The position numbers and the translations under genes are program-made. Below, in pieces: positions 1-64,000 of a stretch of DNA of 64,000 nt (within the stretch, counting starts at the first letter, position 1; every line of letters begins with the position of its first letter). Source of the DNA: a bacterium. GTDB lineage: Bacteria > Armatimonadota > UBA5829. Under the pieces are notes generated by a model. The model saw only the letters and a list, made by a program, of their open reading frames with translations, did not search any database and was not told the origin of the DNA. The stretch is from contig JAJFVF010000019.1 of the NCBI GenBank assembly GCA_021371935.1, positions 87,268 to 151,267 of the forward strand. Reading direction: 5' to 3'.

Positions 1-28
1 TATTCACGTTCCTCGTGAATAATGCGGG
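1..28 (-). repeat. Partial copy of the ~75-80 bp double-hairpin element (hairpin 1 only, cut by window edge)
   Basis: TATTCACGTTCCTCGTGAATAATGCGGG is the reverse complement of the first hairpin in the copies at 22433 and 36994. Confidence 0.7.
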
Positions 29-2176
29 CTAGTCAAATAGGCTTAATGTCTGCTGATTGGCGGGATCCATGTGTTTCTTTGTCGGTGGTTTAGGAAACAA
101 GACATCGAAGTCCTCGCCAAACGCTTCCTTAAGTCGACTTGCGAATTTATAGAGTTTCTCCAGGAGGTAATGTCTATCCTCATCTCCAGCATAGTCACCC
201 GCCAGCCCGATTGAGCCGTCATTTTTCTCATAGATGCTCACATACTGACCGACTTTCATGCCCTTTGCAGCCTGTGCAAGCCGCTTTTTGCCTGTGGAGT
301 GGAAGGTCTTTTCTGTGATCCTTTCTCGCCTGGCAAATTTTTCTATACCGAGCTGACCATTGCTGATTTTTTCAGAGAGTGATTTGTATAGTTCGCCTGC
401 TTTGTCTTTTTCGCCTCGCAGCAGATATTCTGCAGTGCCGGATATGAAATCCAACCCGAACGGCTCATCCGCGCGTGATCTCAAAGCAGAACCTCTAAAT
501 GTCTTCTTGCCGTCGTATGATTCCAGCACATAGTTTTTGATCTTTACCGAGATCATAGCTTTGTAGCGACCGTCATGCGCCAGCCTGATGCCTTCGGGCA
601 GTGCCGAGCCGATGCGTTCGATATATTCGACTTCTTTTTCTTCGCTGTCGATATCATTTGGCGGGCTGAAATATACGCCATCGGTGTCCACTTCCACCAC
701 CATACTTCCCGCCTTTTCAAGTTCCTCGACTATCCGCTTGACCAGTTTCTGACCCGTAGTCGTGACCCTTGCGCCGGCGTCATGATCGTTAAAATTGAAC
801 GGTCCGGCCAGGTAGCCATAGAACGAGTTGATAAGGATTTTGAACGCGCTCTGCAGTCCATCCCAATATGCGTGTTCACGCCCCTGCGACTCTTTTGCCT
901 TGCGTTTGGCCGCCAGTCTCCTCTGCACCAGGTTCGCGAGGGCGGGCAAGAAAATATCCAGAGTATCGTTTTTCGGTTTGACCTTATGTGTGAGCATGAT
1001 ACTCGGATACAGACTCTCCACATCGCACTTGACTATATGCTCGATCACTCCAGCCGTGCGCACCTCCGTGTATCCACCCGGCAGCGTTTTTTGTTCGGAC
1101 TGCTCTGGGATAGCACAGCCCTTGCTGAGATAGTGCCGAATGAAGATGGAGTTGATTTTTTCGCCGGTGCCGGATGTCGCAGCACGCTCATATGTGTCGG
1201 GTATCATCTGAGTCAAATAGAACTCATACGGGCATACTATCCCCGCCAGCAGATCGGTCTCTCTGACATCTTGAGTAGTATACTTTTTGACCCGCTCGGG
1301 GTTGTCATGCCACTCCTGCGCAATCTTGTCGTGAGGGATAATTTCTCTATCGTCTTCCGCAATGCCCAGTGCCTTAGCGGCGGCCTTGAGAGAGTAGCTC
1401 GACAGACTCGCCCGTGACACATCCCACCTCTGCACTGCCAGCAGGGTGTCGATTATGTGCCTGCCATGGATATGAGCCGGGCTGAACGGCCTGGAGTAAT
1501 AGCCTATAGCGCTCTGCTGCTTCTGGCCGAATATAACTTCTGAACCATCGCGTCCGAATGCCAGCCTCACACCTCTATATTTCGCACGAGCCGCCATGTA
1601 AGCCAGGTCGAAGTCATATATGTTGTGGCCTTCTATTATGTCTGGGTCGCGTTCACGCACGCATGAGACAGTATCTCTCAATATCTGTGCTTCATCTCCA
1701 GTGATTAGGGTCTCGAAGCCTCGATTGTCCCTTATAGCGACCATGAATATCTCGTTTTCAGGCTTGTCGGGTGTGAGCGCGAGGGTTTCTATATCGAGCT
1801 GCATGCGGACGACATCGTCGAAATCCATTCCCTTAAAGAGAGTTTGGCCTGTCCTGGTCAGATACTGCTTTGCCGCGGTCGGCATAGCGATATGCGATGC
1901 GTGCGCGTCACGCAGCCAGTATCGTGCGGCGTTATATGAATTGCTGCTGTCGAACTCTGCCAGGAATCTATAGCCGCTGCCGTCAAGCTCTGTCCACTGC
2001 GCGTCAGTGATCTGGTGCTTCTCAGTCGTGAGTATCCAGCGTTTGAACGGCGTCTCGTGCGTTGTCATCGCGCCATCGATTCGTCGATAGATAATGGCGG
2101 TTTCCGTTCCGACTTCCACAGCAACTATTCCTTCAGTCGGGTCGCTGCCGAAAAGGATTTTCTCAACACTGTCCAT
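29..2176 (-). CDS. Family B DNA polymerase with 3'-5' exonuclease domain (715 aa)
   Basis: Translation shows Exo I DIETL and Exo II HNIYDFDLAYM. Polymerase motif A DVESLYPSIM, motif B KILINSFYGYLAG, motif C VVEVDTDGVY. Confidence 0.8.
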   Translation of the reverse strand: MDSVEKILFGSDPTEGIVAVEVGTETAIIYRRIDGAMTTHETPFKRWILTTEKHQITDAQWTELDGSGYRFLAEFDSSNSYNAARYWLRDAHASHIAMPTAAKQYLTRTGQTLFKGMDFDDVVRMQLDIETLALTPDKPENEIFMVAIRDNRGFETLITGDEAQILRDTVSCVRERDPDIIEGHNIYDFDLAYMAARAKYRGVRLAFGRDGSEVIFGQKQQSAIGYYSRPFSPAHIHGRHIIDTLLAVQRWDVSRASLSSYSLKAAAKALGIAEDDREIIPHDKIAQEWHDNPERVKKYTTQDVRETDLLAGIVCPYEFYLTQMIPDTYERAATSGTGEKINSIFIRHYLSKGCAIPEQSEQKTLPGGYTEVRTAGVIEHIVKCDVESLYPSIMLTHKVKPKNDTLDIFLPALANLVQRRLAAKRKAKESQGREHAYWDGLQSAFKILINSFYGYLAGPFNFNDHDAGARVTTTGQKLVKRIVEELEKAGSMVVEVDTDGVYFSPPNDIDSEEKEVEYIERIGSALPEGIRLAHDGRYKAMISVKIKNYVLESYDGKKTFRGSALRSRADEPFGLDFISGTAEYLLRGEKDKAGELYKSLSEKISNGQLGIEKFARRERITEKTFHSTGKKRLAQAAKGMKVGQYVSIYEKNDGSIGLAGDYAGDEDRHYLLEKLYKFASRLKEAFGEDFDVLFPKPPTKKHMDPANQQTLSLFD

Positions 2177-2218
2177 AACTCGTATATTATACCATTGGAA
2201 TACAGAGGTTTATTACAA

Positions 2219-3268
2219 ATGAATAGCAAGCCAATCAGTCTGGGAATAGTCGGCCTCGGTCGAGCCACGCAGTCGATGCATCTGAAAGAACTGGAGGGCA
2301 GAGAATCAAAGTTCAGGATAGTTGCGGCGTGTGATGTAATCGAGGATCGGCGTGCAATGATGACCGAGCATTACGGCTGTCCTGCTTACGAGAAGATTGA
2401 GGACCTGATAGCCGATCCACAGGTTGAAATGGTAGACATAGTGACCCGTTCTCCCGATCATTTCGCACATGCGAAGATGGCTCTGGAGGCCGGCAAATAT
2501 GTATTTCTCGAAAAGCCCATGTGCACCAATTATAAGGATGCTCTTGCCTTATCCAAGATAGCCGAATCCACTGGCAACAGGCTATATATCCGCCACAACA
2601 GACGTTTCGAGCCGGCGTTTACGCATATTCGAGAGATCATATCATCGGGGATTCTGGGTGATGTATATCAGATCAAGCTGCAGCGGGCGCAGTATATGCG
2701 ACGCGGCGATTGGCAGACGATCAAGGAGTGCGGAGGCGGCATGCTGCTCAACTGGGGGCCGCATATCATCGACCATTCTCTTCGCCTGCTGGAGTCTCCG
2801 GTCAAGTCTATGTTCAGTGATCTCAAGCGGGTTGCGGCTATAGGCAACGCCGAAGATCACATCAAGATAGTGTTTATGGGTGAGAACGGCCGGATGGTGG
2901 ACATGGAGATATGCTTTGGTGCTGCTTTGAGCCAGGATGTGTATATGATATGGGGCACACGCGGTGCGCTTTCGAGTGATGAGAAGACAATCAAGCTGCG
3001 TTATATCGACCCGAACCAGCAGCTTTCAGATAAGTTTGCAAATCCCGGCACACCTAATATCGGCGATTACTGCCTGCCTGAAAAGCTCGAATGGATAGAA
3101 GAGTCGATTCCGGTAGATCCTCAGCTCAAGGTTGATATGACATCCATATGGGACTATCTGTATTCCACTGTCCGTGAGGGCAAGCCATTCCCAATCACGA
3201 TAGACGAGGCTTTGGGTGTGATAAAGGTCATTTCTGAGGTGAAAGCGGGCACCGAATTTAGCGGTTAG
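2219..3268 (+). CDS. Gfo/Idh/MocA family NAD(P)-dependent oxidoreductase
   Basis: N-terminal Rossmann motif ISLGIVGLGRA and conserved EKP motif. Start moved to the internal ATG (MNSKPISL) with an AGAGG Shine-Dalgarno, which avoids overlap with the upstream polymerase gene. Confidence 0.7.
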   Translation: MNSKPISLGIVGLGRATQSMHLKELEGRESKFRIVAACDVIEDRRAMMTEHYGCPAYEKIEDLIADPQVEMVDIVTRSPDHFAHAKMALEAGKYVFLEKPMCTNYKDALALSKIAESTGNRLYIRHNRRFEPAFTHIREIISSGILGDVYQIKLQRAQYMRRGDWQTIKECGGGMLLNWGPHIIDHSLRLLESPVKSMFSDLKRVAAIGNAEDHIKIVFMGENGRMVDMEICFGAALSQDVYMIWGTRGALSSDEKTIKLRYIDPNQQLSDKFANPGTPNIGDYCLPEKLEWIEESIPVDPQLKVDMTSIWDYLYSTVREGKPFPITIDEALGVIKVISEVKAGTEFSG

Positions 3269-3316
3269 CCTGTCGTACAGAGTCAATATCAAATACAAAA
3301 TCTATGATTCGATGTT

Positions 3317-3346
3317 CGGGCGCGATATCCGATTGCGCCCGAAAGA
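3317..3346 (+). repeat. Hairpin repeat TTCGGGCGCGATATCCGATTGCGCCCGAA (copy 1 of 2)
   Basis: 9-bp GC-rich stem. Near-identical copy at 22342. Confidence 0.6.
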
Positions 3347-3369
3347 GAACAATCGTATAGGACAATAGT

Positions 3370-5073
3370 TTGAGTCAAGTAATTTGGAAAGTAAAAGACT
3401 GCGATGAGCCTGCAGCGGTCCGGCTGCACGAACAGACCGGCGCATCTCCTGCGGTCTGCAAGCTGCTGGTCAGCCGCGGTGTCAAGACAGGCTCTGATTA
3501 CGACAGTTTTATGAACCCATCTCTTTCGCAGATGCACGATCCATATTTGCTTGCCGACATGGAGGAGGGCGTCGAGCGGCTGGCCGACGCGATTGTTTCA
3601 GGCGAAAAGATATGCGTTCACGGTGATTATGATGTGGACGGCATCACCAGCACAGCTTTATTGGTCAGGACACTGCGCGCACTCAAGGCGAATGTCGACT
3701 ATTTGCTTCCTCATCGTCAGAAGGACGGCTACGACATTAAGCCGTTTGCGATAGATGCAGCTGCGCAGAGAGGCTGTTCGCTGGTAGTAAGCTGTGACTG
3801 CGGCATAAACGCCGTCTCGACCGCTGAGCGTGCCAGGGAGCTTGGCATTGACCTGATTATAACCGACCACCATGACCCCGGCGCCCAGCTTCCCGATGCC
3901 GCCGCCGTGATAAATCCCAAGAGGCCGGATTCGCAGTATCCTTTTACGGGGCTTGCGGGCGTAGGAGTGGCCCTCAAACTTGCCCAGGGGCTTGTAAGGC
4001 TGCTCGGTCATGATGACGAGTCTTTCGTCTCTCGATTTGTCGATCTGGCGGCTCTTGGGACGGTTGCTGATGTTGTCCCATTGCTCGATGAGAACCGCAC
4101 GATAGTAAAGCTTGGCCTTGACGCCATAGCCACCAGCAAGAAGGTGGGTCTGAGGACCATGCTCAGGACCACCGGCCTTGAGGGCAAGACTATGACTGCA
4201 CATTATCTTGCCTATATTCTCGGTCCGCGGATCAATGCCGTGGGCAGGATGGATGATGCCGCCGCCGCGCTCCAGCTCCTGCTCACAAAAGATGATAAAG
4301 AGGCGTCTGAGCTGGCTTCGGCTATGGAGAGGCACAATTCCAACCGCAAGGTCGAGCAGGAAAAAATTCTGGAGCAGACGAATGTCCAGTTCGCAGATAG
4401 AGACTTGGCCTCTAGCCGTATTCTTGTGCTTTCGAGCGATGGCTGGAACCCAGGCGTAATAGGCATAGTCGCGGGCAAGATATGCGAGACCTACTGCTGC
4501 CCGGCTATCCTTATCGCTCGAGACGAATCGTCAGGTATGGGTGTCGGTTCGGCGCGCAGTATAGATGCTTTTCATATGCGCGATGCTCTCGCGCAGTGTT
4601 CGGACCTTTTTACCCATTTCGGCGGTCATGCTCTGGCTGCAGGCTTCACGATCCCACTTGAGAATATTGCGCCTTTTGAAGACCGGATCGGTACTCTTGC
4701 ACGCGAATCGATCTCAGATGAGGCGATGGTCCCGCGAATAGATATAGACACTCAGCTTGCGCCTGAGGATATTAATCGTAATCTAGCGGATATGCTGATG
4801 TGCATGGAGCCTTTTGGCGAAGGCAACCCCGAGCCTGTTTTCATGACCACCGGGCTGAAAGTCACCCATAAACAGAGGGTAGGGGACGGCTCTCATCTCA
4901 AGCTCAAAGTGCAGGGCAAAAATGGTCCCGCAATCGAGTGCATCGCGTTCAGAATGGGCGATCTTTGCGATGGGCTTGAGCTTGGCGGGAGCATAGATAT
5001 GTGTTACCATGTTAAGCTAAATAAGTTCAATGGCACCGAGTCGGTGCAGTTGGTGTGCAAGGCGATCAGGTAA
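3370..5073 (+). CDS. recJ: Single-stranded-DNA-specific exonuclease RecJ
   Basis: DHH/DHHA1 motifs (VHGDYDVDGITS, ITDHHD). TTG start with AGGA Shine-Dalgarno. Confidence 0.85.
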   Translation: MSQVIWKVKDCDEPAAVRLHEQTGASPAVCKLLVSRGVKTGSDYDSFMNPSLSQMHDPYLLADMEEGVERLADAIVSGEKICVHGDYDVDGITSTALLVRTLRALKANVDYLLPHRQKDGYDIKPFAIDAAAQRGCSLVVSCDCGINAVSTAERARELGIDLIITDHHDPGAQLPDAAAVINPKRPDSQYPFTGLAGVGVALKLAQGLVRLLGHDDESFVSRFVDLAALGTVADVVPLLDENRTIVKLGLDAIATSKKVGLRTMLRTTGLEGKTMTAHYLAYILGPRINAVGRMDDAAAALQLLLTKDDKEASELASAMERHNSNRKVEQEKILEQTNVQFADRDLASSRILVLSSDGWNPGVIGIVAGKICETYCCPAILIARDESSGMGVGSARSIDAFHMRDALAQCSDLFTHFGGHALAAGFTIPLENIAPFEDRIGTLARESISDEAMVPRIDIDTQLAPEDINRNLADMLMCMEPFGEGNPEPVFMTTGLKVTHKQRVGDGSHLKLKVQGKNGPAIECIAFRMGDLCDGLELGGSIDMCYHVKLNKFNGTESVQLVCKAIR

Positions 5074-5090
5074 TATCAGTGATAGTTCAG

Positions 5091-7301
5091 ATGGCCGATA
5101 TCGATTCTATAATCAGCAAGGTGTTGGAATATAATGACGCGGCGGATACGGATCTGATCCGCCGTGCATACGAGTTCGCATCTGTCGCTCATAAAGATCA
5201 GCTCCGCGAGACCGGTGACCCCTACATCACTCATCCTCTGGCGACCGCCGAGATTCTGACAGATCTCGAGATGGACACAGCCAGCATCGCGGCTGCTCTG
5301 CTCCATGACGTGGTCGAAGACCAAGACTATTCGATTGACGACATAAAGGATAAATTCGGTTCCGAGATAGCAGCGCTGGTCGACGGCGTCACCAAGTTGA
5401 AACTGGCCGATTTTGACGTTATGGATGATGCGCAGGAGCGCCAGGAGGTTCCGAAGAAGCGCCGTGCCGAGTTCAAGCGAAGCGCTGAGAACCTACGCAA
5501 AATATTCCTTGCCATGGCGCGCGATCTGCGTGTTATGGTCATCAAACTTGCCGACCGGCTGCACAATATGCGGACCCTGAGCGGTCTGCCTGAGGACCGT
5601 CAGAAGAAGGTGTCGCAGGAGACGATGCAGATATACGCTCCTCTTGCGCACAGGCTGGGTATCTGGAAGATCAAATGGGAGCTTGAGGACCTGGCGTTCA
5701 AGTATATTGAGCCGGAGGCCTATGCAAAGGTTGCGGATAAGGTCTCAGGCACGCGCGGCGACCGTGAGGACGACCTGGCCGAGGCCGTTGAGATGATCCA
5801 GAGACATCTGACCAAGGACGGCATTGATGCCACGATCCAGGCAAGGCCGAAGCATCTCTGGAGCATATATCAAAAGATGCTTCGTGAGGAAGTTGATTTC
5901 TCGGAGATATACGACCTTTCGGCAATCCGGGTTATCGTGAACAGGGTAGGCGAGTGCTATCATGCGCTGGGTCTGGTCCATGACCTTTGGATGCCGATCC
6001 CCGAGAGGTTTTCGGATTACATTGCAAAGCCCAAGTCGAACATGTATCAATCGCTGCACACCAAGGTGATCGGACCGAGGGGTGAGCCTTTGGAGGTGCA
6101 GATAAGGACCTGGGATATGCACAGGGTCGCTGACTTCGGTGTAGCTGCTCACTGGCAGTATAAGGAGCGTATGCGGTCGGGCGACGAGTTCGAGCGCAAA
6201 CTTTCGTGGCTGCGCCAGCAGCTCTTCGACTGGCAGTCCGACAGCAAGGATGCAGGTGAGTTCCTGCACTCGGTGATCAACGATCTGTTTACCGACCAGG
6301 TGTTTGTATTTACTCCACGGGGGGACGTTATTGACCTGCCGGCAGGCTCTACTCCAGTGGATTTCGCATATAGGATCCACAGCGATGTAGGCAACCACTG
6401 CGTCGGCGGCAAAGTAAACGGCCGGATCGTGCCTCTGACGTATAAGTTCAACAACGGCGACATAGTCGAGGTCATAACCCGGTCGAATGCACAGCCCAGC
6501 CTAGACTGGTTGGCATTTGTCAAAACTTCTCATGCCCGCAATCGTATAAAGGGTTTTTATAGGCGGGCACATTATGCCGAGTCTGTCACCAAAGGCCGCG
6601 AGATGCTCGACCGCGAGCTTGAGAAACTTGGTCATGAGCCCAAGGAACTGATAAAGGTCAGTGACATCACGGCAGTAGCCAAGGCGCTGAATTTGCAGAC
6701 TGAGGACGACCTGTATGCCGCGATAGGCTATGGCCATGTCGCGCTGGGCAGTGTGGTCAACAAGCTGAAAATACCTGAGCCGCCCAAGTCTGAGGCGCTG
6801 GTGATAGAGGCTCCCAAGTCCACTGGCAAGAGCAAACTCGCCGTCACCCTCGATGGGGTGAAAAACCTCATGATAACCCGGGCAAAGTGCTGCGCGCCGC
6901 TTCCGGGTGAGGAAGTTGTCGGCTATGTCTCCCGGGGTAAAGGCGTATCTCTGCATTCTGTGACATGCCCGAATGTCGCGGCCTATAGGGCGAGTGAGCC
7001 TGAGCGTCTGGTCGATATCAACTGGACCGAGGCCGATGGCGAGCGATATCCCACAAATATTGCGATACATGCCCTGAACCGCATGGGTCTGCTCAGTGAG
7101 ATTACGGCTATGTTTTCTGAGTCCAAGACAAACATAACTGGCGCCAAGGTCAAGACTATGCCTGACAAGACGGCGACAATCGATCTTACGGTCGATCTGC
7201 CGAATGTTCATGCGCTAAATGACCTTATGATCAAGGTCGGCAGCCTTTCCGATGTGCTCAAGATCGAGCGTGTGGCCGCCCACAGGTCAAAAAAAATTTG
7301 A
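5091..7301 (+). CDS. rel: Bifunctional (p)ppGpp synthetase/hydrolase RelA/SpoT
   Basis: HD hydrolase domain (HDVVED), synthetase domain, TGS and ACT C-terminal regions. Start placed at MADIDSII, after the recJ stop. Confidence 0.85.
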   Translation: MADIDSIISKVLEYNDAADTDLIRRAYEFASVAHKDQLRETGDPYITHPLATAEILTDLEMDTASIAAALLHDVVEDQDYSIDDIKDKFGSEIAALVDGVTKLKLADFDVMDDAQERQEVPKKRRAEFKRSAENLRKIFLAMARDLRVMVIKLADRLHNMRTLSGLPEDRQKKVSQETMQIYAPLAHRLGIWKIKWELEDLAFKYIEPEAYAKVADKVSGTRGDREDDLAEAVEMIQRHLTKDGIDATIQARPKHLWSIYQKMLREEVDFSEIYDLSAIRVIVNRVGECYHALGLVHDLWMPIPERFSDYIAKPKSNMYQSLHTKVIGPRGEPLEVQIRTWDMHRVADFGVAAHWQYKERMRSGDEFERKLSWLRQQLFDWQSDSKDAGEFLHSVINDLFTDQVFVFTPRGDVIDLPAGSTPVDFAYRIHSDVGNHCVGGKVNGRIVPLTYKFNNGDIVEVITRSNAQPSLDWLAFVKTSHARNRIKGFYRRAHYAESVTKGREMLDRELEKLGHEPKELIKVSDITAVAKALNLQTEDDLYAAIGYGHVALGSVVNKLKIPEPPKSEALVIEAPKSTGKSKLAVTLDGVKNLMITRAKCCAPLPGEEVVGYVSRGKGVSLHSVTCPNVAAYRASEPERLVDINWTEADGERYPTNIAIHALNRMGLLSEITAMFSESKTNITGAKVKTMPDKTATIDLTVDLPNVHALNDLMIKVGSLSDVLKIERVAAHRSKKI

Positions 7302-7626
7302 TATTTTATATTTTGTATTGATTATTTTGATCGGATCAACGAGCAAAAAGGCGTCTCAATTCCAGTCATTCCGAGCGAAGTCGAGGAATCTGCTGTGAGC
7401 CATTCTTTGTTATTTTGGCAATCGTGACAGGTGTTGTGCGCTTGATCGTCTGGGGTATCTCTCCCCGGACGCACATTAGGAGGAATATTTCCTCCATAAC
7501 CTTCGGTATATGGAGAATCTTGTTCCCGATATGTACTGTTCATTTCGGATATGGATTCCCGAAACATCAGATAGTGCCTATGAATTGTTGCCAGGCGAAC
7601 TGGGGCCAACATCGTGAGGAATAGAA

Positions 7627-8472
7627 ATGAGTGTCATAACCTATCTGCTTGCCCCTGATGGCTGGACACACGAAGACCCAAATCCATTCACTGCTGATGG
7701 CGCATACGGTCCACAGTGGAGTTGCTTCCGTGTCCAAGATGAATATGATTGGCGTGGGGGAAATCGTCGATACGAGAATGGCCTGTTTGCCTTTGTCGTA
7801 GGGCGTGGATGGCCTCGCCCGTTGTCGGCGGACATGGCTGATTTCATTCGTTATGAATCCATGCATGGGCGGCAATGTATTGTCAGTGTGCCGGGTGATA
7901 TGGATGCCCGGTCATACGTGGAGAAGGCTTTGTCAGAGACTCCGGACTGGTCGGTCGTGCGCCAGAATGATCAGAAATGGCTGGTCCATTCTACAACAGC
8001 ACATGGCTGGGCGGCTATTCAGTCGTGCGGAGAGTTACGTGCGCAGGCGCGTTTGTGCAACGAAGGCTTAACAATTAACAACCTGGGCAATGAATGGTTC
8101 GATGAACCGGCGGATTATGCCGAGTATATCCTTCTTGCAAACGCCGGTGTCATGATGCCCGAATTTGTGGTGGCGTCTAAAAACATCGGTCGGGTTATCA
8201 CGGAACCCGATACTCCCTATACTCCGGGCGCTCGCCTTTTCTTCGATGGACATAAGTTGATTCGAGATGGCTTGATCGTCCGCGACGGCCTGCATAGAAA
8301 AGTGCATGACCATCTTCCCCTTGATCCTTACCTGGCCGCTAGTGTAACGCCTGCTGATCTGGACCCCGAAAGGATGGTTTCCATCTGGACCCCAGAGTCA
8401 TTTTGCCTCGCAGCACTAGAGCATTTTTCTGATATAGTAGATGAGACGGTGTCGTACGAGCACTGGGAGTGA
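7627..8472 (+). CDS. Hypothetical protein (281 aa, no recognisable domain)
   Basis: Clean ORF with a strong GAGGA Shine-Dalgarno 8 nt upstream of the ATG. It lies between rel and dtd, which are usually adjacent. Confidence 0.55.
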   Translation: MSVITYLLAPDGWTHEDPNPFTADGAYGPQWSCFRVQDEYDWRGGNRRYENGLFAFVVGRGWPRPLSADMADFIRYESMHGRQCIVSVPGDMDARSYVEKALSETPDWSVVRQNDQKWLVHSTTAHGWAAIQSCGELRAQARLCNEGLTINNLGNEWFDEPADYAEYILLANAGVMMPEFVVASKNIGRVITEPDTPYTPGARLFFDGHKLIRDGLIVRDGLHRKVHDHLPLDPYLAASVTPADLDPERMVSIWTPESFCLAALEHFSDIVDETVSYEHWE

Positions 8473-8610
8473 CAGTCCCAGCACAGTGTTGTAGAACCAA
8501 CTTACTAATAAATAGATTTTTGGTCTTTTGGGATTTGAAGAGTGGATGATGCGTGTTACTATATACTATACTGCTCCGGTAATCCCGAAACCTGTATCAG
8601 GGAGTTTTGT

Positions 8611-9054
8611 GTGAAAGCAGTTATCCAGCGCGTAAAGAGCGCAAGTGTGAGTGTAGACGGCGAGCAGATATCGCAAATAGACAGGGGGTTAGCGATACTG
8701 CTGGGCGTTGCCAAAGGCGATGGTGCCAGGGACATCAACTTTCTTGCTGAGAAAATTTCCAACCTGCGGATTTTTGAGGACGAAGCGGGAAAGATGAACC
8801 TGTCCGTGCTCGACATCGGCGGGCAGGCATTGGTCGTCTCTCAGTTTACGCTCATGGCTGACTGCAAAAAAGGCCGCAGACCCGGTTTTGACAAAGCAGC
8901 CGCTCCAGAAATGGCGGAGGTGTTGTATAATGATTTTGTGGCCGTGCTGAGGGCGTGTGGTGTGAGTGTGCAGACAGGCAGATTTCAGTCGCACATGCTC
9001 TTTTCTATAGAAAATGACGGTCCTGTAACACTGGTTCTGGATAGTGAATTATGA
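8611..9054 (+). CDS. dtd: D-aminoacyl-tRNA deacylase
   Basis: KAVIQRV...LLGV...VSQFTL motifs typical of Dtd. GTG start with AGGGAG Shine-Dalgarno. Confidence 0.8.
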
Positions 9055-9899
9055 GTATTGCATTCAATGGTGAATATGGTGATTTTGAGGATCGCATGCG
9101 CTCTGGCGTTTCCGTGCCCGAGCGTGAGCCTGAGACTGCCTATGACCAGCAGGAACTCGGCGATGCCTTGAGCCATGATGGCAGGGTGCGCGAGGCGGTC
9201 GTGCACTATCGCAAGGCTGTCGAGATGGAGGGGTCCAACCCCGGTTATCATACGCGTCTTGGCGATGCATATGCCTATTCCGAGATGTCCGTGAAGGCTG
9301 TAGCCGAGTATAAGAAAGCACTCAAGATAAGCCCCAGGCGTGCTGAGCCGCACTACAGCCTAGGTGAGATATATCGCCGCTACGGCAAGTGGAACGCTGC
9401 GATAGTCGAGTATCGAAAAGCGGCTCAGTTCAACGCAATGAACCCGTTTTACAGATACAAGCTCGGTGTTGCGCTCTGCCATGTCGGGCTGTGGGACGAG
9501 GCGATGATCCAGCTTGAGATGGCCGTGCAGATCGCGCCGACTGATGGGTTCTATCATTTCTGGCTGGGCGACATTTACGGTCGGATCGGCAGGGTTGGGG
9601 ATGCGATAGTCGAGCTTCAGCAGGCGACCATATTCAGCCCTGCGGACTCGTATTATTCATTCAAGCTCGGTCTTATGTATCTGCGGGGAGCATTTCATTT
9701 GGATGCAGTTGCGGCTCTTGAGCGCGCAATAAAGCTCAAGCCCGGCGAGAGACCCTATCATGCCGTGCTTGCGGAGGCATATCGTGCTTGCGGAGATATC
9801 AAGCGGGCAAATGCGCACCGTCGGTTCGCGGAAGATATGGATCATTATGATGCAGCCAACCTGGCTGTAGCGAGACGTGGAAGTGAGGGGACTGATTGA
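9051..9899 (+). CDS. TPR repeat protein
   Basis: Multiple 34-aa repeats with the W/LG/Y...A...F/Y...A..P signature. Confidence 0.7.
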
Positions 9900-10522
9900 G
9901 TCTGGATTTTCGAGTAATTGAGGTAGGTTTGCTGCAGATCAACTGCTACCTGCTTTGGGATGTGGAGACAAAGAAAGCGGCAATAATCGATCCTGGTGAC
10001 GACACAGATATCATAATCGACAACATCAAGGCGCTTGATCTTGATGTGGAGTGGATACTACTGACGCATGGCCATTTCGACCATACCTTCCGTGTGGGTG
10101 AGCTAACTGACAGCTATGATGTCAAAATAGCCCTGAACCCTCTCGACCTGCCCATGTTAGGCCAAAGCCTTGGTTTGGGCGAGCCGTTTTACAATTTTTC
10201 CGAGTATGTGCCCTTCACCGTCACTGATCTCATTAACGAGGGTGACGAAATTCATCTTGGCGGATCCACAATACATGTGCTTCACACACCTGGCCACTCC
10301 CAGGGCGGTGTGTGTTATGTAACTGATATAGGGGTATTTTGCGGCGACACGATATTTGCCGGCAGTGTCGGGCGAAGTGATCTTCCCAGTGGGTCGCATG
10401 AGCAGCTAATCGAGTCGATCAGGGCAAAGATAATGCCTCTCGACGATTCGACTCCTCTATTTCCCGGTCATGGGCCGTCGACAACCCTAGGTGCTGAGCG
10501 CAGGTCGAACCCGTATTTATAG
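9896..10522 (+). CDS. MBL-fold metallo-hydrolase
   Basis: LQINCYLL and HGHFDH metal-binding motifs. TTG start with GAGGGG Shine-Dalgarno. Confidence 0.75.
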   Translation: MSLDFRVIEVGLLQINCYLLWDVETKKAAIIDPGDDTDIIIDNIKALDLDVEWILLTHGHFDHTFRVGELTDSYDVKIALNPLDLPMLGQSLGLGEPFYNFSEYVPFTVTDLINEGDEIHLGGSTIHVLHTPGHSQGGVCYVTDIGVFCGDTIFAGSVGRSDLPSGSHEQLIESIRAKIMPLDDSTPLFPGHGPSTTLGAERRSNPYL

Positions 10523-10532
10523 AAAACATAGA

Positions 10533-10562
10533 TTGACAAGACCGGTTTGGTTTTGGTAATAT
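10533..10562 (+). promoter_or_regulatory. Sigma70-like promoter for tRNA-Leu (TTGACA-18-TAATAT)
   Basis: Consensus -35 and near-consensus -10 about 20 nt upstream of the tRNA 5' end. Confidence 0.5.
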
Positions 10563-10580
10563 TTAGCAGAAATCAGCCGT

Positions 10581-10666
10581 GCCGAAGTGGCGGAATGGCA
10601 GACGCGCATGGTTCAGGACCATGTGTCCGCAAGGACGTGCGGGTTCAACTCCCGCCTTCGGCACCA
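10581..10666 (+). tRNA. tRNA-Leu(CAG), class II with long variable arm, CCA encoded
   Basis: Cloverleaf folded by hand: acceptor GCCGAAG/CUUCGGC, D-arm GCGG..CGCG, anticodon stem CAUGG/CCAUG with loop UUCAGGA, long variable arm, T-arm GCGGG..CCCGC. Confidence 0.8.
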
Positions 10667-10878
10667 AATGGGCTGATTTTGAACTCAAATCTTCCACTGC
10701 ACAGATATCCGGCGATCCATGGGCACTTCCTGAAACTATGTGATCGACCATTTTTTGATATGTGTCACATGACGTCGAATATCGCAAAAAACTCCAACTC
10801 CACAAACCTGACCATTATATTCAGACAGCTTTTCTTAACTAATGCAAGAGTTTGTAATGAATCTGGAGGTCTGTTGAC

Positions 10879-12999
10879 ATGATAAGAGTCTCGCCAATTC
10901 TGCTTTGCGCTCTGGCCATCTGGATGTCTGTTTCCACATACGCTGCGCCGGAGAGGTCCGGGCCAAATGCAGACACACAATACGTTCCAAAATGGGGTTA
11001 TATTGACAGGACCGGCAATGTCGTAATCAAGTCGCAATTCGATGATGTGAGGATGTTTGTCGACGGATTGGCGCCGGTAGCGGTCGGCAGTTCGGAGAAA
11101 CGCAAGTGGGGTTATGTGGACAAGACCGGCAAGCTGGTCATTAAGCCGCAGTATGGTGACGCAGCGGAGTTCTCCGAAGGACTGGCGGCAGTACGGATCG
11201 GTGATGATGAAATGGACAAATGGGTCTATATCGATAAGTCGGGCAATATTGTCCTTAGACCGGACAAGCAGTTTTCCGGCAGCTTCCATGATGGTCTAGC
11301 TCTGATTGCCGATAACGGTTTTGGAAGTGGCAGTGATTGTATAACATACGGGGCAAGCGGTTATATCGACAAGACCGGCAAAGAGATCATAAAGCTGCAG
11401 TATGGGGGAGCAGACAGTTTCAGTGAAGGGCTTGCGGCGGTCTGGATAGGTCTTTACGCAGGCAAATGGGGCTATATCGACACCAGCGGCAAAGTTGAGA
11501 TAGACCCGGTGTTTGGCATTGCCCGCCCGTTCTCAGAAGGGCTGGCTTGTGTGCGGCTGGCGGATGATGCCGAGACATGGGGTTATATAGACAAGACCGG
11601 AAAGCTTGTAATCCGGCGGACGGAGACAAACACGCGATTCGACAGCAGTTGTGATTTCCATGATGGGCTTGCGATTGTGCGTAAAGATGACAGCTTCCGG
11701 GGTGGCGTAGGCTACATAGACAGGACCGGTAAGATCGCAATCAAGCAGCAGTATGATGATGCCGGCAGTTTTTCGGAGGGGTTGGCGCCCGTCGAAAAGG
11801 ATGCGTGCTGGGGTTTCATAGATGTGAATGGAGACTATGTCATCAAGTCGCTTGGTTTTGGCATCGACGCAAAGGGCTTCTCGGATGGACTTGCACCAAT
11901 TGGAATCCCGCATTCCGTGCCGAATCGAGCTGCGTATATCGACAAGAGCGGAAAGATGGTCTCAAAGCCGGGGATCACAAAAGTCGGCGTTGCATCCGAG
12001 GGTCTTGCGCCATTTAGAACCGGTGATAATGAGACCGGCAAATGGGGTTTTGCGGATATGGAAGGAAATGTCATCATTGAGCCCCAGTTCGATATCGTCG
12101 GACAGTTTTCCGGGGGGTTGGCAGTAGTCGCGACAGGAAAAGACACTTCATTCGGGTTCGGCTCCAAACAGACGGATATAAAGAGCGCGGACATGCCCAA
12201 ATACGGCTTTATTGACAAGACAGGCAAGATAGTAGTTGAGCTGAAATACCAGAGCGTTGGCAGCTTTTGCGAAGGCCTTGCGATGGTGATGAATTCCGAC
12301 GGCATAAAGATGGATAGCAACGGGTGCATGGACTGGGATAGTCCAAAGTATGGCTATGTGGACAAGACAGGCAGTCTTGCAATCGGACAGAAGTTCAGTT
12401 GGGCGTCAGACTTCTGTGAAGGTCGCGCCAATGTCAGTATTGGAGACGATGATGCAACTGGCTATATCGATTTGAATGGAAATATGGTTATCAAGCCGAA
12501 GTTTAATCATGTTAGGGACTTCTCCGATGGTCTGGCGGCAGTGAAGAGCGGAGCAAAATGGGGCTATATAGACAAGTCCGGCAAAGTCGTCATCAAACCA
12601 CAATTCGATGAGGTCGGCGACTTCTCCGAAGGCCTTGCACGCATCCGTATTGGCGATAACGAGAAAGCTAAGTGGGGTTACGTATCAAAGGCCGGTAAAG
12701 TGGTGGTCAAACCGAGATTCGGTGAAGCAGGTGACTTTTCCGAGGGGCTTGCCAGGGTTAGGGTCGGTCCCAACTATAACGACAAGTGGGGCTACATCGA
12801 CAAGACAGGCAAGATGACAATCAAGCCGCAGTTTCAGGAGGTCTCCAACTTTTTTGAGGGCATGGCGGCTGTTCAGTCCAACTACCGTTATGGCTACATA
12901 GACAAGACCGGCAAGTTCCTTATGAAACCACAATATAATGGTGCGGGCGACTTCTCGGGAGGCATAGCGGGTGTAGAGTGGTCGTCAAGGGGGTTTTAA
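10879..12999 (+). CDS. Secreted WG-repeat protein (about 18 repeats, signal peptide)
   Basis: N-terminal signal peptide, then iterated KWGYIDKTGKxVIKPQFD...FSEGLA units (WG-containing repeat). Confidence 0.8.
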   Translation: MIRVSPILLCALAIWMSVSTYAAPERSGPNADTQYVPKWGYIDRTGNVVIKSQFDDVRMFVDGLAPVAVGSSEKRKWGYVDKTGKLVIKPQYGDAAEFSEGLAAVRIGDDEMDKWVYIDKSGNIVLRPDKQFSGSFHDGLALIADNGFGSGSDCITYGASGYIDKTGKEIIKLQYGGADSFSEGLAAVWIGLYAGKWGYIDTSGKVEIDPVFGIARPFSEGLACVRLADDAETWGYIDKTGKLVIRRTETNTRFDSSCDFHDGLAIVRKDDSFRGGVGYIDRTGKIAIKQQYDDAGSFSEGLAPVEKDACWGFIDVNGDYVIKSLGFGIDAKGFSDGLAPIGIPHSVPNRAAYIDKSGKMVSKPGITKVGVASEGLAPFRTGDNETGKWGFADMEGNVIIEPQFDIVGQFSGGLAVVATGKDTSFGFGSKQTDIKSADMPKYGFIDKTGKIVVELKYQSVGSFCEGLAMVMNSDGIKMDSNGCMDWDSPKYGYVDKTGSLAIGQKFSWASDFCEGRANVSIGDDDATGYIDLNGNMVIKPKFNHVRDFSDGLAAVKSGAKWGYIDKSGKVVIKPQFDEVGDFSEGLARIRIGDNEKAKWGYVSKAGKVVVKPRFGEAGDFSEGLARVRVGPNYNDKWGYIDKTGKMTIKPQFQEVSNFFEGMAAVQSNYRYGYIDKTGKFLMKPQYNGAGDFSGGIAGVEWSSRGF

Positions 13000-13000
13000 A

Positions 13001-14152
13001 ATGAATAAACTGCGATCAGTCATTGGGTTGACACTATTCTTGCTTTCCTGCAGCGCTTTGAGCGCCTCATCCGCGCAGGTCCTGCTTCCCGTCAAACATG
13101 GCGACAAGTGGGGCTACATCAACAAGTCAGGGCAAATAGTTATAAAAGCTGTCTATGATGCGGCTGGAATGTTCGCAGAGGGGCTGGCTCCAGTGGGAAA
13201 AGGCAAGAATGACGCGATGAAATACGGCTATATAAACACCTCCGGCAAGATGATCATCAAACCACAGTTCAACAGCACGAGCGGTTTTCGTGAGGGGATG
13301 GCATCGGTGACCATGAAAGAACAGATCGGCTTCATCGATAAGACCGGCAAGCTGGTGATAAAGCCTCAATTTTCCTTTGCGGATGACTTCCATGAGGGTC
13401 TGACCCCAGTGTGCACAGGGACGCCGAGGACTGCGAAGTACGGCTACATAAACAAAACCGGGAAGATGGTCGTCAGCAAAAAGTTTGACTCAGCAGGCAA
13501 TTTTTCGCAAGGCCTTGCGCCTGTAGCCGTCGGCGATAAATGGGGCTACATCGATAAAACCGGCAAAATGATTATAGATATGCAGTTTGACGAGGCAAAC
13601 AGTTTCTCTGAGGGCTTGGCCGTAGTGTCGACAGGCAGGGTCTATTACAAGTCAGAGAAAACCGGCAAGGTTGATGAGAGCATAATCATGCAAGAGGGCA
13701 AGTGCGGATATATCGACAAAACCGGCAAGATTGTCATCGAACCGCGCTTCGGCTACGCCCAACCATTTTCGGATGGTCTTGCTGCTGTTATGACAGGCGA
13801 GATGAAGCCGGGGCGGAAATGGACGTGGGGATATATCGATAAGGCAGGCAAGTTTGTGATAGAGCCGAAGTTTCCTTTCGCCGAGAGTTTTTCTGAGGGA
13901 GTCGCGGCAGTGTGTGTCGGAGACTTCTCCATACCCTCCAAAGACATAAACGACTTTCCGAAATGGGGTTACATCGATAAAACCGGAAAAATGGTCATCA
14001 CGCCTCAGTTTTTAGGGATGCACCAAGGCAGCTTTTCAGGAGGCGCAGCGATGGTCAGTATGCAGTTTCTTTTTTCACCTGACAGCCATGCGGGTCCAAG
14101 CTACATAGACAAGACAGGCAAGTTCATTTGGAAAGACAGGAATACGCGCTGA
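13001..14152 (+). CDS. Secreted WG-repeat protein, paralog of the upstream gene
   Basis: Signal peptide plus the same KWGYI..KTGK..I.PQF repeat. Separated from the upstream paralog by 1 nt. Confidence 0.8.
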   Translation: MNKLRSVIGLTLFLLSCSALSASSAQVLLPVKHGDKWGYINKSGQIVIKAVYDAAGMFAEGLAPVGKGKNDAMKYGYINTSGKMIIKPQFNSTSGFREGMASVTMKEQIGFIDKTGKLVIKPQFSFADDFHEGLTPVCTGTPRTAKYGYINKTGKMVVSKKFDSAGNFSQGLAPVAVGDKWGYIDKTGKMIIDMQFDEANSFSEGLAVVSTGRVYYKSEKTGKVDESIIMQEGKCGYIDKTGKIVIEPRFGYAQPFSDGLAAVMTGEMKPGRKWTWGYIDKAGKFVIEPKFPFAESFSEGVAAVCVGDFSIPSKDINDFPKWGYIDKTGKMVITPQFLGMHQGSFSGGAAMVSMQFLFSPDSHAGPSYIDKTGKFIWKDRNTR

Positions 14153-14284
14153 TTGCAGCAGATTCCAATCTGAGCATTCTATTGATCTTTTCCAACCAAG
14201 CCGAAGAGTTTTCCATGAGATTCTTTTGTTTTGTCCCAGGCAAAGTGGTAATATATCTCGTGGTTATAATCAGGAGGCTTATAG

Positions 14285-15400
14285 ATGATAGATCCGCGAA
14301 TGAAAAAATTAGCCGACCTGTTGGTCGGATACTCGGTGAAGGTCCAGACGGGCGAAAAGGTCCTTATAGACTCATACGAAATTCCATCAGATATGGTCTG
14401 CGTGCTTGTAGATCGAGTATGCCAGGCTGGCGGGCTGCCTTTTGTAGACGTTCATAATGCGAGGATTCGTCGGGCGCTCATATCGAACTCGACTCAGGAA
14501 CAGATGCAAACGCTTGGCAGACGTGACCTGGAGTTTATGAAGGAGATGGACTGCTATATATCTTTGCGCGGCGGCCATAATGTCACTGAGCTTTCCGATG
14601 TTCCGGATGATAGGATGAAGATCTATCAAGAGCACTGGCAGAAACCCGTGATGGACCAGAGGGTCGATCACACCAAGTGGGTAGTGCTGCGTTGGCCGTC
14701 ATCGTCAATGGCGCAGCTTGCCGGTATGAGCACAGAGAGCTTCGAGAATTTCTATTTTGACGTCTGCACTCTGGACTACGCGAAAATGTCGAAGGCGATG
14801 ATCCCTCTCAAAGAGCGTATGGAGCGGACGGACCGCGTGCGCCTGATCGGACCTGGCGACACAAATCTGGAGTTTTCGATAAAGGGCATTCCGGCAGTTT
14901 TGTGCGATGGTTTGGTCAACATTCCCGACGGTGAGCTTTTTACTGCTCCTGTGAAGGACAGTTCCAACGGGGTCATCCATTTCAATGCGGGCACGATATA
15001 TCATGGCAAGCCGTTCGATGACATCCGGCTGGTGTTGAAGGACGGCAAAGTAGTTGAGGCGACCAGTTCAGACAGCAGTGCGCTCAATGACATACTCGAT
15101 TCCGACGAGGGAGCGAGGTATATAGGCGAGTTCTCACTTGGGTTTAACCCCCACATCAAGCATGCCATGCGCGACATACTCTTCGACGAGAAGATTGACG
15201 GTTCCATCCATTTCACGCCCGGCAGAGCCTATGCCGAGGCCGATAACGGTAATAAGTCCGAGATTCACTGGGACATGGTCATGATTCAGAGACCCGAGTA
15301 TGGCGGCGGCGAGATATATTTCGACGATGAACTGATCCGCAAAGACGGGCGGTTCGTGCCGGACTATCTGCAGGGCTTGAATCCCGAAAATCTTGTCTAG
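14285..15400 (+). CDS. Aminopeptidase, M29 (AmpS/PepS) family
   Basis: Full-length similarity pattern to thermophilic metalloprotease M29 (GEFSLGFNPHI, HFTPG). Confidence 0.7.
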   Translation: MIDPRMKKLADLLVGYSVKVQTGEKVLIDSYEIPSDMVCVLVDRVCQAGGLPFVDVHNARIRRALISNSTQEQMQTLGRRDLEFMKEMDCYISLRGGHNVTELSDVPDDRMKIYQEHWQKPVMDQRVDHTKWVVLRWPSSSMAQLAGMSTESFENFYFDVCTLDYAKMSKAMIPLKERMERTDRVRLIGPGDTNLEFSIKGIPAVLCDGLVNIPDGELFTAPVKDSSNGVIHFNAGTIYHGKPFDDIRLVLKDGKVVEATSSDSSALNDILDSDEGARYIGEFSLGFNPHIKHAMRDILFDEKIDGSIHFTPGRAYAEADNGNKSEIHWDMVMIQRPEYGGGEIYFDDELIRKDGRFVPDYLQGLNPENLV

Positions 15401-15473
15401 TAAGAGTGTTCAATAATTTCAAGCAGCTATCGGCTCAGCAGGAGCTTTACCGTCTCAATTACGATCGTATGTG

Positions 15474-15500
15474 AGGACGAGGCTCCTGCCGGGCTTTTTT
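15474..15500 (+). terminator. Hairpin plus T-tract downstream of the aminopeptidase
   Basis: GAGGCTCCTGCCGGGC followed by TTTTTTGTT. Degenerate member of the GGGAGGGCGAGGCTCCTGCCGAGCC family. Confidence 0.45.
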
Positions 15501-15535
15501 GTTGACAAGGGCTGGGTGTCTATTTGATGGTGCTA

Positions 15536-15564
15536 TTGACAGCGCTGTTGCGCAGGTGTAGACT
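15536..15564 (+). promoter_or_regulatory. Sigma70-like promoter (TTGACA-17-TAGACT) upstream of trkA genes
   Basis: Consensus -35 with 17-nt spacer, about 40 nt upstream of the start codon. Confidence 0.4.
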
Positions 15565-15602
15565 ATGGTCTTGGTATCTGAGATATATAGAGGGAAGTGA
15601 AT

Positions 15603-16073
15603 ATGAAGGTAGTTATTTTGGGCTGTGGCAGGGTCGGCGCGACAATTGCAGCCACTATGTCCCGTGAAGGGCACGATGTAACAATCGTGGATAAAAATCC
15701 TGATTCTTTCCGCAGACTGGCGAGCGGTTTTGAAGGAAAAAAAGTAGTCGGCAACGGTCTTTCTGAAGACACTCTCAGGAAGGCGGATGTCGAACATGCT
15801 GATGCGTTTGTTGCGGTAACCAATGGTGATAACAGGAACATAATGTCGGTTCAGCTTGCTAAGGTAAGGTTCAAGGTGCCCAAGGTTATTGCCCGAATAT
15901 ACGATCCGATCCGGTCATACGCATATGCTGATCTGGGGATCGACACAGTTTGCACGACCTGTATAGGCTCAGGGGTTTTGCACGATAAAATCCTCGGGAA
16001 GCCATACGAAAGCATCGAGCAGTACTGTCGGTTCGGGCTTGATGACAAAGCGCCGGAGGTTACAAATGAATAG
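15603..16073 (+). CDS. TrkA-N domain K+ transport NAD-binding protein
   Basis: VVILGCGRVG Rossmann motif. Start placed at the ATG with GAGGGA Shine-Dalgarno. Confidence 0.75.
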   Translation: MKVVILGCGRVGATIAATMSREGHDVTIVDKNPDSFRRLASGFEGKKVVGNGLSEDTLRKADVEHADAFVAVTNGDNRNIMSVQLAKVRFKVPKVIARIYDPIRSYAYADLGIDTVCTTCIGSGVLHDKILGKPYESIEQYCRFGLDDKAPEVTNE

Positions 16074-16749
16074 CAGGAATCCGATGTATGTGATAATAGT
16101 CGGCGGCGGCAAGGTGGGTTATCATCTGTTTGAAGCACTCACTGCAGAGGGACATGAGGTCCTCATTATAGAGAAAGATAGAAAGACTGCCGAACGGCTT
16201 GCCGGCGAGTTAGGTGAGATGGTCATGTACGGCGACGGCTGCGAGATCCGCACGATGACCGAAGCAGGGATGGGCAGAGCCAACGTGGTGGTGGCAGTGA
16301 CCGGCGATGATGAGGACAATCTGGTAATCTGCCAGATGGCCAAAAGGCAGTTCGGCGTGCCCAGGACACTGGCTCGTGTAAACGATCCCAAGAACGAGGA
16401 ACTCTTCCAGCAGCTCGGCATCGACCAGACAATAAGCAGCACCAGGATCATATTCAACTTGCTCGAGCAGCAGATCGAGACTGGTCAAGTGATACCGCTT
16501 GCGGCATTAAAGAAGGGTGATATCGAGGTTGTTGAAGCCGACATCACATCCAATTCTCCAGCTAATGGAGTAAAAATAGGCCAGCTCGACTTGCCGGCAA
16601 ATGCTCTCATCATCTCTGTAATCCGCGACGGCCATGCCATCATTCCGCATGCCGACACAAAGATTCGCACGGGTGACAGCGTGATCGCCATAATCAAAGC
16701 AGACAGAGAAAAGGAATTACGCACCATATTTTCAGGCGAGCAGGCATGA
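16066..16749 (+). CDS. trkA: Trk system potassium uptake protein TrkA (TrkA-N + TrkA-C)
   Basis: VIIVGGGKVG motif and C-terminal TrkA-C. GGAGG Shine-Dalgarno. Overlaps the upstream gene stop. Confidence 0.75.
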   Translation: MNSRNPMYVIIVGGGKVGYHLFEALTAEGHEVLIIEKDRKTAERLAGELGEMVMYGDGCEIRTMTEAGMGRANVVVAVTGDDEDNLVICQMAKRQFGVPRTLARVNDPKNEELFQQLGIDQTISSTRIIFNLLEQQIETGQVIPLAALKKGDIEVVEADITSNSPANGVKIGQLDLPANALIISVIRDGHAIIPHADTKIRTGDSVIAIIKADREKELRTIFSGEQA

Positions 16750-16846
16750 TATAGGAAGTGGGAAATAGGGAGTAGGGAGCCAATTGCAAGACTCTGCGGC
16801 CTTTCAAATATAGTTGTCCTATTACCTATTTCCTAATATCTTTTCC

Positions 16847-17056
16847 CTAGTATTTCGCATTAGCCAGGACAGATGGACCGAGCCTGGTTGACTCGATTGC
16901 CAACACAGTCGCTCTGACACATTCTCCCACTTTTCCGCCCGCACCCGCGATTACCACCATAGTCTCATCGGGCAGATGTCCAACACCTTCGTCATGCCCA
17001 AGTCCTTCGCGGTCGATAATCACTTCAATTTCGTCTCCAAATCGGTAACTCATCAC
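16847..17056 (-). CDS. TRAM domain RNA-binding protein (69 aa)
   Basis: FGDEIEVIIDREGLGHDEGVGHLPDETMVVI matches the TRAM fold signature. Confidence 0.55.
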   Translation of the reverse strand: MMSYRFGDEIEVIIDREGLGHDEGVGHLPDETMVVIAGAGGKVGECVRATVLAIESTRLGPSVLANAKY

Positions 17057-17275
17057 TTACCTCCGGTACCTGCCAGTTTGAATACCATCAGATGCAAAAA
17101 AGACAGGCACCCAAGATAGGTCCTGTCTCATACTATTGCTATCGATATCAAGTTGTCCGTCGAAGCATCCTGCACCCCGACACCTAACGCACCCGCCTTC
17201 ATTGCGTCCGTCGAGCGATCATCCATCCTGTAGATAAGAATCAGCACATTCAAAGCAATGATTCCTCTGCCATAG

Positions 17276-17347
17276 CCTGGATTATACGCTTCCCGCATAA
17301 TCCAAGTCTCCGAGAACATTATTCACGTTCCTCGTGAATAATGCGGA
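17276..17347 (-). repeat. ~75-80 bp double-hairpin element, copy in reverse orientation
   Basis: CCTGGATTATACGCTTCCCGCATAATCCAAGTCTCCGAGAACATTATTCACGTTCCTCGTGAATAATGCGG. Both hairpins present, the second degenerate. Confidence 0.75.
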
Positions 17348-17622
17348 CTAGGCGGCTTACTGCAAGATTTGTCAGATTATAGCATCCTTACGGACACATT
17401 ACAATACCCTTTCAATTTAATATTTGAGATTTTTTATTTTATATTTGGCGAACTGGGTGAGGGGTTATTCGTCAATATTTCCACGTTCGGCATGCCGCTC
17501 TTGCTGACGCTCGATCTTGCGTCTGCGCTTGTGCATAGCTTTTTTATCAGGCTCGTGCGGTCCTGCCTTTAGAAAGTGGGCTTTTTGTGCAAAGAAAGAT
17601 TTTCCGGGTATTCTACGGCGCA

Positions 17623-18141
17623 TTACGCAGCTTTCCTGATATGAGTGCCGATTATTCTGACCACAATCGGCGCAACAACAATTTGCAGTGCGATTCCCGG
17701 CCAGCTTTCGATCACCGAAAACGCCAGGTATGCAACAAAGCCCTGCTGCAGACCCATCAGCGGAGCGATCACGACTCGTTCGAGCCCTCCGACCAGCCTT
17801 GCAGCAGTCATTGCAAGTATTACAGACAATATCACTGGCAGCTTAAGTCTACGGCCAAACAGGCTTGCCGATCCTGCCAGCACGCCCAGTTCCAGCATCA
17901 TAAGCACGCCTGTCGGGACCAATGGCGGCATACCGGTCAGTGCTGACGAGATCAATGGGGTCACCACTCCGACCGCAAACGCCACAGGCACCGACACATA
18001 CAGCCCGCAGATCAAGATCGGCAGGTGCATAGGCAGGAACAGCGTTCCCATACCCACCATATGAAACAAGACCGGCACAGCAACGCCCAGAGCGCCAAAG
18101 AGTCCACCTATGCTCAAGTCTCGTGCTCTATATTTTATCAT
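17623..18141 (-). CDS. Polytopic membrane protein (possible ECF-transporter S-component-like)
   Basis: Six predicted TM helices. Last gene of a three-gene minus-strand operon, overlapping the upstream gene by 4 nt. Confidence 0.5.
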   Translation of the reverse strand: MIKYRARDLSIGGLFGALGVAVPVLFHMVGMGTLFLPMHLPILICGLYVSVPVAFAVGVVTPLISSALTGMPPLVPTGVLMMLELGVLAGSASLFGRRLKLPVILSVILAMTAARLVGGLERVVIAPLMGLQQGFVAYLAFSVIESWPGIALQIVVAPIVVRIIGTHIRKAA

Positions 18142-18818
18142 GGAGATGTCCTTCCGTCACTCAGGTGAACGATAACGCCTTTATGGTTATATGGATACCA
18201 CTCAGTCCTGGGTACAGGCCGCATCAACTCACCTGATTTTTCCCAGCCCACGTCGCCGCCGGGTCCCACGCTCCATACAGCCCATTTCAGAGGTGCTTGA
18301 ACAGTCTCCGGCTTCAGAGTTTTATCTATGCGCTGATTCATGCCATTCTCAATATAATAATAGTAGCAGTTTCCTGTGTCTGCGGGGTAACCACCCGGTA
18401 TCCACATGCCGCCGGGAACTATAGCATCGTTTGAGTATTGCCAGCCGACCACCACATATTTATACGTGCGGCGCTTGTCGTCGACCTCACCGTTTGTTCT
18501 CTGGTTGAACGGATCGAGTATCCGATGTGCCGGTATATAGCCCATCGTGTACAGTTCGCGCGGCATTTCATAATAGTCTATCTCCGAATTATCGATGCAT
18601 GACTGCCGCGCAAAGGGATATCCGCCTTTATCCTCCCTATACATTTCAATAGCTATACCGAACTGCCTGAGGTCTGAATGTACGCTTGCTATCTTCGACC
18701 GAAGCCGCGCGGCAGTCATCACAGGCAGCAGCATAGCTGCCAGTATAGCGATTATTGCAATCACCACCAGCAGCTCGATCAGAGTAAAAGCTTTTTTGGA
18801 CTTTGCTTGGCTTTCCAC
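18138..18818 (-). CDS. Prepilin-type N-terminal cleavage/methylation domain protein (pseudopilin-like, DUF1559-like C-terminus)
   Basis: N-terminal KKAFTLIELLVVIAIIAILAAMLLP is a class III signal peptide/pilin motif. Confidence 0.8.
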   Translation of the reverse strand: MESQAKSKKAFTLIELLVVIAIIAILAAMLLPVMTAARLRSKIASVHSDLRQFGIAIEMYREDKGGYPFARQSCIDNSEIDYYEMPRELYTMGYIPAHRILDPFNQRTNGEVDDKRRTYKYVVVGWQYSNDAIVPGGMWIPGGYPADTGNCYYYYIENGMNQRIDKTLKPETVQAPLKWAVWSVGPGGDVGWEKSGELMRPVPRTEWYPYNHKGVIVHLSDGRTSP

Positions 18819-18833
18819 TTTTGTCTCTCAGTT

Positions 18834-20141
18834 TTATAACGAAGACGGATGATACATTACAGTCAAGTCATTCGGGTCGCCGAGTATCAGCTTCGGCGTA
18901 ATGCCATCATCTTCCAGAGAAGCTATAGCATTCACAGCCACAAAGTCGCCCTCCTGAGCGGTTATGCCTGCGGCCTTTGTAAGCCTGATCACGTCGCCGT
19001 TATCGGTCGTGAAATCATAGTCACCATCTCCGAGTGACTGCCCCAGCGTGCCGCAGCACCGCACCAGTATCCCGAAAACGCCCAGACCGTGTTCTGCTGC
19101 CAGCGTCTTTCCATTGACAAATACAGGCTTTGGCTCATCGCCCGAGAATACCACCGGACACGTCGTGGCCTCAACAGTCTGTTCGGGTCCTTCGGATGTA
19201 AACGTGCCCTGCAGAGCCACTCTGTCGCCCGGATTAACACTGAAACTGCCGATCACTTTGATCCCACTCTGCCTGCCCTCTTCCTGGACGTAGAAACAGT
19301 CATCAAACACACGTGAGACCACTCTCGCCATTGCGATATTTGAACTATCAGTTACCCAAACACGGTAGTTTGACGTGCATGGCACGCTGGTATCTTCCTG
19401 ATCGAATATGCCGACCACACTCAGCGAGCCTTTGTAGTCTGCGCTGTCGCTGAAGTCTTTCACCGATGACAGGAGCATACCCACCTCTCCAGTCGAATCA
19501 CCCACACTCAGCTGCTGACCGCTTGCCCAGGTGCCGCTTTTGACCTGGACACCGTAGAGCCGAACATATCTGGTCTGATAATATTCTCCACCGCCCGCGC
19601 GGCTCTGATCGAAATAGTTGCAGTCGGACACATTCGTTATAAGGGTGGGTTCGGGCAGTCCGGGATGATCCAGTACTTCGACAGTAAATGCATACGACGG
19701 TATTGCAGTGTGCAGGTGGTTGATTACCACTTTACCCCTGTGCGCATCCGCCAGATAACCCGTCACGCGGAGCCTGTCACCGGCCTGAAAGTTTACGTAA
19801 TAGCTTTGGCGATATGCCGACCACAGTGCCCCGTAGAACCACGACCCAGCCCATATCTGTATACCGCCACAGTTACTGCCGGTATCCTGCATGAACGCCG
19901 TATAATATCCGCCGGAGCTGTCCGGGTCCGATACGTCGTTATATCCAGCCAAAGCCACACCTTCAACTGTCACTTTCTCTTGAGGGACAGAAAAGCTGCC
20001 GCTCGAGAATGCAGCAACAAGAGGATGCGTTCCAATACCGTTTGCATCAACCGCCTCATAGTCCCATATAGTGTCTGCAGCGCAGCCCACTGTCAAAGCG
20101 ATCAATAATACAACAGCAATAGTAAAAGTTCTTCTTGCCAT
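18834..20141 (-). CDS. Secreted hypothetical protein with signal peptide
   Basis: Start placed at MARRTFTIAVVLLIALTVGCAA, with a GGAGA Shine-Dalgarno 7 nt upstream. Confidence 0.6.
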   Translation of the reverse strand: MARRTFTIAVVLLIALTVGCAADTIWDYEAVDANGIGTHPLVAAFSSGSFSVPQEKVTVEGVALAGYNDVSDPDSSGGYYTAFMQDTGSNCGGIQIWAGSWFYGALWSAYRQSYYVNFQAGDRLRVTGYLADAHRGKVVINHLHTAIPSYAFTVEVLDHPGLPEPTLITNVSDCNYFDQSRAGGGEYYQTRYVRLYGVQVKSGTWASGQQLSVGDSTGEVGMLLSSVKDFSDSADYKGSLSVVGIFDQEDTSVPCTSNYRVWVTDSSNIAMARVVSRVFDDCFYVQEEGRQSGIKVIGSFSVNPGDRVALQGTFTSEGPEQTVEATTCPVVFSGDEPKPVFVNGKTLAAEHGLGVFGILVRCCGTLGQSLGDGDYDFTTDNGDVIRLTKAAGITAQEGDFVAVNAIASLEDDGITPKLILGDPNDLTVMYHPSSL

Positions 20142-20321
20142 ATGTGTATCTCCTAACAATAGTTTGCGTGCATGGTAGCACGAATTGCAGTATCGTAGCA
20201 CCATATCGTCTGCTTGTCAAGTGCAATACAGGTATTTCACACAGCCGAAGTAGTGTGCCGTGCGTGGCATATATTCCTTGACGACAAAAAACCATATTTG
20301 CTTGGATTGGGGGCAATCAAA

Positions 20322-22247
20322 ATGTGCAAGAGGCGACGAGCCGTGTGCGTCGCACTTGCTCTTGCGGCTGTCATGATGATATCCGCGAGCGCAGCGTGGG
20401 GCGTATACGAAAGGGAGTATGCAGGTTCTGAGGACCTGTCTGCCGGACTTCAAAACAACATCAGTTATTATTCTTCTCAAGGCGGTCTTCGGCTCAACGA
20501 CTGTAAGATGCAAATCCCATTTTTGTGGGTTCCGAGTCATGCCGCGGATACCGTCACGCGCATAGACGCCAGGACGGGCTACGAGACCGCACGTTACCAG
20601 ATCGGACCGGCAAAGGGCGATTGGGATCCCTGCGCAGTGGCAGTCGATTCCAATGGCAATGCATATGTGGCGTGCATGGACCAGAGCTCGACCGGCAAAG
20701 TGGTGCGAATATCGGCATCCCGTGCCGATTCAAACCACGACGGCTATTCGGCCACATCCAGCGATGTGAATGGCGACGGCACGATCAGCGCATCCGAAAC
20801 GATGCCCTGGAAGACGGATGATTGTGTCGGACCGGTCTTTGAAGTCGGCGACAAGCATGCCATGCCGACGAGTATTGCCTTCGACAACAGCGGATTTTTA
20901 TGGGTCACGCTTAATGGCGATGCTCAGGCTGTAAAGATGGACCCCAAAACCGGTAAGGTTTTAGCCAAGGTCGATCTCGTAGGCAGGCCGACTTCCATAA
21001 TCGCGGGCAGCGGCAGCTCGATGTGGATTCTCAGCCGCGATCAGGGGATACTCTGCCAGGTCAACACAGTTGCATGTGCCCTTGTGGCCTCATACACACT
21101 CGACGACTGCGTTCCCGTAAGCATATGCAAGGGCGAGAACGGCAAGTTGTGGATATCCAACTTAAACGGCGGTATGATCGAGTTTGATGCTGAAAGCGGC
21201 ACATGGGCTACCTCTGAATCGGACGATGGCGGCTATTCCAGTATTGTGCTCGATAAGAACGGCGATCTTTGGGCTGCCTGCCCGGACACTGGGAATGTCA
21301 TATGTCTATCCGGCCAGGATTGCACAGTCATGGCGCGCATTCCGGTCGGAGGCGAACCAACAACGCTGAGCATGGATAACGACGGATATCTGTGGGTGAT
21401 GTGCAATGCCAACGGAAGCGTAGTCAAGATCAATGTCAACTCAGAAGAGAAGTTGAATGTTGTCAATATGGGAACATGGATACACTCGTCCACACCCTTC
21501 ACAGCCTGTTCCACCAAGAGTGGTGTTTGCCCGCAGGGCACATGGCGGCTGCTTGTAGACAGTGAGATTGAGGGAGCCGGGTGGGGCATAATCGACTGGA
21601 GCGTTCAAAACATCGGCGGTTCAGTCGATGTGCAGGTACGCACTGCGGACGACCCTGCGGTAATCAACTCTCGGGAATATGTGCCTGTTGCAAGTGGTGT
21701 AAAGTTTACAGTGCCCGAGGGACGGTATATGGAAGTAATGGTCACGTTCGACAGCAACGGTGATGCATCTCCCATTCTATATGGTCTGCATGTCGAGGGT
21801 GTGAACCTTGCCCCGAAGGTAGAAAATGCATGGCCGTCTGTGGCAAAGATTCTTAAGCGCGATCACACTTTGGAGCCTGTGAGCATCGAAGGTGTATACG
21901 ATCCCGAGGGCGATGATTTCGACATCGAGATCACCAAAGTCGAGCAGGACGAACCTGTAATCGGGCTTGGCAAGGACGACCTGGCGCCGGATGCGATCTG
22001 TCTGGACGGTTCGAGTGTATGGCTTCGCGGCGAGTGTGATCCGGGCATTGCGGACAGCGCGTCAGACGGACGAGTATACGTCGTGTCTTTCAGAGCAGTG
22101 GACGAATATGGCTCAGCATCGTCCGGCAAGGTCAAGGTAATGGTTCCGCCGGATGATAAAGAGAGTGCTGTCGAGGACCTTGCGAAATATGATTCTTTTA
22201 GTGAACCTGCCAAATTGCTATGTGCCAATATCAGTGGTGCCATATGA
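20322..22247 (+). CDS. Secreted beta-propeller (NHL/SMP-30-like) repeat protein
   Basis: Signal peptide MCKRRRAVCVALALAAVMMISASAAWG, then repeated D.NG..W/ L.V units. Confidence 0.6.
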   Translation: MCKRRRAVCVALALAAVMMISASAAWGVYEREYAGSEDLSAGLQNNISYYSSQGGLRLNDCKMQIPFLWVPSHAADTVTRIDARTGYETARYQIGPAKGDWDPCAVAVDSNGNAYVACMDQSSTGKVVRISASRADSNHDGYSATSSDVNGDGTISASETMPWKTDDCVGPVFEVGDKHAMPTSIAFDNSGFLWVTLNGDAQAVKMDPKTGKVLAKVDLVGRPTSIIAGSGSSMWILSRDQGILCQVNTVACALVASYTLDDCVPVSICKGENGKLWISNLNGGMIEFDAESGTWATSESDDGGYSSIVLDKNGDLWAACPDTGNVICLSGQDCTVMARIPVGGEPTTLSMDNDGYLWVMCNANGSVVKINVNSEEKLNVVNMGTWIHSSTPFTACSTKSGVCPQGTWRLLVDSEIEGAGWGIIDWSVQNIGGSVDVQVRTADDPAVINSREYVPVASGVKFTVPEGRYMEVMVTFDSNGDASPILYGLHVEGVNLAPKVENAWPSVAKILKRDHTLEPVSIEGVYDPEGDDFDIEITKVEQDEPVIGLGKDDLAPDAICLDGSSVWLRGECDPGIADSASDGRVYVVSFRAVDEYGSASSGKVKVMVPPDDKESAVEDLAKYDSFSEPAKLLCANISGAI

Positions 22248-22290
22248 ATGTGAATCTCTTGTTTTTGCGAATATTTGCATACCCGTCATA

Positions 22291-22314
22291 TGACGGGTAT
22301 GCTCCTCCTCAAAT
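22291..22314 (+). repeat. Perfect 24-nt palindrome CATACCCGTCATATGACGGGTATG
   Basis: Read directly from the sequence. Downstream of the beta-propeller gene. Confidence 0.6.
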
Positions 22315-22341
22315 ACTGATCGAAGTTGCTCCAGGTGCAGT

Positions 22342-22371
22342 GTTCGGGCGCGATATCTGATCGCGCCCGAA
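22342..22371 (+). repeat. Hairpin repeat TTCGGGCGCGATATCTGATCGCGCCCGAA (copy 2 of 2)
   Basis: Same as 3317-3346 with two loop substitutions. Confidence 0.6.
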
Positions 22372-22432
22372 AAAGAATCTCGCAAAAAAAGATTGCGCCA
22401 ATCCATTCGCAAACAGTAAGCGTTTCAATTAC

Positions 22433-22507
22433 ACCCGCATTATTCACGAGGAACGTGAATAATGCTCTCAGAGACCCGGATGATGCGGTAAGCGCATAAT
22501 CCGGGTA
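22433..22507 (+). repeat. ~75-80 bp double-hairpin element, forward orientation
   Basis: ACCCGCATTATTCACGAGGAACGTGAATAATGC (hairpin 1), then CCCGGATGATGCGGTAAGCGCATAATCCGGG (hairpin 2). Confidence 0.8.
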
Positions 22508-22724
22508 CAGTCATTCCGAGCTTGTAATCCGAATTGCAGAGTTTTATTCGTAAAGATGTAGCTGCGATTCGGATTAGCGAGGAACCTGCTTTTGAGCGCA
22601 ATAAACTACTCCTCATAGGTAATCATCAAACACGAGCAGTTGCCCCATGATTATGTGTTTGACACTCCAGGTTTCTGCGTGCTAGACTACGGGAAAACCT
22701 TGTCAATGTCGTGGGGTTAAAAAT

Positions 22725-23258
22725 TTGACTATCGAAGTGGATATGAGGCAGATGCGCCGTGAAGACGTGCCCAGGGTCATGGAGATCGAGCGGGAATGTT
22801 TTCCGGTTCCATGGCATGAGAGCGCTTATCTCACCGAGCTTGCCAACCGCAGCGCATATTATGTCGTGGCATGCAAAGGCTCCGAGATCGTGGGCTATGC
22901 CGGGATGTGGGTCATTATGGATGAGGCTCATATCACCACTCTCGGGGTTGCCCGCGCCAGTCGAGGTGAAAAGATAGGCGAGCGGCTGCTGATAGCTCTG
23001 CTTGATGAGTCGCTAAAGCGCAAGTGCAGGCGTGCGACATTGGAAGTCCGCCAGAGCAATGAGGTTGCCCAGAACCTTTATCGCAAGTACGAGTTTATTC
23101 CCGCTGCGGTCAGGCGCGGATATTACACGGATAACCAGGAGAATGCCGTAGTTATGTGGATCGATGATATGGTCTGTCAGTCCTGGCAAAAGAAATACCG
23201 TGCCTTAAAAGAGCAATTGGACAAGGAGTCCGCGACCTGTGCGGAGGATGTAGTTTGA
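22725..23258 (+). CDS. rimI: Ribosomal-protein-alanine N-acetyltransferase RimI
   Basis: GNAT motifs. Classic rimI-tsaD adjacency with a 4-nt overlap. Confidence 0.75.
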   Translation: MTIEVDMRQMRREDVPRVMEIERECFPVPWHESAYLTELANRSAYYVVACKGSEIVGYAGMWVIMDEAHITTLGVARASRGEKIGERLLIALLDESLKRKCRRATLEVRQSNEVAQNLYRKYEFIPAAVRRGYYTDNQENAVVMWIDDMVCQSWQKKYRALKEQLDKESATCAEDVV

Positions 23259-24259
23259 GAGTATTAGGTATCGAGACAAGCTGTGATGAGACCAGCGCGG
23301 CGGTGGTCGATGACGGCGTCAACATAGTTTCCAACATAATCGCGTCGCAGATAGATATTCATGCCCGTTTCGGCGGTGTAGTGCCGGAGGTCGCTTCTCG
23401 CAGGCATGTCGAGTTGATTATGCCGACCGTCCAGCAGGCTCTGGACGAGGCCGGATGCACTCTGGCCGATATCGACTGCATAGGCGTCATCAATAGACCC
23501 GGCCTGATCGGTGCATTGATCGTAGGTGTTGCTTCGGCAAAGACCATTGCATATGCCGCGAATATACCTTTGGTTGCCGTCCACCACATCGAGGCCCACC
23601 TGTATGCGAACTGGCTCACGGGTGCGCACATCGAGTTTCCTTTGGTATGCCTGGTAGTATCCGGCGGCCACTCGGATTTGATATATATGACCGATCATGG
23701 CCAGTATGAGATTCTGGCAAGGACTCGGGACGATGCGGCGGGCGAATGTTTCGACAAATGCGCGCGCGCAATGGGTCTGGGCTATCCGGGCGGTCCCGAG
23801 ATAGACAAGCTTGCAAAGACAGGCAATCCGCATTCGGTGCAGTTTCCGCGGGCAAAGGTCGGCGACACGCTTGATTTCAGCTTCAGCGGACTGAAGACGG
23901 CCGTCATTCGATATGTCGAAGGCTTTGAGGGCAAGCCACCGACTCCCGATCTTGCCGCCAGTTTTCAGGCAGCGATAGTGGACGTGCTGGTCGATCACAC
24001 GTTCCGCGCCGCTCATGATAGAGGTGTCAGACAGGTGCTGATGGCAGGCGGAGTCGCCGCCAACAGCAGCCTTCAGGCTGCAATGAAACAGCGCGGCGAG
24101 GAGCTTGATATAGCGGTCAGTGCTCCACCGCCGGTGTTGTGCACTGACAACGCCGCCATGGCCGCCTCAGCCGCTTTTTTTGCCAGGCAGAGAGGCGAGT
24201 CCGCCGGTCTAGACCTGGATTCATTTGCGTCTGAGCCACTCGGCAAGCGAGCGATATGA
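23255..24259 (+). CDS. tsaD: tRNA N6-adenosine threonylcarbamoyltransferase TsaD
   Basis: MRVLGIETSCDETSAAVV, HHIEAHL and GGVAAN motifs. TTG start with GGAGGA Shine-Dalgarno. Confidence 0.85.
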   Translation: MRVLGIETSCDETSAAVVDDGVNIVSNIIASQIDIHARFGGVVPEVASRRHVELIMPTVQQALDEAGCTLADIDCIGVINRPGLIGALIVGVASAKTIAYAANIPLVAVHHIEAHLYANWLTGAHIEFPLVCLVVSGGHSDLIYMTDHGQYEILARTRDDAAGECFDKCARAMGLGYPGGPEIDKLAKTGNPHSVQFPRAKVGDTLDFSFSGLKTAVIRYVEGFEGKPPTPDLAASFQAAIVDVLVDHTFRAAHDRGVRQVLMAGGVAANSSLQAAMKQRGEELDIAVSAPPPVLCTDNAAMAASAAFFARQRGESAGLDLDSFASEPLGKRAI

Positions 24260-24324
24260 GGGGATTCAGCCATCTGGGAATTCCTGTGATGGTTTGGCTT
24301 TTCACTACACAATAATATCCTGAT

Positions 24325-24349
24325 GGGAGGGCGAGGCTCCCGCCGAGCC
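24325..24349 (+). repeat. GGGAGGGCGAGGCTCCCGCCGAGCC motif
   Basis: Between tsaD and tRNA-Ala. Confidence 0.55.
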
Positions 24350-24395
24350 TTATTTGCTCTTATAGAACTGATCTGTATCAGCGGTATGATTTATG

Positions 24396-24425
24396 TTGCA
24401 AAGATTTTTGCGAGCATGGTATAAT
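24396..24425 (+). promoter_or_regulatory. Sigma70-like promoter for tRNA-Ala (TTGCAA-18-TATAAT)
   Basis: Consensus -10 about 18 nt upstream of the tRNA 5' end. Confidence 0.5.
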
Positions 24426-24443
24426 ATCGGCGTCGAACAAAGT

Positions 24444-24519
24444 GGGGCTGTAGTTCAGTTGGGAGAACACTACACTGGCAGTGTAGATGTCAGGGGTTCG
24501 AGTCCCCTCAGCTCCACCA
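24444..24519 (+). tRNA. tRNA-Ala(GGC), CCA encoded
   Basis: Acceptor GGGGCUG/CAGCUCC with the G3:U70 alanine identity pair. Anticodon loop CUGGCAG. T-loop GGTTCGAGTCC. Confidence 0.8.
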
Positions 24520-24550
24520 TCTTCCCATTTTCCACGAACAGGCGAGACAA

Positions 24551-25249
24551 GTGAGCCGTCATCTATTTGCCCGACCATTTTATACAATACTCCTGGCGAC
24601 AGCGATGCTGTGTATCTCATGCGCCTGCGGGGCATCTGAAAACAAGGCGGCGAGTCCTGATGTGCTGATCCTGATTTTAAGCGGAATGAGCACGTATGAC
24701 AGCGTCTCGATCAACTATGCCACGCAGGTCTCGGATAAGGACGTGGATGCCGACATCAAGAATCTCATTAATGCAACCCACTGGCGTGCCCAGGATGCCG
24801 AGCAGACGACCGATACTGCGAACGTTCCCGGCGCAAAGCCTTCCACTTCCGTCAGTTTCAAGATGCCGCGACTGACGGCCATCAGCCAGGGTATACTTCC
24901 CATAGAGCCCTTTATCGATGTATATAAGAGGTTCAGGGTCATCCGCATCAATTATCTGATACAGTCGCCGTTCCAGTTTGCCGGGCTTAAGGATTTCGAG
25001 AACGATTTTGTCAAGGTCTCGCTGAAGGCGATGGGCAATTCATATCAGTACACGGTTTTCGTCAAGAACAGCGATTTTGACAGAGCCGGTCTCCCGATGC
25101 AGTCCGTGACAAAACCTGTGGCTGGTACTTCCGCCGGCATTTCCGCATCCATGCGAATAATCCTCATTGTTGGAATCGCATTGCTGGTGTCTATATTTGT
25201 GTATTTCATGGCAGCATATATATGTAGGCGTCGAAGGACAGGCGAGTGA
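24551..25249 (+). CDS. Hypothetical lipoprotein-like protein with C-terminal TM anchor
   Basis: N-terminal hydrophobic segment ending in Cys-rich ISCACG, then C-terminal helix IILIVGIALLVSIFVYF followed by RRRR. Confidence 0.5.
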   Translation: MSRHLFARPFYTILLATAMLCISCACGASENKAASPDVLILILSGMSTYDSVSINYATQVSDKDVDADIKNLINATHWRAQDAEQTTDTANVPGAKPSTSVSFKMPRLTAISQGILPIEPFIDVYKRFRVIRINYLIQSPFQFAGLKDFENDFVKVSLKAMGNSYQYTVFVKNSDFDRAGLPMQSVTKPVAGTSAGISASMRIILIVGIALLVSIFVYFMAAYICRRRRTGE

Positions 25250-25259
25250 GGAAGAAAGC

Positions 25260-26324
25260 ATGGAATTAAAGGAAATAGCTGCAAAAGCGGCGCAGTCAGG
25301 CGCCTCTGACATATTTCTGAAAGTCGGCTCGCCGCCGATGATGCGTCTCAACAGCGTTGTGGTCCCGCTCGATTCATATCCTGAACTGAAGGGTCAGGAC
25401 ACTGAAGCGCTTGCATACGGCATAATGACGCACGAGCAGATCGGTCGTTTCGAGCGCAGACATGAACTCGACCTCGCGTTTACAATAGACGATGTCGCAA
25501 GGTTCAGGGCGAATGTATATTACCAGCGCGGCACAATCGGCATGGTGCTGCGCATTGTGCCTCTCCAGATTCTTGGATTGAATGAGCTTGGCCTACCGGA
25601 GGGTATCAAGTCTCTTGCCGAGCAGAGGCAGGGACTTGTGCTTGTGACGGGTCCAACCGGCTGCGGTAAGTCCACGACCCTTGCTGCGGTGATTGACATC
25701 ATCAACTCCACTCGCAAGTGCAATATCATCACTGTCGAGGACCCGATTGAGTTCGTGCATCAGGACAAGCAGTCAATCGTCAGCCAGCGCGAGATCGGCA
25801 TCGATACCGATTCGTTCACCGATGCGCTCAAATATGTCGTCAGGCAGAGCCCGGACGTGATCCTGGTCGGCGAGATGCGTGATGTAGAGACTATGAACGT
25901 TGCTCTGGCAGCAGCGGAGACGGGTCACCTCGTATTTTCGACAGTCCACACATGCAGCGCTGCAGAGACGCTCGATAGAATAATGAATATGTTTCCTCCT
26001 CATGACAAACTGATGGTGTGTATGCGTCTGTCTGTATCACTGAAGGGTGTAGTTTCTCAAAAACTGATTCCGAGGATGGATAAAACCGGGCGGATAGCAG
26101 CCGTAGAAGTAATGATTGCAAACCCGACTATAAGCAAGCTGCTTGAGGAAGGGCGTTCATCACAAATATACCAGGCCATTTCCGAGGGTGAATATTGGGG
26201 TATGCAGACTATGAACCAGTGTCTTGACCGCTATTGCAAGGCCGGAATCATATCTGAAGATGAGGCTCTTGCAAGCGCTGGCAACTACACCGAACTCAAG
26301 CAGATGCTCCGACGAGCCCTCTGA
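25260..26324 (+). CDS. pilT: Type IV pilus twitching-motility ATPase PilT
   Basis: Walker A GPTGCGKST, and Asp box/His box of the PilT/GspE family. GAGGAAG Shine-Dalgarno. Confidence 0.8.
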   Translation: MELKEIAAKAAQSGASDIFLKVGSPPMMRLNSVVVPLDSYPELKGQDTEALAYGIMTHEQIGRFERRHELDLAFTIDDVARFRANVYYQRGTIGMVLRIVPLQILGLNELGLPEGIKSLAEQRQGLVLVTGPTGCGKSTTLAAVIDIINSTRKCNIITVEDPIEFVHQDKQSIVSQREIGIDTDSFTDALKYVVRQSPDVILVGEMRDVETMNVALAAAETGHLVFSTVHTCSAAETLDRIMNMFPPHDKLMVCMRLSVSLKGVVSQKLIPRMDKTGRIAAVEVMIANPTISKLLEEGRSSQIYQAISEGEYWGMQTMNQCLDRYCKAGIISEDEALASAGNYTELKQMLRRAL

Positions 26325-26325
26325 T

Positions 26326-26357
26326 TTAGTATTGAGTATATTGTATTGATTATTTGT
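26326..26357 (+). repeat. AT-rich post-stop motif TTTAGTATTGAGTATATTGTATTGATTATTTG
   Basis: Immediately after the pilT stop. Near-identical 35-mer after ilvN at 48985-49017. Related copy after rel at 7291-7325. Confidence 0.55.
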
Positions 26358-26397
26358 CTGTGAAGCGAAGCCGCATCGTGTCATTATAAATTGTACC

Positions 26398-26422
26398 GGG
26401 AGGGCGAGGCTCCTGCCGAGCC
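26398..26422 (+). repeat. GGGAGGGCGAGGCTCCTGCCGAGCC motif
   Basis: Between convergent pilT and alr. Confidence 0.55.
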
Positions 26423-26468
26423 ATAAACTGCTGTTCAACAGAACTCTTCCAATATCAGCCTGCGGCAG

Positions 26469-27581
26469 CTAAACGTATTCCCGTGGTATGAGCGCGCTGG
26501 TCGGTATTCTCATAGCTGGGATCGTCACTTCGTCGCTGACTTTTGCGTCGGGAATGTCGGTAATATCGATCACAATCATCTGCATCGCCACTCGTCCGAG
26601 CACCGGTGCTTTATGACCGTTTATCTCGACAGTTAGCCTTCGTCTCATCTTCTTCATGGCGAATTTAAGCACACTCTGCCTGTATATGGGTCCTTCGGCA
26701 GCAAGTGTGAAACCGTCCGCATAGCCGACCGGTATCACAGCCGTCCTGGTGAGACGTTTGGTAATAAACTCGCCTCCATAACCGACCGGCGATTCGGGCT
26801 GCAGTTCTTTGATCTCACATATTCTGGCCTTGAGCTTCCATGTCGGCTTGAGATCGAGACGGTGAGGGACAAAACGGGAGGGATACTGTCCGTAGAGCAG
26901 TGTGCCTGGCCGCACCATGCCCAGGTGCGATTTTGGGAGCCTGAGTATTGCTGCACTGTTTGCCGCATGCGCGGTTCCGCAGTCTATTCCGAGAGTATCG
27001 AGCCTTTCGAGAAGCTGTTTGAACCTGTCGAGCTGATGCTGGGTATCGGCTATAGACTTATCTGCAGCAGTAGCAAAATGTGTATATATCCCTGCAATTT
27101 GGATGTTTGCCAGACCATGGACTTCCTGAACCAGCCGCACTGCCTGTTCATGCGACACACCGAGCCTACCCATTCCGGTATCGACTTTTATGTGCACACG
27201 TGCATTAGTGCCCAACCGCACGGCTGCTTCTGATATTTTCCTGGCCAGAGCTATGTCCGAGACAGTCATATCCAGCCCGGCATTTATTGCCACATCCGCG
27301 TTTTCAGCCTGTATAGGGGCAAAGAGCAATATAGGTGCGTTTATGCCGCCATCGCGTAGGATCATTGCCTCATCGAGGCGTGTGACAGCCAGCGCATCGG
27401 CTCCGGCTTCAATAAACGCCCGCGCAGGCTCCACATATCCATGCCCGAACCCGTTGCTTTTCACCACGGCCATAACCTTTACGCTGCCGACAGTTCTCTT
27501 TATCTGTTCAAAATTATGCTTGAGTGCCGAAATATCGACCTCAACCCACAAGTCATGTGTTATGGTTTTACTCATTAACAT
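26469..27581 (-). CDS. alr: Alanine racemase
   Basis: PLP-binding AVVKSNGFGHG (Lys) motif and C-terminal beta domain. Confidence 0.8.
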   Translation of the reverse strand: MLMSKTITHDLWVEVDISALKHNFEQIKRTVGSVKVMAVVKSNGFGHGYVEPARAFIEAGADALAVTRLDEAMILRDGGINAPILLFAPIQAENADVAINAGLDMTVSDIALARKISEAAVRLGTNARVHIKVDTGMGRLGVSHEQAVRLVQEVHGLANIQIAGIYTHFATAADKSIADTQHQLDRFKQLLERLDTLGIDCGTAHAANSAAILRLPKSHLGMVRPGTLLYGQYPSRFVPHRLDLKPTWKLKARICEIKELQPESPVGYGGEFITKRLTRTAVIPVGYADGFTLAAEGPIYRQSVLKFAMKKMRRRLTVEINGHKAPVLGRVAMQMIVIDITDIPDAKVSDEVTIPAMRIPTSALIPREYV

Positions 27582-28591
27582 CTATCAAGTGCTCGCTGTA
27601 AAATACTAAATGCTAACCGACCGCTCAACTCACGATACTCAGGCTCGTCCTTGACCAGGAGTTTGTAATTTTGCACCGTGTCATTAAGGCAAGTGTGTAG
27701 GTTGCCATTTACAAGATACTCTCGGTATCCCCAGATATTCTTGAGCATGTAATTTGTGGCAAGCGAATAGAATGCATCGATCTCCGTCGGGTGAAGCGGA
27801 TTGATCTGATGGTAGCCCGAGAGAAACTGTATACAATAACTGCTGTTTGCATTGAATGTGAGCATGCAGGTTTTGACGATATCACACATACGCGGAGCGT
27901 AACGGAATGTATCCAGGTCAATCAATCCTGCAAACTGCCCATCTGAAGTATACACAATATTACCCCAATTCAAGTCGCCATGTACCAACTGACACTCTGC
28001 ATAAAGTGGAGCCAAAAGGTCTGAGCTTTCTTTTCTGCTCACCAATACAGCGTATTTATATTTCAGATCGTTGTGCACTGCCTGGTCGTATTTGCTTTTC
28101 TCGTTTTTTGCATCAACAACCGCGATCAGTCGCTTGATATCGTTGATGGTATCAACATCGTATGTGTATTCACTTTTCGGTAAGGGCAGTAGCTCATTAA
28201 AACCAGCCAAAACCTGATGTATCTTTGCAAGCAGCCTGCCAAGGGACTGGGCATCATCAATCGAAAGCTGCCTATCCCGTGCTGCCACGCCATCTATCCA
28301 GTTGCATAGGACGTAAGAATTCCCTGCTTGCCGAAGGAATGATTTGCCGTTAACAGTCTCAATAGGATATGTTACATGAATACCGTTTTCTTTTAGCAAA
28401 TGTGTTAAGCGACAATAAGACGAGAGCCTCTCATCTTTCAAATCTCTTGTTTGTCGCAAGCCGAAGTCTTGATTATTCGCTCGAAGTCTCCAAACTCTTG
28501 ACTGGCTTCCATAGTGCTCTGACACGATGCGAAAATCCCGGATTCCGTAACCCTCTCTAAGAACGTCAACTATAAGTGACTCAACCGTCAT
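27575..28591 (-). CDS. Aminoglycoside-phosphotransferase-fold kinase (APH/CotS-like)
   Basis: HGDLNWGNIVY catalytic loop and IDLD motif. Start moved to MTVESLIV, which removes a 130-nt overlap with the rhaT-family gene. Confidence 0.6.
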   Translation of the reverse strand: MTVESLIVDVLREGYGIRDFRIVSEHYGSQSRVWRLRANNQDFGLRQTRDLKDERLSSYCRLTHLLKENGIHVTYPIETVNGKSFLRQAGNSYVLCNWIDGVAARDRQLSIDDAQSLGRLLAKIHQVLAGFNELLPLPKSEYTYDVDTINDIKRLIAVVDAKNEKSKYDQAVHNDLKYKYAVLVSRKESSDLLAPLYAECQLVHGDLNWGNIVYTSDGQFAGLIDLDTFRYAPRMCDIVKTCMLTFNANSSYCIQFLSGYHQINPLHPTEIDAFYSLATNYMLKNIWGYREYLVNGNLHTCLNDTVQNYKLLVKDEPEYRELSGRLAFSILQRALDRC

Positions 28592-28701
28592 AAGCTTACT
28601 CTCATTCTCTATCTTTTGCCGAAGACTGATAGCCGGGCATATTTCTGCCCCCGGACGATCCGAGCGTATCTTACTCAGCGATTGCACGACTAGCTCATTT
28701 A

Positions 28702-29736
28702 TTATAGCAGGGAATTGCCGTATGCCATAATCAGCGTAGCAATTATAAGTGTGGCTATTGCTGCTTGCATCATCTTGACGGGCTTTCCGTGGATACCTTT
28801 CCATTCGCCACTGACGAACCCCAGACTCTGGCATCCCAGCATCTGCAGGGCCTGCTGTATGCCAAACCCGACGGAAGCGCCCATCGCTCCCAGCATGAGC
28901 ATTCCCTTACCCATCAGCACGACCGTAATAACGAGGGTTACTCCGATACATGAGGCCAGTAAAAAGTCTCCAGTGTTGTCGACCAATATATGCCAGCTTT
29001 TATGCTTGGTCATCAAGTATGCGGGGTAGAGTATGTTTACCAGTGCGCCGCCCATCAGCCCGATTGCCCATACACCGAATGTGGCGGGTGTGCTGGCCGC
29101 CCCCTGTGCTTTCAGCGCTTCGACAACCGGTCCCTGGCTGTAGACAAAAGCAAAGCTAAGCCCGCACGATAGAATGCCTGCAATAGAGGTCAAGATCAGC
29201 CAGATGAGAAAGTTTCCCTGAGTTTTGTGTTGTTTGTTCAAGATATGGTCGCGCCCGAAACCGGCGGCTGAACTCAGTGCCACTCCGATCAGCATGACCG
29301 CTACACCGACCAATACGATGCGGCCTGCTGGAGACCATATTGCGGGAGCCTTGCTAAAGAGGCCTGTACCTTTTATGAGCATAGGCATTGTCACTCCGAC
29401 TGAAACGCCGAGCCCGGCCAGTACAGCGCCCGTAAGCGCCACACCGATGCGCACGTAGCACAGGCAGCAAAGCACATTGGCGATTCCCCAGCAGAGCGCA
29501 AAAATGTTGGACTTAATCAGGATAGATTGCTCCACGCTCCTGTATGCGGCGAATGCATGCGGGCAGAATGCCAGAGTAATAGTCCATGGGAATACTACCA
29601 ACCCAAGAAACTCACCGACAAATAACCAGTGCTCGAACTCGTATTTTCTTAGGACCTTTATAGGCCATGCGCTTGTGCCGATAAGAAATCCCGCAAGCGC
29701 CACAACTAATGCTCCAAACAGTGTTGATGAACTCAT
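28702..29736 (-). CDS. RhaT-family sugar:H+ symporter-like membrane protein (10 TM)
   Basis: Ten hydrophobic helices. Overall pattern resembles the L-rhamnose-proton symporter family. Confidence 0.55.
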   Translation of the reverse strand: MSSSTLFGALVVALAGFLIGTSAWPIKVLRKYEFEHWLFVGEFLGLVVFPWTITLAFCPHAFAAYRSVEQSILIKSNIFALCWGIANVLCCLCYVRIGVALTGAVLAGLGVSVGVTMPMLIKGTGLFSKAPAIWSPAGRIVLVGVAVMLIGVALSSAAGFGRDHILNKQHKTQGNFLIWLILTSIAGILSCGLSFAFVYSQGPVVEALKAQGAASTPATFGVWAIGLMGGALVNILYPAYLMTKHKSWHILVDNTGDFLLASCIGVTLVITVVLMGKGMLMLGAMGASVGFGIQQALQMLGCQSLGFVSGEWKGIHGKPVKMMQAAIATLIIATLIMAYGNSLL

Positions 29737-29772
29737 ACTATCCCTAATGATTAACTTGCATAGCTTGGAGCA

Positions 29773-30858
29773 TTACTCCGAGACTGCTTGATCTGATTTT
29801 TTCTTTCTGGCTTTTAGGACGCTTTGAATCTTTGGCAAAAGCACATTCCACAGCCAGTAAAACCCTGGTGAGAGGACCATATCATATTCGCCGATATATT
29901 CGACGAATCTGGGCGAGAAGCCCTCCTTAAACCTGTTCAAACCCTCCAGGTGTTCATCTCCACTGCCCTTTTTGGGGCTGACTCCCCTGAAATCATACCA
30001 TTTGCAGCCGGACTCCTTCGCCCATTGGATCATGGTCCACTGCATCAAGTGATTGGGCATCACATTGCGGTATTCATTGGACGATGCTCCATATGTATAC
30101 ATCGCCTTGTCGCCGAAGATATAGGCGATAGCTCCGGCGATGGGTTTGCCTTCATAGTATGTAAGCACCAGCTTCATGTAGCCCGCAGGCACCAGCGCAT
30201 CCCACATATTCTCGAAATAACCCAGGCTGCGCACCAGGAAGCCGTCACGCTCACATGTCGTCTTGAGCAGTTCATAAAAGGCCGGCAGGTCAGACTTTGT
30301 GCAGTCCATATTGACCGTAACCCCTTTTCGACCTGCCAGCCGTATGTTATACCGCCATTTCTCTTTGAACGATGCCATAAGCTCGTCAAGCGACTTATCC
30401 AGATCGAGCTGCATCACGCACTTGGGTTGGGTTCCCCCAAATCCCTGAGCCGCTACGGGTATGAACCCGACAGATCGCAGGCTAGACTCACTGATGGTGT
30501 CTTCGATGAGCACAGGCGGGTCTATTTTGAGCAGTATTGCCTTGTGTCTGAGGGCGATTTCTTTCATATATGCGCCGAATGCCTGCATAAGTTCGGCATC
30601 CTGCATATCGAGCACCGGACCCCTGGGAGCATACATTATACATTTGCCGACTTTTGGTATGGCTCTTTTGAGCATGGATGCGGCAGCGACGATCTCGCCA
30701 TTGCGCTCTGCGAATATGCGCACAGGCTTCCAGCCGCTGTGAGACTTAAGTTCGCCCCACTCGAACGACTGAAGCAAATCGCCCGTATCAAAACGGGCGA
30801 CAAATTCATTGAACCGCTTTCGGTCCTGCTCGGTTGCAATTGACAGTGTTATATCCAC
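29773..30858 (-). CDS. FemAB-family peptidoglycan bridge-forming aminoacyltransferase
   Basis: Two GNAT-like halves with a central coiled region. FemAB/FemX pattern (KWRYNIR, KAMYTYGASS). Confidence 0.65.
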   Translation of the reverse strand: MDITLSIATEQDRKRFNEFVARFDTGDLLQSFEWGELKSHSGWKPVRIFAERNGEIVAAASMLKRAIPKVGKCIMYAPRGPVLDMQDAELMQAFGAYMKEIALRHKAILLKIDPPVLIEDTISESSLRSVGFIPVAAQGFGGTQPKCVMQLDLDKSLDELMASFKEKWRYNIRLAGRKGVTVNMDCTKSDLPAFYELLKTTCERDGFLVRSLGYFENMWDALVPAGYMKLVLTYYEGKPIAGAIAYIFGDKAMYTYGASSNEYRNVMPNHLMQWTMIQWAKESGCKWYDFRGVSPKKGSGDEHLEGLNRFKEGFSPRFVEYIGEYDMVLSPGFYWLWNVLLPKIQSVLKARKKKSDQAVSE

Positions 30859-31092
30859 GGCCAGATTCTAGCATTCATCAGATGACATGTCAATCGGTTT
30901 GGAGAACGATTTGCGTTTGGTATTGACTTGTGCAATAATGTAATCAAATCATCAACTTATGGCAACGGTGTCTTCGTCACCGCATGGATTGCACTATATT
31001 CTGCGATTGAATGAATCCCCCGTCAGCGGCAGCCAGCCGCGCGCTTGTGTTGAATTCCAGGATAACCCTGGCGTGGAAGGAAAAGCAGTCCA

Positions 31093-31413
31093 ATGGCAAA
31101 TAAATCACTATACGTAGGCAACATGTCCTACAGCACCACAGAGAATGATCTCCGCACGCTCTTTGAGCCTTACGGCCCTATCGCGGAAGTCAGAGTCATC
31201 GGCAACAAAGGCTTTGGATTTGTCGAGATCCCAGAAGAGAATATGGCAGCCGCCATAGAAGCCACAAATGGCAAAGAGCTTGGCGGCAGGACGCTCACAG
31301 TCAATGAAGCACGTCCCAAGACTGATAGAGGCAGCGGCGGTGGTCGCGGTGGTTATGGCGGCGGTGGTCGCGGCGGTCGTGGTGGTTATGGTGGCGGCGG
31401 CGGTCGCTGGTAA
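31093..31413 (+). CDS. RRM-type RNA-binding protein with glycine-rich C-terminus
   Basis: RNP-2 LYVGNM and RNP-1 KGFGFVE, then an RGG/GGYGGG tail. Confidence 0.85.
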   Translation: MANKSLYVGNMSYSTTENDLRTLFEPYGPIAEVRVIGNKGFGFVEIPEENMAAAIEATNGKELGGRTLTVNEARPKTDRGSGGGRGGYGGGGRGGRGGYGGGGGRW

Positions 31414-31447
31414 GCTCCGCATCAGCCTCTAAAGATGTATTTTTTGA

Positions 31448-31490
31448 AACACCTGCATCCTGGTAATGCCTGTATGCAGGTGTTTTTTTA
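31448..31490 (+). terminator. Rho-independent terminator
   Basis: AAACACCTGCAT...ATGCAGGTGTTT stem followed by TTTTTTTAT. Confidence 0.75.
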
Positions 31491-31540
31491 TTGGTTCATT
31501 ACATCTGTTATCGAACCCTCCGAACGCACTAACTCTTGAT

Positions 31541-31562
31541 GGTCGGGGGCATTCTTGCCCAC
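31541..31562 (+). repeat. Degenerate GC-rich hairpin repeat GGTCGGGGGCATTCTTGCCCAC
   Basis: In the queC upstream region. Confidence 0.4.
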
Positions 31563-31628
31563 CAGCAGCATCCAACCGAGAAACTTACTTCGACAGCAGT
31601 AAAACTGTAATAGAATTCAACAAAATGC

Positions 31629-31657
31629 TTGACATGCCTGCACGCCTGAGTTAAACT
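31629..31657 (+). promoter_or_regulatory. Sigma70-like promoter (TTGACA-17-TAAACT) for queC
   Basis: Sequence match, about 35 nt upstream of the start. Confidence 0.45.
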
Positions 31658-31692
31658 TTCGTTGCATCCTATTCGAGGTGCAGGGAGTAGAA

Positions 31693-32379
31693 ATGAAAAA
31701 AGCAGTCGTGTTGATTTCCGGGGGGTTGGACAGCGCCACCACTGCTGCCATTGCCAAGTCCGAGGGCTATGACCTGTATGCAATGTCATTCGATTACGGC
31801 CAGCGCCACCGCCGCGAGATAGACAGCGCAAAAGCGGTAGCCAAGAGCCTTGGCGCGAAGGATCATCTCATTATATCTTTCGATATGCGGCAGATCGGCG
31901 GAAGCGCGCTCACGGCTGATATAGATGTCCCGCTGGACAGAGCAACGGATGAAATGAGCAGCGGAATTCCTGTGACCTACGTCCCCGCACGCAATACCAT
32001 CTTTCTTTCTTTTGCGCTCTCATATGCCGAGTCGATAGGTGCGCAGGACATATTTATTGGCGTAAACCAGATAGACTACAGTGGCTATCCCGACTGCCGC
32101 GCAGAGTTTATCGAGGCTTTCGAGAAGACAGCCAACCTCGCCACTAAAGCAGGCGTCGAGGGCACATCAAGGTTTCGAATCAGGACACCATTGATAAAGA
32201 TGACCAAGGCTGACACCATTCGTCATGGCCTCGACCTTGGAGTGGATTATTCACTTACATGGAGCTGCTACAGCGGTGGTGAGCGCGCATGCGGCAGGTG
32301 CGACAGCTGCAAACTCAGGCTCGCCGGTTTTGCTGAAGCAGGCGCAAAAGACCCGCTGGAATACGAGATATCAGCCTGA
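31693..32379 (+). CDS. queC: 7-cyano-7-deazaguanine synthase QueC
   Basis: PP-loop [10 protein letters not shown] and C-terminal zinc Cys cluster CGRCDSC. GGGAG Shine-Dalgarno. Confidence 0.85.
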
Positions 32380-32447
32380 AGAGTGTATCGTTTTTTGCCG
32401 AAAACCTATATGTAGTTTGTATAGCAAGAACAAAGGAAGGTTGCTGT

Positions 32448-33110
32448 ATGGGTTGGATTGTAGATGCTGTCGAGCTGCTTTCTAAGGGCGGCTATGTGAT
32501 GATCCCGCTGATGATCTGTTCGGTCGTCAGTGTTGCGGTGCTCATCGAGCGCTATTTTAAGATCAGTAAGGCTCAGGCCGACATATCGGATGTCGTCAAG
32601 CGCGCAGAAGATGCGGTTTATGAAGGCAATGCCGAGAAGGCCGTGTCGACGCTGGAGCGAATGGATAACCCGGTCGCGCGAGTACTAATAGCCGGGATAT
32701 GCAACAGACACTTAGGCGAACGCGGAGCCGAGAGGGCGATGGAAGAGCAGGGCACCCGCGAAATATCATCTCTTACGCGCCGCCTGGGTTCGCTGGACAC
32801 GATAATCACTATCGCTCCGCTGCTCGGACTTCTGGGAACTGTTACGGGTATGATCTCGGCTTTTCATGTGATCGCGGCCAAGTCCGGCATCAGCACTCCG
32901 ACTGCTATCACCGGCGGTGTCGCCGAGGCTCTCATTGCCACCGCCACCGGTCTTGCGATAGCCATCTTCACCCTGATCGGCAACAATCATCTCCAGGAGC
33001 GGATCAAGTCGATAGTTGCGGAGATCGAGGCCAGAGGCAACGCAATGGTCAATATCCTTGTCGAGTCGCAGGAGGGTTCCAGAGGTGAAATTAAGCGTAT
33101 ATCAGCCTAA
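32448..33110 (+). CDS. exbB: MotA/TolQ/ExbB proton-channel protein
   Basis: Three TM helices with the conserved C-terminal TGL...A motif. Confidence 0.7.
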   Translation: MGWIVDAVELLSKGGYVMIPLMICSVVSVAVLIERYFKISKAQADISDVVKRAEDAVYEGNAEKAVSTLERMDNPVARVLIAGICNRHLGERGAERAMEEQGTREISSLTRRLGSLDTIITIAPLLGLLGTVTGMISAFHVIAAKSGISTPTAITGGVAEALIATATGLAIAIFTLIGNNHLQERIKSIVAEIEARGNAMVNILVESQEGSRGEIKRISA

Positions 33111-33501
33111 AAAGGCCCGCATCGAAATCGTCCCGATGATCGACACAATCTTTTTCCTGCTTGTGTTTTTTATGATGGCGTCGCTTGCCATGACCACTGC
33201 CAAGGGCATGCCTGTGAACCTGCCTAAGGCTTCTGCCGCGACCGAACGTCCTGTCTGCAAGGTCGTTCTGACCCTGACCCCGACCGGTAACTATTATGTC
33301 GACAAGCAGCAGGTCACATTCAGCCAGATCCAAAATTACTTGAAGATGCGTCTTAAGGACAATCCGGGCGCAGTTGTGGTCATAAACTGCGATAAGGCGC
33401 AGAACTGGGAGAAGGGCATCCAGCTTGCCGACGAGGCCAAACGCGCCGGAGCCAAGTATTTGACCATCGCCACCGAACCCAAACCCGTATCCAACTCATA
33501 A
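33085..33501 (+). CDS. exbD: ExbD/TolR biopolymer transport protein
   Basis: EIVPMIDTIFFLLVFFM signature. GTG start with AGAGGTG Shine-Dalgarno. Overlaps the exbB end. Confidence 0.7.
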   Translation: MKLSVYQPKKARIEIVPMIDTIFFLLVFFMMASLAMTTAKGMPVNLPKASAATERPVCKVVLTLTPTGNYYVDKQQVTFSQIQNYLKMRLKDNPGAVVVINCDKAQNWEKGIQLADEAKRAGAKYLTIATEPKPVSNS

Positions 33502-33506
33502 TTTGT

Positions 33507-34490
33507 ATGAAAGACAAGATACTCACATATGCAATCGCCGCATCGATAGCGGCTCACATACTGGTTATAAGCGTGGTTGGGCACTCTTCCCTAACCAGAC
33601 TCAGCACCGCCTCTGCGGCAGTGCCGACTCCGAAGTTTATCAAGGTTGATTTCGTGGGTGATCCTTCCGAGGCGGTCAAGCCGAAACCTGTCGAGACACC
33701 GAAGTCCGAGCCGGCTGCAAAGCAGACGGAGAGACAATACAAGTCAGAATCTCCCATTTTGCCAAAGCAGACCGCAAAGGTTCCCATTACTTCTATACGT
33801 CCAGCGACCAGACAGCCGATATCTGTTCCCCATACTCCACGCGGGACGGGTCATCAGATGCCTGGTAATCCCGGCGGCAAGCTCAACATAGGTTCGACCA
33901 GCGCTAATGGCGACCTTGGCGGCAACTGGGGAGGGGGCAGCACTCCGGCTGGATGGGTTCCCGGCAGTGATGATGGCAAGGGCAAAGGTTCAGGCAGTGG
34001 AGCAGGGGAAGCTCGGCCTGATCCAGTGAAAAACGCATCCGATGGGCCAGGTACAGCCCCAGCGCCCGCCCCGCGCACTGTGAGCGTACGAATATGCCAT
34101 CAGTCCGGTATGCTGGCAGGTGAATACTGCAAATCAACCGGATTCAGGACCTATATCGAAGGCCGGCAGCCGAGACGAGTCTGCACTCACTGCAAACCCC
34201 CCGAGCATAAATCGCGCCTTGCCGATCAGGCAAATCCGATCCTCATCAGGGATACAAGCGTTTCGGTTCCCGCTTCAGTGGATGAGGGATTGAGTTTGGT
34301 CGTAAAGGTCGAGTATACAGTCACGGATGAAGGTTCAGTATCTGGCGTGAGTGTCATTAAGTCATCCGGCTATCGCGCACTCGATAAGGTGGTCATAAGC
34401 GCCACCTCCAAGCTCAAATATAAACCCGCAGTCCAGGACGGCACTGCCCGCAGTGTGAAGATGACCAGAACCTACAGGATAAACACTTAG
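33507..34490 (+). CDS. TonB-family protein (Pro/Gly-rich linker, TonB C-terminal domain)
   Basis: N-terminal TM anchor, long P/G/S-rich spacer, C-terminal SGYRALDKVVISA...YKPA TonB-like fold. Confidence 0.6.
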   Translation: MKDKILTYAIAASIAAHILVISVVGHSSLTRLSTASAAVPTPKFIKVDFVGDPSEAVKPKPVETPKSEPAAKQTERQYKSESPILPKQTAKVPITSIRPATRQPISVPHTPRGTGHQMPGNPGGKLNIGSTSANGDLGGNWGGGSTPAGWVPGSDDGKGKGSGSGAGEARPDPVKNASDGPGTAPAPAPRTVSVRICHQSGMLAGEYCKSTGFRTYIEGRQPRRVCTHCKPPEHKSRLADQANPILIRDTSVSVPASVDEGLSLVVKVEYTVTDEGSVSGVSVIKSSGYRALDKVVISATSKLKYKPAVQDGTARSVKMTRTYRINT

Positions 34491-34705
34491 TATCTGGCCA
34501 TACAGACAAATTGACGTTTGTGCAAAAACGAACAGAGCTTAGAATTCATATATCTGAGCGTAGATAGTTTTTTGTATCTCAGCAATTCTCTCTTCATACA
34601 CATCATCCAAGACTGCGTGCTACGTCCGCAAATCATTGCCGTTTGTATTATCTCACCAATTTTGTGTTCCGAGTTCACTTTGGAGTGGGAAACAAATTAT
34701 TGGTG

Positions 34706-34734
34706 TTGACAGCTCGGCTGGTTGTGGATAGAAT
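34706..34734 (+). promoter_or_regulatory. Sigma70-like promoter (TTGACA-17-TAGAAT) for fabH
   Basis: Near-consensus hexamers with ideal spacing. Confidence 0.5.
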
Positions 34735-34810
34735 GCGGATGAGGTTTTGATGTTTTTGTTTCTACAGACCTAAATAAATGCTTCAGGGCAACGACACCAA
34801 AAGGAAACAA

Positions 34811-35779
34811 ATGCCAATTCAGATAATCGCAACAGGCAGCTATCTGCCCGAGCTTGTAGCATCCAACAATGATCTTGCGGCTTTTTTGGACACAAATGAC
34901 GAATGGATTCGGACCAGGTCCGGGATCAGCACGAGACATATTGCGACAGACGAAACCACTTCGGAGATGGGTGCGAAAGCTGCGAGTGTGGCAATGCATA
35001 GGAGTGGGCTGAGACCCGAAGATATCGATCTTGTGATATGCGCAACACTCACGCCGGATACGTCAGTGCCCATGACGGCCGCCAACATAAAGAAGGCTTT
35101 AGGGATCGAAAGAGCAGCCGCATTCGACCTAAACGGCAACTGCAGCGGATTTATCTATGCAATTACAGCGGCGGACAGCCTGATGAAAAACTGCGGTTAC
35201 GATCATGCAATAGTTGTCGGTTCGGACACCAACAGCCAGATGCTGGATTGGACGGACAGATCGACCTGTGTGCTTTTTGGTGATGGCGCCGGTGCGGTGG
35301 TTCTGTCGCGCACCGATAAGAGGGGCATCATCACGACGTACTTGGACTGCAAAATCGACTCAGACAATGTGCTGATCTGGCCCAACCGGTTGGATGCGAC
35401 GCCTTTTTGCGATGCTCAACGAACTGAACACACCAAACTTGCGATGCAGGGCAGCAAAGTAATGCGTTTTGTGGTGAAGGCGCTTATAGAGTCAGTGAGG
35501 CAGGTCACCACGGCAGCAAACGTTTCCATAGATGATGTGAAATACATAGTGCCGCACCAGGCAAATCTGCGAATGATCGAGTCGGCGGCAGAGACGATGC
35601 GGCTCGACATGGACAAGTTCTACATCAACATAGACAGGGTAGCCAACACATCGCATGGGACTATCCCGATAGCCCTTGATGAGATGGCAGAAAATAAACT
35701 GCTCGAAAGAGGGGATCTTATTCTGCTTACCGCTTTTGGCGGAGGACTTAGTTCGGGCGCCGTATTGCTGGAGTGGTAA
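34811..35779 (+). CDS. fabH: 3-oxoacyl-[ACP] synthase III
   Basis: Active-site C (NGNCSGFIYA), H (VPHQAN) and N motifs. AGGA Shine-Dalgarno. Confidence 0.85.
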   Translation: MPIQIIATGSYLPELVASNNDLAAFLDTNDEWIRTRSGISTRHIATDETTSEMGAKAASVAMHRSGLRPEDIDLVICATLTPDTSVPMTAANIKKALGIERAAAFDLNGNCSGFIYAITAADSLMKNCGYDHAIVVGSDTNSQMLDWTDRSTCVLFGDGAGAVVLSRTDKRGIITTYLDCKIDSDNVLIWPNRLDATPFCDAQRTEHTKLAMQGSKVMRFVVKALIESVRQVTTAANVSIDDVKYIVPHQANLRMIESAAETMRLDMDKFYINIDRVANTSHGTIPIALDEMAENKLLERGDLILLTAFGGGLSSGAVLLEW

Positions 35780-35801
35780 TGTTCAATCTGATATTGAGCC
35801 A

Positions 35802-36035
35802 TCAATATCTGGAACCAACGCACCCAAAGTCGAGCCCATAATCCTGAAACCCGAGTGCATGGGCTGTGTGCAGTGATGCAATATTTGTGCGGTCCGCACC
35901 CCAGGTGGCTATTTTGCCGTTATCGAGGATGTATTTCACTGCTGCCGATACGGCGCTTTTTGCATATCCCATGCCTCGATATTCAGGCAGTGTCTGGATA
36001 GTAGGGTCCCATACGACATCAGACAGCGGCTTCAC
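35802..36035 (-). pseudogene. Truncated duplicate of the 3' end of the GNAT-like gene at 37067-37777
   Basis: The 77 aa align with the C-terminal 77 aa of the 236-aa protein at about 90 percent identity. The underlying DNA at 35822-36050 matches 37090-37320. No N-terminal part is present. Confidence 0.7.
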
Positions 36036-36221
36036 GCCCGCCTACGAGACCGGTTCGCCCGCATAGTTAGCAAGTCTCTTTCGCATGTGTGACACATTCA
36101 GCTCAACGGAGCCACAGTGTTGACATTATCCCGGTATAAATAACAGTTGCCAAGTGTTCAAGCTGATGTTATATTGTACAACTGGAAGTGTATGCTTGCC
36201 GGATGGGAAGGGAGAGAGATT

Positions 36222-36878
36222 ATGTATACAAGGTTGTGTTTACTGCTCATAGGTTTATTGTTTGTGTGTCTGCCGGTGACTGCTGCGACATATACCCAAT
36301 CTTTTACAGACCTCTGGAATGTAGGCAATGGAATATCCATTGTCAGTTGCTCAGGCACCCACTTTGCAAATACCGATATTTTGGATATGTTCGGCGCCAA
36401 TGGCAGTTACTATGTGCCAGAGAGAGGCAATACTCTATTTCGCGACGGGCAGCCACAAAACTATCGCCACTTTATTGAGTGGCAGATGCCAGGCAGCGTG
36501 ACGGTAGGTCGAATAGCGCTGTGGGCAGCCCACGATGGTGGTTCATGCGGGCGTTCTTTCAACAGATTCACACTAGAGGCTTGGAACAGCGCTGCGGGCG
36601 GATATGTTACTGTTTATGACACGCAAGTCGGTCTGCCATATACCTGGGTCGAAGGCAATGAAGGGCTTGTCGTTAACAAAACATTCGACACCCCGTTTAC
36701 CTCCAGCCTGTTCAGAGCCAGCTTCTACCAGGCGACCACCATACCGTATGCGTCCGGTCCCAGGATATACGAGCTTGACGCTTTTACAGCTCCGCCGTCT
36801 GTTCCTGAGTGGGGCTCTCTTGCTTTGGCCCTGCTGGGTTTGGTGCCTGCCGCACGTTTTGCCAGACGTAAAAAGTAA
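36222..36878 (+). CDS. PEP-CTERM sorting-domain secreted protein
   Basis: Signal peptide MYTRLCLLLIGLLFVCLPVTAA. C-terminus VPEWGSLALALLGLVPAARFARRKK has a PEP-like motif, TM helix and basic tail. Confidence 0.7.
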   Translation: MYTRLCLLLIGLLFVCLPVTAATYTQSFTDLWNVGNGISIVSCSGTHFANTDILDMFGANGSYYVPERGNTLFRDGQPQNYRHFIEWQMPGSVTVGRIALWAAHDGGSCGRSFNRFTLEAWNSAAGGYVTVYDTQVGLPYTWVEGNEGLVVNKTFDTPFTSSLFRASFYQATTIPYASGPRIYELDAFTAPPSVPEWGSLALALLGLVPAARFARRKK

Positions 36879-36936
36879 TCAGTTCGATTCTGCCGGGTAA
36901 GATGGTAATATCCGGCAGACATAACACTTTTGTGCT

Positions 36937-36961
36937 GGGAGGGCTTACCTCCTGCCGAGCC
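36937..36961 (+). repeat. GGGAGGGCGAGGCTCCTGCCGAGCC-family motif (degenerate copy)
   Basis: GGGAGGGCTTACCTCCTGCCGAGCC. Confidence 0.5.
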
Positions 36962-36993
36962 ATGTTACGTCATCTGAGGGTATCGATTTCTTA

Positions 36994-37069
36994 ACCCGCA
37001 TTATTCACGAGAAACGTGAATAATGCTCTTGGAGACCCGGATTATGCGGGAAGCGCATAATCCGGGCTA
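36994..37069 (+). repeat. ~75-80 bp double-hairpin element, forward orientation
   Basis: ACCCGCATTATTCACGAGAAACGTGAATAATGC plus CCCGGATTATGCGGGAAGCGCATAATCCGGG. Confidence 0.8.
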
Positions 37070-37777
37070 ACCACACTGTATGCAGACGCACCCGAAGTCA
37101 AGCCCATAATCCTGAAACCCGAGTGCATGAGCCGTGCGCAGTGATGCGATATTGGTACGGTCCGCGCCCCAGGTGGCTATTTTGCCGTTATCGAGGATGT
37201 ATTTCACTGCTGCCGATACGGCGCTTTTTGCATGTCCCATGCCTCGATATTCCGAGAGAGTCTGCACCGTCAGGTCCCAGCCGACACCAGACAGTGGCTT
37301 CACTCCTGCCCACGAGACCACTCTGCCGTCCAAAATCTGACCGAATACCCTGCCTCCCCATTTGTTGTAGATACCGACAGCAATTTCGTCCATGTCGGTC
37401 ACATCGCGCACGTCGCCATTTGTCTGGTCAACAAAAGTTTCTCTGTCACAGTAGAGTCTGCACCCCTCGAACCAGAACTCAGGCTGTATGACAGGCGTCA
37501 ATGCAGCCTCAAGTGCCCGAGATGCATTTTCGTCAAGTGTTTTTGAGCCGATCAGCGCATTAGCGGCCGCTTCGTATAGATCGGGCAATACTGACACCAC
37601 CGCTCCAGTCCCTTTGCCTATCGAAAAGAGCGCAAGCGGCGCGCCCTTTGCGAACCTTATTCCGGTAATCTTTTCGCATTTGACGACCACCAGCCTGCCC
37701 GAGTTGAGATCATCCGGTGTGCATCCCAGTGCGGACGAGTAAAATTTGTCCAGTTGCATCACTGTATCGTTTGCCAT
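37067..37777 (-). CDS. GNAT-like acetyltransferase-fold protein (C-terminal domain)
   Basis: C-terminal GNAT-like motif EYRGMGHAKSAVSAAVKYILDNG. Last gene of the 37067-42102 operon. Confidence 0.55.
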   Translation of the reverse strand: MANDTVMQLDKFYSSALGCTPDDLNSGRLVVVKCEKITGIRFAKGAPLALFSIGKGTGAVVSVLPDLYEAAANALIGSKTLDENASRALEAALTPVIQPEFWFEGCRLYCDRETFVDQTNGDVRDVTDMDEIAVGIYNKWGGRVFGQILDGRVVSWAGVKPLSGVGWDLTVQTLSEYRGMGHAKSAVSAAVKYILDNGKIATWGADRTNIASLRTAHALGFQDYGLDFGCVCIQCG

Positions 37778-37778
37778 G

Positions 37779-38807
37779 TCAATCCCTATACCACATCCTG
37801 TGCATCAGGTCGGCCATAGTCAATAGGTCGTGGAGGTTATGTGTCAATATCTGCGCTATCTTGCATGCGTCGCCCGTCCGCACGAAGTCATCATATGCTC
37901 TTGGAATCTCTGCCCCAGGTATATCGTCCTCGCGAGACCGCCCGCACACCATCTGTTCAAGCGTCTGCAGCCTGCAGTTGGGCAGATCACGCTTATATAT
38001 GCGTCTTGCCTCATGGAGCATATCGAGATGAAACTCAGGCACCGGCAGCTTTATGCCTTTTGCAGTTGCTCTATTTGCCAGAAACGGCATATCGAAGCAC
38101 TTGCCGTTGAATGTCACGACCATCCTGGCATCTTTTAGCCTATGGGCAAATGCCGAGACTATACCGGTCTCCTCGGAGTAATCGCGCGCGAAATATTGTC
38201 TGAATGTCAGACCATTGGAGGTGCACTCCATTGTCCCGATCAGGAACACGGGCGTCATGTTCAGCCCGGTGGTTTCGAGGTCCAGAAAGATGATTTCTTC
38301 AGGAGATATCTTCTCGGATTTGCATGCGCGAGCAAATCTCTCGACGGCTTCTCCGTCAGGATATCCAGTCAGCCGGACGAACCTTCTATACATCACATCC
38401 GCGCTCGCATCCAGTTCGACCGCAGGCTTTTCGATCAGATAATACCCGTCTCCCGACACAGACTGTGCCTCGATACCTTCTATCACATCCTCCAGAACTA
38501 CATTGCCTTTAGTGCTCATAGATTCGTCAAAGGGCGCTGTCAAAGTCTGGATAGCGTGGGGGATTTCTGTTTCTTTGATAGTCGGGGGTATTCCTGCCCC
38601 CGACTCCTCTTCTCGGGCATTCTTGCCCGCAGAGCCTTTGCAATTTGGGTCTTTCTCAGCATCCTGAGCTTTGTCTAGGGATGCTGACAATATCCCGACA
38701 GCTGTGGAAATTCCTACCTCTTTCTTTTCCAGAGTAGACAGGGAATTTCTCATAGGCTGCCCGTTCATAGCCTCTATCCGGCTTTTGAGGTCACCTGGAG
38801 CCATCAT
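37779..38807 (-). CDS. RNase-H-like 3'-5' exonuclease (YprB/PolB-exo-like, COG3359-type)
   Basis: IIFLDLETTGL (exo I-like) and FNGKCFDMPFL motifs. The start overlaps the upstream stop in an ATGA coupling. The N-terminal ~96 aa are low-complexity and the DNA there carries a GC-hairpin REP copy in frame. Alternative start at Met97 (about 38519). Confidence 0.6.
   Translation of the reverse strand: MMAPGDLKSRIEAMNGQPMRNSLSTLEKKEVGISTAVGILSASLDKAQDAEKDPNCKGSAGKNAREEESGAGIPPTIKETEIPHAIQTLTAPFDESMSTKGNVVLEDVIEGIEAQSVSGDGYYLIEKPAVELDASADVMYRRFVRLTGYPDGEAVERFARACKSEKISPEEIIFLDLETTGLNMTPVFLIGTMECTSNGLTFRQYFARDYSEETGIVSAFAHRLKDARMVVTFNGKCFDMPFLANRATAKGIKLPVPEFHLDMLHEARRIYKRDLPNCRLQTLEQMVCGRSREDDIPGAEIPRAYDDFVRTGDACKIAQILTHNLHDLLTMADLMHRMWYRD
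38581..38604 (+). repeat. GC-rich hairpin repeat GTCGGGGGTATTCCTGCCCCCGAC
   Basis: Read directly. Lies inside the 5' part of the exonuclease ORF, with a degenerate second copy at about 38612-38630. Confidence 0.7.
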
Positions 38808-40297
38808 GATTCCTCATATTTCTCACCGGTCCTCAGGCAAATCTCAGCCTTGGCGAGCTGCCTGCCTATATACATCGCGTGATTGATGTCCGATATCGCG
38901 CAGTCGCGGTTGATCTCATGCTGAACCCTCTCAGCTTTTGCTGATCGATACTCATGCAAAAGTATGCCATTATTGTCCATATGACGGACTACAATCAGCC
39001 CATCTTCCAGGCTCACCATAAACTGCCCGTTGTCGTCCATATCCAGCGAGAAGCCCTTGGAGTTTGCCACGCGCACAGCGGCGTCATATTTTGCCGGGTC
39101 CACGCTTATCGAGTGACTGATGACCGTCAGCGGCCCGACCGGAATGCCCGTTTCTTGCGAGACAATCTGCTGAGCCTTCATAAGGCCATAAACATTCTTG
39201 AGCCATGCATCCAGAGCATTGTGTGTGCGGTATGTCGCGGTGAGGGTCAACTGATCGTCGAACACCCTGAAAAAAAGCGAGACCATACATGGCGCATCAT
39301 CCGCATCGATATCGTGATGGCTGTCCCACAGCGCCAGGTAACAGTCTCTGTCCTGAGGGTTGGCTTTCAGCCGCATGGCGAATTTTTTGAGTGCATCAAA
39401 CCCGAAATACTCCCGAATCCTGTTTCCGTATGTATATGAATGCTCATCAGGCAGCGGACCCAGCAGCATGTCGTGTTGATACTGCATAAGTTCCGAGCGT
39501 GAGAAGTTATACTTATCTAGACTCTCCTCGTCATCATCCTGAGGATGCCGGAGAACCACTCGCACATTCTGAAGCTCCTGCCTGTCACCCTTGCGCAGGT
39601 GAACCAGGTGACCGAACCGCACCAGTCTGAATATCAGTTCGCGCCAGGCCTCAAGTGGAGTGTCCTTGACGATATTGTGGTTTTGCGGCAGACTGGGATA
39701 GTTGCTGACCTCCACCTCAGGCAGCTCGACCTCTACCCGGTCACCGACAATCGTCTCGCCCAGGCTGAACGAGTGTATAACCCTACACAAGTTATCGCGT
39801 GATTCATGATCTCGTAAGTCGCCAAGATGGACTATCCGCGGCACCACCTCGAAGTCATCGGGCGATACCAGGTCGTCTATTATCCGGGTCCTGCCTTTGA
39901 TCCGGGTCACAGTCTCACCCAGGCTGATGGATTTTTCCAACCCGTCATGAAAGAATGCCATCAAGTCCTCAGCTGACCCGGATTTGTCCGCGCCGCATAT
40001 AATGAGATATCTTATCTGCGGGTTATAGAGCAGGTTTCTGAGCAGATGGGGGATTCCGTTGCCGAAGAGGTTGCCCATAACGGCGATTTTGGACGTTTCA
40101 GGAGCAGTGTCTATGCCCAAGTTTGTCAAAGTTTGCTCGACAAACTCTATCTTGCTCCAGAGAGTAATAATCCCGATGCGCCCCCTGGGGTTCACAACTT
40201 TCAGCTTGCTGGCGTAGTGCAGGGGGATAAAATCCATCTCGCCGTCTTGCGCATCATTTCGCTGCATTTGTAAAATGACCTCTTGGTCCCCCGACAT
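38804..40297 (-). CDS. Two-domain protein with C-terminal thymidylate-synthase/dCMP-hydroxymethylase fold
   Basis: C-terminal half aligns by eye to ThyA: WRELIFRLVRFGH ~ IHELLWFLQGDTN; CYLALWDSHHD...APCMVSLFFRV ~ RIIVSAWNVGEL...APCHAFFQFYV with catalytic Cys in P-C context; LTLTATYRTHNAL..KNVYG ~ LSCQLYQRSCD..FNIAS. N-terminal ~230 aa are an unknown domain. Start is ambiguous: Met at 40297, 40267 or 40237. Confidence 0.6.
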   Translation of the reverse strand: MSGDQEVILQMQRNDAQDGEMDFIPLHYASKLKVVNPRGRIGIITLWSKIEFVEQTLTNLGIDTAPETSKIAVMGNLFGNGIPHLLRNLLYNPQIRYLIICGADKSGSAEDLMAFFHDGLEKSISLGETVTRIKGRTRIIDDLVSPDDFEVVPRIVHLGDLRDHESRDNLCRVIHSFSLGETIVGDRVEVELPEVEVSNYPSLPQNHNIVKDTPLEAWRELIFRLVRFGHLVHLRKGDRQELQNVRVVLRHPQDDDEESLDKYNFSRSELMQYQHDMLLGPLPDEHSYTYGNRIREYFGFDALKKFAMRLKANPQDRDCYLALWDSHHDIDADDAPCMVSLFFRVFDDQLTLTATYRTHNALDAWLKNVYGLMKAQQIVSQETGIPVGPLTVISHSISVDPAKYDAAVRVANSKGFSLDMDDNGQFMVSLEDGLIVVRHMDNNGILLHEYRSAKAERVQHEINRDCAISDINHAMYIGRQLAKAEICLRTGEKYEES

Positions 40298-40874
40298 TCT
40301 GGAAACCGGTATTGAAGTCCCTGTATAGCGACTTGTAGTTCTTAATACGATGCCACTTCTTAATATATCCCTCAGGCAGGTCCTGCACGATCTCGACGTC
40401 GTCCCAACCATTCACCAACGGAAACGCATAATACGGGTACTTCGCGGGCACGTTCTTTGCATAAACCACCTGTATCGGCGAGCGCTCCATCCGCGCCAGA
40501 TACACACGATGCATGCCGTCGTTGAGTATCTTAACCGTGCTGTCGTCTGCTTCGTGCGATTCTTCTATTACAGGCGGAAGGACATCGATCGGGTCGTCAT
40601 AGTCCTTGAGCCAGATCGTCGCATAACCGTCGAGCTTGAACAGATCGACCCCATGCTCCTTAAGTGCCCATCGCAAATCGCGGACTTTCATAATCTCGCA
40701 TGTAAGCACATACCTCTGCGCAGGCGCGATCTCGTCAGTATGCAGAGTCGGTATTGTAATGTCAGCTTCAACGTATGGCAGGTCATCCGGGTGTGTAAGC
40801 ATGCTGACTCTGCGCATATTTTCCAGCAGTTCGTCGATATTATGTCTTTGGACTTTGACTATCTCCATTCTCAT
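40254..40874 (-). CDS. Hypothetical protein with ParB/sulfiredoxin-like motif
   Basis: VKILNDGMHRVYLAR resembles the DGHHR core of ParB/Srx-fold nucleases. Confidence 0.5.
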   Translation of the reverse strand: MRMEIVKVQRHNIDELLENMRRVSMLTHPDDLPYVEADITIPTLHTDEIAPAQRYVLTCEIMKVRDLRWALKEHGVDLFKLDGYATIWLKDYDDPIDVLPPVIEESHEADDSTVKILNDGMHRVYLARMERSPIQVVYAKNVPAKYPYYAFPLVNGWDDVEIVQDLPEGYIKKWHRIKNYKSLYRDFNTGFQNVGGPRGHFTNAAK

Positions 40875-40897
40875 TTCTCCTCATTTGTTTTCTGATG

Positions 40898-40920
40898 GTC
40901 GGGGGTATTCCTGCCCCCAA
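40898..40920 (+). repeat. GC-rich hairpin repeat GGTCGGGGGTATTCCTGCCCCCAA
   Basis: Intergenic between the HAD and ParB-like genes. A second small hairpin TTGCAGGGCATTCCTGCAA follows. Confidence 0.65.
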
Positions 40921-40982
40921 CCTATGTATTGCAGGGCATTCCTGCAACTTATTGGCTTGGAAATCGAAAGCAGCCTATCAAG

Positions 40983-41660
40983 TTATATACCAATCACCGC
41001 TGATGCCACCTGCGAAATATCTGCAGTTGTAGCAGTCGGCACGAGACAATGCCCGTTCAGAATCTTTATTATATATTCAGCCTCACGATCGGGTCTGGCA
41101 AGCACCCATATTGCTTTCATGCCCATTTCGAGCGCAGGCCGGATATCGTGAGTATATGTATCACCTATCATAACGCACTCACCCGGTTCCACGCCCAGTT
41201 CTTTCACCACAAGCCCAAAATTGTATTTATCGGGTTTGCGCGATCCCGACAAACAGCTCAGCACAATGGCATCGGATGCTGCCACGACCTCCGGCAGCGC
41301 CTTTGTGACGCTTTCAAAGTAAGGGTTCCAGATGTCCGAGAGCAGCCCGATCATCATCCCGCGAGCCTTGAGAGCCAGCACGCTCTCTTTGGCTCCGTCG
41401 AGAGCCTGTGCAGCGCATATTTGCGACTGCCACAACTCGTGGATTTCAGAGACGGCATAATCGCTGAGCCGTCCATATTCGCATGCGAGCGCATCACAGA
41501 CCTGCCCGGCTGATTTCAGGTCGTTTTTCATTATTATATCGCTCACCCTTGTCGGCGAGGAGCCTTCGATCAGTTGTGCGATAATTTTGTTTGGGGCGAT
41601 AGGCGGGCCTGTGACCAGCGTTGCGCCGATATCGAAAATAGCAGCCTTAACCGACGTCAT
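40983..41660 (-). CDS. HAD-superfamily hydrolase (phosphatase)
   Basis: Motif I AIFDIGATL (DxG nucleophile), motif II SD, motif III K...GD. Confidence 0.65.
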   Translation of the reverse strand: MTSVKAAIFDIGATLVTGPPIAPNKIIAQLIEGSSPTRVSDIIMKNDLKSAGQVCDALACEYGRLSDYAVSEIHELWQSQICAAQALDGAKESVLALKARGMMIGLLSDIWNPYFESVTKALPEVVAASDAIVLSCLSGSRKPDKYNFGLVVKELGVEPGECVMIGDTYTHDIRPALEMGMKAIWVLARPDREAEYIIKILNGHCLVPTATTADISQVASAVIGI

Positions 41661-42102
41661 TTGGCCACTCTACAACTTCCACTCCGCACTTTTCGAGCAG
41701 ACGTATACCGTTCGATCCGCCCTTGTTGTCGCGCTTGACCACACAGCGTGCAATGCCTGAGGATATCATCAGTTTTGCGCATGTAATGCACACGTCTGCA
41801 TTCACATATAGAGTTGCGCCCTCAAGGGCAAGGCCGCGTTTAGCGCACTGGCATATGGCGTTTTGCTCAGCGTGCACACACACCTTAAACTCTTCAGTCC
41901 CGGCCTTGTCTTTAAGGCAGATGCCGGTATCGCAGCAGTGTTCATGCCCGCTGGGAACGCCGTTATAGCCGTGCGAGAGTATTCTGTGGTCGAAAGTTAT
42001 CACAGCCCCAACATGCTTTCTAAGGCAGGTCGAACGCCTCGCGATGATATCCACCACTTCCATATAGACTTGATCGAAAGATGGACGGTCAGACACACTC
42101 AT
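41647..42102 (-). CDS. Deoxycytidylate (dCMP) deaminase, ComEB-type
   Basis: Zinc motif VHAEQNAI and PC..CAK pattern (ADVCITCAKLMISSGI), RSTC near the N-terminus. First gene of the minus-strand operon. Confidence 0.7.
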   Translation of the reverse strand: MSVSDRPSFDQVYMEVVDIIARRSTCLRKHVGAVITFDHRILSHGYNGVPSGHEHCCDTGICLKDKAGTEEFKVCVHAEQNAICQCAKRGLALEGATLYVNADVCITCAKLMISSGIARCVVKRDNKGGSNGIRLLEKCGVEVVEWPNDVG

Positions 42103-42371
42103 AACCTCTGCTCATGTAGTTTGAATATTCTATCAGGCAGCGTCGATATGCGCAATGACTTAAGGGGGGTGCGTTGTCCGTATCAAATGTGGGGGCATGT
42201 TGTCGACTGATGATGCATAAAAAACTCGAAACAAGTCGGACACTGACTTGTAACAATATATAAACTTAACCGTAACCAGCGCGGCTTATCCTACTATTGT
42301 AGGTTACAAAAAGCCGCTGATATAGCGGGGTAACCGCTCAAACTGTCTCGTTATAGGAGGAATGGAAGGAA

Positions 42372-43826
42372 ATGAAAAACTTGCGCATAATAATTTGCGG
42401 CATGATTGTCTTGATCCTTGGTGGTCTGAGTGGAAGCGCGTTTGCGGCCAGTCCAACCACAAAGGAATTGGCTGCAAAGATTGCCGACCAGCAGACGATC
42501 ATGGATACCATCTGGGTAATGGTCACGGCATTCCTCGTCTTCTGGATGCAAGCGGGGTTCGCCTATGTTGAGGGTGGACTGACCAGGGCAAAGAACACGA
42601 ACAACATTATGATGAAGAACCTCATGGACTTTTGTGTTGGTTCACTTGCCTATTGGGTGATCGGTTTCGGCCTGATGTTCGGAGCCGGCAATGCTTTTGT
42701 AGGCAAGAGCGGTTTTTTCCTTATTGAGAAGACGGCGGATACGTTTGCGAGTCTTTCCTGGACCACTGTCCCGCTATATGCGAAGTTCATGTTCCAGCTT
42801 GTATTTGCAGCCACGGCGGCGACAATAGTTTCCGGAGCCATGGCCGAGCGCACCAAGTTCAATGCTTATTTGATTTACAGTGCGGTTATCTCAGCATTCA
42901 TATATCCGGTAGTCGGTCACTGGATCTGGGGCGGCGGCTGGCTTGCAAGCCTCGGTTTCTGGGATTTTGCCGGATCGACTGTAGTCCACTCCACAGGTGC
43001 CTGGATGGCTCTTGTGGGAGCATGGTTCCTTGGTCCAAGAATCGGCAAGTTCCGCAAGAACGGCAAGGCCAATGCAATCCCGGGTCATAATTTGCCGATG
43101 GCTGCTCTTGGTGTATTCATATTATGGCTTGGATGGTTCGGGTTCAACCCTGGTTCCACGATGGCCGCCAACGCTTCGATCGCACACATCGCCACCACGA
43201 CGAACCTTGCCGCTGCAATTGGCGCAATCACTGCAATGATAACTGCGTGGATATTGTTCAAAAAGCCTGATGTGTCCATGACTTTGAACGGGGCGCTGGC
43301 CGGGCTTGTAGCCATCACGGCTCCGTGTGCATTCGTCAGCCCTGCAAGTTCGATAGTGATTGGCGGTATAGCGGGCATCCTTGTTGTCCTGGCTGTATTG
43401 TTCTTTGATAAGATCCATCTGGACGACCCAGTGGGCGCAGTATCGGTTCACGGTGTTTGCGGTGCGTTCGGAACGCTGTCTTTGGGCCTATTCGCACAGG
43501 AGCATTTCCAACCCGGCACCACGGGCAACGGCCTCTTCTTTGGCGGCGGTTCAAGCCTGCTGCTGCATCAGGCTATTGGTGTTGTGTCAGTGTTTGGTTT
43601 CGTCGCATTGTGCGGTGTGATCCTGTTTGGATTGCTCAAGTCGACTGTCGGTCTGCGTGTAACTACTGAGGAAGAGCTCGATGGTCTTGATATCGGTGAG
43701 CACGGCATGTCTGCATATCCCGATTTTGAGATGGTTGAGACGGGTGCCGGTGCCGGGTCCGCCGGTGGTCCTTCCAAGCCGGGTTCAGCCGAGCCTATTG
43801 GCAAGCTTGTCGAAGATAAGTGTTGA
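42372..43826 (+). CDS. amt: Ammonium transporter
   Basis: Signal peptide plus 11 TM helices, conserved twin-His region and C-terminal tail. AGGAGG Shine-Dalgarno. Confidence 0.85.
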   Translation: MKNLRIIICGMIVLILGGLSGSAFAASPTTKELAAKIADQQTIMDTIWVMVTAFLVFWMQAGFAYVEGGLTRAKNTNNIMMKNLMDFCVGSLAYWVIGFGLMFGAGNAFVGKSGFFLIEKTADTFASLSWTTVPLYAKFMFQLVFAATAATIVSGAMAERTKFNAYLIYSAVISAFIYPVVGHWIWGGGWLASLGFWDFAGSTVVHSTGAWMALVGAWFLGPRIGKFRKNGKANAIPGHNLPMAALGVFILWLGWFGFNPGSTMAANASIAHIATTTNLAAAIGAITAMITAWILFKKPDVSMTLNGALAGLVAITAPCAFVSPASSIVIGGIAGILVVLAVLFFDKIHLDDPVGAVSVHGVCGAFGTLSLGLFAQEHFQPGTTGNGLFFGGGSSLLLHQAIGVVSVFGFVALCGVILFGLLKSTVGLRVTTEEELDGLDIGEHGMSAYPDFEMVETGAGAGSAGGPSKPGSAEPIGKLVEDKC

Positions 43827-43921
43827 TAAATTGCAAGACTGCATGCATTTTGCATTCGGTCGTTCCGAACTGCAGCACTTCACAATGTAGTTCGAATGAT
43901 ATGTAATCACCTCCATCAGTT

Positions 43922-43958
43922 GGTGTTTCGGGGCTTTGCCTCGAAACACCATTTTTTG
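43922..43958 (+). terminator. Rho-independent terminator after amt
   Basis: GGTGTTTCGGGGCTTTGCCTCGAAACACC hairpin followed by ATTTTTTGTTT. Confidence 0.7.
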
Positions 43959-44034
43959 TTTACGACATTCGCTCCACCACTTCTGTGCGCGGCATCTTGA
44001 CCCCAAAGGTATGCGTTGATATACTCGACTTACG

Positions 44035-44580
44035 ATGAATGAATCAAACACACCGACAACGTGCGCAAGACATCCGAAAACACGGACAAATCTGCGGTGT
44101 TCGGCTTGCGACACCTATATATGCCCGAAGTGTATGGTGCAGACTCCGGTAGGGATGAAATGTCCGAGCTGCGCATCACAAAAGCAGGGCACTCTTTTCA
44201 GACCGACTCCTGCCCAGATCACCGCAGCATCGGTGGTTGGGCTGATGATGGGTATCATCACTGGCTGGGCAGTCGAGTTCTGTGGGTTTTATATGATTTT
44301 CATAGCGTTTGCTTTGGGCGGTTTTGCGGGCGAACTGATATTACGTGCCTGCGGACGAAGACGAGGCAGGCTTATGGAGATCATTACGGGTGTCTCAATA
44401 ATAATTGGAGCGCTTGGCGGCAGGATTCTTATGGCTGCCATACTTATATTCTCTGCAAATGTGCGTCCACCTTTGGGTGCTTTGAATGTAATAATTGACC
44501 TTGTGCTGCCGGTTCCCATCCCACTCATTGCATTGGTCTTTGCTGTGGCCGGCGCAATCAGCAGAATAAGGTATTTATAA
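44035..44580 (+). CDS. Zinc-ribbon (4 Cys pairs) membrane protein, hypothetical
   Basis: CARHP...CSAC...CPKC...CPSC N-terminus followed by 4 TM helices. Confidence 0.5.
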   Translation: MNESNTPTTCARHPKTRTNLRCSACDTYICPKCMVQTPVGMKCPSCASQKQGTLFRPTPAQITAASVVGLMMGIITGWAVEFCGFYMIFIAFALGGFAGELILRACGRRRGRLMEIITGVSIIIGALGGRILMAAILIFSANVRPPLGALNVIIDLVLPVPIPLIALVFAVAGAISRIRYL

Positions 44581-44639
44581 GCGCTTCCTATATTGACCAG
44601 TCAATCGCTAATGTGATAACATATAACGAAGTAAATAAT

Positions 44640-44932
44640 AGACACAGGCGATGATGAGGACAAGTAAGTCGTATTGAGGCCGGCCACAGAGACCCTGCAC
44701 AGGCTGAAAAGCGGGGGCGGCGCATATGACCCAAGCTCACCTCGGAGCCGGCAAAAGAAAACCGATTTAGTAATCTGCACAAGATAATCTATATATAATC
44801 GGTTAGTAGAATTGCCCGGGCTGCGCCCGTTACAGCGTTTGAGGGTCTGTGGAGCAATTATGCGCCGCAGGCTGAACCAGGGTGGTACCACGAAACCTCT
44901 CGTCCTTGGGATGAGGGGCATTTTTTGTAACA
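44640..44932 (+). promoter_or_regulatory. Probable T-box riboswitch leader upstream of ilvD
   Basis: AACCAGGGTGGTACCACG at 44874-44892 matches the T-box consensus AGGGUGGUACCGCG at all but one position. It is followed immediately by a 10-bp hairpin CCTCTCGTCC/GGATGAGGGG and a TTTTTT tract. About 230 nt of structured leader lie upstream and contain AGAGA. Confidence 0.55.
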
Positions 44933-44942
44933 GGTGATGATC

Positions 44943-46622
44943 ATGAGAAGCGACGTGTTGAGAACAGGAATGGAAAGAGCGGCAGGCCGTGCGCTGCTCA
45001 AGGCGATGGGCTATATCGATGAGGAAATATACAGTCCGCTGGTCGGCATTGCCAATTCGTGGAACGAGGTTGTGCCGGGGCATATCCATTTGGATAAGGT
45101 TGCCGACGCAGTGAAGGCCGGCGTGCGGATGGCGGGCGGCACGCCTATGGAGTTCGGCGTGATTGGTGTCTGCGACGGCCTGGCGATGGGTCATGAGGGC
45201 ATGAAATATTCTCTGGTCACACGTGAACTCATTGCCGACTCGATCGAGTGTATGGCCAAGGCGCATGCGTTCGATGCGCTGGTCCTGATTCCCAACTGCG
45301 ATAAGATCATACCGGGTATGCTGATGGCTGCTGCGCGTGTCAATATCCCGACCATAATAGTCAGCGGCGGTCCGATGTTGCCCGGTCGATATAAGGGCAA
45401 AAATATTTCGGTCACTCAGATGTTCGAGGGTGCAGGCTCGGTTCTCGGCGGCAAGATCACCGAGCAGGAACTTGCCGAGATGGAAGAGGTCGCATGTCCC
45501 GGCTGTGGAAGCTGCGCCGGAATGTTCACGGCCAACTCCATGAACTGCCTCACCGAAGCGTTGGGCATGGGTATGCCCGGCAACGGCACAATTCCCGCTG
45601 TGATGGCCGGGCGAATCAGGCTGGCCAAGCAGGCCGGTATCAAAGTGATGGAGCTTCTCGACAAAGACATCAAGCCGCGCGACATCATGACGGGGGCAGC
45701 GTTCAAGAACGCTCTTGCGGTGGATATGGCGCTCGGCTGCTCCACCAACACCACTCTGCACGTGCCCGCAATCGCGCACGAGGCCAAGGTGGATTTTAAT
45801 ATAGATATGTTTAATGACGTCAGCAAGAAGACACCTCATTTGGTGACTCTAAGCCCGTCGGTTGCATATCCGGATCAGCAGATAACCCACCATGTTCAGG
45901 ATCTGGACGAGGCAGGCGGCATCCCGGCTGTCATGAAAGAGCTGAGCAAGAAGGGTCTGATAGAGGAGTCTGCGATTACGGTGACTGCCGCAACCGTCGG
46001 CGAAAACATCAAAGACGCGCAGGTCAAGGATATGAGTGTCATTCATACCATCGATAAGCCCTATCATGAAGAGGGCGGGCTTGCCATATTAAGAGGCAAT
46101 CTTTGTCCTGACGGCGCAGTCGTCAAGCAGTCTGCGGTTGAGCCTGAGGCATGGGTCTTCGAGGGTCGTGCCCGAGTGTTTGAGTGCGAGGACGACGCTG
46201 TGAAAGAGCTGCTTGCCAAGAATGTGAGCAAGGGAGACGTGATAGTCGTGCGCAACGAGGGACCCAAGGGTGGACCAGGTATGCGCGAGATGCTCACCGC
46301 CACAGCGACAGTTGTCGGCCTTGGAATGGGCAAGGATGTGGCTCTTATTACGGATGGCCGGTTCTCCGGCGCATCACGTGGTGCGTGTATCGGCCATGTA
46401 TCGCCCGAGGGAGCGTCCGGCGGCCCGATAGGTCTTCTGAAAGACGGCGATATCATAAAGATTGACATACCCGGCAAACGGATGGATGTTATGCTATCCG
46501 ACGATGAACTCGAAGCGCGGCGCAAAGGCTGGGAAGCACCCGAGCCGCGGGCAAAGGAGGGATATCTCGCGCGTTACGCGCGCACCGTCGCCTCCGCTGC
46601 AAAAGGTGCCATCGTCGAATAG
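44943..46622 (+). CDS. ilvD: Dihydroxy-acid dehydratase
   Basis: [19 protein letters not shown] and SGGP motifs. Start placed at the third Met, which has AGGTGA Shine-Dalgarno spacing. Confidence 0.85.
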
Positions 46623-46693
46623 AGGTTATCGGGTGACAGGTGGCGGGGGCTACTCTGACACCCGACACCCACGAATGTGGAGGAGTATGTAAA

Positions 46694-48379
46694 TTGAAAA
46701 TGAATGGAGCCAACGCTCTGATCCAGTCACTGGTGGATCAGGGTGTGGATATGTTATTTGGAATACCCGGTGGATATGTGATCCCGATCTATGATGCGCT
46801 CTATGATCGCAAGGATATCCGCAATATGCTGATGCGTCACGAGCAGGGCGCGGCTCATGCAGCCGATGGTTATGCCCGTGCGACGGGCAAGGTGGGCGTA
46901 TGTCTGGCGACGTCCGGTCCCGGCGCGACCAATCTTGTCACGGGTCTGGCGAACGCATATATGGATTCTGTCCCGATGCTTGCAATTACAGGTCAGACCA
47001 AGACGACTTCTTTGGGAAAGGACTCTTTCCAGGAGGCTGATATTACGGGTATTACGCTGCCTGTGACCAAGCACAACTATCTGCTCAAGGATGTCAAGGA
47101 CCTTGCCAGGACAGTTGCCGAGGCTTTGTATGTTGCGCGGACAGGCAGGCCTGGTCCTGTGCTTATAGACATTCCGGGTGATGTATGTCTTGCCGAGGTC
47201 GATTATGAGCCGATCAAGGAGATCAACATCCGCAGCTATAAGCCGGATTTGACCAAGATCGATGATGCGGATATAGACGCAGCGGTCGAGCTGGTCGAGA
47301 AATCCGAGAGGCCGATATTCTATGCAGGCGGTGGAGTTATTTCTTCCGGCGCATCCGAAGAGCTGACAAAGCTCTCGGAGAAGACGAACATCTTGGTCAC
47401 CAGCACTCTGCTGGGCAAAGGCGCGATAGATGAGACGCATCCGCACAGTCTCGGTATGCTGGGCATGCACGGTACGGCATATGCAAACCATGCCGTACAC
47501 GAATGTGATTTGCTGATAGCGGTGGGCGCTCGTTTCGACGACAGGGTCACCGGCAAGCTGGCCGTCTTTGCCAAGAAGGCAAAGGTGATCCATATAGATA
47601 TCGACCCTGCCGAGATCGGCAAGACTGTGCCGGTTGATGTCTCGATTGTCGGCGACTGCAAAGAGATTTTGAAGAGACTGAACGCCAAGGTTTCAAAGCG
47701 CGAGGAGACTGCCTGGAACAAGCAGATTATGAAGTGGCGGAGTGAGTTCGCACTGCATTGTCCGGCGGACGGCGGCGAGGTGCTCCCGCAGTGTGTCATC
47801 GACACACTCTGGCAGATGACCAAAGGTGACGCAATAATCGTGACCGATGTCGGCCAGCACCAGATGTTCACAGCGCTCTATTATAAGGTAACCAAGCCGA
47901 GGCATTTTTTGTCGAGCGGCGGTCTCGGGACAATGGGATACGGTTTTCCCGCGGCGATAGGTGCTGCAGTAGGCTGCCCCGATAAGCCGGTGTTTGCCAT
48001 TTGTGGTGACGGCGGGTTCCAGATGACTCTGCAGGAGCTTGCTCCGGCTGTGGAGCATAAGCTGCCTGTCAAGATCGTGCTGATGAACAACCGTTACCTG
48101 GGCATGGTCCGCCAGTGGCAGGAGCTTTTCTGGAACAGACGCTATTCGGGAGTGGACATCTCATTCCAGCCTGACTTCAAGCTGCTTGCTGAAGCCTATG
48201 GAGCCGAGGGGATTGTGATCGAGAAGATGAGTGATGTCGAGGGAGCGTTTTCAAAGGCTATGGAGATCAATGACAAGCCTGTGATCCTCGATTTCCATAT
48301 TGCCCGCGAAGAAAACGTATTCCCGATGATCCCTGCAGGCCAGAGCATCGAAGAGATGATGGTGAACAGACCGAGATAA
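46694..48379 (+). CDS. ilvB: Acetolactate synthase large subunit
   Basis: ThDP motif GDGGFQM...NN and FAD region. TTG start 9 nt after GGAGGAG. An ATG 6 nt downstream is the alternative start. Confidence 0.8.
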   Translation: MKMNGANALIQSLVDQGVDMLFGIPGGYVIPIYDALYDRKDIRNMLMRHEQGAAHAADGYARATGKVGVCLATSGPGATNLVTGLANAYMDSVPMLAITGQTKTTSLGKDSFQEADITGITLPVTKHNYLLKDVKDLARTVAEALYVARTGRPGPVLIDIPGDVCLAEVDYEPIKEINIRSYKPDLTKIDDADIDAAVELVEKSERPIFYAGGGVISSGASEELTKLSEKTNILVTSTLLGKGAIDETHPHSLGMLGMHGTAYANHAVHECDLLIAVGARFDDRVTGKLAVFAKKAKVIHIDIDPAEIGKTVPVDVSIVGDCKEILKRLNAKVSKREETAWNKQIMKWRSEFALHCPADGGEVLPQCVIDTLWQMTKGDAIIVTDVGQHQMFTALYYKVTKPRHFLSSGGLGTMGYGFPAAIGAAVGCPDKPVFAICGDGGFQMTLQELAPAVEHKLPVKIVLMNNRYLGMVRQWQELFWNRRYSGVDISFQPDFKLLAEAYGAEGIVIEKMSDVEGAFSKAMEINDKPVILDFHIAREENVFPMIPAGQSIEEMMVNRPR

Positions 48380-48390
48380 GGTGAGATTTC

Positions 48391-48415
48391 GGGAGGGCGA
48401 ATGTCCTCCTGAGCC
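48391..48415 (+). repeat. GGGAGGGCGAGGCTCCTGCCGAGCC-family motif
   Basis: GGGAGGGCGAATGTCCTCCTGAGCC, followed by hairpins CTGAGCCGTTGCTCAG and GACTCGGCAGGAGTC. In the ilvB-ilvN spacer. Confidence 0.5.
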
Positions 48416-48480
48416 GTTGCTCAGATAAAAATGACTCGGCAGGAGTCTTGCCTTTCCAATGACAGCTGAGGACTTAAATT

Positions 48481-48984
48481 ATGAAACAACCAATGCAACA
48501 TACAATAACCGTGCTGGTTGAAAACAAGCCTGGTGTGCTCGCCAGGGTATCGGGTTTGTTTGCTCGGCGCGGGTTTAACATCGAATCACTGGCCGTCAGC
48601 ATCACCGACGACCCGACCATTTCGCGTATGTCGATCGTAGTGACGGGTGACGATGCCACACTAGATCAGATCAACAAACAGACTGACAAACTGATCGACG
48701 TAATCAAAGTTATAGACTACAGCGAGATACCGATAGTTGAGCGCGAGCTTGCGATGATAAAGGTCAATGCTGAGAACTCGCAGCGTGCAGAGATTATGCA
48801 GATAGTCGATATTTTCCATGCGAAGATCATCGATATAAGCAAGGTCACGTTTACGATAGAGGTGACGGGCAACACTGACAAGGTCGATGCAATTGAGCGG
48901 CTTTTGGAACCGTTCGGAATCAAGGAAATGGTCCGAACGGGCATGATCGCGATGGCTCGCGGCTCGATCACAGCAGCAAGCTGA
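48481..48984 (+). CDS. ilvN: Acetolactate synthase small (regulatory) subunit
   Basis: N-terminal ACT domain (ITVLVENKPGVLARVSGLFARRGFNIESL). Confidence 0.85.
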   Translation: MKQPMQHTITVLVENKPGVLARVSGLFARRGFNIESLAVSITDDPTISRMSIVVTGDDATLDQINKQTDKLIDVIKVIDYSEIPIVERELAMIKVNAENSQRAEIMQIVDIFHAKIIDISKVTFTIEVTGNTDKVDAIERLLEPFGIKEMVRTGMIAMARGSITAAS

Positions 48985-49017
48985 TTTAGTATTTAGTAAT
49001 TTGTATTGATTATTGTT
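48985..49017 (+). repeat. AT-rich post-stop motif TTTAGTATTTAGTAATTTGTATTGATTATTGTT
   Basis: Immediately after the ilvN stop. Confidence 0.55.
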
Positions 49018-49115
49018 TTAGGATGTCTGACATATTTTTTGAGAGGAAATAGAAGGAATCAGGCCGGAGATTATCCAACCTCAAACCTCTATCCTCTAAA
49101 ACAGGAGGAATATAC

Positions 49116-50120
<1,005 letters not shown>

Positions 50121-50177
50121 TTCAGATATGAGAGCAGAGAACTGCCCTCAAACTCATGGTTTGGTATTTGATATGTT

Positions 50178-50203
50178 GGTCGGGGGTGTTCTTGCCCCCG
50201 ACC
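50178..50203 (+). repeat. GC-rich hairpin repeat GGTCGGGGGTGTTCTTGCCCCCGACC
   Basis: Between ilvC and the C_GCAxxG_C_C gene. Confidence 0.7.
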
Positions 50204-50233
50204 GGCATTTAGCGGAGGGCGTAGGGAGTTATT

Positions 50234-50692
50234 ATGCCGGATATGGACGCAGGATCGGTTGCACTGAAGCATTTTAGTGAAAGGTTCAACTGTGCCGAAT
50301 CTACTTTATTGGGAGTGACGGAAGCGTGTGGCATTGAGAGTGACTGTGCTCCTCGTATAGTGAGCGGATTTGGCGGTGGTGTCGGCGGATGCGGCGAGGT
50401 ATGTGGTGCTCTGACCGGCTCGATTATGGCTCTCGGTCTGAAATTCGGAAGAGAGCGAGGCGATGATGTCGAGACCAAGAGCGCGCTCTACAAAAAGGTA
50501 CAGAAATTTTTGGACTCGTTTGAAAAAGAATTTGGCAGTGCGCGCTGCATAGACCTTACTGAATGTGATATGCGCACTTCCGAGGGCAGGCAAAAAGCCA
50601 AAGAGCTTGATCTCCATGGTGGTCTTTGCCGAAAGTTCGTTGAGTTTGCAGCAAATGAGGCCGCGAGACTGATAGCCCAAAGCAATAAATAG
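50234..50692 (+). CDS. C_GCAxxG_C_C family putative redox-active protein
   Basis: CAESTLL...GGGVGGCGEVCGALTG...C...C pattern. Inserted within the ilv-leu operon. Confidence 0.6.
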   Translation: MPDMDAGSVALKHFSERFNCAESTLLGVTEACGIESDCAPRIVSGFGGGVGGCGEVCGALTGSIMALGLKFGRERGDDVETKSALYKKVQKFLDSFEKEFGSARCIDLTECDMRTSEGRQKAKELDLHGGLCRKFVEFAANEAARLIAQSNK

Positions 50693-50753
50693 CAACACTC
50701 AATATCAATACTCAATACCAAATCTCAAATATAAAATCAGTTGAGGTGTCAAG

Positions 50754-52310
50754 GTGGCAAGACGAATACAAATTTTTGATACGACGCTGCGCGACGGCGA
50801 GCAGTCACCCGGCGCGAGTATGAATATCGAGGAGAAGCTGGGGGTTGCAAAGCAGCTAGCGCGTCTAAAGGTGGATGTTATAGAAGCGGGCTTTCCGATT
50901 TCGAGCCAGGGCGATTTCGATGCCGTGAAGGCTATTGCCGAGACGATCAAGGGTCCGGCGATTGCAGGGCTTTGCCGCGCCGGAAAGATGGACATAGACC
51001 GTGCCTGGGAAGCTCTCAAGTTCACCAAGAAGCCGGTTATTCACACGTTTATTGCCACGTCCGACATCCATCTTGAAAAGAAGCTCAAAAAGACACGCGA
51101 CGAGGTGCTCGATATAGCTGTTATGGCCGTGAGGCATGCAAAGGGCTACTGCGAAGATGTCGAGTTTTCAGCCGAGGATGCGGCACGTTCCGATTTCGAT
51201 TATCTATGCCAGGTTGTCGAGGCCGTGATCGATGCGGGCGCGACTGTCGTGAACATACCTGACACTGTCGGCTATGCCATCCCGAGCGAGTATGGAGCAA
51301 TGATCGGCAGGTTGATAGAGCGTGTACCCAACTCAAATAAAGCGATTTTCAGTGTTCACTGTCACAATGACCTCGGCCTTGCCACGGCGAACTCTCTGGC
51401 AGCGGTCGCCAACGGCGCAGGTCAGATCGAGTGCACGATCAATGGCATAGGCGAGCGAGCGGGTAATGCTGCTCTTGAAGAGGTCGTGATGGCTCTCAAC
51501 ACACGTCCCGACCTGTTTGGTGCCAAAACCGGCATCAACACGACCGAGATATACCGTGCCAGCAGGATGGTCAGCGATGTGACGGGTCTTTCGGTCCAGG
51601 TCAATAAAGCGATTGTCGGCGCGAATGCGTTTGCCCATGAGGCTGGGATTCATCAGCACGGCGTGTTGCAGGAGAAGCGAACGTACGAGATTATGGATGC
51701 GGAGTCGATAGGTCTTGCCTCAAACAAGCTGGTTTTGGGCAAGCACTCCGGCAGACATGCTTTCGAGGGCAAGCTGAAGTCACTGGGTTTCAGCCTGAGC
51801 AAAGTTGAGCTCGACAAGGCATTCGAGCGGTTCAAGGCATTGGCGGACAAAAAGAAAGAGATATTTGACGAGGACTTGGAGACGATTGTTGCGGACGAGG
51901 TATATGTGATTCCGTCGAAGTATCAGCTCGTCTATATGAATGTGATGACCAGTCTTCACGGCATCCCTACGGCAACGATCCGCCTCAAGACTGACGAGAC
52001 CGAAATTGTGGAGGCATGCGTAGGTGTAGGGTCTGTCGATGCGGTTTACAAGACGATCGATAAGATGGTCGATGCGCAATATCATTTGGTGGATTTCAAT
52101 ATTAAGTCTGTTACGGGCGGCACCGATGCTCTTGGCGAAGTCACGGTCAAGCTCGGAGCTATGAACGGCGAGGTATATACGGGCCGCGGGGCGTCGTTGG
52201 ATATAGTCGAGGCGAGCGCAAAGGCATATCTGAATGCAGTAAACAAACTCGTTTATTACGAAGAGAAACGCGGCAATGGCGGCAAACCCAAAGACAAAGC
52301 AATCCTCTAA
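50754..52310 (+). CDS. leuA: 2-isopropylmalate synthase
   Basis: [21 protein letters not shown] and C-terminal LeuA dimerisation/regulatory domain. GTG start 5 nt after GAGGTG. Confidence 0.85.
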
Positions 52311-53078
52311 TTTTATATTTGGGATTTTATATTGAGTATTTCAAATACAGCTTGTTGATGGGTGGCGATCTCCGAATCGCCACCCGAGTGCCAGTTGGGA
52401 TCTCCGAATCCCGAAAACGTAGGAACAACGAATGTCGCATCGATTCAAAGTTGTGCGAGGCGGACCATACCCGCATTTCGTGACATTGACGATTGTGCGC
52501 TGGTATCCCGTTTTCATTTCTGGTTCGTATTTTCGAATCATACTAGACAGCATAAAGCACTTAAGGGAGAGTCGTGGACTGCTGATACATGCCTATGTGA
52601 TAATGCCGACGCATGTGCATGCTATTATCACGGCCACAAATGATGATTTGTCTGCGATAGTCAGAGATTTCAAGCGTTTTACGGCTCGTAGCATAGAGAA
52701 CCAAGCTGATGGTGATGGTAATAGGTTGCTATGCTGGATATTTAGGAACAGCAATAAAGACGAGCGTGCTCAGTCAAAAGTATGGCAGGATGAATTCCAT
52801 CCTGAGGTTATATATACACGTGATCGTTTTATGCAAAAGGCGAATTATATTCATGACAATCCGATCCGCAAGGGCTTGGCGAAGATGGCGGATCATTATT
52901 ACTATTCAAGTTTTATGGCTTTTGATCGTGCTGAAATGGATCCAATAGATATTGACTGGCTTGAATGGTAACATCCGATAGCTTTGCGGATTCAGAGATC
53001 CGCTCTGGCTTTAGGTTGACGATTCGGAGATCGTCAACCAGCCTTTGATTTTATATTAGGATTTTATATTGAGTATTG
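52311..53078 (+). mobile_element. RAYT unit: 30-bp AT-rich direct repeats, inverted REP hairpins, REP-associated tyrosine transposase gene
   Basis: Left end TTTTATATTTGGGATTTTATATTGAGTATT. Right end TGATTTTATATTAGGATTTTATATTGAGTATT. Hairpins GGGTGGCGATCTCCGAATCGCCACCC and TTGGGATCTCCGAATCCC on the left. GCGGATTCAGAGATCCGC and GGTTGACGATTCGGAGATCGTCAACC on the right, with the core in reverse complement. Confidence 0.7.
52432..52971 (+). CDS. REP-associated tyrosine transposase (IS200/IS605-like TnpA, RAYT)
   Basis: HAYVIMPTHVHAII (HxH motif), a downstream conserved Tyr region, and size 179 aa. AGGAACAACGAATG Shine-Dalgarno. Confidence 0.75.
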   Translation: MSHRFKVVRGGPYPHFVTLTIVRWYPVFISGSYFRIILDSIKHLRESRGLLIHAYVIMPTHVHAIITATNDDLSAIVRDFKRFTARSIENQADGDGNRLLCWIFRNSNKDERAQSKVWQDEFHPEVIYTRDRFMQKANYIHDNPIRKGLAKMADHYYYSSFMAFDRAEMDPIDIDWLEW

Positions 53079-53474
53079 AATCTGATGGTTGATAGGGCAA
53101 GGGCAGTCATTATCGAAGACTCTAGGGTGCTCCTGATGCACCGCTGCAAGTCCGGGCGAGAGTATTATTCATTTCCGGGCGGCGGAATAGAGCCTGGTGA
53201 AAGTCCTGAGCAGGCTTGTATTCGCGAGGTCCTTGAGGAGACAGGCCTTGATGTCGAGATAGTGTCATGCCTGGCTGAAAATGATTTCAATGGTCAGAAT
53301 GAGTCTTTCTATCTGGTCAAAAAGCTCTCCGGCGAGGTAAGGCTCGGTGGTCCAGAACTAGACAGATTGAGCGATGATAATCTTTACGAGCCTATGTGGG
53401 TTCCGATAGACCGTATGGCTGAGTTGCCGGTATTTCCGAAGCATGTGGCCGAAATGGTTGCAATGCATATTTGA
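53076..53474 (+). CDS. NUDIX hydrolase
   Basis: Nudix box GGGIEPGESPEQACIREVLEETG. Start is either TTG at 53076 or ATG at 53085. Confidence 0.75.
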   Translation: MNLMVDRARAVIIEDSRVLLMHRCKSGREYYSFPGGGIEPGESPEQACIREVLEETGLDVEIVSCLAENDFNGQNESFYLVKKLSGEVRLGGPELDRLSDDNLYEPMWVPIDRMAELPVFPKHVAEMVAMHI

Positions 53475-53516
53475 TTTACTGCAGTTATCCTGCCAAGGAG
53501 AAAGGGAGTCTGTGCA

Positions 53517-53963
53517 ATGCCAAGTCGACTAAAGATCACGGTAGTGTGTTTCAACATCAGTGCGGTTCTCTCGATTGTGTGTGGGATTATTATGTTTATA
53601 TTCGGCATAAGGTCCGATCCAACATTCATCATACACTGTAGTGGACAGCCGGGTGTCCAACTGCATCATACTTTTCCATTATTTGGTGCTTTCCATGTCG
53701 CGGCAATCGTCGGAGGTCTTTTGTTGATCTTCGTGGCAGCGCCGCTGATCAGGCATATTGCTCTTGCTCTCACAGGTTTGAGATATTGGGCATGGCTAAC
53801 CGGGCTTATATTATCCGGCCTGATGATATTCAATGGGTGGCATGCGCCATATGTGTTTACGGTTCTTGGCGGGCTTTCGCTTTGGGGACTTCTGGATAAG
53901 GAGACCCTGGAGGCGTTTTTGCATAGACCGACTAATGACCGTCAACCGACAACTGAAAACTGA
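53517..53963 (+). CDS. Hypothetical membrane protein (4 TM)
   Basis: Hydrophobicity pattern only. Confidence 0.45.
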   Translation: MPSRLKITVVCFNISAVLSIVCGIIMFIFGIRSDPTFIIHCSGQPGVQLHHTFPLFGAFHVAAIVGGLLLIFVAAPLIRHIALALTGLRYWAWLTGLILSGLMIFNGWHAPYVFTVLGGLSLWGLLDKETLEAFLHRPTNDRQPTTEN

Positions 53964-53972
53964 GGTTAATAT

Positions 53973-55235
53973 ATGAAACAAACAATCACACAAAAGATTC
54001 TGGCCGCTCATGCGGGCAGGGAATATGTCGAACCGGGTGAGCTGATAAACGCGAGGCTCGACCTGGTGCTGGGCAACGATATCACTGCCCCAATCGCGAT
54101 CAGAGAATTCGAGAAGATCGGGGCTGCCACTGTGTTCGATAAGGACCGTGTTGCGCTGGTGCCCGACCATTCGACACCGAATAAAGATATCAAGAGCGCC
54201 GAGTTGGTGAAGATTCTGCGCGAGTTCGCCAGAAAGCACAATATCACCAACTTCTTCGAGATCGGCAAGATGGGTGTTGAGCACACTCTGCTGCCTGACG
54301 AGGGTCTAGTCGGACCGGGCGATGCTGTGATCGGTGCAGACTCACATACCTGCACGTACGGCGCGTTGGGAGCTTTTTCGACGGGTGTCGGCTCGACGGA
54401 TTTGGCCTACGCTATGGCCATGGGCGAGACGTGGTTCAAAATTCCTGAGCAGATCAAGTTTGTCTATTACGGCAAGATGCCCAAATGGGTATCGGGCAAG
54501 GATTTGATACTATACACCATAGGCAAGATAGGTGTGGACGGCGCGCTCTACTGCTCGATGGAGTTTACCGGTGAGGCGATCCGCAATCTTGAGATGGCAG
54601 GCCGGTTCACTATGTGCAATATGGCGATAGAGGCCGGCGGAAAGAACGGAATAATCGAGCCTGACGAGATCACCATGGACTATATCAAGGGCCGCCTAAA
54701 GCGCGATTACAAGGTCTACACCAGTGATCCCGATGCGGTGTATAAGGACGTTATCGAAATTGATGTCAGCAAGCTGGAGCCAATAGTGAGCTTCCCGCAT
54801 CTGCCTGAGAACGCCAAACCCATCAGTGAGGCGACCCATGTCAAGATCGACCAGTCAGTTATTGGCTCATGCACGAACGGCCGGATCGAAGATTTGAGGA
54901 TTGCTGCGAGCATTCTCAAGGGTCGCAAGGTGCATCCCGATGTTCGTTTGATTGTGATCCCGGCCACTCAGCAGATTTATCTGCAGGCGATCAAAGAAGG
55001 TCTGACTGAGATATTCGTCGAATCGGGTGGGGCGGTTTCCACACCGACGTGTGGCCCATGTCTTGGTGGTCACATGGGCGTTCTGGCTGCGGGCGAGAGA
55101 TCTGTAGCCACGACCAACCGCAACTTCGTAGGCCGCATGGGTCACACCAAGTCCGAGGTCTACCTGGCGAGCCCGGCTATTGCAGCCGCATCGGCAGTGC
55201 TCGGCAGACTCGGCAGCCCGGAAGAGTTGAAATAG
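53973..55235 (+). CDS. leuC: 3-isopropylmalate dehydratase large subunit
   Basis: Aconitase-family motifs and Cys ligands CTNGR...CGPCLG. Confidence 0.9.
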
Positions 55236-55313
55236 GTGCCGGGTTCCGGGTGTCAGGTTTCGGAGATGCCTTCCGACACCTGGAACCGGTTTGCCTCAAG
55301 AGAGGATATACAA

Positions 55314-55805
55314 ATGATAAAAGGCAAAGTACATAAATATGGATCGAACGTCGATACAGACGTTATTATTCCTGCAAGATATTTGAACACGACGGACCCA
55401 GCCGAGCTGGCATCTCACTGTATGGAGGATATCGATGCGGGCTTTACCAAGAGCGTCAAGCCGGGCGACATCATAGTAGCCGATGACAACTTCGGCTGTG
55501 GTTCCAGCCGCGAGCATGCGCCCATTTCGATCAAGGCGAGCGGCGTATCCGCGGTAATTGCGAACACATTTGCCAGGATATTCTATCGCAACGCTCTGAA
55601 CACTGGTCTGCCTATCCTGGAGTGTCCCGAGGCGGTCGCGGGAATCTCAAATGGCGACGAAGTCGAGATCGATCTTGGTTCAGGAAAAATTACGAATATA
55701 ACGACAGGCAAAACCTACCAGGCGAAGCCTTTTCCGCCGTTCATGCGCGAGCTTATAGAGGTCGGCGGGCTGGTGAAATATGCGCAGGCGAAGTTGAACC
55801 GCTGA
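55314..55805 (+). CDS. leuD: 3-isopropylmalate dehydratase small subunit
   Basis: Aconitase swivel domain ([14 protein letters not shown]). AGAGAGGA Shine-Dalgarno before the internal ATG. Confidence 0.85.
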
Positions 55806-55830
55806 AACACAGGATTAAATGAGGCGCTGA

Positions 55831-56229
55831 ATGGGCTTAGTTCGTGAAGACACGCAATACCCGATGTCAGAACTTACAGCGAAAATTATCGCCTGTGCCA
55901 TAGAAGTTCACAAGACATTGGGTCCCGGCTTTGAGGAGGTGTTTTATCAGCGTGCCCTGCTCAAGGAGCTTATTGCTGCGGGTCTGGAGGCTGAGCGTGA
56001 GGTATGGATAGAGGTTCGCTACAAGGATATTGTTCTCGGAAAGAAGCGCGTCGATTTTGTTGTTGAAGACTGTCTTGTAGAGATTAAGGCCAAATCATCG
56101 CTTGAGGACGTTGATATTGTTCAGACATTATCATATTTGAAAGTATCCTGTTATCCTGTAGCATTGTTGATAAACTTCGGCGGTCCGAAGATTGAGATAA
56201 AACGTCTCGCAAACACAATTAAGCGTTGA
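55831..56229 (+). CDS. GxxExxY family protein
   Basis: GFEEVFY motif and ~130-aa size typical of the family. Inserted between leuD and leuB. Confidence 0.6.
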   Translation: MGLVREDTQYPMSELTAKIIACAIEVHKTLGPGFEEVFYQRALLKELIAAGLEAEREVWIEVRYKDIVLGKKRVDFVVEDCLVEIKAKSSLEDVDIVQTLSYLKVSCYPVALLINFGGPKIEIKRLANTIKR

Positions 56230-56310
56230 AGTCAAAGATATCCCATTTCAGCGTTTCATAATATTCAGCGTCTCAGCGGTTCTTAGAAGGAGACATAAGT
56301 TAGGAAGTAA

Positions 56311-57408
56311 ATGACAAGTAATACATACAAGATAGCGGTTCTGCCGGGCGATGGTGTCGGTGTCGAGATAATCCCACAGGGGATAAAGGCTCTCAATGCA
56401 GCGGCAAAGAAGCTGGACTTGAAGTTTGAATATACGCACCATCTGGTAGGCGGCGCAGCGATAGACGCCACCGGCACGGCCTTGCCTGAGGATACACTCA
56501 ATGCCGCGCTGGGCAGTGATGCTGTGTTTTTTGGTGCGGTAGGCGGTCCGAAGTGGGATAACCTGGAGCCTGCAAATCGCAGGCCGGAGCGAGGTTCACT
56601 GTTTCCGTTGCGAAAGGCGCTTAAAGCATATGCCAATCTGCGGCCTGTGATTGTGTTCGATGCTCTGACAGATGCATCCTGTCTCAAAAAAGAAGCGATT
56701 GAAGGCGGTCTGGACATCTTGTTCATACGCGAGCTTACGGGCGGCATCTACTTTGGTCAGCCAAAAGAGCGCCGCGATATAGATGGTGAGATGACCGCAA
56801 TAGATACATGCTCATATAGTGTCAGTGAGATCGAGCGGATAGCGCATGTGGCGTTCCAGCAGGCATCCAGGCGCAGGAAGCGAGTCCATTCGGTGGATAA
56901 AGCCAATGTGATGGAGACTTCCAGGATGTGGCGGGAGGTTGTGACGGAGGTCGGGAAGAAATATCCTGATGTTGAGCTGATACATATACTCGCCGACAAC
57001 TGCGGCATGCAGCTTTTGCGCAATCCAAAGCAGTTCGACGTAATCCTTGCGGACAATCTTTTCGGTGATCTACTGACTGATGAGGCGTCAATGCTGGCCG
57101 GCTCACTCGGAATGCTGCCATCGGCGAGTATCGGTGAAGCGCATAGCGGCCTGTATGAGCCGATTCATGGGTCAGCGCCGGATATCGCGGGCAAGGGTGT
57201 TGTAAATCCGATCGCGACAATACTGACGGCTGCGATGATGCTGAGATATGCATGCAATTGTCCGAAGGGCGCATCACTGATCCGGTCCGCGGTCGAATCG
57301 GTTTTGAACGCAGGATATCGCACCGGTGATATCGCAGGTAATGGCGGCAAGATCGTTTCTTGTGACGAGATGGGCGATCTTGTTGCGCAGGCTATCGCAG
57401 ATTCATAA
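56311..57408 (+). CDS. leuB: 3-isopropylmalate dehydrogenase
   Basis: IAVLPGDGVG N-terminus and NLFGDLLTDEASMLAGSLGMLPSAS signature. Confidence 0.9.
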   Translation: MTSNTYKIAVLPGDGVGVEIIPQGIKALNAAAKKLDLKFEYTHHLVGGAAIDATGTALPEDTLNAALGSDAVFFGAVGGPKWDNLEPANRRPERGSLFPLRKALKAYANLRPVIVFDALTDASCLKKEAIEGGLDILFIRELTGGIYFGQPKERRDIDGEMTAIDTCSYSVSEIERIAHVAFQQASRRRKRVHSVDKANVMETSRMWREVVTEVGKKYPDVELIHILADNCGMQLLRNPKQFDVILADNLFGDLLTDEASMLAGSLGMLPSASIGEAHSGLYEPIHGSAPDIAGKGVVNPIATILTAAMMLRYACNCPKGASLIRSAVESVLNAGYRTGDIAGNGGKIVSCDEMGDLVAQAIADS

Positions 57409-57437
57409 ACTGGTAATGCACTAAAGGGGAGATCACA

Positions 57438-59015
57438 TTGCCCAAAATTGCAATATACGACACAACGCTAAGGGACGGCACGCAGGGCGAGGGTATCAAC
57501 TTTTCCGCCGAGGAGAAGCTGAAGGTAGCGCGCCGTCTTGACGATTTCGGTGTGGCCTATATAGAGGGCGGCTGGCCGGGTTCAAACCCCAAGGACATAG
57601 AGTTTTTCGAGCTTGCCAAACATACCGGGTTCAAAAACGCCAAGCTGGCTGCATTCGGCAGGACCCGCCATCCCAAGTATGCTGCCGAGGATGACCCTCT
57701 GCTGCTGGAGCTGCTCAAGGCCGAAACTCCGGTCATCACGATATTCGGCAAGTCCTGGGATTTGCATGTCAGGGATGTTTTCCGCGTGACCCTCGATCAG
57801 AATTTGGAGATGATCCATGACAGCGTCAAGTTTCTGGTTGCCAACGGCCGCGAGGTAATTTTTGACGCTGAGCACTTTTTCGACGGATACAAGAGCGACG
57901 CCGAATATGCATTGAAGACACTGGAGGCAGCTGAGAGTGCGGGCGCTGCATGTCTGGTTTTGTGCGACACCAACGGCGGCAGACTGCCTTCGGAAGTGTC
58001 GCAAACAATAGATATCGTGAAATCACGATGCCATGCCGATATCGGTATCCATGCGCACAATGATTCAGACCTTGCGGTCGCAAACTCAGTTGCCGCGATC
58101 CAGCATGGGGCGGTGCATGTTCAGGGGACGATAAACGGCCTGGGCGAGCGCTGCGGCAACGCCAATCTGACCACGATCATGCCGATAGTCGAGTTGAAGC
58201 TGGGCATGAAGTGCCTGCCGGATGGGATGATCCGCAAACTGACGGAGCTTTCGCGTTCCATCGACGAGATAGCCAACCGTGTGCCTGAGGACGGCCAGCC
58301 GTTTGTTGGCGCGAGTGCGTTTGCCCATAAAGCCGGTGTTCATGTAGATGCAATGATGAAGAACCCGCTCACATATGAGCATATCCAGCCGGATAGTGTG
58401 GGCAACCGCAGGCGTATGCTTGTATCCGAGTATGCGGGCAAGAGCACTATTGTGGAAAAGGCGCAGCAGTATGATGTGGACCTCACCCGTCAGTCTCCCG
58501 AGGTGAAGAGCATCCTCAACAAAGTAATGGACCTCGAACATGACGGCTATTCATTCGAGGAGGCCGAGGGGAGTTTCGAGCTGCTGCTCAAGAAGTCATT
58601 GGGTATGTATCGCAAACTCTTCGACCTGAAGGGTTTCAGGGTCATCATAGAAAAGCGCGGTCCGCATGAGGAACCGATAACCGAGGCAACGCTGAAAGTT
58701 GCTGTGGACGGCGAGGAGGCATTTACTGTGGCCGAGGGCGATGGTCCTGTGCATGCTATGGATAATGCGCTGCGTCTGGCTCTGAGCCAGTTCTATGGCG
58801 AAGAGCTTGCCAGGATCAAGCTCACAGACTTCAAGGTTCGCGTCATCAACAGCCGTGCCGCCACTGCTGCGAAAGTCCGCACGATTATCGAGACCCGCGA
58901 TTCCAGCGAGGTCTGGAACACAGTCGGGGTCTCAGAGAACATTATCGAGGCGAGCTGGCAGGCCCTGGCAGACGGTGTAGAGTATGGCCTGCTCAAGCAT
59001 GTGCGCAACGAATAG
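57438..59015 (+). CDS. cimA: (R)-citramalate synthase (LeuA-family, long form)
   Basis: IYDTTLRDGTQGEG, HAHNDSDLAVANS and an extended C-terminal regulatory domain. 525 aa, the CimA-type length. Confidence 0.7.
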   Translation: MPKIAIYDTTLRDGTQGEGINFSAEEKLKVARRLDDFGVAYIEGGWPGSNPKDIEFFELAKHTGFKNAKLAAFGRTRHPKYAAEDDPLLLELLKAETPVITIFGKSWDLHVRDVFRVTLDQNLEMIHDSVKFLVANGREVIFDAEHFFDGYKSDAEYALKTLEAAESAGAACLVLCDTNGGRLPSEVSQTIDIVKSRCHADIGIHAHNDSDLAVANSVAAIQHGAVHVQGTINGLGERCGNANLTTIMPIVELKLGMKCLPDGMIRKLTELSRSIDEIANRVPEDGQPFVGASAFAHKAGVHVDAMMKNPLTYEHIQPDSVGNRRRMLVSEYAGKSTIVEKAQQYDVDLTRQSPEVKSILNKVMDLEHDGYSFEEAEGSFELLLKKSLGMYRKLFDLKGFRVIIEKRGPHEEPITEATLKVAVDGEEAFTVAEGDGPVHAMDNALRLALSQFYGEELARIKLTDFKVRVINSRAATAAKVRTIIETRDSSEVWNTVGVSENIIEASWQALADGVEYGLLKHVRNE

Positions 59016-59045
59016 ATATAGCATAACCCATCACTCACAACTGTT

Positions 59046-59879
59046 ATGAAAGTAATTATTGCCGATCAGGCCGGAGTATGCTTCGGCGTAAAAAGGGCAT
59101 TGGATTTGGTGAACCAGGAGGCCGAGAAGGGCGGTGCGATAGCCACTCTCGGTCCGCTTATTCACAACCCCCAGGTGGTGCGCGACCTTGAGGCTAAGGG
59201 CGTTCGCGTAGTCAAAGACGTTTCAGAGGTAGAGCGCGGCACGATCGTGATGCCCTCTCATGGCGTGCCCAAGGATGTCATGCGCACAGCCGAGAATGCG
59301 GGTCTCAACGTGGTGGATGCGGCGTGTCCATTCGTCGAAAAGGTGCACAAGCGTGTCGAGAGACTTGCCAAGGACGGCTATGTGGTCGTTGTAGTGGGCG
59401 ATGCGGGTCACAGCGAGGTCAAAGCGATCAGGAGCGCCGCGGGTGAGGATGCGATTGTGGTGAGCGCGCCTGATGATGTGGAAAATGTCGATTGGTCGGG
59501 TAAGAAGGTCGGCATAGTCAGCCAAACGACCCAGACCCCCGAACGCTTCGGCGAGATCGTGGGCATGATAGCTGCCCGAGCGACTGAGGTTGTGGCGTAT
59601 AACACGATTTGTTATGCAACCCATGATCGCCAGAGCGCTGCACGGGAACTTGCACCCCAGGTCGAGGCTATGTTTGTGGTAGGCGGCCGCAACAGTGCCA
59701 ACACCAATCGTCTGGCTGAAATATGCCGCGAAGAGGGTGTGCCGACATATCATATCGAGACCGCTGCCGAGATTGAGCCTGGATGGGTTAGTGGAATGCA
59801 GGTCGTGGGTCTAACAGCAGGCGCATCCACACCCGAGTGGATCATAGAAGAAGTGAAGTCGCGATTGGAGCAGTTATAG
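59046..59879 (+). CDS. ispH: 4-hydroxy-3-methylbut-2-enyl diphosphate reductase
   Basis: GVCFGVKRA, conserved Cys ligands, and the VVGGRNSANTNRL LytB motif. Confidence 0.85.
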   Translation: MKVIIADQAGVCFGVKRALDLVNQEAEKGGAIATLGPLIHNPQVVRDLEAKGVRVVKDVSEVERGTIVMPSHGVPKDVMRTAENAGLNVVDAACPFVEKVHKRVERLAKDGYVVVVVGDAGHSEVKAIRSAAGEDAIVVSAPDDVENVDWSGKKVGIVSQTTQTPERFGEIVGMIAARATEVVAYNTICYATHDRQSAARELAPQVEAMFVVGGRNSANTNRLAEICREEGVPTYHIETAAEIEPGWVSGMQVVGLTAGASTPEWIIEEVKSRLEQL

Positions 59880-61193
59880 TTGGGTGGCATCATATCTTAT
59901 ATCGAGCCGGGCAGCATAGCCGAGGACCTGGGCTGGCGTCCGGGTGATGATATAGTCAGCATCAACGACCACAACCTAAGCGATGTCATAGACTTCAGGT
60001 TCTATTGCGCGGATGAGTTTCTTTCAATCGTAATAAAGCGCAATGGCCGCCATATACGGTTCGATATCGAAAAAGACGAAGATTTGCCGCTCGGGGTCGA
60101 GTTCGAGGATATACTCTTCGACGGCGTTCGGACATGCGGCGCGCACTGCATATTTTGTTTCGTCGAGCAGCTTCCCAAGGGTCTGCGGAAGTCACTCTAT
60201 CTCAAGGACGATGACTACAGACTTTCGTTTCTGGACGGTAACTTCGTGACACTCGCCAATGTGACCGAAGTCGACCTGGACCGGATAATCACCCAGCGCC
60301 TGACACCTCTTTATGTTTCCGTGCATGCGACAGAGCCTGGCCTTCGCGGGATGATGCTTGGCAGAGATATACCCGATATACTTCACCAGATAGACAGACT
60401 CTCTGAGGGTCACATCACGCTCAACACACAGATAGTCCTCTGTCGCGGGATAAATGACGGGGATCATCTCGACCGCACGATAGCTGACCTGTCCAGCCGC
60501 TATCCCACAGTCTCATCAATCGCAATAGTGCCCGCTGGTATCAGCAAACACCGCATACATCCAGTGCCTATACCGCCGATAGATGCACAATATTCAACTG
60601 TAATCCTGAACAAAGTCAAACAGTGGCAGCACAAGTTTATGCAAGATAATGGTACAAGATTGATCTGGGCGGCTGATGAGTTTTATTTGAGCGCCGGACG
60701 GTCTGTTCCAAGCGCGAGCAAATATGAAGGCTTCCCGCAAATAGAAAATGGCGTCGGACTGGTGCGTAAATTCAAGGACAGCGCTGCGCGTGCAAAACGA
60801 ATCTTGCCGACGAGCCTGCCACAGCCTCTGCGTGTTTCGATTGTCACTGGTATATCTGCGTATTCGGTAGTGAGCACATGGGCAGACTCACTCAAGTGCT
60901 CGAATCTCAGCATTCAGGTTTATCCAATAACAAACCATCTTTTCGGCGATACTGTGACAGTCACGGGTCTCATCTCTGGCAAAGACATCATATCGCAGCT
61001 TAAGGGCAAAGACCTTGGCGATATGCTGCTTGTGCCGTCAGTCTCTCTGCGTGACGGCACATTCCTTGATGATGTGACTCTTGCCGACCTGCAAAGCGAA
61101 CTCGGTTTACCTGTGGAGCAAATTGAACCTAGACCCTACCAGCTTGTTCGTCGTATAATAGACCTCACAACAAGTTTTCGGGGGACGAATTGA
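59880..61193 (+). CDS. DUF512-type radical-SAM-like protein with N-terminal PDZ domain
   Basis: CGAHCIFC (CxxxCxxC) cluster after an N-terminal PDZ-like GSIAEDLGWRPGDDIVSIN. TTG start. Confidence 0.6.
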   Translation: MGGIISYIEPGSIAEDLGWRPGDDIVSINDHNLSDVIDFRFYCADEFLSIVIKRNGRHIRFDIEKDEDLPLGVEFEDILFDGVRTCGAHCIFCFVEQLPKGLRKSLYLKDDDYRLSFLDGNFVTLANVTEVDLDRIITQRLTPLYVSVHATEPGLRGMMLGRDIPDILHQIDRLSEGHITLNTQIVLCRGINDGDHLDRTIADLSSRYPTVSSIAIVPAGISKHRIHPVPIPPIDAQYSTVILNKVKQWQHKFMQDNGTRLIWAADEFYLSAGRSVPSASKYEGFPQIENGVGLVRKFKDSAARAKRILPTSLPQPLRVSIVTGISAYSVVSTWADSLKCSNLSIQVYPITNHLFGDTVTVTGLISGKDIISQLKGKDLGDMLLVPSVSLRDGTFLDDVTLADLQSELGLPVEQIEPRPYQLVRRIIDLTTSFRGTN

Positions 61194-61933
61194 GCAGAAA
61201 TACGGCTAACAGCGGTCGGGTTTTACTTCTATTTCTGGCAATGGTGTGCGCCGGGTTATTTCTCGCGCATGCGCTGGGGATATTAGCCAAGCCTGCGCGA
61301 TTGGCAGACAAGCTGGGTGCCGATTATGCCATCTGCGATCTTTCGAGCGGTAAATTCACGGTTTCACCGGAAATCGCATCTACTGCCGACCGCACCGAGT
61401 CGTTCGAGTCTATGGTCAAGCGCCTGAAGCCGTATGCAGCCATCTGTGGCACATATTATGATGAAAACAACCGCCCTCTCGGTGACATCGTCTCCAACGG
61501 CAAAGTCATATGCAGGGGCTGTCAGAGACAGGGTATAGGCTTCACTTCGTCCGGCAAGATCAGGTTTTTTGAGAGGAAGGGCCGGTCGCGTATCGACTGG
61601 CGCGGATGCACCTCGGGCATAGCATGCGGTCCCAGGCTAGTGCGGTCCGGTAAGAGGGATATAGATGTGAAGCGCGACGGTTTCAGCTCAGCCGCTGCGA
61701 CCAACAAGGCCTGGCGATGCGCAGTTGGTGCCACGAAAGACGGCAAGCTGATACTCTGCGCCATATCGCAGAGTGTGACTCTGTCCACATTGGCCGATGT
61801 GATGATCGAGCTGGGCGCACATGACGCGATCAACATGGACGGCGGGAGTATGTGCGCATTATATGTAAACGGCAAATACTGTGTGCAGCCGGCAAAGTCA
61901 ATGAGCAACATCCTTGCTGTCTATAAACGGTGA
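61190..61933 (+). CDS. Phosphodiester-glycosidase-like (NAGPA/DUF2233) family protein with N-terminal TM anchor
   Basis: TM helix, then a conserved ICGTYYD...NMDGGSM pattern. TTG start with GGGGGA Shine-Dalgarno. Confidence 0.5.
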   Translation: MSRNTANSGRVLLLFLAMVCAGLFLAHALGILAKPARLADKLGADYAICDLSSGKFTVSPEIASTADRTESFESMVKRLKPYAAICGTYYDENNRPLGDIVSNGKVICRGCQRQGIGFTSSGKIRFFERKGRSRIDWRGCTSGIACGPRLVRSGKRDIDVKRDGFSSAAATNKAWRCAVGATKDGKLILCAISQSVTLSTLADVMIELGAHDAINMDGGSMCALYVNGKYCVQPAKSMSNILAVYKR

Positions 61934-62215
61934 TGACAATGTTTCCTGATCCTGATCGTCCGGGGATTTCTGCCTCGGACGGGTTTTGCGAGGGGCATTC
62001 TTGCCCCGGCGTTTTGCACAGGGCAGCCTTTGATTGCGCGCGATATCTGGTCGTGTGCGAAACAGAATCTCGGTATTTCAAATTCCTGATTGCCGATCCT
62101 GCTGCCAGATCGTTCGAGTGACTCTTGCTTCGGACAGACAGCCGACCCGACAAAAAGGGAGACACAGATAACCTCCATGTCTCCCGCATATTCAGTGTTT
62201 ACGTATTAACCGTAT

Positions 62216-62404
62216 CTACCAGCGGTCGCCGACACGCTCTCTTGAGAAGCCGCGGTCTGACTTCTGTGCCTTACGGGCGTCGCGGCACGTCTTGCAGCGA
62301 ATCGGCTCGCTGAAGCCGCGCGACTGGAAGAACTCTTGCTCTCCTGCGGTGAACGTAAAGCTCTCTCCGCAATCCTTGCAGATCAGTTCTTTATCCTGGG
62401 CCAC
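62216..62404 (-). CDS. Small zinc-ribbon protein (62 aa)
   Basis: CKDCGESF...CKTCRD, two CxxC pairs. Confidence 0.55.
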   Translation of the reverse strand: MAQDKELICKDCGESFTFTAGEQEFFQSRGFSEPIRCKTCRDARKAQKSDRGFSRERVGDRW

Positions 62405-62723
62405 TTGTTTATCCCCCTACAGACTTGTGAAATTGCACTTCTGGAAATAATTTGGACCTTTGAATAGGGGTTAAGGGTTCAGCTTACCTTTGCCGATTCT
62501 TTTGTCCGGTTCGCAAGTCAAATCGACCATTGCCCGCGAACAGCAGAAGCCATATGTGATTATACCTCAAGGAGTGCATTTTCAAAAGCAATATTGAGCT
62601 AAATCACAAAAAAAGAATTGGAGGAGCGAGAAGTATTCATGCCGAATGACAAAAGTAGGGAATAAATTGCAGGGGGCAGTGTTATATTTGGGCAACCTGC
62701 ACGTCTCAGTATTTGGGGACGCA

Positions 62724-63119
62724 ATGACTGAGCATATCACAAACGTAGAGCAGGGGATCGTTCTGTTCAAGGAAGGCAACTTCGAGCAGGCGGTCGGCAT
62801 TTTGGAGGATGCTTCTCGAAGATTTCCGGGAAGCTATGAGGCCTTCGTGTACCTGGGCGCGGCATATGCTCAGCAGGGTCGTCACAATGCAGCGATAGGT
62901 GCCTTGAAACGCGCCTCTGAGATCAAACCCGATTCTCCACGCATCCACTACAATCTCGGCCAGGCATATGAGGCTGCGGGAGTGCCTCGTGAGGCATGGT
63001 TTGAGTATAAGAAGGCTCTTGAGCTTGACCCCAAGTATGGTCTTGCGCGTGGTGCGCTAATCAACCTATCACAGCGTCTTCCCAGGCTGCTCGGTTCCAC
63101 CATTGAAGTAGCGGCATAA
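62724..63119 (+). CDS. TPR repeat protein
   Basis: Three TPR units (AYAQQG, YNLGQAYE, ALELDP). Start taken at the internal Met; upstream Met codons are possible. Confidence 0.5.
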   Translation: MTEHITNVEQGIVLFKEGNFEQAVGILEDASRRFPGSYEAFVYLGAAYAQQGRHNAAIGALKRASEIKPDSPRIHYNLGQAYEAAGVPREAWFEYKKALELDPKYGLARGALINLSQRLPRLLGSTIEVAA

Positions 63120-63641
63120 TCCTCATTTGCATTGCGAGCGATTATTTTGTCACAAATTTACCAGCGCACTATGCCGTATGGCACGATTTCTGCATTATAA
63201 ATCAGTGCAATGTTGTTGCGCTGACGGCCTTCGGCGAGTTCGGGAGCATATTGCAGGTTTTATGCAAAGCGCCCTGCTCAGGCGTTTTGCAGTTCAAAGC
63301 CCGTTTATTGCGGGCAGCTCACTCCAAAGGGCGGTATATGCCACAACACATTGAGGCGCTCCGGCATGTCTATCCTCAGGATGCCGGGGCGTTTACTATG
63401 TACATCTAACCAGCGCGGCCCCGCTCTGGCATACGGGGCCGCGTCGGAAAGAAAGGAGAGAAAGGGATTTTACTCTCGAAACTGTAGTTACCCCGCACCT
63501 GCGAGTTCAAAACCTGACGGCTGAAAAAGATGTCCAAAGAGTTATTATTTTGCGTCCGGGCGTTCAAATGCGAGTCAAAGAGGAGCATTTATACTGTTAA
63601 TATAATACTGAATATAAGGATAAAGCATACGGAGTGAAAAG

Positions 63642-64000
63642 ATGAAAGCAATCGCAATATGCGGCAGTCCCCGAAAGGACGGCAACACCCAGATACTATT
63701 GTCACGCTGCCTTGCACGGCTTGAGAGAGATGGAATCGATATTGAATTGATACCACTTCGGGGCAAGACGATCAAGCCATGCATTGCTTGTGGAATGTGC
63801 GGCCAGCGCAAAGACGGCACCTGTTCGATCAAGGATGATGATTTTCATGAAATCTTTGGCGCAATGAAGGAGGCTGATATTATTATAGTCGGCTCGCCGG
63901 TCTATTTCGGCTCAGCCACGCCTCAGACAATGGCTCTGCTCGATCGCGCTGGTTATGTTTCCAGGTCAAACGGCAATTATTTCTCACGAAAAATAGGAGG
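63642..64000 (+). CDS. Flavodoxin-like NADPH-dependent FMN reductase / iron-sulfur flavoprotein (3' truncated by window)
   Basis: MKAIAICGSPRKDGNT...IIVGSPVYFGS flavodoxin-fold motifs. GGAGTG Shine-Dalgarno. No stop codon before the window end. Confidence 0.65.
   Translation, partial: MKAIAICGSPRKDGNTQILLSRCLARLERDGIDIELIPLRGKTIKPCIACGMCGQRKDGTCSIKDDDFHEIFGAMKEADIIIVGSPVYFGSATPQTMALLDRAGYVSRSNGNYFSRKIG

Follow-up and report, generated by a model that had tools for sequence, protein, structure and literature searches.

The double hairpins of the 64-kb window (the whole stretch of Armatimonadota DNA analysed here) are best read as tiny, gene-less transposable elements (MITEs) with IS1380-type ends and not as a small-RNA family, a reading to which we give a probability of roughly 80%. 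Since the element contains no ORF, it was classed as IS1380-derived without being an insertion sequence (IS) itself. Judged at the sequence level, the family would answer the description of a MITE in every respect: its members are short (72-73 nt) and without coding capacity, carry terminal inverted repeats, are bordered by a duplication of fixed length, occur in many dispersed copies and have ends in common with IS1380-family ISs, which are autonomous elements. An earlier note on this DNA had left a MITE, a REP doublet and a structured small RNA as options; the 4-bp target-site duplication, the IS1380-type ends, the many dispersed copies and the lack of coding capacity bear out the first of them.

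The window holds three complete copies of 72 nt, whose limits were set by alignment and by the flanking repeats, and one copy cut by the window start (Table 1); copies are named here by their first position. A covariance model of 27 family members, run with its filters off, found exactly these four loci, and both it and the pattern matches confirmed the four places given in the earlier note, as well as the occurrence of copies in both orientations. Each half-pattern occurs three times in the window and was absent from 100 dinucleotide-preserving shuffles. Hairpin 1 of the window copies is a 12-bp stem (GCATTATTCACG, a 5-nt loop, CGTGAATAATGC), and hairpin 2 is a stem of 11-13 bp (CCCGGATTATGCG, 5 nt, CGCATAATCCGGG), with about 9 nt between the two. 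Forward-strand folding gave -39 to -44 kcal/mol, with z values of -5.8 to -9.5. The two adjacent stem-loops described previously are therefore present, but not all of them are perfect, as hairpin 2 of copy 22434 contains one mismatch and copy 17276 contains G.T pairs. The latter is the most diverged copy of the window, with five C-to-T changes and one G-to-A change on the element strand. The terminal inverted repeats, CCCGCATTATTCA and the reverse complement CCCGGATTATGCG, are identical at 10 of 13 positions.

Table 1. Positions of the double hairpins and of neighbouring features in the window.
Feature	Position	Strand	Remarks
Complete element, 72 nt	22434-22505	+	alignment and flanking repeats; covariance model 80.6 bits
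Complete element, 72 nt	36995-37066	+	covariance model 91.3 bits
Complete element, 72 nt	17276-17347	-	covariance model 86.1 bits
Copy cut by the window start	1-28	-	shows only the left end and the greater part of hairpin 1
Hairpin 1 stem of copy 22434	22437-22448 / 22454-22465	+	hairpin 1 opens with left end CCCGCATTATTCACG
Linker TCTCAGAGA, then hairpin 2 CCCGGATGATGCG-GTAAG-CGCATAATCCGGG	to the end of copy 22434	+	
TACA, 5' copy of the 4-bp target-site duplication	22430-22433		flank of copy 22434
TACA, 3' copy of the 4-bp target-site duplication	22506-22509		flank of copy 22434
Flanking 4-mers TTAA / CTAA	36991-36994 / 37067-37070		copy 36995
Flanking 4-mers CTAG / CTAT	17351-17348 / 17275-17272		copy 17276
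Flanking 4-mer CTAG	32-29		truncated copy 1-28
ORF, family-B DNA polymerase	29-2176		TAG stop within the CTAG flank of copy 1-28
ORF, GNAT gene	37067-37777	-	TAG stop is the CTA at 37067-37069, beside copy 36995
234-nt direct repeat, 89% identity	35818-36051 / 37086-37319		first copy reproduces a fragment of the GNAT gene's 3' part
ORF, 243 aa	36147-36878		between the 234-nt repeats; no Pfam match
Sigma-70-like site	17404-17376	-	TTGTAA, 17 nt, TG-TATAAT; 10/12
RAYT-like ORF, 179 aa	52432-52971		phmmer against E. coli RayT, E 5e-9; Pfam Y1_Tnp, E 9e-6
58-nt inverted repeats	52359-52416 / 52983-53040		two small hairpins each, core GATCTCCGAATC
AT-rich direct repeat, about 37 nt	52304-52340 / 53042-53077		GC falls to 0.46 over 52304-53077
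Third hairpin family	3313-3354, 22341-22382, 62031-62072		GGGCGCGAT-ATCTG-ATCGCGCCC, then GAAA.AGAA
AT-rich repeats, ATTTAGTATTTAGTAATTTGTATTGATTATT-like	7296-7336, 17415-17455, 26324-26364, 48984-49024, 52310-52364, 53054-53094		
Tandem coding repeats of 102-114 nt, 15-22 in number	10990-14011		in ORFs 10879-12999 and 13001-14152

The flanking duplications have decayed in the window, where one pair is perfect and two agree at 3 of 4 positions. The perfect pair, TACA/TACA, is a direct repeat of non-consensus sequence, which argues for a duplication over a part of the element itself. The most extensive evidence comes from the Armatimonadota MAG JBBRAE01, whose 51 loci contain 53 doublets, every one of 73 nt and with a mean pairwise identity of 91%. 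Their layout is NTAN, CCCGCATTATTCACG-N5-CGTGAATAATGCTCTG, TTAG or CTAG, CGAAAGCTTTATTCG-N5-CGAATAAAGCGGG, NTAN; that is, two related hairpin modules of about 34 nt arranged tail to tail, with terminal inverted repeats (CCCGCATTATTCACG and CCCGCTTTATTCGTG) identical at 12 of 15 positions. Solo modules and single full palindromes occur beside the doublets. The same 4-mer stands on both sides in 42 of the 53 doublets, compared with 17.9 on average and 28 at most when the pairing was shuffled (10,000 trials), and these matching 4-mers are a 4-bp target-site duplication. They comprise CTAA (24), CTAG (11), CTAT (3, from two different sequence subfamilies), TTAG (2), ATAG and CTAC. An inverted-repeat reading fits 11 pairs only, namely the 11 palindromic CTAG pairs. 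A direct repeat of fixed length that differs from copy to copy is characteristic of a DDE transposase, which inserts its DNA through a staggered cut; to our knowledge, transposition by HUH enzymes (RAYT or IS200/IS605) makes no such repeats.

In the Cyclobacteriaceae MAG JALSJF01, the same left end opens elements that vary in length from about 135 to 330 bp, the fullest copies measuring 254 bp, and that close with a second terminal palindrome, CGAAAAATTCATATGAATTTTTCGGG. Matching 4-mers flank 16 of 19 copies, with TTAA in 13, TTAG in two and CTAA in one. Inside some of these composite MITEs (e.g., L008:2965-3218, L025:755-1007 and L100:3104-3357) lie additional palindromes with TTAA on both sides, TGATGTAAATTAACTG...CAGTTAATTACATCA, an arrangement suggestive of nested insertions.

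To obtain the distribution of the family, the hairpin-1 core, TTATTCACG-N5-CGTGAATAA, was searched for in GTDB genomes, with each species represented by one genome. The core was found in at least 120 stretches, and the matches listed came mostly from three Armatimonadota MAGs: JBBRAE01 (at least 51 stretches), JANYKG01 (at least 22) and CAVQDB01 (at least 3). JALSJF01 contributed at least 38, and a Holophagae MAG and five other MAGs at least one each; in four of these five, there was no similarity outside the searched core. Additionally, the Holophagae MAG contains single palindromes with the same end (CCCGGATTATTCACGAAGTTCGTGAATAATCCGGG) at L019:4837-4871 and about 5650-5730, at least two within 1 kb. 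As this is an Acidobacteriota genome, the end type occurs in at least three phyla. No copies were found in a plasmid collection by blastn or in viral contigs by pattern scan. The proteins of the window are 56-69% identical to those of JBBRAE01, with orthologous genes at loci L013, L009 and L084, and this identity, like the scan matches, points to an Armatimonadota bacterium as the probable source of the window; at this level of protein identity, the intergenic DNA of these loci is too diverged to be aligned for a comparison with empty sites.

Hairpin 1 is nearly constant across genomes, with the caveat that the search pattern itself prescribed 9 bp of it as the core. The sequence of hairpin 2 varies by genome and its palindromy is kept. 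When 27 doublets were aligned, 10 of 23 predicted pairs, all of them in hairpin 2, proved to have changed on both sides between lineages with pairing kept. The earlier note had named copies restricted to this region, or stems without covariation, as observations that would speak against a mobile or RNA family; the copies are instead widely spread and the stems covary. This covariation by itself is no pointer to RNA, being expected equally for a shared protein-binding sequence or for a role as a DNA hairpin. Additionally, the loop is in reverse complement in about 10% of the JBBRAE01 copies while the rest of the element is unflipped (AGNAG in 42 and CTNCT in 4 for hairpin 1; CTTCA in 41 and TGAAG in 5 for hairpin 2), with examples at L076:7058, L060:5238 and L052:5806. 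These flipped loops, of a kind typical for palindromes, suggest inversion through the palindrome at the level of DNA.

Ends of the IS1380 family start with CC, and its duplications are 4-5 bp according to the ISfinder description. The MITE ends have the form CCCGC...SCGGG with a 4-bp duplication. Based on the duplications at TTAA/CTAR and the CCC...GGG tips, the IS1380 family, the bacterial relatives of piggyBac, was considered as the source. IS1380 has been placed as the prokaryotic outgroup of piggyBac (PMC10813416), and piggyBac itself makes TTAA duplications and carries subterminal palindromes that are bound by its cysteine-rich C-terminal domain (PMC5861402). Among annotated IS1380-family elements of plasmids, ISEcp1 has the ends CCTAGATTCTACGT and CCTAAATTCCACGT, and IS1678 of E. 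faecium reads GATAG, CCTGAATAATTCATA...TATGAATTATTCAGG, GATAG, with a duplication of 5 bp. Four IS1380 transposases were aligned and used to scan metagenomes, which gave 80 loci, with both ends placed in 58. One end type was common to 30 full-length IS1380-family ISs of about 1.63-1.73 kb (60 termini), reading CCTGAATTATTCACGG, CCTGAATTATTCATGA, CCCGGATTATTCATGA or CCCGAATTATTCATGG.

The outer 15 nt of the MITE, CCCGCATTATTCACG, resemble these terminal inverted repeats (e.g., CCTGAATTATTCACG and CCCGGATTATTCATG), with up to 13-14 of 15 positions identical. At a threshold of 12 of 15, the left end of the window copies matched 28 of the 60 IS1380 termini (best 13/15), the Cyclobacteriaceae left end 29 (best 14/15), the JANYKG01 right end 54 (best 14/15) and the right end of the window copies none (best 11/15). 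As a control, only 43 of the 449,698 15-mers in the IS1380 loci reached 12/15 against the window left end, and 28 of these 43 were mapped IS tips; the window left end thus matches IS termini specifically, and the match is anchored to the tip beside the duplication. Several ISs have a left end of the ...CACG type and a right end of the ...CATG type, the same pattern as in hairpins 1 and 2 of JANYKG01. Left-end hairpins that include the terminal repeat were found in the full-length ISs L138, L160, L148 and L152, and the left ends of L148 and L152 have two adjacent hairpins each. The covariance model gave weak matches at two left ends in the IS1380 loci (E 0.15-0.2). From the match of the outer ends to IS1380 terminal repeats, we infer that each hairpin consists of one such end and its inverted copy.

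Those full-length ISs whose ends are most similar have duplications of 5 bp, clean in 11 of about 24 cases, whereas the MITEs make 4-bp duplications. The cognate transposase is therefore probably a different, unsampled member of the family. No IS1380-type transposase ORF was found in the window or in 120 loci of 8 kb, about 0.9 Mb in all, using phmmer and an HMM of four sequences with E up to 10. Among the loci from the same genomes there was no full-length IS with exactly these ends, and all-against-all blastn gave no IS-sized repeats in the Armatimonadota loci. Pairs of elements 0.7-3 kb apart were considered as full-length ISs or RAYT cassettes and rejected, as the genes between them are ordinary host genes, those for hicAB, a STAS protein and cytochrome c among them. 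In one such case (L006:2319-2799), a hicA/hicB-like toxin-antitoxin pair, recognised by eye from the translations, lies between two inverted doublets 759 nt apart; this arrangement may be due to chance or may be a composite mobilisable unit.

The difference in duplication length also speaks in favour of a MITE moved by a different DDE family, one with 4-bp duplications at targets of the YTAR type, such as the IS5 group or IS701. IS5 makes 4-bp duplications at CTAA/CTAG; nevertheless, its end, GGAAGGTGCGAATAAG, does not fit the MITE ends. The duplications of IS701 are exactly 4 bp, and its end consensus is ---YACT-Y--YR (PMC2266710); since this consensus does not fit the MITE ends, IS701 was rejected as the source. 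Against such a family as a whole stand the tip-anchored matches of the MITE ends to IS1380 termini, and we regard it as quite improbable.

Several features of the family recall REP/REPIN-type palindromes, which a RAYT (HUH/Y1 transposase) mobilises in single-stranded form. Like BIMEs and REPINs, the family comprises intergenic palindromic doublets that occur in either orientation, solo hairpin modules accompany them, and a RAYT-like protein is encoded in the window. A RAYT gene characteristically has REPs of its own on either side, and REP/REPIN doublets have no target duplication and carry a conserved GTAG/GTGG tetranucleotide foot in inverted arrangement. On either side of the RAYT-like gene of the window stand 58-nt inverted repeats built from other hairpins, whose core GATCTCCGAATC occurs four times in the window, always in these flanks, and which share no sequence with the double-hairpin family (covariance model E 0.92). 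The 4-mers that border the double hairpins are direct repeats specific to each copy, a GTAG-type foot is absent, and the ends match those of the DDE-type IS1380 family. Based on the hairpins that the RAYT-like gene has of its own and on the target duplications, the REP-doublet option of the earlier note was rejected, and we consider movement by a RAYT to be highly improbable.

Selection of the hairpins as RNA, in the form of small RNAs, 3'-UTR stabilisers or terminators, would account for the strong folds and the covarying hairpin 2. All four window copies are oriented as the upstream gene, and copy 17276 keeps its pairs through G.U on one strand only (-39.5 versus -30.6 kcal/mol) and has a promoter-like site immediately upstream. 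Nevertheless, over 55 scorable copies the orientation relative to the upstream gene was 32 same to 23 opposite, which is not significant. The non-Watson-Crick pairs in the JBBRAE01 stems were 7 of the G.U type, 8 of the A.C type and 7 others, and the balance of the first two favours neither strand. No Rfam family was matched at the gathering threshold, the best permissive match (E 0.078) being far below its cut-off. No window copy was called by a terminator scan or is followed by a run of T, in agreement with the lack of a T-tract reported before. The random orientation, the balanced mismatches and the lack of an Rfam match and of a T-tract point to a MITE acting at the DNA level, as do the flipped loops, and the covariation is equally expected if both arms fit one protein-binding sequence; the small-RNA option was thus not supported, and a structured RNA is in our view very improbable. 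The sigma-70-like site of Table 1 lies about 30 nt upstream of element 17347-17276, and no obvious gene follows it on the minus strand.

Compatible with the MITE reading is a use of some copies by the host, in which stop-adjacent copies would serve as 3'-end hairpins or as barriers between converging genes. REP and Correia elements have secondary roles of this kind. No copy lies inside a called ORF, although the ORF calls were crude; the window copies are all intergenic, as first described, and located at gene 3' ends, with two of them directly abutting a stop codon. In total, 18 of 57 copies, about a third, were found by script to abut directly the stop of an ORF of at least 100 aa, and the truncated window copy is an additional case by direct reading. 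However, this position is accounted for by a TAA- or TAG-containing target together with selection against insertions within genes, and the orientation is random. Host use appears unlikely to us.

The proposed mechanism starts from the terminal inverted repeats, the outer ~15 nt of each side (CCCGCATTATTCACG on the left and, as reverse complement, CCCGGATTATGCG on the right), which would be recognised by the transposase. In each hairpin, the end is followed by a 5-nt loop and then by an inverted copy of the end, so forming two adjacent palindromes. A transposase encoded elsewhere in the genome, for which both the identity and the action in trans are putative, would bind the two outer ends and excise the element. 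Insertion would take place at NTAN, mostly CTAA or CTAG and, in the Cyclobacteriaceae MAG, TTAA, through a 4-bp staggered cut that duplicates the 4-mer. Insertions within genes would be lost, while at a target containing TAA or TAG the duplication would regenerate the stop codon; such targets, together with the loss of in-gene insertions, would leave about a third of the surviving copies abutting a stop. The ends may be doubled for binding by a transposase dimer, as for the C-terminal domain of piggyBac on subterminal palindromes. Alternatively, the doublet may represent two minimal elements end to end, whose inner tips have decayed, with GCTCTG and CGAAAGC replacing GCGGG and CCCGC. A length of 72 nt is very short for joining both ends in one complex, and this counts against the main explanation.

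Other repeats accompany the family in the window. The earlier note had placed one copy exactly at a duplication junction, but the 234-nt repeat begins about 20 nt beyond element 36995, which lies with the 243-aa ORF between the two repeats. The duplication was considered as a product of this element and rejected, as it is a partial gene copy with no sign of element involvement. A direct AT-rich repeat brackets the RAYT cassette, as if the cassette had been inserted into the motif or had duplicated it. The stem of the third hairpin family resembles a RAYT-flanking hairpin, GGGTGGCGAT-CTCCGA-ATCGCCACCC, and one copy lies about 50 nt upstream of element 22434; this family may represent dispersed REPs of the window RAYT. 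The ATTTAGTATTTAGTAATTTGTATTGATTATT-like AT-rich repeats begin at, or within a few bases of, the stops of plus-strand ORFs (ends 7301, 26324, 48984 and 52310), and may be a lineage-specific 3'-end or terminator-like signal. The tandem coding repeats encode a KWGYIDKTGKVVIKPQF-like peptide and, by eye, the two ORFs that contain them look like a candidate pair of WG-type beta-repeat proteins.

Among known systems, the elements share with IS1380-family ISs (ISEcp1, IS1678 and the metagenomic L136-L166) ends that start with CC, the motif CCYGNATTATTCAYG and short duplications at A+T-rich, TA-containing targets, and some of these ISs have left-end hairpins. The elements differ from them in having no transposase gene and a length of 72-73 nt versus about 1.65 kb, as well as in the doubling of both ends into full hairpins and in a 4-bp duplication where the sampled ISs have 5 bp. 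With the eukaryotic piggyBac and its MITEs they have in common the 4-bp duplication (TTAA in the Cyclobacteriaceae elements), the CCC...GGG tips and the palindromes just inside the ends; unlike piggyBac, they reside in bacteria, their target is relaxed to NTAN (CTAA, CTAG) and their end sequence is dissimilar. The bacterial MITEs Correia (Neisseria), RUP and ERIC are small, non-coding, multi-copy and foldable, with inverted ends. The double hairpins resemble them in a target duplication that contains TA and in intergenic placement, and depart from them in the source IS family, in being much shorter and in forming two hairpins instead of one long hairpin. With REP, BIME and REPIN sequences they share dispersal as extragenic palindromes, singlets and doublets, in both orientations, but they differ in that their target is duplicated and a conserved GTAG foot is lacking. 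The open-access literature gave no report linking IS1380 to MITEs, searches with element sequence strings returned chance primer matches only, and repetitive extragenic palindromic elements of Armatimonadetes gave no literature match.

For annotation, the double hairpins should be masked as mobile-element remnants and not called as small RNAs or terminators. Copies of the family, many of which are found on contigs of the Cyclobacteriaceae MAG, probably contribute to fragmented MAG assemblies. With this finding, IS1380 gains a MITE family in Armatimonadota, a phylum that has received little study, with related elements in a Cyclobacteriaceae MAG, and the combination of CCC...GGG tips with a 4-bp duplication at TTAA/CTAR directly parallels piggyBac in a bacterial setting. 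A more tentative proposal, which we put forward as somewhat doubtful, is that the elements reflect an uncharacterised bacterial branch of the IS1380/piggyBac lineage, with duplications of exactly 4 bp at TTAA/CTAR, CCC...GGG tips and ends doubled into 35-bp palindromes. If so, the 72-nt elements and the singlets of 35-43 nt would be among the smallest mobile DNAs and would define minimal requirements in cis. The 72-nt element offers a natural minimal substrate for studying the end requirements of an IS1380-type transposase, and its stop-containing target illustrates how a transposon can fill gene-dense genomes without breaking genes.

Follow-up and report, generated by a model that had tools for sequence, protein, structure and literature searches.

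The window analysed here, a 64,000-nucleotide stretch of DNA from a bacterium of the phylum Armatimonadota, contains a minus-strand nucleotide-metabolism operon whose last gene encodes a GNAT acetyltransferase, and past the 3' end of that gene lie a gene for a secreted protein, a headless second copy of the GNAT 3' end and a stand-alone fabH (Table 1). Along the gene strand the order is the intact GNAT gene (37777-37067), the cargo (37066-36052) and the fragment (36051-35802), with the fragment co-oriented with the intact gene and 22 nt between its stop codon and that of fabH, which ends at 35779. The intact protein scores above the curated cut-offs for both PF12746 (30.2 bits against 26) and PF00583 (26.1 bits against 20.7); the fragment also scores with these families (36.3 and 26.2 bits), its matches being confined to the C-terminal part. 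The PDB gave remote matches only, to GNAT folds, PADLOC found no defence-system match for the GNAT or the cargo gene, and exact-protein look-ups with the window GNAT, P0001 and the 77-aa fragment returned nothing on record. The upstream copy falls within a 77-codon ORF (35802-36035) that has a GTG start, and at the W161 codon, where the fragment reads TAG, the G of TGG is present in 7 of 8 outgroup sequences.

Table 1. Features between fabH and the end of the nucleotide-metabolism operon, in window coordinates
Feature	Position	Strand	Remarks
Stand-alone fabH (KAS III)	34811..35779	+	TIGR00747, 350 bits; convergent with the orphan fragment
Orphan GNAT 3' fragment (copy A)	35818..36051	-	Family codons 159-231; own 4-codon tail and stop, down to 35802
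67-nt identical tract	35899..35965		Equals 37167-37233; 0/67 differences
5' segment of the fragment	35966..36051	-	20% divergent from intact gene 37234-37319
In-frame TAG (W161 to stop)	36042-36044	-	Within the homologous stretch, just upstream of the GTG of the 77-codon ORF
79-nt stretch	36052..36130		Between the putative illegitimate junction and the cargo promoter block; see similarity search in text
Cargo promoter block	36131..36176	+	-35 TTGCCA 36147-36152, 17-nt spacer, -10 TATATT 36170-36175
Cargo gene, 218-aa secreted protein with PEP-CTERM-like tail	36222..36878	+	VPEW, hydrophobic stretch, RRKK
Spacer between convergent cargo and GNAT genes	36879..36994		Hairpin and 24-nt motif
MITE-like double hairpin (copy B)	36995..37066		72 nt; inverted ends CCCGCATTAT / ATAATCCGGG, flanks TTAA / CTAA
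Intact GNAT acetyltransferase gene, 236 aa	37067..37777	-	Last gene of the minus-strand operon
Copy B of the repeat	37086..37319	-	Codons 159-231 of the intact GNAT gene

MAFFT, BLASTN and a repeat finder agree on a direct repeat, 35818-36051 against 37086-37319, that runs for 234 nt with 26 mismatches (88.9% identity) and no indels; the copies lie 1268 nt apart, start to start, and the match has a BLAST E-value of 3.6e-78 in a search within the window. The first-pass annotation had placed the two copies at 35822-36050 and 37090-37320 with about 90% identity, which is correct to within 4 nt and close to the aligned value, and it had rightly recognised the downstream copy as the 3' end of the intact GNAT gene and the upstream one as a headless fragment after fabH, with a PEP-CTERM gene, a motif and a double hairpin between them (located in the present analysis at 36222-36878, 36937 and 36995-37066, respectively). 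On its left the repeat stops exactly where the conserved protein sequence does (...GLDFGCV), beyond which tails vary across the family, and the fragment keeps a short tail typical of the family together with its own stop codon. Its 5' side is sharp: identity falls to background within 1-9 nt of 36051, homology is lost upstream of 36051-36059, and the 36051/36052 junction carries no shared sequence. The 36052-36130 stretch resembles neither the intact gene nor any of the loci retrieved, nor anything else in the window, and elsewhere in the window there is no further GNAT-like sequence.

The cargo gene appears to have a promoter of its own, with a 10/12 match to the sigma-70 consensus, in a block that is 85% identical to the block upstream of a homologue in Armatimonadetes UBA5829 (L015 9899-9945). 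Homologues of the cargo protein are few, three only among 5.8 billion proteins searched. Two of these, P0173 and P0174, end in VPEP and pass TIGR02595 (20.6 and 24.3 bits; cut-off 16 bits), whereas the window protein, whose tail reads VPEW-GSLALALLGLVPAARFA-RRKK, gives no match to that model even at E<=10. The cargo protein is homologous to PEP-CTERM proteins but bears a variant motif; the name "PEP-CTERM gene" given to it earlier is sound as to homology, and the window protein itself fails the model. The UBA5829 homologue, 74% identical, sits on a separate contig from that genome's operon, between unrelated genes.

The spacer beyond the cargo gene (fold -37.9 kcal/mol, z=-2.3) holds a hairpin, CTGCCGG...CCGGCAG (36890-36918), and a 24-nt motif, GGGAGGGC...GCCGAGCC, at 36937-36961; the window contains 4-5 members of this motif's family, where 0.04 would be expected. 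The double hairpin, which folds at -43.5 kcal/mol (z=-9.3), abuts the TAG stop of the intact GNAT gene (37067-37069), and its inverted ends are complementary at 9/10 positions. Three full copies and one cut at the window start occur in the 64 kb, with flanks TTAA/CTAA, TACA/TACA and CTAG/CTAT, one pair only being an exact duplicate. Rfam has no family for the hairpins. Judged by these features the double hairpin is a MITE-like element that inserted independently at the stop codon of GNAT, where it would have changed TAA to TAG and left the protein unchanged. The suggestion that it forms part of the footprint of the duplication thus does not stand for a multi-copy element with inverted ends, even though it does lie, as had been noted, about 20 nt from the duplicate boundary (17-20 nt from 37086). 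We considered the element as the duplication junction and rejected this; the element is dispersed and has inverted ends of its own, and the 3' boundary of the repeat is merely the end of conserved coding. The double hairpin was found in none of the 19 related loci searched for it and the GGGAGGGC motif in none of 42, and therefore neither is of use for tracing a donor.

An arrangement of this kind might be an assembly artefact, that is, a chimera of two co-occurring strains joined at sequence common to both. The sequence comes from a MAG ('bacterium', locus tags LLG46_), and the 67-nt tract common to the two copies could confuse a de Bruijn graph. However, strains wrongly joined at k-mers they have in common would yield a single hybrid copy and not two copies flanking unique DNA, and the junction at 36051/36052 offers no such shared sequence. 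The window GNAT is 100% identical to NCBI MCE5324212 and MEN6613702, and two NCBI submissions carry exactly these proteins in this order. Run SRR15035646 supplies two independent Logan contigs that are 100% identical to window 33081-35928 and 35936-37020, jointly covering the copy-specific flanks and the junction; the first (L043) spans TonB and fabH into the copy-A-specific 3' segment, and the second (L044) runs from a copy-A-specific segment through the junction as far as the PEP-CTERM gene. The only breaks in these contigs fall within the 67-nt identical tract and within the repeated hairpin. We consider a chimera scarcely credible.

The differences between the two copies are those of coding sequences under constraint. 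Eighteen of the 26 mismatches are at codon position 3, and by the NG86 method dN/dS is about 0.13 with dS about 0.39; even with neutrality on only one branch (omega 0.55), the chance that no more than 8 of 26 changes would be replacements is 0.001. When changes are polarised with outgroups, L013, L001 and L014 among them, the intact-gene branch receives 4 replacement and about 8 silent changes, and the fragment branch has as many derived changes, about 4 replacement (the stop included) and about 8 silent; neutrality of the fragment branch is rejected at P=0.003-0.03, these and the mosaic statistics below being based on 234 nt and 26 differences. Both branches thus show purifying selection, and the copies were functional alleles or orthologues while they diverged, ahead of the event proposed below.

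The divergence is also unevenly distributed. From the 5' end of the fragment the copies differ at 17/86, 0/67 and 9/81 sites in three successive segments, over which the distances to outgroups are 14-18, 10-19 and 11-14. Over the 86 nt at the 5' end, the distance between the copies therefore equals that of either from L013 or L001 (14-18/86), and the idea that they are one another's closest relatives throughout their length fails there. Over the central 67 nt, where outgroup pairs differ at 10-19 sites, the copies are identical (longest-run permutation P=0.0016), which indicates a tract of gene conversion. Overall identity of 89% is inflated because this tract is identical, and it constitutes no evidence for a recent duplication.

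These patterns bear directly on the model with which the locus was first described, namely a recent segmental duplication in situ during insertion of the PEP-CTERM gene, with the headless copy decaying ever since. The direct-repeat geometry (A-X-A'), the 89% overall identity and the nonsense codon in the fragment are what it would produce. A copy that was headless from birth should nevertheless drift neutrally, and the fragment branch, with its excess of silent changes, did not; derived changes are as many in the intact gene as in the fragment, the first segment is divergent at an interspecies level, and 234 nt have accumulated no indel. We regard this model as highly unlikely. The low dN/dS, the third-position bias and the species-level distance of the 5' 86 nt speak against the duplication being recent; what survives of the proposal that it brought the PEP-CTERM gene beside the operon is that the position of this gene is not ancestral, its UBA5829 homologue lying elsewhere and related GNAT loci having no such gene. 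Because the differences are mostly silent, the derived changes equal and the 5' divergence at species level, the fragment came from a different allele that had long been functional.

Comparison with relatives points to a locus that varies from genome to genome. The closest relative found in genome, metagenome and protein collections (L013) has a GNAT protein 83% identical to that of the window; contig profile searches recovered no relatives with a single-protein query and 9 loci (<=70% identity) with an alignment query, and a metagenome scan added 20 loci (<=65% identity). All of about 35 related GNAT loci have a single GNAT copy, each with a different gene 3' of it, and in none is there a second copy or fragment, a fabH or a PEP-CTERM gene near the GNAT gene. 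L001 is syntenic on both outer sides, with the operon on one and TonB/ExbD/ExbB/QueC/FemAB on the other, and has TPR+SIMPL between and no fabH in the region. A partial convergent ORF downstream of GNAT in L013 was considered and is not fabH. The closest homologue of the window fabH (76%) lies in an unrelated context. Searches of the genome, metagenome and protein collections found neither a pre-event arrangement nor a donor genome, and the plasmid collection had no match to 35700-37400.

It is conceivable that the two copies are old tandem paralogues, the whole GNAT gene having been duplicated in an ancestor, both copies having functioned for long and one having later been cut to its last 77 codons. 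Truncation by deletion or by insertion of the PEP-CTERM cassette would leave the same signature of low dN/dS on both branches, and species-level divergence in the first segment followed by conversion between neighbours would also be expected. The first segment of the fragment, however, falls inside the clade of close orthologues (14/86 to L001) and not outside it; given this and the single-copy state of the relatives, paralogy needs several independent losses and long redundancy. We find this scenario unlikely, if deserving of a hearing.

We lean instead, as the somewhat more probable course of events though by no means an assured one, towards the upstream copy being the orphaned 3' end of a second, divergent GNAT allele, stranded by recombination in the topology of C-terminal displacement. 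Such an allele might derive from another Armatimonadota lineage or be the displaced resident one; it would not be a copy of the present gene. Recombination would have taken place where synteny breaks, directly 3' of the gene that ends the operon, by one homologous crossover and one illegitimate join at 36051-36059, i.e., homology-facilitated illegitimate recombination, and its product would be the order observed: intact gene, cargo (the PEP-CTERM-like gene with its own promoter), displaced 3' end and fabH. We infer this mechanism, and either copy could be the resident one, the event having run in one direction or the other; the operon-side GNAT might have arrived with the PEP-CTERM gene or, alternatively, a segment of fabH and GNAT tail might have arrived anchored on the TonB side. 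Afterwards intrachromosomal gene conversion would have made the central 67 nt identical, the orphan would have gained its TAG stop and a few radical replacements (G to V, L to P, R to H), and the 72-nt double hairpin would have inserted at the intact gene's stop codon.

There are precedents for a displacement of this sort. Orphan 3' ends at Rhs, CDI and T6SS effector-immunity loci have been explained as C-terminal displacement and attributed to homology-facilitated illegitimate recombination (PMC5361080). As at those loci, we see an intact gene with a new 3' end, cargo and a displaced old 3' fragment in the same orientation, along with a sharp 5' end of homology, allelic divergence and a locus that varies between genomes. 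Unlike those loci, the gene concerned is a GNAT ending a nucleotide-metabolism operon and not a polymorphic toxin, no immunity gene is present, and there is one orphan and no array, with no evident selective rationale. [quoted passage not shown] These cases, also ones of homology-facilitated illegitimate recombination, similarly combine one homologous anchor with one illegitimate join and leave non-homologous cargo beside a diverged homologous segment, but they are laboratory events with known donors. The fragment also resembles ordinary gene remnants (pseudogene fragments) homogenised by conversion, in that it is truncated, contains a nonsense codon and matches the functional copy perfectly over a central tract. 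It differs from them in that most of its divergence predates inactivation, and therefore it did not arise by decay of a copy of the gene beside it.

Given the conversion tract, one might ask whether the arrangement serves a function, either with the fragment as a silent cassette that donates to the expressed GNAT or with the direct repeats reversibly excising the PEP-CTERM gene. Identity over 67 nt is long enough for RecA-dependent recombination. A crossover within the tract would yield an intact hybrid ORF, because the TAG sits 5' of the tract, and the resulting 1268-nt deletion would restore a single GNAT gene beside fabH. Against this, there is only one cassette, the arrangement is conserved in no relative, a cytoplasmic acetyltransferase has no evident reason to vary, and the contigs available showed no deletion variant. 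A functional arrangement is very improbable, and it would be just as surprising if the fragment were kept as a silent donor and the 234-nt repeats acted as a switch varying the C-terminal third of the acetyltransferase. Were this nonetheless so, recombination in the 67-nt tract would remove the gene for the surface protein and leave one hybrid GNAT again, and the locus would represent a module of programmed variation outside the usual toxin and pilin contexts.

The displaced allele tail that we favour is most likely non-functional, and the locus is an ordinary genome scar; the 77-codon ORF should accordingly be annotated as a gene remnant and not as a small acetyltransferase. The site immediately 3' of this conserved Armatimonadota nucleotide-metabolism operon is a recombination hot spot, where each lineage compared has different cargo, examples being fabH, a PEP-CTERM-like surface protein, TPR+SIMPL and YjbQ. 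On the reading preferred here, exchange with rather distant relatives (DNA divergence of about 20%), followed by gene conversion, would occur in this poorly known phylum. The direct repeats themselves make assembly breaks foreseeable at the locus, and possibly also deletion of the surface-protein gene.

The repeat described in the first-pass annotation is a single ungapped direct repeat of 234 nt with 26 mismatches (88.9% identity) and a spacing of 1268 nt, on which MAFFT, BLASTN and a repeat finder concur (E=3.6e-78 when the window is compared with itself). Copy B, on the minus strand, comprises codons 159-231 of an intact 236-aa ORF that matches the GNAT families PF12746 and PF00583 above the Pfam cut-offs, and copy A lies within a 77-codon ORF matched to those families in the C-terminal part only, its stop codon 22 nt from the end of fabH; the ORFs and Pfam matches thus bear out the intact-gene 3' end and the headless fragment of that annotation. 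The GNAT homology of copy A reaches five codons past the GTG of the 77-codon ORF, and within this homology there is an in-frame TAG where relatives carry Trp. Lacking the N-terminal two-thirds of the fold and interrupted by a stop codon within the homology, the orphan fragment is most likely inert.

Two NCBI submissions hold exactly the same fabH, PEP-CTERM-like and GNAT proteins in the same order, under consecutive accessions (MCE5324209/211/212 and MEN6613699/701/702). Two Logan contigs from run SRR15035646 (L043 and L044) also match the window at 100%, and they break at exactly the two repeated sequences, as expected from a real repeat. A chimeric join at shared k-mers was rejected, as it would yield one hybrid copy, not two.

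The A/B differences are spread unevenly across the repeat, and the 67-site identical run is improbable under a permutation of mismatches that respects codon position (P=0.0016). The simplest reading of these sequences is that the two GNAT alleles truly diverge by close to 20%, an interspecies level, and that a gene-conversion tract later made their centre uniform, raising overall identity to 89%. This identical tract could support deletion of the 1268-nt interval.

Coordinates of the repeat, its segments and neighbouring features in the window
Feature	Position	Strand	Remarks
fabH	34811-35779
77-codon ORF	35802-36035
Copy A	35818-36051
In-frame TAG	36042-36044		inside copy A homology
Copy B	37086-37319	minus
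First 86 nt (gene-strand order)	A 35966-36051; B 37234-37319		A vs B 17/86 (20%); A or B vs L013/L001 (other species) 14-18/86
Next 67 nt	A 35899-35965; B 37167-37233		A vs B 0/67; A or B vs L013/L001 10-12/67; L013 vs L001 19/67
Last 81 nt	A 35818-35898; B 37086-37166		A vs B 9/81; A or B vs L013/L001 12-14/81
Logan contig L043	33081-35928		TonB, fabH, copy-A-specific 3' segment; stops inside identical tract
Logan contig L044	35936-37020		starts in identical tract; crosses copy-A-specific 5' segment, 36051/36052 junction, PEP-CTERM-like gene; ends in first hairpin
Predicted promoter block, 46 nt	36131-36176		includes 10/12 sigma-70 match
PEP-CTERM-like gene	36222-36878	plus
Double-hairpin element, 72 nt	36995-37066
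Double-hairpin, further copies	about 22434-22505; 1-32		second cut by window start
Double-hairpin, inverted copy	17273-17346	minus
GNAT acetyltransferase	37067-37777	minus	operon gene
RNase_H_2-family (DEDD-type) exonuclease	37779-38807	minus	operon gene
Thymidylate-synthase-like protein, MtrA-like and pterin-binding (DUF4346) domains, 535 aa	38804-40411	minus	operon gene
ParB-CE protein (PF24392)	40254-40874	minus	operon gene
HAD hydrolase	40983-41660	minus	operon gene
dCMP deaminase	41647-42102	minus	operon gene
Ammonium transporter	42372-43826
ORF 44035	44035-44580
GGGAGGGC-N4-5-(C)TCCYGCCGAGCC motif	24325-24349; 26398-26422; 36937-36961; 48391-48415	plus
Motif, degenerate copy	48433-48456	minus

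The 26 differences fall 3, 5 and 18 at codon positions 1, 2 and 3, giving dN=0.051, dS=0.39 and dN/dS=0.13 by Nei-Gojobori counting. Replacements account for 8.5 of the 26, as compared to the ~62% expected had the headless fragment been neutral since the split and the intact gene constrained throughout (P about 0.001). Polarisation with orthologues from L013, L001-3, L014 and L005-7 as outgroups places about four replacement changes (W->stop, G->V, L->P, R->H) and about eight silent ones on the fragment branch, and four (D->G, I->V, P->S, Y->H) and about eight on the intact-gene branch; the functional gene has thus changed as much as the fragment, for which neutrality is rejected (P=0.003-0.03). 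These counts indicate that purifying selection acted on the fragment lineage through most of its separate history. From its four replacement changes we infer at most roughly 2% neutral change since inactivation, so the truncation may be fairly recent, though both sequences are old.

The two ends of the repeat appear to differ in kind. On the 5' side of the fragment, homology runs out no more than a few bases from 36051 (some residual similarity persists, to 36059 at most) and the window holds no further GNAT-like sequence beyond this junction, a pattern that points to an illegitimate junction. On the 3' side, similarity ends exactly after the conserved ...GFQDYGLDFGCV, beyond which every family member has a short unrelated tail of 2-14 residues. 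As the fragment keeps its own tail (GSRY) and stop codon, the intact GNAT ending in CIQCG, this boundary marks the end of constraint, not a breakpoint.

The intact GNAT gene is the last of a minus-strand operon whose six genes recur in identical order in at least four Armatimonadota MAGs (L001, L004, L006 and L014), with parts in four more (L008, L013, L028 and L039). L001 (GCA_039679645.1) is syntenic on its two outer sides, through the operon and through TonB/ExbD/ExbB/QueC/FemAB respectively; its GNAT-TonB interval holds genes for a 1228-aa TPR protein and a SIMPL protein, where the window has the hairpin, PEP-CTERM-like gene, GNAT fragment and fabH, and the gene 3' of GNAT differs again in every other relative. 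None of about 35 GNAT-homologue loci has a second GNAT copy or fragment, or a nearby fabH or PEP-CTERM-like gene; this comparison did not identify the ancestral arrangement. At the operon's other end, the ORF 44035 homologue of L001 directly adjoins the deaminase gene, from which the window's ammonium transporter gene separates it, a second insertion/deletion difference.

The PEP-CTERM-like protein (218 aa) carries a signal peptide, and its C-terminal tail consists of VPEW, a hydrophobic stretch and RRKK. Only three homologues were found in a collection of 5.8 billion proteins: the two distant ones, with VPEP, pass TIGR02595, whereas the window protein and its 74% UBA5829 homologue, with VPEW, do not. 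In UBA5829 the homologue and the operon are on different contigs; its neighbours there are a GFO/IDH/MocA oxidoreductase and a 4HBT thioesterase, as compared to an AP endonuclease and a PfkB kinase in a third lineage. DNA similarity to UBA5829 spans the ORF and the promoter block; the 79 nt separating that block from the 36051/36052 junction have no match. fabH is also non-syntenic, its best homologue (76%) following a 2-oxoacid dehydrogenase E1 gene. This stand-alone KAS III gene sits between TonB and the orphan fragment, and Clostridiaceae is the name given for several of its homologues at 65-66% identity. Rather than the housekeeping member of a fab cluster, it is probably accessory or acquired.

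On the gene strand the order is intact GNAT, PEP-CTERM-like gene, displaced homologous 3' end, as in the Rhs, CDI and T6SS effector loci for which "C-terminal displacement" has been described and attributed to homology-facilitated illegitimate recombination (PMC5361080). Given this geometry, the abrupt junction, the divergence of the alleles under selection and the hypervariability of the site, the locus appears to match that pattern; it is an instance of an already known type of recombination scar. The operon-side allele and the PEP-CTERM-like gene might have arrived together, displacing the resident GNAT 3' end; alternatively, TonB-side sequence, fabH and a GNAT tail might have arrived as a segment anchored on the other side. 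The data at hand do not separate the two. The main rival, a tandem GNAT paralogue pair with later truncation, is less parsimonious, since none of the about 35 related loci has two copies and the unconverted segment of the fragment groups within close orthologues. Of the recent insertion/duplication first proposed to have brought the PEP-CTERM gene next to the operon, then, the insertion footprint stands; a recent duplication is at odds with the selection on both branches and the mosaic.

The double hairpin, originally counted in that footprint, is incidental to it: it has its own inverted-repeat ends (CCCGCATTAT / ATAATCCGGG), does not form the repeat junction and looks like an independent MITE-like insertion. 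Its two 12-13-bp stems fold at -43.5 kcal/mol (z=-9.3), its copies have TA-containing 4-nt flanks (TTAA/CTAA, TACA/TACA, CTAG/CTAT), and it matches no Rfam family and is absent from the 19 related loci searched. As excising the element and one flank restores ...TGT GGT TAA, it would have inserted at the GNAT stop codon, turning TAA to TAG and leaving the protein unchanged. The cut copy at position 1 of the window is immediately adjacent to the TAG stop codon of ORF 29..2176.

The operon could encode an unusual thymidylate or modified-pyrimidine pathway; PADLOC returned no system match for it. With 113.9 bits, the thymidylate-synthase-like protein falls short of the 174.55-bit cut-off for methanogen-type ThyA. 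Its longest ORF overlaps that of the ParB-CE gene by 158 nt (40254-40411), and as the product is called at 487-497 aa in relatives, the true start is probably further downstream.

On the metagenome contig ERZ1026800 NODE-65385 (L042, 905-1003; coverage very low), the last approximately 35 residues (WGCDRDGEASLCVARSVGFQDYAFDFGCVEG) of a 141-aa ORF match the GNAT C-terminus and the remainder has no GNAT match; this may be a further case of a GNAT tail left stranded or fused. Finally, the 24-25-nt GGGAGGGC...TCCYGCCGAGCC motif has 4-5 copies in the window against 0.04 expected and was found in none of 42 related loci. The plus-strand copies all follow a gene on the plus strand, 12-70 nt past its stop codon, and the stem GGGAG/CTCCC is conserved as loops vary; the motif may represent a terminator or a REP-like element specific to this lineage.

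Follow-up and report, generated by a model that had tools for sequence, protein, structure and literature searches.

A widely conserved four-gene module of an Armatimonadota bacterium may channel deoxycytidine nucleotides into thymidylate

Canonical thymidylate-cycle clusters (thyA/comEB/glyA/folA) of bacteria and T4-type phages supply dUMP, draw a one-carbon unit from serine via a reduced pterin and produce dTMP. In canonical ThyA, the Glu58/Trp80/Trp83 helix, Asp169 and His207/Tyr209 serve folate positioning, proton relay and 3'-OH binding. Classical hmU phages such as SPO1 employ a deaminase, a nucleotidase-like HAD, a kinase-like protein and a thymidylate synthase (TS)-fold enzyme. In phage PaMx11, a 5-hmdU DNA kinase and an amino-acid:DNA transferase adjoin the hydroxymethylase. 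Moreover, the phage ParB-like protein 5mYOX-ParB acts on a thymine dioxygenase as its obligate activator, and mutations in its NTP site do not markedly impair activation (PMC13229309); the fold of ParB CTPases is said to be a versatile NTP switch (PMC12704722).

The locus analyzed here is chromosomal and lies in the window, a 64,000-nucleotide stretch of the genome of an Armatimonadota bacterium. The first-pass annotation had placed six ORFs on its minus strand and read them as one transcription unit combining pyrimidine-nucleotide and DNA-directed functions. The coordinates of all six hold (Table 1), as do the 14-nt overlap between the deaminase and HAD genes (41647/41660), the ATGA overlap between the ThyA-like and exonuclease genes (38804/38807) and the 1-nt gap between the exonuclease and GNAT genes (37777/37779); the domain calls were essentially right, each of the six being backed by Pfam. 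The claim of a single unit stands with regard to the packing, but promoter and terminator scans of the locus gave no more matches than shuffled sequence, and we therefore infer co-transcription from the spacing alone. One start had to be moved: The longest ThyA-like ORF (start 40411) would overlap the ParB-like gene by 158 nt, and an alignment with 26 homologues together with gene calls in relatives places the start at 40267. This creates a second 14-nt overlap, with the ParB-like gene (ParB-CE), which is also found in two related loci (L001 and L011) and amounts to translational coupling. The start of ParB-CE itself is probably 40868, as judged from the length of nearly all its homologues.

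Table 1. Coordinates of the genes, domains and repeats of the locus.
Feature	Position in window	Strand	Evidence
dCMP deaminase, ComEB-like, 151 aa, first core gene	41647..42102	-	Pfam PF00383
Atypical HAD-superfamily hydrolase, 225 aa	40983..41660	-	Pfam HAD families
REP-like hairpin in HAD/ParB-CE spacer	40888..40921	.	Repeat copy and folding
ParB-CE (PF24392), 204 aa, single ParB/sulfiredoxin-fold nucleotide-binding domain	40254..40868	-	
ThyA-like three-domain TS-fold enzyme, 487 aa	38804..40267	-	
N-terminal MtrA-like Rossmann domain of ThyA-like enzyme	39770..40216	-	
TS-fold catalytic core of ThyA-like enzyme, methanogen type	39053..39685	-	
C-terminal PterinBD-DUF4346 domain of ThyA-like enzyme	38813..39040	-	Pfam PF14251, E 1.2e-17
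RNase-H-like DEDD 3'-5' exonuclease (PF13482), non-core	37779..38807	-	Pfam
GNAT acetyltransferase, non-core	37067..37777	-	Pfam GNAT families
Truncated duplicate (remnant) of GNAT 3' end	35818..36051	-	89% identity, GNAT Pfam models

A neighbourhood comparison across about 100 related loci reduces the conserved core to four genes, encoding the deaminase, the HAD protein, ParB-CE and the ThyA-like enzyme, the exonuclease and GNAT genes being lineage-specific add-ons. We found no published description of this four-gene set, which is previously undescribed, widely conserved and also present in some phages: The core or parts of it occur in Armatimonadota, Peptococcaceae, Nitrospirota, Thermodesulfobacteriota and real phage contigs. 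The order deaminase-HAD-ParB-CE-ThyA-like is seen in all 18 informative Armatimonadota loci and recurs with a dCTP deaminase in Nitrospirota and one Bacillota MAG, while Desulfobacterales and a 286-kb viral contig have HAD-ParB-CE-deaminase-ThyA-like. In Armatimonadota, 21/21 loci have a dCMP deaminase adjacent to ParB-CE and 20/21 have the HAD gene upstream of it; the counts for Peptococcaceae are 19/21 and 21/21, respectively. The earlier idea of a pyrimidine-deoxynucleotide module is accordingly sustained for four genes, whose recurrence spans phages and six or more phyla, and the arrangement indeed differs from the canonical dcd/thyA/tmk one. In Peptococcaceae, the module sits in a housekeeping block (sua5-rpiB-glyA-[module]-wecB-atp operon), with glyA, encoding serine hydroxymethyltransferase (SHMT), directly upstream in 17 of 19 loci; in another lineage, a 40%-identical ParB-CE is immediately followed by glyA. 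This housekeeping neighbourhood points to ordinary thymidylate supply, and we assign a probability of roughly 55% to the reading that the four genes form a chromosomal operon channelling deoxycytidine nucleotides into thymidylate, with the exonuclease and GNAT genes as passengers.

Together with the ParB-like protein, the two add-ons had carried the DNA-directed half of the first-pass annotation, which had also treated all six genes as one module. Of 18 Armatimonadota loci, only six have the exonuclease (RNase_H_2, PF13482, E 4.6e-37, residues 173-338) after the ThyA-like gene, and only three (L013, L014 and L029) have GNAT; the remaining phyla sampled and the phage copies showed neither of them beside the core. 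The DNA-directed argument therefore rests on lineage-specific neighbours. Both are also less conserved than the core, with 39-60% (exonuclease) and 47-70% (GNAT) identity compared to 71-88% for ParB-CE at the same loci. If all six genes nevertheless formed one DNA-modification or DNA-directed module, exonuclease and GNAT would act on the DNA or nucleotide product of the core, as might be argued from the ATGA overlap and 1-nt gap that tie them to the ThyA-like gene and from the recurrence of the six-gene order in the three loci named above (in L029 at about 60% identity of the ThyA-like enzyme). This reading is largely refuted by the neighbourhood counts (exonuclease missing in 12/18, GNAT in 15/18 Armatimonadota loci), and we regard it as very improbable; moreover, PF13482 includes the DNA-repair exonuclease MrfB/YprB, an enzyme unconnected with nucleotide synthesis.

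The REP-like element GGTCGGGGGTATTCCTGCCCCC occurs in four copies in the window versus zero expected, and the copies fold stably (-15.5 to -28.7 kcal/mol). The hairpins described earlier as intergenic are thus real repeats, but only the copy at 40897 is intergenic (-18.5 kcal/mol, z -4.2), lying in a HAD/ParB-CE spacer of about 110 nt that measures about 11-29 nt in relatives, whereas the copy at 38580 lies inside the exonuclease ORF, within its first approximately 120 codons, which are not conserved. The suggested rearrangement junction holds in part: Synteny with the closest relatives ends at the GNAT stop codon, and nearby sits a 234-nt copy of GNAT positions 37086-37319 that is absent from relatives and contains a 77-aa ORF matching GNAT Pfam models.

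Turning to the core proteins, the deaminase matches dCMP_cyt_deam_1 with an E-value of 3.5e-19, shows HAE and CxxC zinc motifs in its translation, and aligns with the NCBIfam ComEB model TIGR02571 (E 1.3e-31) at 109.6 bits, below the cut-off of 219.45. Because a dCMP deaminase or, in Nitrospirota and some Bacillota, a dCTP deaminase occupies the same slot depending on lineage, the conserved trait would be the supply of dU nucleotides. The HAD protein (Pfam HAD families, E 5e-13) belongs to a small dedicated subfamily with 138 matches in 5.8 billion proteins. HAD phosphatases display DxDx(T/V) as motif I; every aligned module copy has D-I-G-[AS]-T instead, so that the general acid Asp+2 is replaced by Gly, while motifs II-IV are intact (Ser, Lys, GDxxxD). 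By these motifs, it is predicted to be a superfamily member but not a textbook phosphomonoesterase.

ParB-CE matches only the Pfam family 'ParB CE domain' (PF24392, E 3e-57) and exhibits the alpha/beta fold and G-x-[HR]-R phosphate-binding motif of the ParB/Srx superfamily. Its sequence contains two boxes, one ParB-like (P-x-Q-R) and one Srx/SerK-like (D-G-x-H-R), whose roles we read from published work (PMC13229309); a Q, D, H, R and E are invariant. In structure, it comes closest to sulfiredoxin and the free-serine kinases SerK and SbnI. The former label 'ParB/Srx-like nuclease-fold' is consequently right about the domain but not about the nuclease. From these neighbours ParB-CE differs in showing no detectable sequence similarity to them, in having no conserved Cys, in its context of pyrimidine nucleotides rather than serine/cysteine metabolism or peroxiredoxin repair, and in a unique conserved C-terminal segment rich in aromatic and basic residues (YPYYAFP...KKWHR...LYRDFN). 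A partition-type ParB, defined by a parS-binding HTH domain, a C-terminal dimerization domain and a GERRxR box, was rejected: The protein is a single domain with G-M-H-R in place of that box, and no ParA gene was found beside it in the loci examined.

What such a protein does in the module can be approached from its distribution. It is mostly found without an adjacent ThyA-like gene in Peptococcaceae (21/23) and Thermodesulfobacteriota (15/18) and is therefore not strictly dependent on the ThyA-like enzyme; it stands alone in Desulfacinum and several phages, where stand-alone copies have no HAD partner, whereas two phage contigs (L096 and L099) carry it together with the ThyA-like gene and without the other two core genes. 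Both the missing ThyA-like neighbour and the missing HAD partner count against our preferred reading. The former also bears on the idea that ParB-CE is no enzyme: As a switch that senses nucleotides, or as an obligate activator subunit, it would bind a pyrimidine nucleotide (dCTP or dTTP) and toggle the ThyA-like enzyme and/or the deaminase. The activator role of 5mYOX-ParB (PMC13229309), the NTP-switch nature of the fold (PMC12704722), the translational coupling and co-transfer into phages with the ThyA-like gene, and the very strong conservation of ParB-CE (70-86% identity among homologues vs 60-83% for the ThyA-like enzyme) would fit such a switch; given that ParB-CE often occurs without the ThyA-like enzyme or deaminase and that its invariant residues resemble a working active site, we consider it quite doubtful. 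Alternatively, the path from dC to dT would be retained with ParB-CE as a non-orthologous thymidylate/dNMP kinase (dTMP to dTDP) and the HAD protein as a counteracting, pool-buffering nucleotidase, in keeping with phages, which often encode a dNMP kinase of their own near their TS, dCMP deaminase and DNA polymerase (cf. L093, L096 and L099). We deem this unlikely: Most Peptococcaceae loci read glyA-deaminase-HAD-ParB-CE and lack a TS, which makes a dTMP kinase a less obvious partner, and ParB-CE still has the hydrolysis-box Q of ParB.

The ThyA-like enzyme is where the nature of the product would be decided. Pfam recognizes Thymidylat_synt, which barely passes (25.7 vs 24.3 bits), PterinBD-DUF4346 and, weakly, MtrA; the nearest sequence family is the methanogen-type TS TIGR03283 (E 6.7e-33). 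Members of that family are single-domain methanogen proteins of about 200 aa that score above a curated cut-off of 174.55, and the ThyA-like enzyme reaches 113.9 bits. HMM searches thus reveal a methanogen-type core and no ordinary ThyA with an unrelated fusion. The extra domains are likewise not unrelated, MtrA and DUF4346 both belonging to pterin/methanopterin enzymology: According to the matching NCBIfam models, MtrA-like and dihydropteroate-synthase-like proteins also end in DUF4346. The cobalt ligands His84-Glu54 and the GAIPFxEN motif of corrinoid-binding MtrA were not found in the N-terminal domain, and that identity was rejected. Of the canonical active site, the window protein and four bacterial homologues aligned with E. 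coli ThyA keep the equivalents of Cys146, Arg21/126/166, Tyr94 and Asn177 and have T in place of Ser167; across 27 aligned sequences, P336-C337, R357 and N368 do not vary. Conversely, the protein shares with the methanogen type the deletion of the Glu58/Trp80/Trp83 segment, Asp169 is replaced by an invariant Asn, and the H-x-Y motif (His207/Tyr209) is missing. In structural comparisons, 9iqc (a flavin-dependent monooxygenase with the TS fold) and MilA (a CMP hydroxymethylase) come first, with true thymidylate synthases behind, and the longest phage alignment, to the TS of Methanobacterium virus PhiF1, is followed among cultured phages by dUMP hydroxymethylases of hypermodifying Pseudomonas phages (M6/PaMx11-type).

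These losses and rankings weigh against dTMP formation, and with several canonical residues gone the enzyme may be a hydroxymethylase or serve a modified-nucleotide role. The SPO1-type enzyme set has one counterpart for each of the four activities, which likewise speaks against the preferred reading. In a modified-pyrimidine pathway of this kind, the ThyA-like enzyme, which lacks canonical TS residues that help to position folate and transfer hydride, would hydroxymethylate dUMP, the deaminase would increase the dUMP supply, the HAD protein would clear competing dTMP or dUMP as a nucleotidase, and ParB-CE, whose structural neighbours SerK and SbnI phosphorylate a primary -CH2OH, would act as a kinase on 5-hmdUMP (yielding the diphosphate) or on its 5-CH2OH group, the product entering DNA or a metabolite; the phages that carry the module would fit as well. 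On the other hand, the best sequence family is a TS that necessarily makes dTMP in methanogens, the phage neighbourhoods (RNR, baseplate, terminase) are those of ordinary nucleotide supply, and the glyA and atp contexts in cultured Peptococcaceae are vertically inherited housekeeping ones; we know of no modified DNA reported for these carriers. Furthermore, phage thymidine hypermodification is marked by a 5-hmdU DNA kinase (PF18723/PF18748) and a DNA transferase encoded beside the hydroxymethylase: Among the six window proteins, Pfam gave no match to this kinase or to DNA transferases (ADDT, aGPT-Pplase), a glycosyltransferase is likewise missing here, and the recurrent neighbour clusters of related loci contain no hypermodification markers. 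The likeness to phage base hypermodification proposed at first is thus not borne out at the level of marker enzymes, and we judge a modified-pyrimidine pathway decidedly unlikely. A PADLOC search for anti-phage defence returned no system but only generic deaminase-domain and weak DEDDh matches.

For thymidylate supply, which we prefer, the following mechanism can be envisaged. The deaminase would generate a dU nucleotide, here dUMP by dCMP deamination, with a dCTP deaminase in this position in other lineages. The ThyA-like enzyme would then modify dUMP at C5, using the retained nucleophilic Cys, phosphate-binding Args, Tyr94-equivalent base and uracil-specifying Asn and bringing its own pterin-binding domain; the one-carbon donor would be a methylene-tetrahydropterin supplied by SHMT, and the product is most likely dTMP. 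ParB-CE and the atypical HAD protein would be accessory phosphoryl-transfer enzymes. Our single best guess, from pathway-hole logic alone, is that together they fill the missing step and produce from dCTP or dUTP the monophosphate required by the deaminase and the ThyA-like enzyme, as a functional analogue of dUTPase or the T4 dCTPase-dUTPase. The exonuclease and GNAT protein would stand outside this mechanism as co-transcribed passengers gained by one Armatimonadota lineage.

Compared with the known systems, the module shares with phages M6 and PaMx11 a nearby dCMP deaminase and a related TS-fold enzyme (31% identity over 109 aa); however, it is chromosomal, HMUDK and ADDT of PaMx11 are absent, and, unlike its TS-fold enzyme, that of PaMx11 has retained D169 and the E58 region. 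With methanogen-type TS (MJ0757 family, PhiF1 ORF59) it has in common the compact core and the Cys146, Arg166, Asn177 and Tyr94 equivalents, but it is borne by bacteria or phages, is extended at both termini and is paired with ParB-CE, which is not the neighbour of PhiF1 TS; the H207/Y209 motif, missing here, is kept by the latter, and the ThyA-like core differs further in its Asn at the D169 position. Like 5mYOX-ParB, ParB-CE is a ParB fold without DNA-binding domain that is present in phages and encoded beside a pyrimidine-C5 enzyme, whereas 5mYOX-ParB belongs to PF02195, has a C-terminal dimerization domain and serves an Fe/2OG dioxygenase acting on DNA (PMC13229309), the predicted partner of ParB-CE being a TS-fold enzyme acting on nucleotides. 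The logic proposed here is finally that of the canonical thymidylate-cycle clusters, including the adjoining glyA in Peptococcaceae; in place of canonical ThyA and a recognizable DHFR, dUTPase and Tmk, the module employs its own TS-fold enzyme and two uncharacterized proteins, the atypical HAD and ParB-CE.

Between positions 37067 and 42102, the six minus-strand open reading frames described in the first-pass annotation, which had proposed them as a candidate pyrimidine-nucleotide or DNA-modification operon, are indeed present together with their junctions: a 14-nt overlap at 41647/41660, an ATGA overlap at 38804/38807 and a 1-nt gap at 37777/37779. Proteins were assigned by Pfam, NCBIfam, PDB and fold searches, using predicted models as structures, and the domain assignments of all six products were recovered with Pfam and NCBIfam profiles. 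The longest ORF of the three-domain thymidylate synthase (TS)-fold protein, here called ThyA-like, begins at 40411; an alignment of 26 homologues and the gene calls in relatives correct this start to 40267, which yields 487 aa and the 14-nt overlap with the upstream gene that relatives also have. For ParB-CE, a PF24392 protein of the ParB/sulfiredoxin fold, the second ATG at 40868 is probably the start because of its better AGGAG spacing and the resulting length of 204 aa, which is that of nearly all homologues. Scans of the cluster for consensus promoters and terminators gave nothing above shuffled sequence, so that the case for a single transcript comes from gene spacing.

Features of the cluster and its surroundings (window coordinates)
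Feature	Position	Strand	Evidence
ComEB-like dCMP deaminase	41647-42102	minus	Pfam, NCBIfam
HAD-superfamily hydrolase (atypical HAD)	40983-41660	minus	motif I D-I-G-[AS]-T
ParB-CE	40254-40868	minus	PF24392 'ParB CE domain', E 3e-57; model pLDDT 87.6
ThyA-like	38804-40267	minus	three-domain TS-fold protein; model pLDDT 84.4
RNase-H-like DEDD exonuclease	37779-38807	minus	PF13482, E 4.6e-37
GNAT	37067-37777	minus	Pfam
Truncated GNAT C-terminus (77 aa)	35802-36035	minus	
REP-like copy	31541-31562		stable hairpin on folding
REP-like copy	38580-38601		stable hairpin on folding
REP-like copy	40897-40918		stable hairpin on folding
REP-like copy	50178-50199		stable hairpin on folding

Four copies of a dispersed REP-like palindrome with the core GGTCGGGGG-N8-CCCCCGACC were counted in the window, where none would be expected. 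Such hairpins had been placed between the genes of the cluster, which holds for the copy in the spacer of ~110 nt separating the atypical HAD and ParB-CE genes, the only real spacer present, but not for the other local copy (38580), which falls in the exonuclease ORF, among its opening ~120 codons, a stretch that is not conserved. Since the same spacer measures just 11-29 nt in relatives, the element within it is an insertion. The 3' end of the GNAT gene (37086-37319) is duplicated 1.27 kb further on (35818-36051; 234 nt, 89% DNA identity), leaving a remnant that suggests a local duplication or rearrangement confined to this genome; the nearest relatives share nucleotide synteny only over 37085-42155. 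Full gene and remnant are separated by a plus-strand ORF (36147-36878) with a PEP-CTERM-like tail (VPEW...RRKK) and no Pfam match. Farther away, a 412-aa minus-strand ORF (44601-45839) antisense to ilvD (44934-46622, plus) is almost certainly spurious.

When one genome per GTDB species was scanned, ParB-CE turned up in just 82 species, a number from which more distant members may be missing because the scan was pattern-limited. Carriers belong to the Armatimonadota, the phylum of the source organism, and to the Abditibacteriota, Nitrospirota (magnetotactic and other), Nitrospinota, Peptococcaceae and relatives (including cultured Desulfofundulus, Desulfovirgula and Desulfocucumis) and Thermodesulfobacteriota (Desulfacinum, Syntrophobacterales, Desulfobacterales), and they include one Planctomycetota MAG.

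Genes neighbouring ParB-CE, counted at loci with enough flanking sequence; loci were recovered with patterns from close relatives, and counts depend on tblastn thresholds
Group	ThyA-like	Atypical HAD	dCMP deaminase	dCTP deaminase	glyA	Exonuclease	GNAT
Armatimonadota	18/18	20/21	21/21	0/21	0/19	6/18	3/18
Peptococcaceae and relatives	2/23	21/21	19/21	0/21	17/19	0/23	0/23
Nitrospirota/Nitrospinota	8/9	4/10	0/10	4/10	0/9	0/9	0/9
Thermodesulfobacteriota	3/18	2/16	3/16	0/16	0/14	0/18	0/18

From these counts it follows that the conserved core consists of four genes (deaminase, atypical HAD, ParB-CE and ThyA-like), whereas exonuclease and GNAT, which accompany a minority of Armatimonadota loci and none in the other groups counted, form a lineage-specific extension; the proposed six-gene module thus contracts to this core. 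In Peptococcaceae the unit is embedded in the block sua5-ywlE-rpiB-glyA-[unit]-wecB-atp operon, in Nitrospirota and one Bacillota MAG the order is dCTP deaminase-HAD-ParB-CE-ThyA-like, in a further lineage a 40%-identical ParB-CE lies between a canonical HAD and SHMT, and in Thermodesulfobacteriota ParB-CE is mostly solitary. Three apparent associations were discarded: a ParB-CE/ThyA-like fusion in Desulfovirgula (locus L057) is a longest-ORF artefact in high-GC DNA, the genes lying in different frames; the supposedly nucleotide-related neighbours of the solitary Desulfacinum ParB-CE turned out to be rsmE, ddl, an HD protein and an unassigned ORF that bears no relation to the ThyA-like protein; and two large neighbour clusters in high-GC Desulfacinum loci consist of spurious antisense ORFs. 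Flavoproteins of the FAD_oxidored family (PF12831) occur just downstream of the module in one Armatimonadota genome (L001, 9663-11390) and one Planctomycetota genome (L091, 10735-12180) and, in the Armatimonadota locus L004, on the other strand about 2.7 kb before it, and are possible redox partners; in L004 a PFL-like glycyl-radical enzyme (3632-5938) immediately precedes the module.

ParB-CE is translationally coupled to the ThyA-like gene and is under very strong purifying selection, with identities of 70-86% within the phylum, above those of the ThyA-like protein. Judging from its ParB-like P-x-Q-R and Srx/SerK-like D-G-x-H-R boxes, it almost certainly binds a nucleoside phosphate. Motif I of the atypical HAD reads D-I-G-[AS]-T in all module copies, whereby the usual Asp+2 general acid is replaced by glycine.

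By sequence family, the ThyA-like core comes closest to methanogen-type thymidylate synthase (TIGR03283; E 6.7e-33, under cut-off), and the protein ends in a PterinBD-DUF4346 domain, which according to NCBIfam models also terminates MtrA-like and dihydropteroate-synthase-like proteins. Its active site was compared by alignment with three references, E. coli ThyA, the TS of a methanogen virus and a dUMP hydroxymethylase from a phage: in E. coli ThyA numbering, the nucleophilic cysteine, Arg21, Arg126, Arg166, Tyr94 and Asn177, the residue specifying uracil over cytosine in the TS fold, are kept, and threonine occupies the position of Ser167. With this set, the enzyme is equipped for activating C5 in a nucleotide of the uridine type. 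In contrast to ThyA, an invariant asparagine replaces Asp169, the His207/Tyr209 pair is missing and the whole Glu58/Trp80/Trp83 helix is absent, as in the methanogen type; an equation of E220/W324 with E58/W80 was rejected because the alignment pairs W324 with W133 and the E58-W83 segment is absent. The fold of the MtrA-like domain was confirmed and the loops forming the MtrA cofactor pocket are strongly conserved, but the cobalt ligand His84 is an invariant serine, and neither Glu54 nor the GAIPFxEN motif is conserved (MtrA residues according to PMC4915002). Despite the conserved loops, the missing ligand network makes His-on cobalamin binding unlikely; cobalamin-dependent methyl transfer was rejected on this ground, apart from a faint prospect by way of His-off binding. 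In the fold search, the core best matched PDB 9iqc (also 9iqu and 9ir2), a TS-fold flavoenzyme deposited in 2025 as 'Monooxygenase dependent on riboflavin with dCMP and FAD', for which a literature search found no accompanying paper; the entry shows that a compact TS fold can take a flavin in place of folate. Two variant architectures were observed: in Abditibacteriota (P0053/P0062; L008, L009) a stand-alone 786-aa protein comprises one MtrA-like domain followed by two TS-fold and two DUF4346 stretches, an internal tandem duplication, while deaminase-HAD-ParB-CE genes lie in another MAG of that phylum (L032); and in Desulfobacterales (L086, 8509-9288; L088) a 259-aa TS-fold paralogue with no Pfam match sits upstream of HAD-ParB-CE-deaminase-ThyA-like, likewise carries asparagine at the D169 position and has the E. 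coli D169N mutant entry as its best PDB match.

The unit is probably a dC→dU→dT nucleotide supply operon in which the ThyA-like protein serves as C5 one-carbon transferase, with dTMP as its most probable product. Four observations favour this reading: two different deaminases can take the same slot, SHMT recurs as a linked gene, the methanogen-type TS is the closest family, and cultured anaerobes carry the unit in a housekeeping setting. The deaminase would convert the dC to the dU nucleotide, to whose C5 the ThyA-like protein would transfer a one-carbon unit. As written, the operon lacks a step from dCTP or dUTP to the monophosphate used by deaminase and ThyA-like protein; our leading, though tentative, idea is that ParB-CE together with the atypical HAD might supply it as a functional analogue of dUTPase or the T4 dCTPase-dUTPase. 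Alternatively, ParB-CE may be a thymidylate or dNMP kinase, may act in a pterin cycle, or may be an NTP-sensing activator subunit, for which a ParB-dependent phage thymine dioxygenase sets a precedent (PMC13229309).

More distant ParB-CE relatives (27-43% identity) occur on genuine phage contigs, in the order dCMP deaminase-DNA polymerase A-ParB-CE with a UvrD helicase next, or amid small ORFs immediately upstream of terminase and portal. The ThyA-like gene is accompanied by ParB-CE in phages as well: two contigs show baseplate genes-ParB-CE-two small ORFs-full-length ThyA-like (40% identical), one of them (L096) with a class II ribonucleotide reductase nearby, and a 286-kb viral contig shows HAD-ParB-CE-deaminase-ThyA-like; one further phage-like contig carries ParB-CE. 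The two small ORFs of L096 (4094-4865) weakly match phosphopantetheine-attachment (carrier protein) and cupin-like domains, and in L098 (11634-14114) the large terminase beside ParB-CE is split by an intein with a LAGLIDADG homing endonuclease. ParB-CE was found neither in cultured GenBank phages nor as a PHROGs family, and a BFVD search returned generic ParB/Srx matches only. PADLOC detected no defence system, and an anti-phage defence role was rejected on that basis.

Among cultured GenBank phages, the closest relatives of the ThyA-like core are the TS of the methanogen virus PhiF1, which gives the longest alignment, and dUMP hydroxymethylases from Pseudomonas phages of the M6/PaMx11 type. 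A ParB-CE beside the PhiF1 TS was dismissed, ORF60 of that virus being unrelated. Deaminase, HAD, kinase-like protein and TS-fold enzyme mirror the enzyme set of hmU phages, and the ThyA-like protein deviates from ThyA at residues important for folate positioning, for which reasons we retained the unlikely reading that it is a hydroxymethylase or that the unit is a modified-nucleotide pathway; against this speak its sequence family, the absence of all downstream hypermodification enzymes and the vertically inherited housekeeping context. In its specific form, which we regard as distinctly improbable, a dUMP hydroxymethylase-type enzyme would be paired with ParB-CE, which would act on that enzyme's product as a small-molecule kinase resembling serine kinases and sulfiredoxin. 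Free-living bacteria and carrier phages would then make a 5-substituted deoxyuridine nucleotide, or thymidylate would arise by a two-enzyme route without dihydrofolate reductase; in both cases the ParB fold would gain a new catalytic role. This could also explain why, to our knowledge, the methanogen-type thymidylate synthase has never been reconstituted on its own, nor its full reaction (Krone et al. 1994).

We found no description of the module in the literature, nothing on DUF4346, PterinBD or MJ0757, and only unrelated matches for 'ParB-CE'; recent ParB-fold papers (PMC13229309; the 2025 ParB-CTPase-fold survey PMC12704722) do not mention the family, nor does the survey mention thymidylate or deaminase contexts. 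The ParB-CE domain is already catalogued in Pfam, the protein is named 'hypothetical' in every source, and the ThyA-like protein appears only as 'thymidylate synthase' or 'DUF4346 domain-containing protein'. As a variant of thymidylate supply, the unit could realistically conceal new enzymology; it would make the methanogen-type enzyme accessible through a tractable bacterial counterpart, add new auxiliary nucleotide-metabolism genes to phages and correct the annotation of several hundred proteins labelled 'hypothetical protein' or 'DUF4346 domain-containing protein'. It differs from PaMx11, where the dUMP hydroxymethylase adjoins a 5-hmdU DNA kinase and an amino-acid:DNA transferase, in that the window holds nothing similar. 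Thymidylate synthesis belongs to the best-mapped parts of metabolism, and to its two known enzyme families, ThyA and ThyX, the module would add a third form, borne by bacteria and phages and distinct in architecture, whose methanogen-type core has pterin-binding and MtrA-like domains of its own and is joined by two dedicated partner proteins; in one of these the ParB/sulfiredoxin fold would be put to new use, on small molecules or in regulation.

Follow-up and report, generated by a model that had tools for sequence, protein, structure and literature searches.

The window analysed here, a stretch of 64,000 nucleotides, comes from a genome whose LeuA has as its nearest relatives proteins annotated as Armatimonadetes or Armatimonadota, and it carries an ilv-leu operon with the co-oriented gene order ilvB-ilvN-ilvC-leuA-...-leuC-leuD-leuB. 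In this operon, a gene for a REP-associated tyrosine transposase (RAYT, or TnpA-REP) framed by REP hairpins is lodged between leuA and a NUDIX gene, and the unit is in turn enclosed by AT-rich direct repeats. The original prediction had located the unit between these two genes, and their coordinates agree with this. The features of the locus are as follows:

50754-52310, + strand: leuA, the upstream neighbour of the RAYT unit.
52304-52340, + strand: first copy of the direct repeat, CCTCTAA (from the last two codons of leuA and its stop) followed by 30 nt of AT-rich host spacer.
52341-52355, + strand: 15-nt junction, TCAAATACAGCTTGT, the first 10 nt of which are common to the relative L206 (TCAAATCCAG).
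52356-52385, + strand: left large REP hairpin, TGAT (52356-52359) and then GGGTGGCGAT-CTCCGA-ATCGCCACCC (52360-52385), with a 10-bp stem and a 6-nt loop, fitting the family consensus.
52397-52412, + strand: left small REP hairpin, GGGAT-CTCCGA-ATCCC, whose loop and apical GAT/ATC are those of the large hairpin.
52432-52971, + strand: RAYT (TnpA-REP) gene, encoding an HUH-Y1 endonuclease of 179 aa with H61, H63 and Y139.
52986-53003, - strand: right small REP hairpin, inverted, GCGGAT-TCAGAG-ATCCGC, with one loop mismatch relative to the family.
53014-53039, - strand: right large REP hairpin, inverted, GGTTGACGAT-TCGGAG-ATCGTCAACC, with both partners of two stem pairs differing from the consensus.
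53042-53077, + strand: second copy of the direct repeat, CCTTTGA followed by 29 nt of AT-rich spacer, ending 7 nt before the NUDIX ATG at 53085.
53085-53474, + strand: NUDIX gene (74.6 bits), the downstream neighbour.

The RAYT gene is probably transcribed with the operon by read-through, because it is co-oriented with the surrounding genes and no promoter or terminator signal rises above chance at the RAYT locus. A search for known RNA families in 52200-53200 likewise gave no match at E <= 1. The native sequence upstream of the NUDIX gene is preserved in the second repeat copy, and the unit does not appear to disrupt the operon; for the rest, its annotation as a "REP-associated tyrosine transposase" with its REPs is routine.

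The 179-aa product scores 104.3 bits with the NCBIfam equivalog model NF047646 (REP_Tyr_transpos; cut-off 80), whereas it stays below the cut-off of the IS200 model NF033573 (transpos_IS200; 19.9 bits against 55); with Y1_Tnp, the general family in Pfam, it reaches 26.2 bits, just above the threshold of 23. It displays an HVH motif at H61/H63 and a tyrosine, Y139, within YIHDNP, and an alignment of 27 homologues has H61, H63, Y139, N143 and P144 as invariant positions. A fold search with its AlphaFold model (pLDDT 89.6) retrieved as the top PDB match 4er8_A, in which the E. coli RAYT is complexed with a REP hairpin (TM 0.67/0.72 over 178 columns), with the TnpA structures of ISDra2, IS200 and IS608 ranking below it; the best PDB match by sequence is also 4er8 (E = 9.5e-7). 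Thus, the 179-aa HxH...Y transposase that had been called RAYT-like is borne out by profile, catalytic residues and fold. At NCBI the protein has the accessions MCE5324226.1 and MEN6613716.1, and an identical entry, from a 314-kb contig, is annotated as a "transposase".

A scan of a genome collection with the RAYT profile recovered only distant RAYTs, of at most 44% identity, and the nearest genome matches include many Bacteroidota RAYTs at 31-39% identity. The gene is single-copy in the window, with no second RAYT in the 64 kb. We also considered and rejected a plasmid or phage origin: no close relative was found on plasmids, whose matches are at most 36% identical; the PHROG search gave only a weak match, to a PHROG of unknown function; and 2.9 million viral contigs contain one match to the hairpin described below.

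Each flank of the gene forms a REP doublet, comprising a large hairpin with a 10-bp stem and a small hairpin with a 5-6-bp stem, with a spacing of 32 nt between the two on either side. The loop is CTCCGA throughout, with one mismatch in one of the four hairpins. The two flanks constitute 58-nt inverted arms that are 78% complementary, and the order of the hairpins downstream mirrors that upstream. When folded as single-stranded DNA, they yield exactly these four hairpins, with z-scores of -2.4 and -5.8 relative to shuffles. Hairpins on the left and their reverse complements on the right had been predicted, and both lie where they had been placed; a 14-mer picked out in that prediction, CGATCTCCGAATCG, is encountered with up to two mismatches at only three places in the 64 kb, all of them in the RAYT flanks.

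The same layout, large-small-RAYT-small-large, is found in related loci (given L numbers here), namely L082, L083, L084, L128, L136, L208 and L214, while L215 has large hairpins only. The RAYTs of these relatives are 55-74% identical; L082, L083, L084, L208, L214 and L215 were fetched together with their flanks, and L128 and L136 were obtained via the hairpin scan. The gap from the large to the small hairpin is about 14 nt in the relatives' units, and there is a conserved asymmetry, with the small hairpin being of the GGGAT-type to the left of the RAYT and of the CCGGAT-type to its right. RAYTs that are 72-74% identical occur in differing contexts, for example between argB and argD in L082 and upstream of leuC in L128. 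The more distant RAYTs, at 41-44% identity (L004 from Armatimonadetes and L002 from Planctomycetota), have quite different flanking hairpins, as would be expected if RAYTs and REPs co-evolve (PMC2817692). In L083 and L004 we also observed a tandem duplication of the RAYT 3' end with its REPs.

Across the family the hairpin sequences are nearly constant, the large one being GGGTGGCGAT-YTCCGA-ATCGCCACCC and the small one (C)GGGAT-YTCCGA-ATCCC(G); in searchable form the family hairpin reads GATYTCCGAATC. The apex GAT-YTCCGA-ATC is invariant and common to large and small hairpins, so that neither the loop nor any of the three apical pairs shows variation. The distal stem does vary, with compensatory changes: among 28 distinct large hairpins, 7 of the 10 stem pairs are changed on both sides, and the right large hairpin of the window (GGTTGACGAT/ATCGTCAACC) belongs to the variants with such compensation. 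Paired cells make up 96.4% of the large-hairpin stems, a percentage inflated by the preselection of rows for at least 8 of 10 pairs, as against 81.6% for shuffled controls and 36-49% after sliding of the partners. On the 5' flank, 72 of 146 large hairpins have (T)GAT, and others have xxCT. The canonical 5' GT[A/G]G tetranucleotide beside the palindrome is absent from these 146 large hairpins of the Armatimonadota family; it is a defining trait of the group 2/3 REPs and does not extend to every RAYT subclass (PMC6006769).

A scan of metagenome contigs recovered the 22-nt hairpin core GTGGCGATYTCCGAATCGCCAC from at least 120 stretches, and a RAYT lies nearby in only 5 of the first 80 of these. 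Among the matches listed, 56 of the RAYT-free clusters are singlets, 28 are same-orientation doublets, 18 are inverted pairs (REPIN-like) and 6 are four-hairpin units, the last of which resemble a REPtron without the gene. Because the same architecture is kept in the relatives and at least 120 metagenome contigs contain the dispersed hairpin, the hairpins flanking the RAYT of the window are, judged by their sequence, inverted REPs. The dispersal of gene-free hairpins is seen in the relatives' contigs only; in the 64-kb window there is no further copy of the cognate core GATCTCCGAATC beyond the RAYT flanks. The lack of copies in 63 kb weighs little, because the density in the relatives looks low.

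The hairpin appears to be sparse, as 63 kb of the window contain none and 20 kb of L083 contain one, and a dispersed copy in L083 lies 3.6 kb from the RAYT of that locus. Many of the core matches from the metagenome scan sit at contig ends, and a contig from the same organism as the window, L001, begins exactly at the left large hairpin. Assemblies break at repeats, and these breaks are a hint that the hairpin has repeat status in the source organism.

It had further been proposed that this RAYT is the factor behind some of the other REP-like families in the window. We could not uphold this: the cognate core is confined to the flanks of the gene, and the other hairpin families of the window differ in stems and loops and are almost absent from the 120+ loci listed with the RAYT-family REP. 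The families D9, D10, D13/D17, D14 and CATTCCGAGCGAAGTCGAGGAATC were rejected as cognate REPs as they have no core in common with the RAYT-flanking hairpins; the loose likeness of D14 (CGAT-ATCYG-ATCG) to the latter is unsubstantiated.

On the above evidence, we interpret the unit as a REPtron, that is, a RAYT (TnpA-REP) gene with cognate inverted REPs on either side, in the genome of an uncultured member of the Armatimonadota, and put the probability of this reading at roughly 0.8. It might instead be an autonomous insertion sequence of the IS200/IS605 type, in which case the hairpins would be its ends and it would transpose as a unit. Such an element would be consistent with the presence or absence of the unit at the leuA-NUDIX site among close relatives (see below), with the differing contexts of the RAYTs of 72-74% identity and with the Pfam match being to the general Y1_Tnp family. 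However, the protein passes the RAYT model and fails the IS200 one, and its best fold match is a RAYT; the flanks are inverted copies of each other, which is a RAYT signature (PMC2817692); gene-free hairpins far outnumber the gene-linked ones among the matches listed; the 64 kb hold one copy only; and the plasmid and viral surveys gave the scant returns described above. We therefore consider an insertion sequence improbable.

If the REPtron works by analogy with E. coli TnpA-REP and IS608 (PMC8266576), the RAYT would bind the hairpins in single-stranded DNA, for instance on the lagging-strand template, and would read the conserved loop together with the apical pairs. H61 and H63 would hold a metal ion, and the DNA would be cut near the hairpin foot via a phosphotyrosine link to Tyr139. 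Rejoining of the strands would then let REP units be copied or moved.

Comparison with known systems brings out both likenesses and differences. The E. coli REPtron (TnpA-REP/RAYT YafM with REP/BIME, PDB 4ER8; group 2 of Bertels and subclass 2.2 of Quentin) is alike in its HUH-Y1 core and monomer-type fold, in having the gene flanked by inverted cognate REPs, and in the dispersal of REPs without the gene. However, YafM is only ~20% identical to the RAYT of the window, and the Armatimonadota REPs lack the GTAG tetranucleotide and the stem bulge, having instead an invariant loop and three apical pairs common to two sizes of hairpin. [quoted passage not shown] The RAYT of the window agrees with them in its 179 aa, WQ and YIHDNP, but has THVH in place of NH[LIV]H and belongs to an armatimonadotal host. 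From these motifs we tentatively assign it to subclass 2.6 of Quentin et al. 2018.

The REPINs of Pseudomonas fluorescens with their group 3 RAYTs (PMC3116915) share with the Armatimonadota family the gene-free inverted REP doublets, whereas many of the Armatimonadota copies are singlets or same-orientation doublets of a large and a small hairpin, and their density appears low. As for the IS200/IS605 elements (IS608, ISDra2), these too have an HUH-Y1 transposase and subterminal hairpins in single-stranded DNA, and they provide the second-best fold matches; in contrast to them, the flanks in the window are mutually inverted, gene-free hairpins are dispersed and the IS200 HMM is failed. They also make no larger target duplications (PMC2817692), whereas the locus in the window has a probable one of 37 bp.

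The latter concerns the direct repeats, which had been described as near-identical 30-bp AT-rich repeats bounding the unit. They do bound it, and are longer than first reported: they extend to 37 bp (52304-52340 against 53042-53077), beginning 4 nt before the leuA stop, and match at 33 of 37 positions. A 19-mer, GGATTTTATATTGAGTATT, occurs exactly twice in the window, with 0.00 occurrences expected by chance. The repeats had been read as either a duplicated target or the termini of the element. The second option falls away, since no such AT-rich ends are present in the REPtrons of L082, L083, L084, L128, L136, L208, L214 and L215; a target duplication is the better option, as the repeats are the host's leuA-NUDIX spacer in duplicate, with the leuA stop codon included. 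The repeat contains the leuA-specific end CCTYTRA, and the leuA end of the window (CCTCTAA) and that of the second copy (CCTTTGA) show synonymous differences only. The CCTTTGA of the second copy is identical to the leuA end of L206, whose LeuA is 93% identical. Aligned with the leuA end of L206, the first copy agrees at 33 of 37 positions, and its match to the single spacer of L205 is about 76%. The first copy follows the leuA stop, while the second copy together with GAATCTG constitutes a 36-nt spacer that ends at the NUDIX ATG. In L206, the 10 nt after the first copy are shared with the window (TCAAATCCAG) and are followed by a different REP-like element.

Comparison of the leuA-leuC spacer among relatives revealed an empty site in L205 (LeuA 91% and LeuC 95.7% identical), where leuA with its TAA, one 37-nt AT-rich spacer and the NUDIX ATG succeed one another without a RAYT. 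In L207, L216 and L217-220 there is likewise no RAYT gene in the leuA-leuC interval, and L207 keeps a degenerate REP remnant there. An all-against-all search for filled and empty REP sites gave no clean pair other than leuA-NUDIX. The simplest reading of this locus would be an insertion of ~0.7 kb accompanied by a target duplication of ~37 bp. With less confidence than for the REPtron itself, we suggest that the whole unit, or its founding copy, would have arrived in the spacer between leuA and NUDIX once the L205 lineage had branched off; its entry would have duplicated a target of ~37 bp, leaving one copy to keep the leuA stop and the other the upstream region of the NUDIX gene.

The opposite polarity is conceivable: the REPtron might be ancestral at leuA-NUDIX and vertically inherited, having been lost from L205 and other lineages by recombination between the repeats. 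RAYTs have indeed been described as vertically inherited (PMC5581495), and a deletion between the 37-bp repeats would yield exactly the state seen in L205. In the same direction point the remnant in L207 and, in L128, which is an outgroup by LeuC (85% identical), a REPtron of the same family upstream of leuC, where the contig ends before the upstream gene. However, the two repeat copies are 89% identical as against 76% for the orthologous spacers of the window and L205, which implies that the duplication is younger than the L205 split, barring gene conversion. Moreover, at least three independent losses (L205, L207 and L216/L217) would be needed as opposed to two gains, the neighbours differ in L128, and the leuA-leuC interval is a general hotspot with different unrelated small genes in each lineage. 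Hence, we regard ancestral presence followed by loss as unlikely.

We examined flanking duplications across the family by scoring how closely the 90 nt on one side of each REP cluster resemble the 90 nt on the other, with a threshold of >= 14. Flanking repeats were detected at 6 of 109 REP clusters against 2 of 1090 random placements (~5% versus 0.2%), and ~95% of the clusters have none. The duplicated sequences at individual loci are:

L082: 52 bp that take in the RBS and ATG of argD, present left and right of a single REP, with a third, degraded copy to the left of the REPtron.
L157: 28 bp, perfect, in non-repetitive sequence.
L128: at least 25 bp from the start region of the RAYT itself, flanking the left doublet.
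L197: about 40 bp, with the RBS and ATG of the gene next to it.
L129: 15 bp, in non-repetitive sequence.
L198: 14 bp, in non-repetitive sequence.
L085: 10 bp, in non-repetitive sequence.

In L141, L168 and L200 the REP clusters lie inside host heptad-repeat tracts, which accounts for a likeness of their flanks without duplication. Adjacent unique sequence is thus recurrently duplicated in the Armatimonadota REP family, while this is not the rule.

These observations bear on a further alternative, namely that the direct repeats of the window predate the element. In this scenario, an AT-rich spacer made of 14-nt units would have expanded in tandem and the REPtron landed between the copies, inserting without any duplication. 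The leuA-NUDIX spacer is internally periodic, being built of two 14-nt units, and comparable tracts, AT-rich or heptad, are found after other stop codons, both in the window and in its relatives: spacers of the same style (TATTGAKTATT) come after the stop codons at 7286, 26322 and 48982, with one in reverse orientation at 50690, and L205 has AT-rich spacers at the same operon junctions. L141, L168 and L200, with similar sequence on both sides of their clusters, illustrate how a REP could come to sit in such a tract. Against this, the repeat takes in the leuA-specific CCTYTRA, from which the true leuA copy differs synonymously; the insert is placed precisely where the two copies meet; and the close relative L205 has a single copy. 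The duplication of non-repetitive sequence at L082, L157, L128, L197 and L129, and the enrichment of flanking repeats over the control placements, likewise speak for duplication. Pre-existing repeats are therefore, in our assessment, not a likely source of the pattern.

The AT-rich motifs at several gene junctions of the operon, together with the small unrelated genes interleaved in it, could also call to mind a cassette system, with the repeats as att-like recombination sites and a separate recombinase having moved the RAYT as cargo. But no recombinase gene is adjacent, the motifs occupy the same junctions in L205 without cargo differences, other REPtrons do without AT-rich motifs, and the motif sequences are only 61-78% alike between sites. 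We attach very little credence to this possibility.

If the duplications do accompany insertion, then the Armatimonadota REP units, and even the whole REPtron, may insert as units, leaving as their signature target duplications of ~10-54 bp that often cover the start region of a neighbouring gene. We advance this generalization as a speculative one, with the odds against it. No target duplications are known to result from HUH single-strand transposition of the IS200/IS605 type (PMC2817692), REPtrons are stated not to be mobile as units, as far as can be seen (PMC6006769), and the RAYT/REP literature (PMC2817692, PMC3116915, PMC3686654, PMC8266576) describes no target duplications at REP or REPtron insertions. 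Should it be true, unit insertion with long duplications would represent a route unlike the duplication-free "peel and paste" of IS200/IS605, and could involve replication-coupled gap filling or template switching primed at the RAYT nick.

The REPtron as a type is known, and the Armatimonadota are a phylum with no characterised REPtron in the RAYT/REP literature cited above (PMC2817692, PMC3116915, PMC3686654, PMC8266576). The locus contributes a well-defined family of REPs and RAYTs, with a clear recognition signature, from a phylum that has received little study, and both filled and empty leuA-NUDIX sites are available in close relatives. The published work has not settled how REPs spread or how mobile RAYT genes are (PMC8266576, PMC6006769), and what makes this family of interest is the possibility that long target duplications result from insertion and that the REPtron itself has moved. 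If the duplications are a regular by-product of insertion, they would provide a footprint by which REP and REPtron insertions could be dated and counted, and would constrain the mechanism by which they occur.

Hypervariability marks the interval between leuA and leuC, whose small-gene content differs in every related lineage when the window and five contigs are compared (window 52311-53972 versus L205 4959-5436, L207 7558-8781, L216 5558-8589, L217 2840-4699 and L128 1849-4159). Across these lineages we observed a NUDIX gene, a 148-aa membrane protein, a 244/255-aa protein, an MNT/HEPN pair, an acetyltransferase, URO-D and the REPtron, i.e. the RAYT gene with its bracketing inverted REP hairpins. 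The related contig L206 has, after the leuA spacer, a (T)CATTCCGARCGAAKYSRAGGAATCTGC repeat where the window has the REPtron. This repeat is common to the window and related contigs:

Window 7356-7394, (T)CATTCCGARCGAAKYSRAGGAATCTGC repeat
L206 1808-1846, same repeat
L205 9640-9676, same repeat
L175 1348-1380, same repeat
L179, three copies

Between leuD and leuB lies a PD-(D/E)XK_3 nuclease-family gene (window 55831-56229; 112 bits), which at the same site in L207 (10658-10849) is reduced to a 63-aa remnant. Elsewhere in the window, a KWGYIDKTGK-type repeat protein is encoded by a long tandem array in coding DNA (10971-14134), which has AAATGGGGCTATATCGACAAGACCGGCAAG as its DNA motif and some 20 units recurring roughly every 102-114 nt. 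A direct repeat of 234 nt (35818-36051 and 37086-37319) has copies 89% identical and 1268 nt apart.

Four or more further families of short hairpin repeats occur in the intergenic DNA of the window, each with its particular stem and loop:

D9 hairpins: 28622, 31532, 38571, 40888, 50169
D10 hairpins: 15464, 24318, 26391, 36930, 48384
D13/D17 hairpins: 1, 17320, 22433, 36994
D14 hairpins: 3313, 22341, 62031

Within the window, no copy of these families adjoins a RAYT; the D14 centre, CGAT-ATCYG-ATCG, bears a loose likeness to the apex of the RAYT's REP.

In several relatives, REPs and the unique sequence adjoining them have been duplicated as one:

L128 4050-4159, minus strand, duplicated RAYT start region
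L082 9589-10493, argD start region, three times
L197 300-480, duplicated RBS and ATG of the neighbouring gene
L083 10520-10700 and L004 10480-10720, duplicated RAYT 3' end

REP clusters are frequently positioned within or adjoining AT-rich or heptad-periodic spacers with the motif TATTGAKTATT, which in relatives also take GC-richer forms such as GAGTTGA and CAGTTAT tracts:

Window 7286-7333
Window 17398-17449
Window 26322-26357
Window 48982-49024
Window 50690-50740, reverse
Window 52304-52340 and 53042-53077, the direct repeat copies around the REPtron
L205 3327-3389 and 4953-4990
L082 9519-9560
L200 1340-1366
L168 1045-1075 and 1230-1330

In this clade, such spacers start at or directly after stop codons. 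Candidate roles for them are a translation signal, an RNA-processing signal or a protein-binding array. The leuA-leuC operon junction itself is a landing site.
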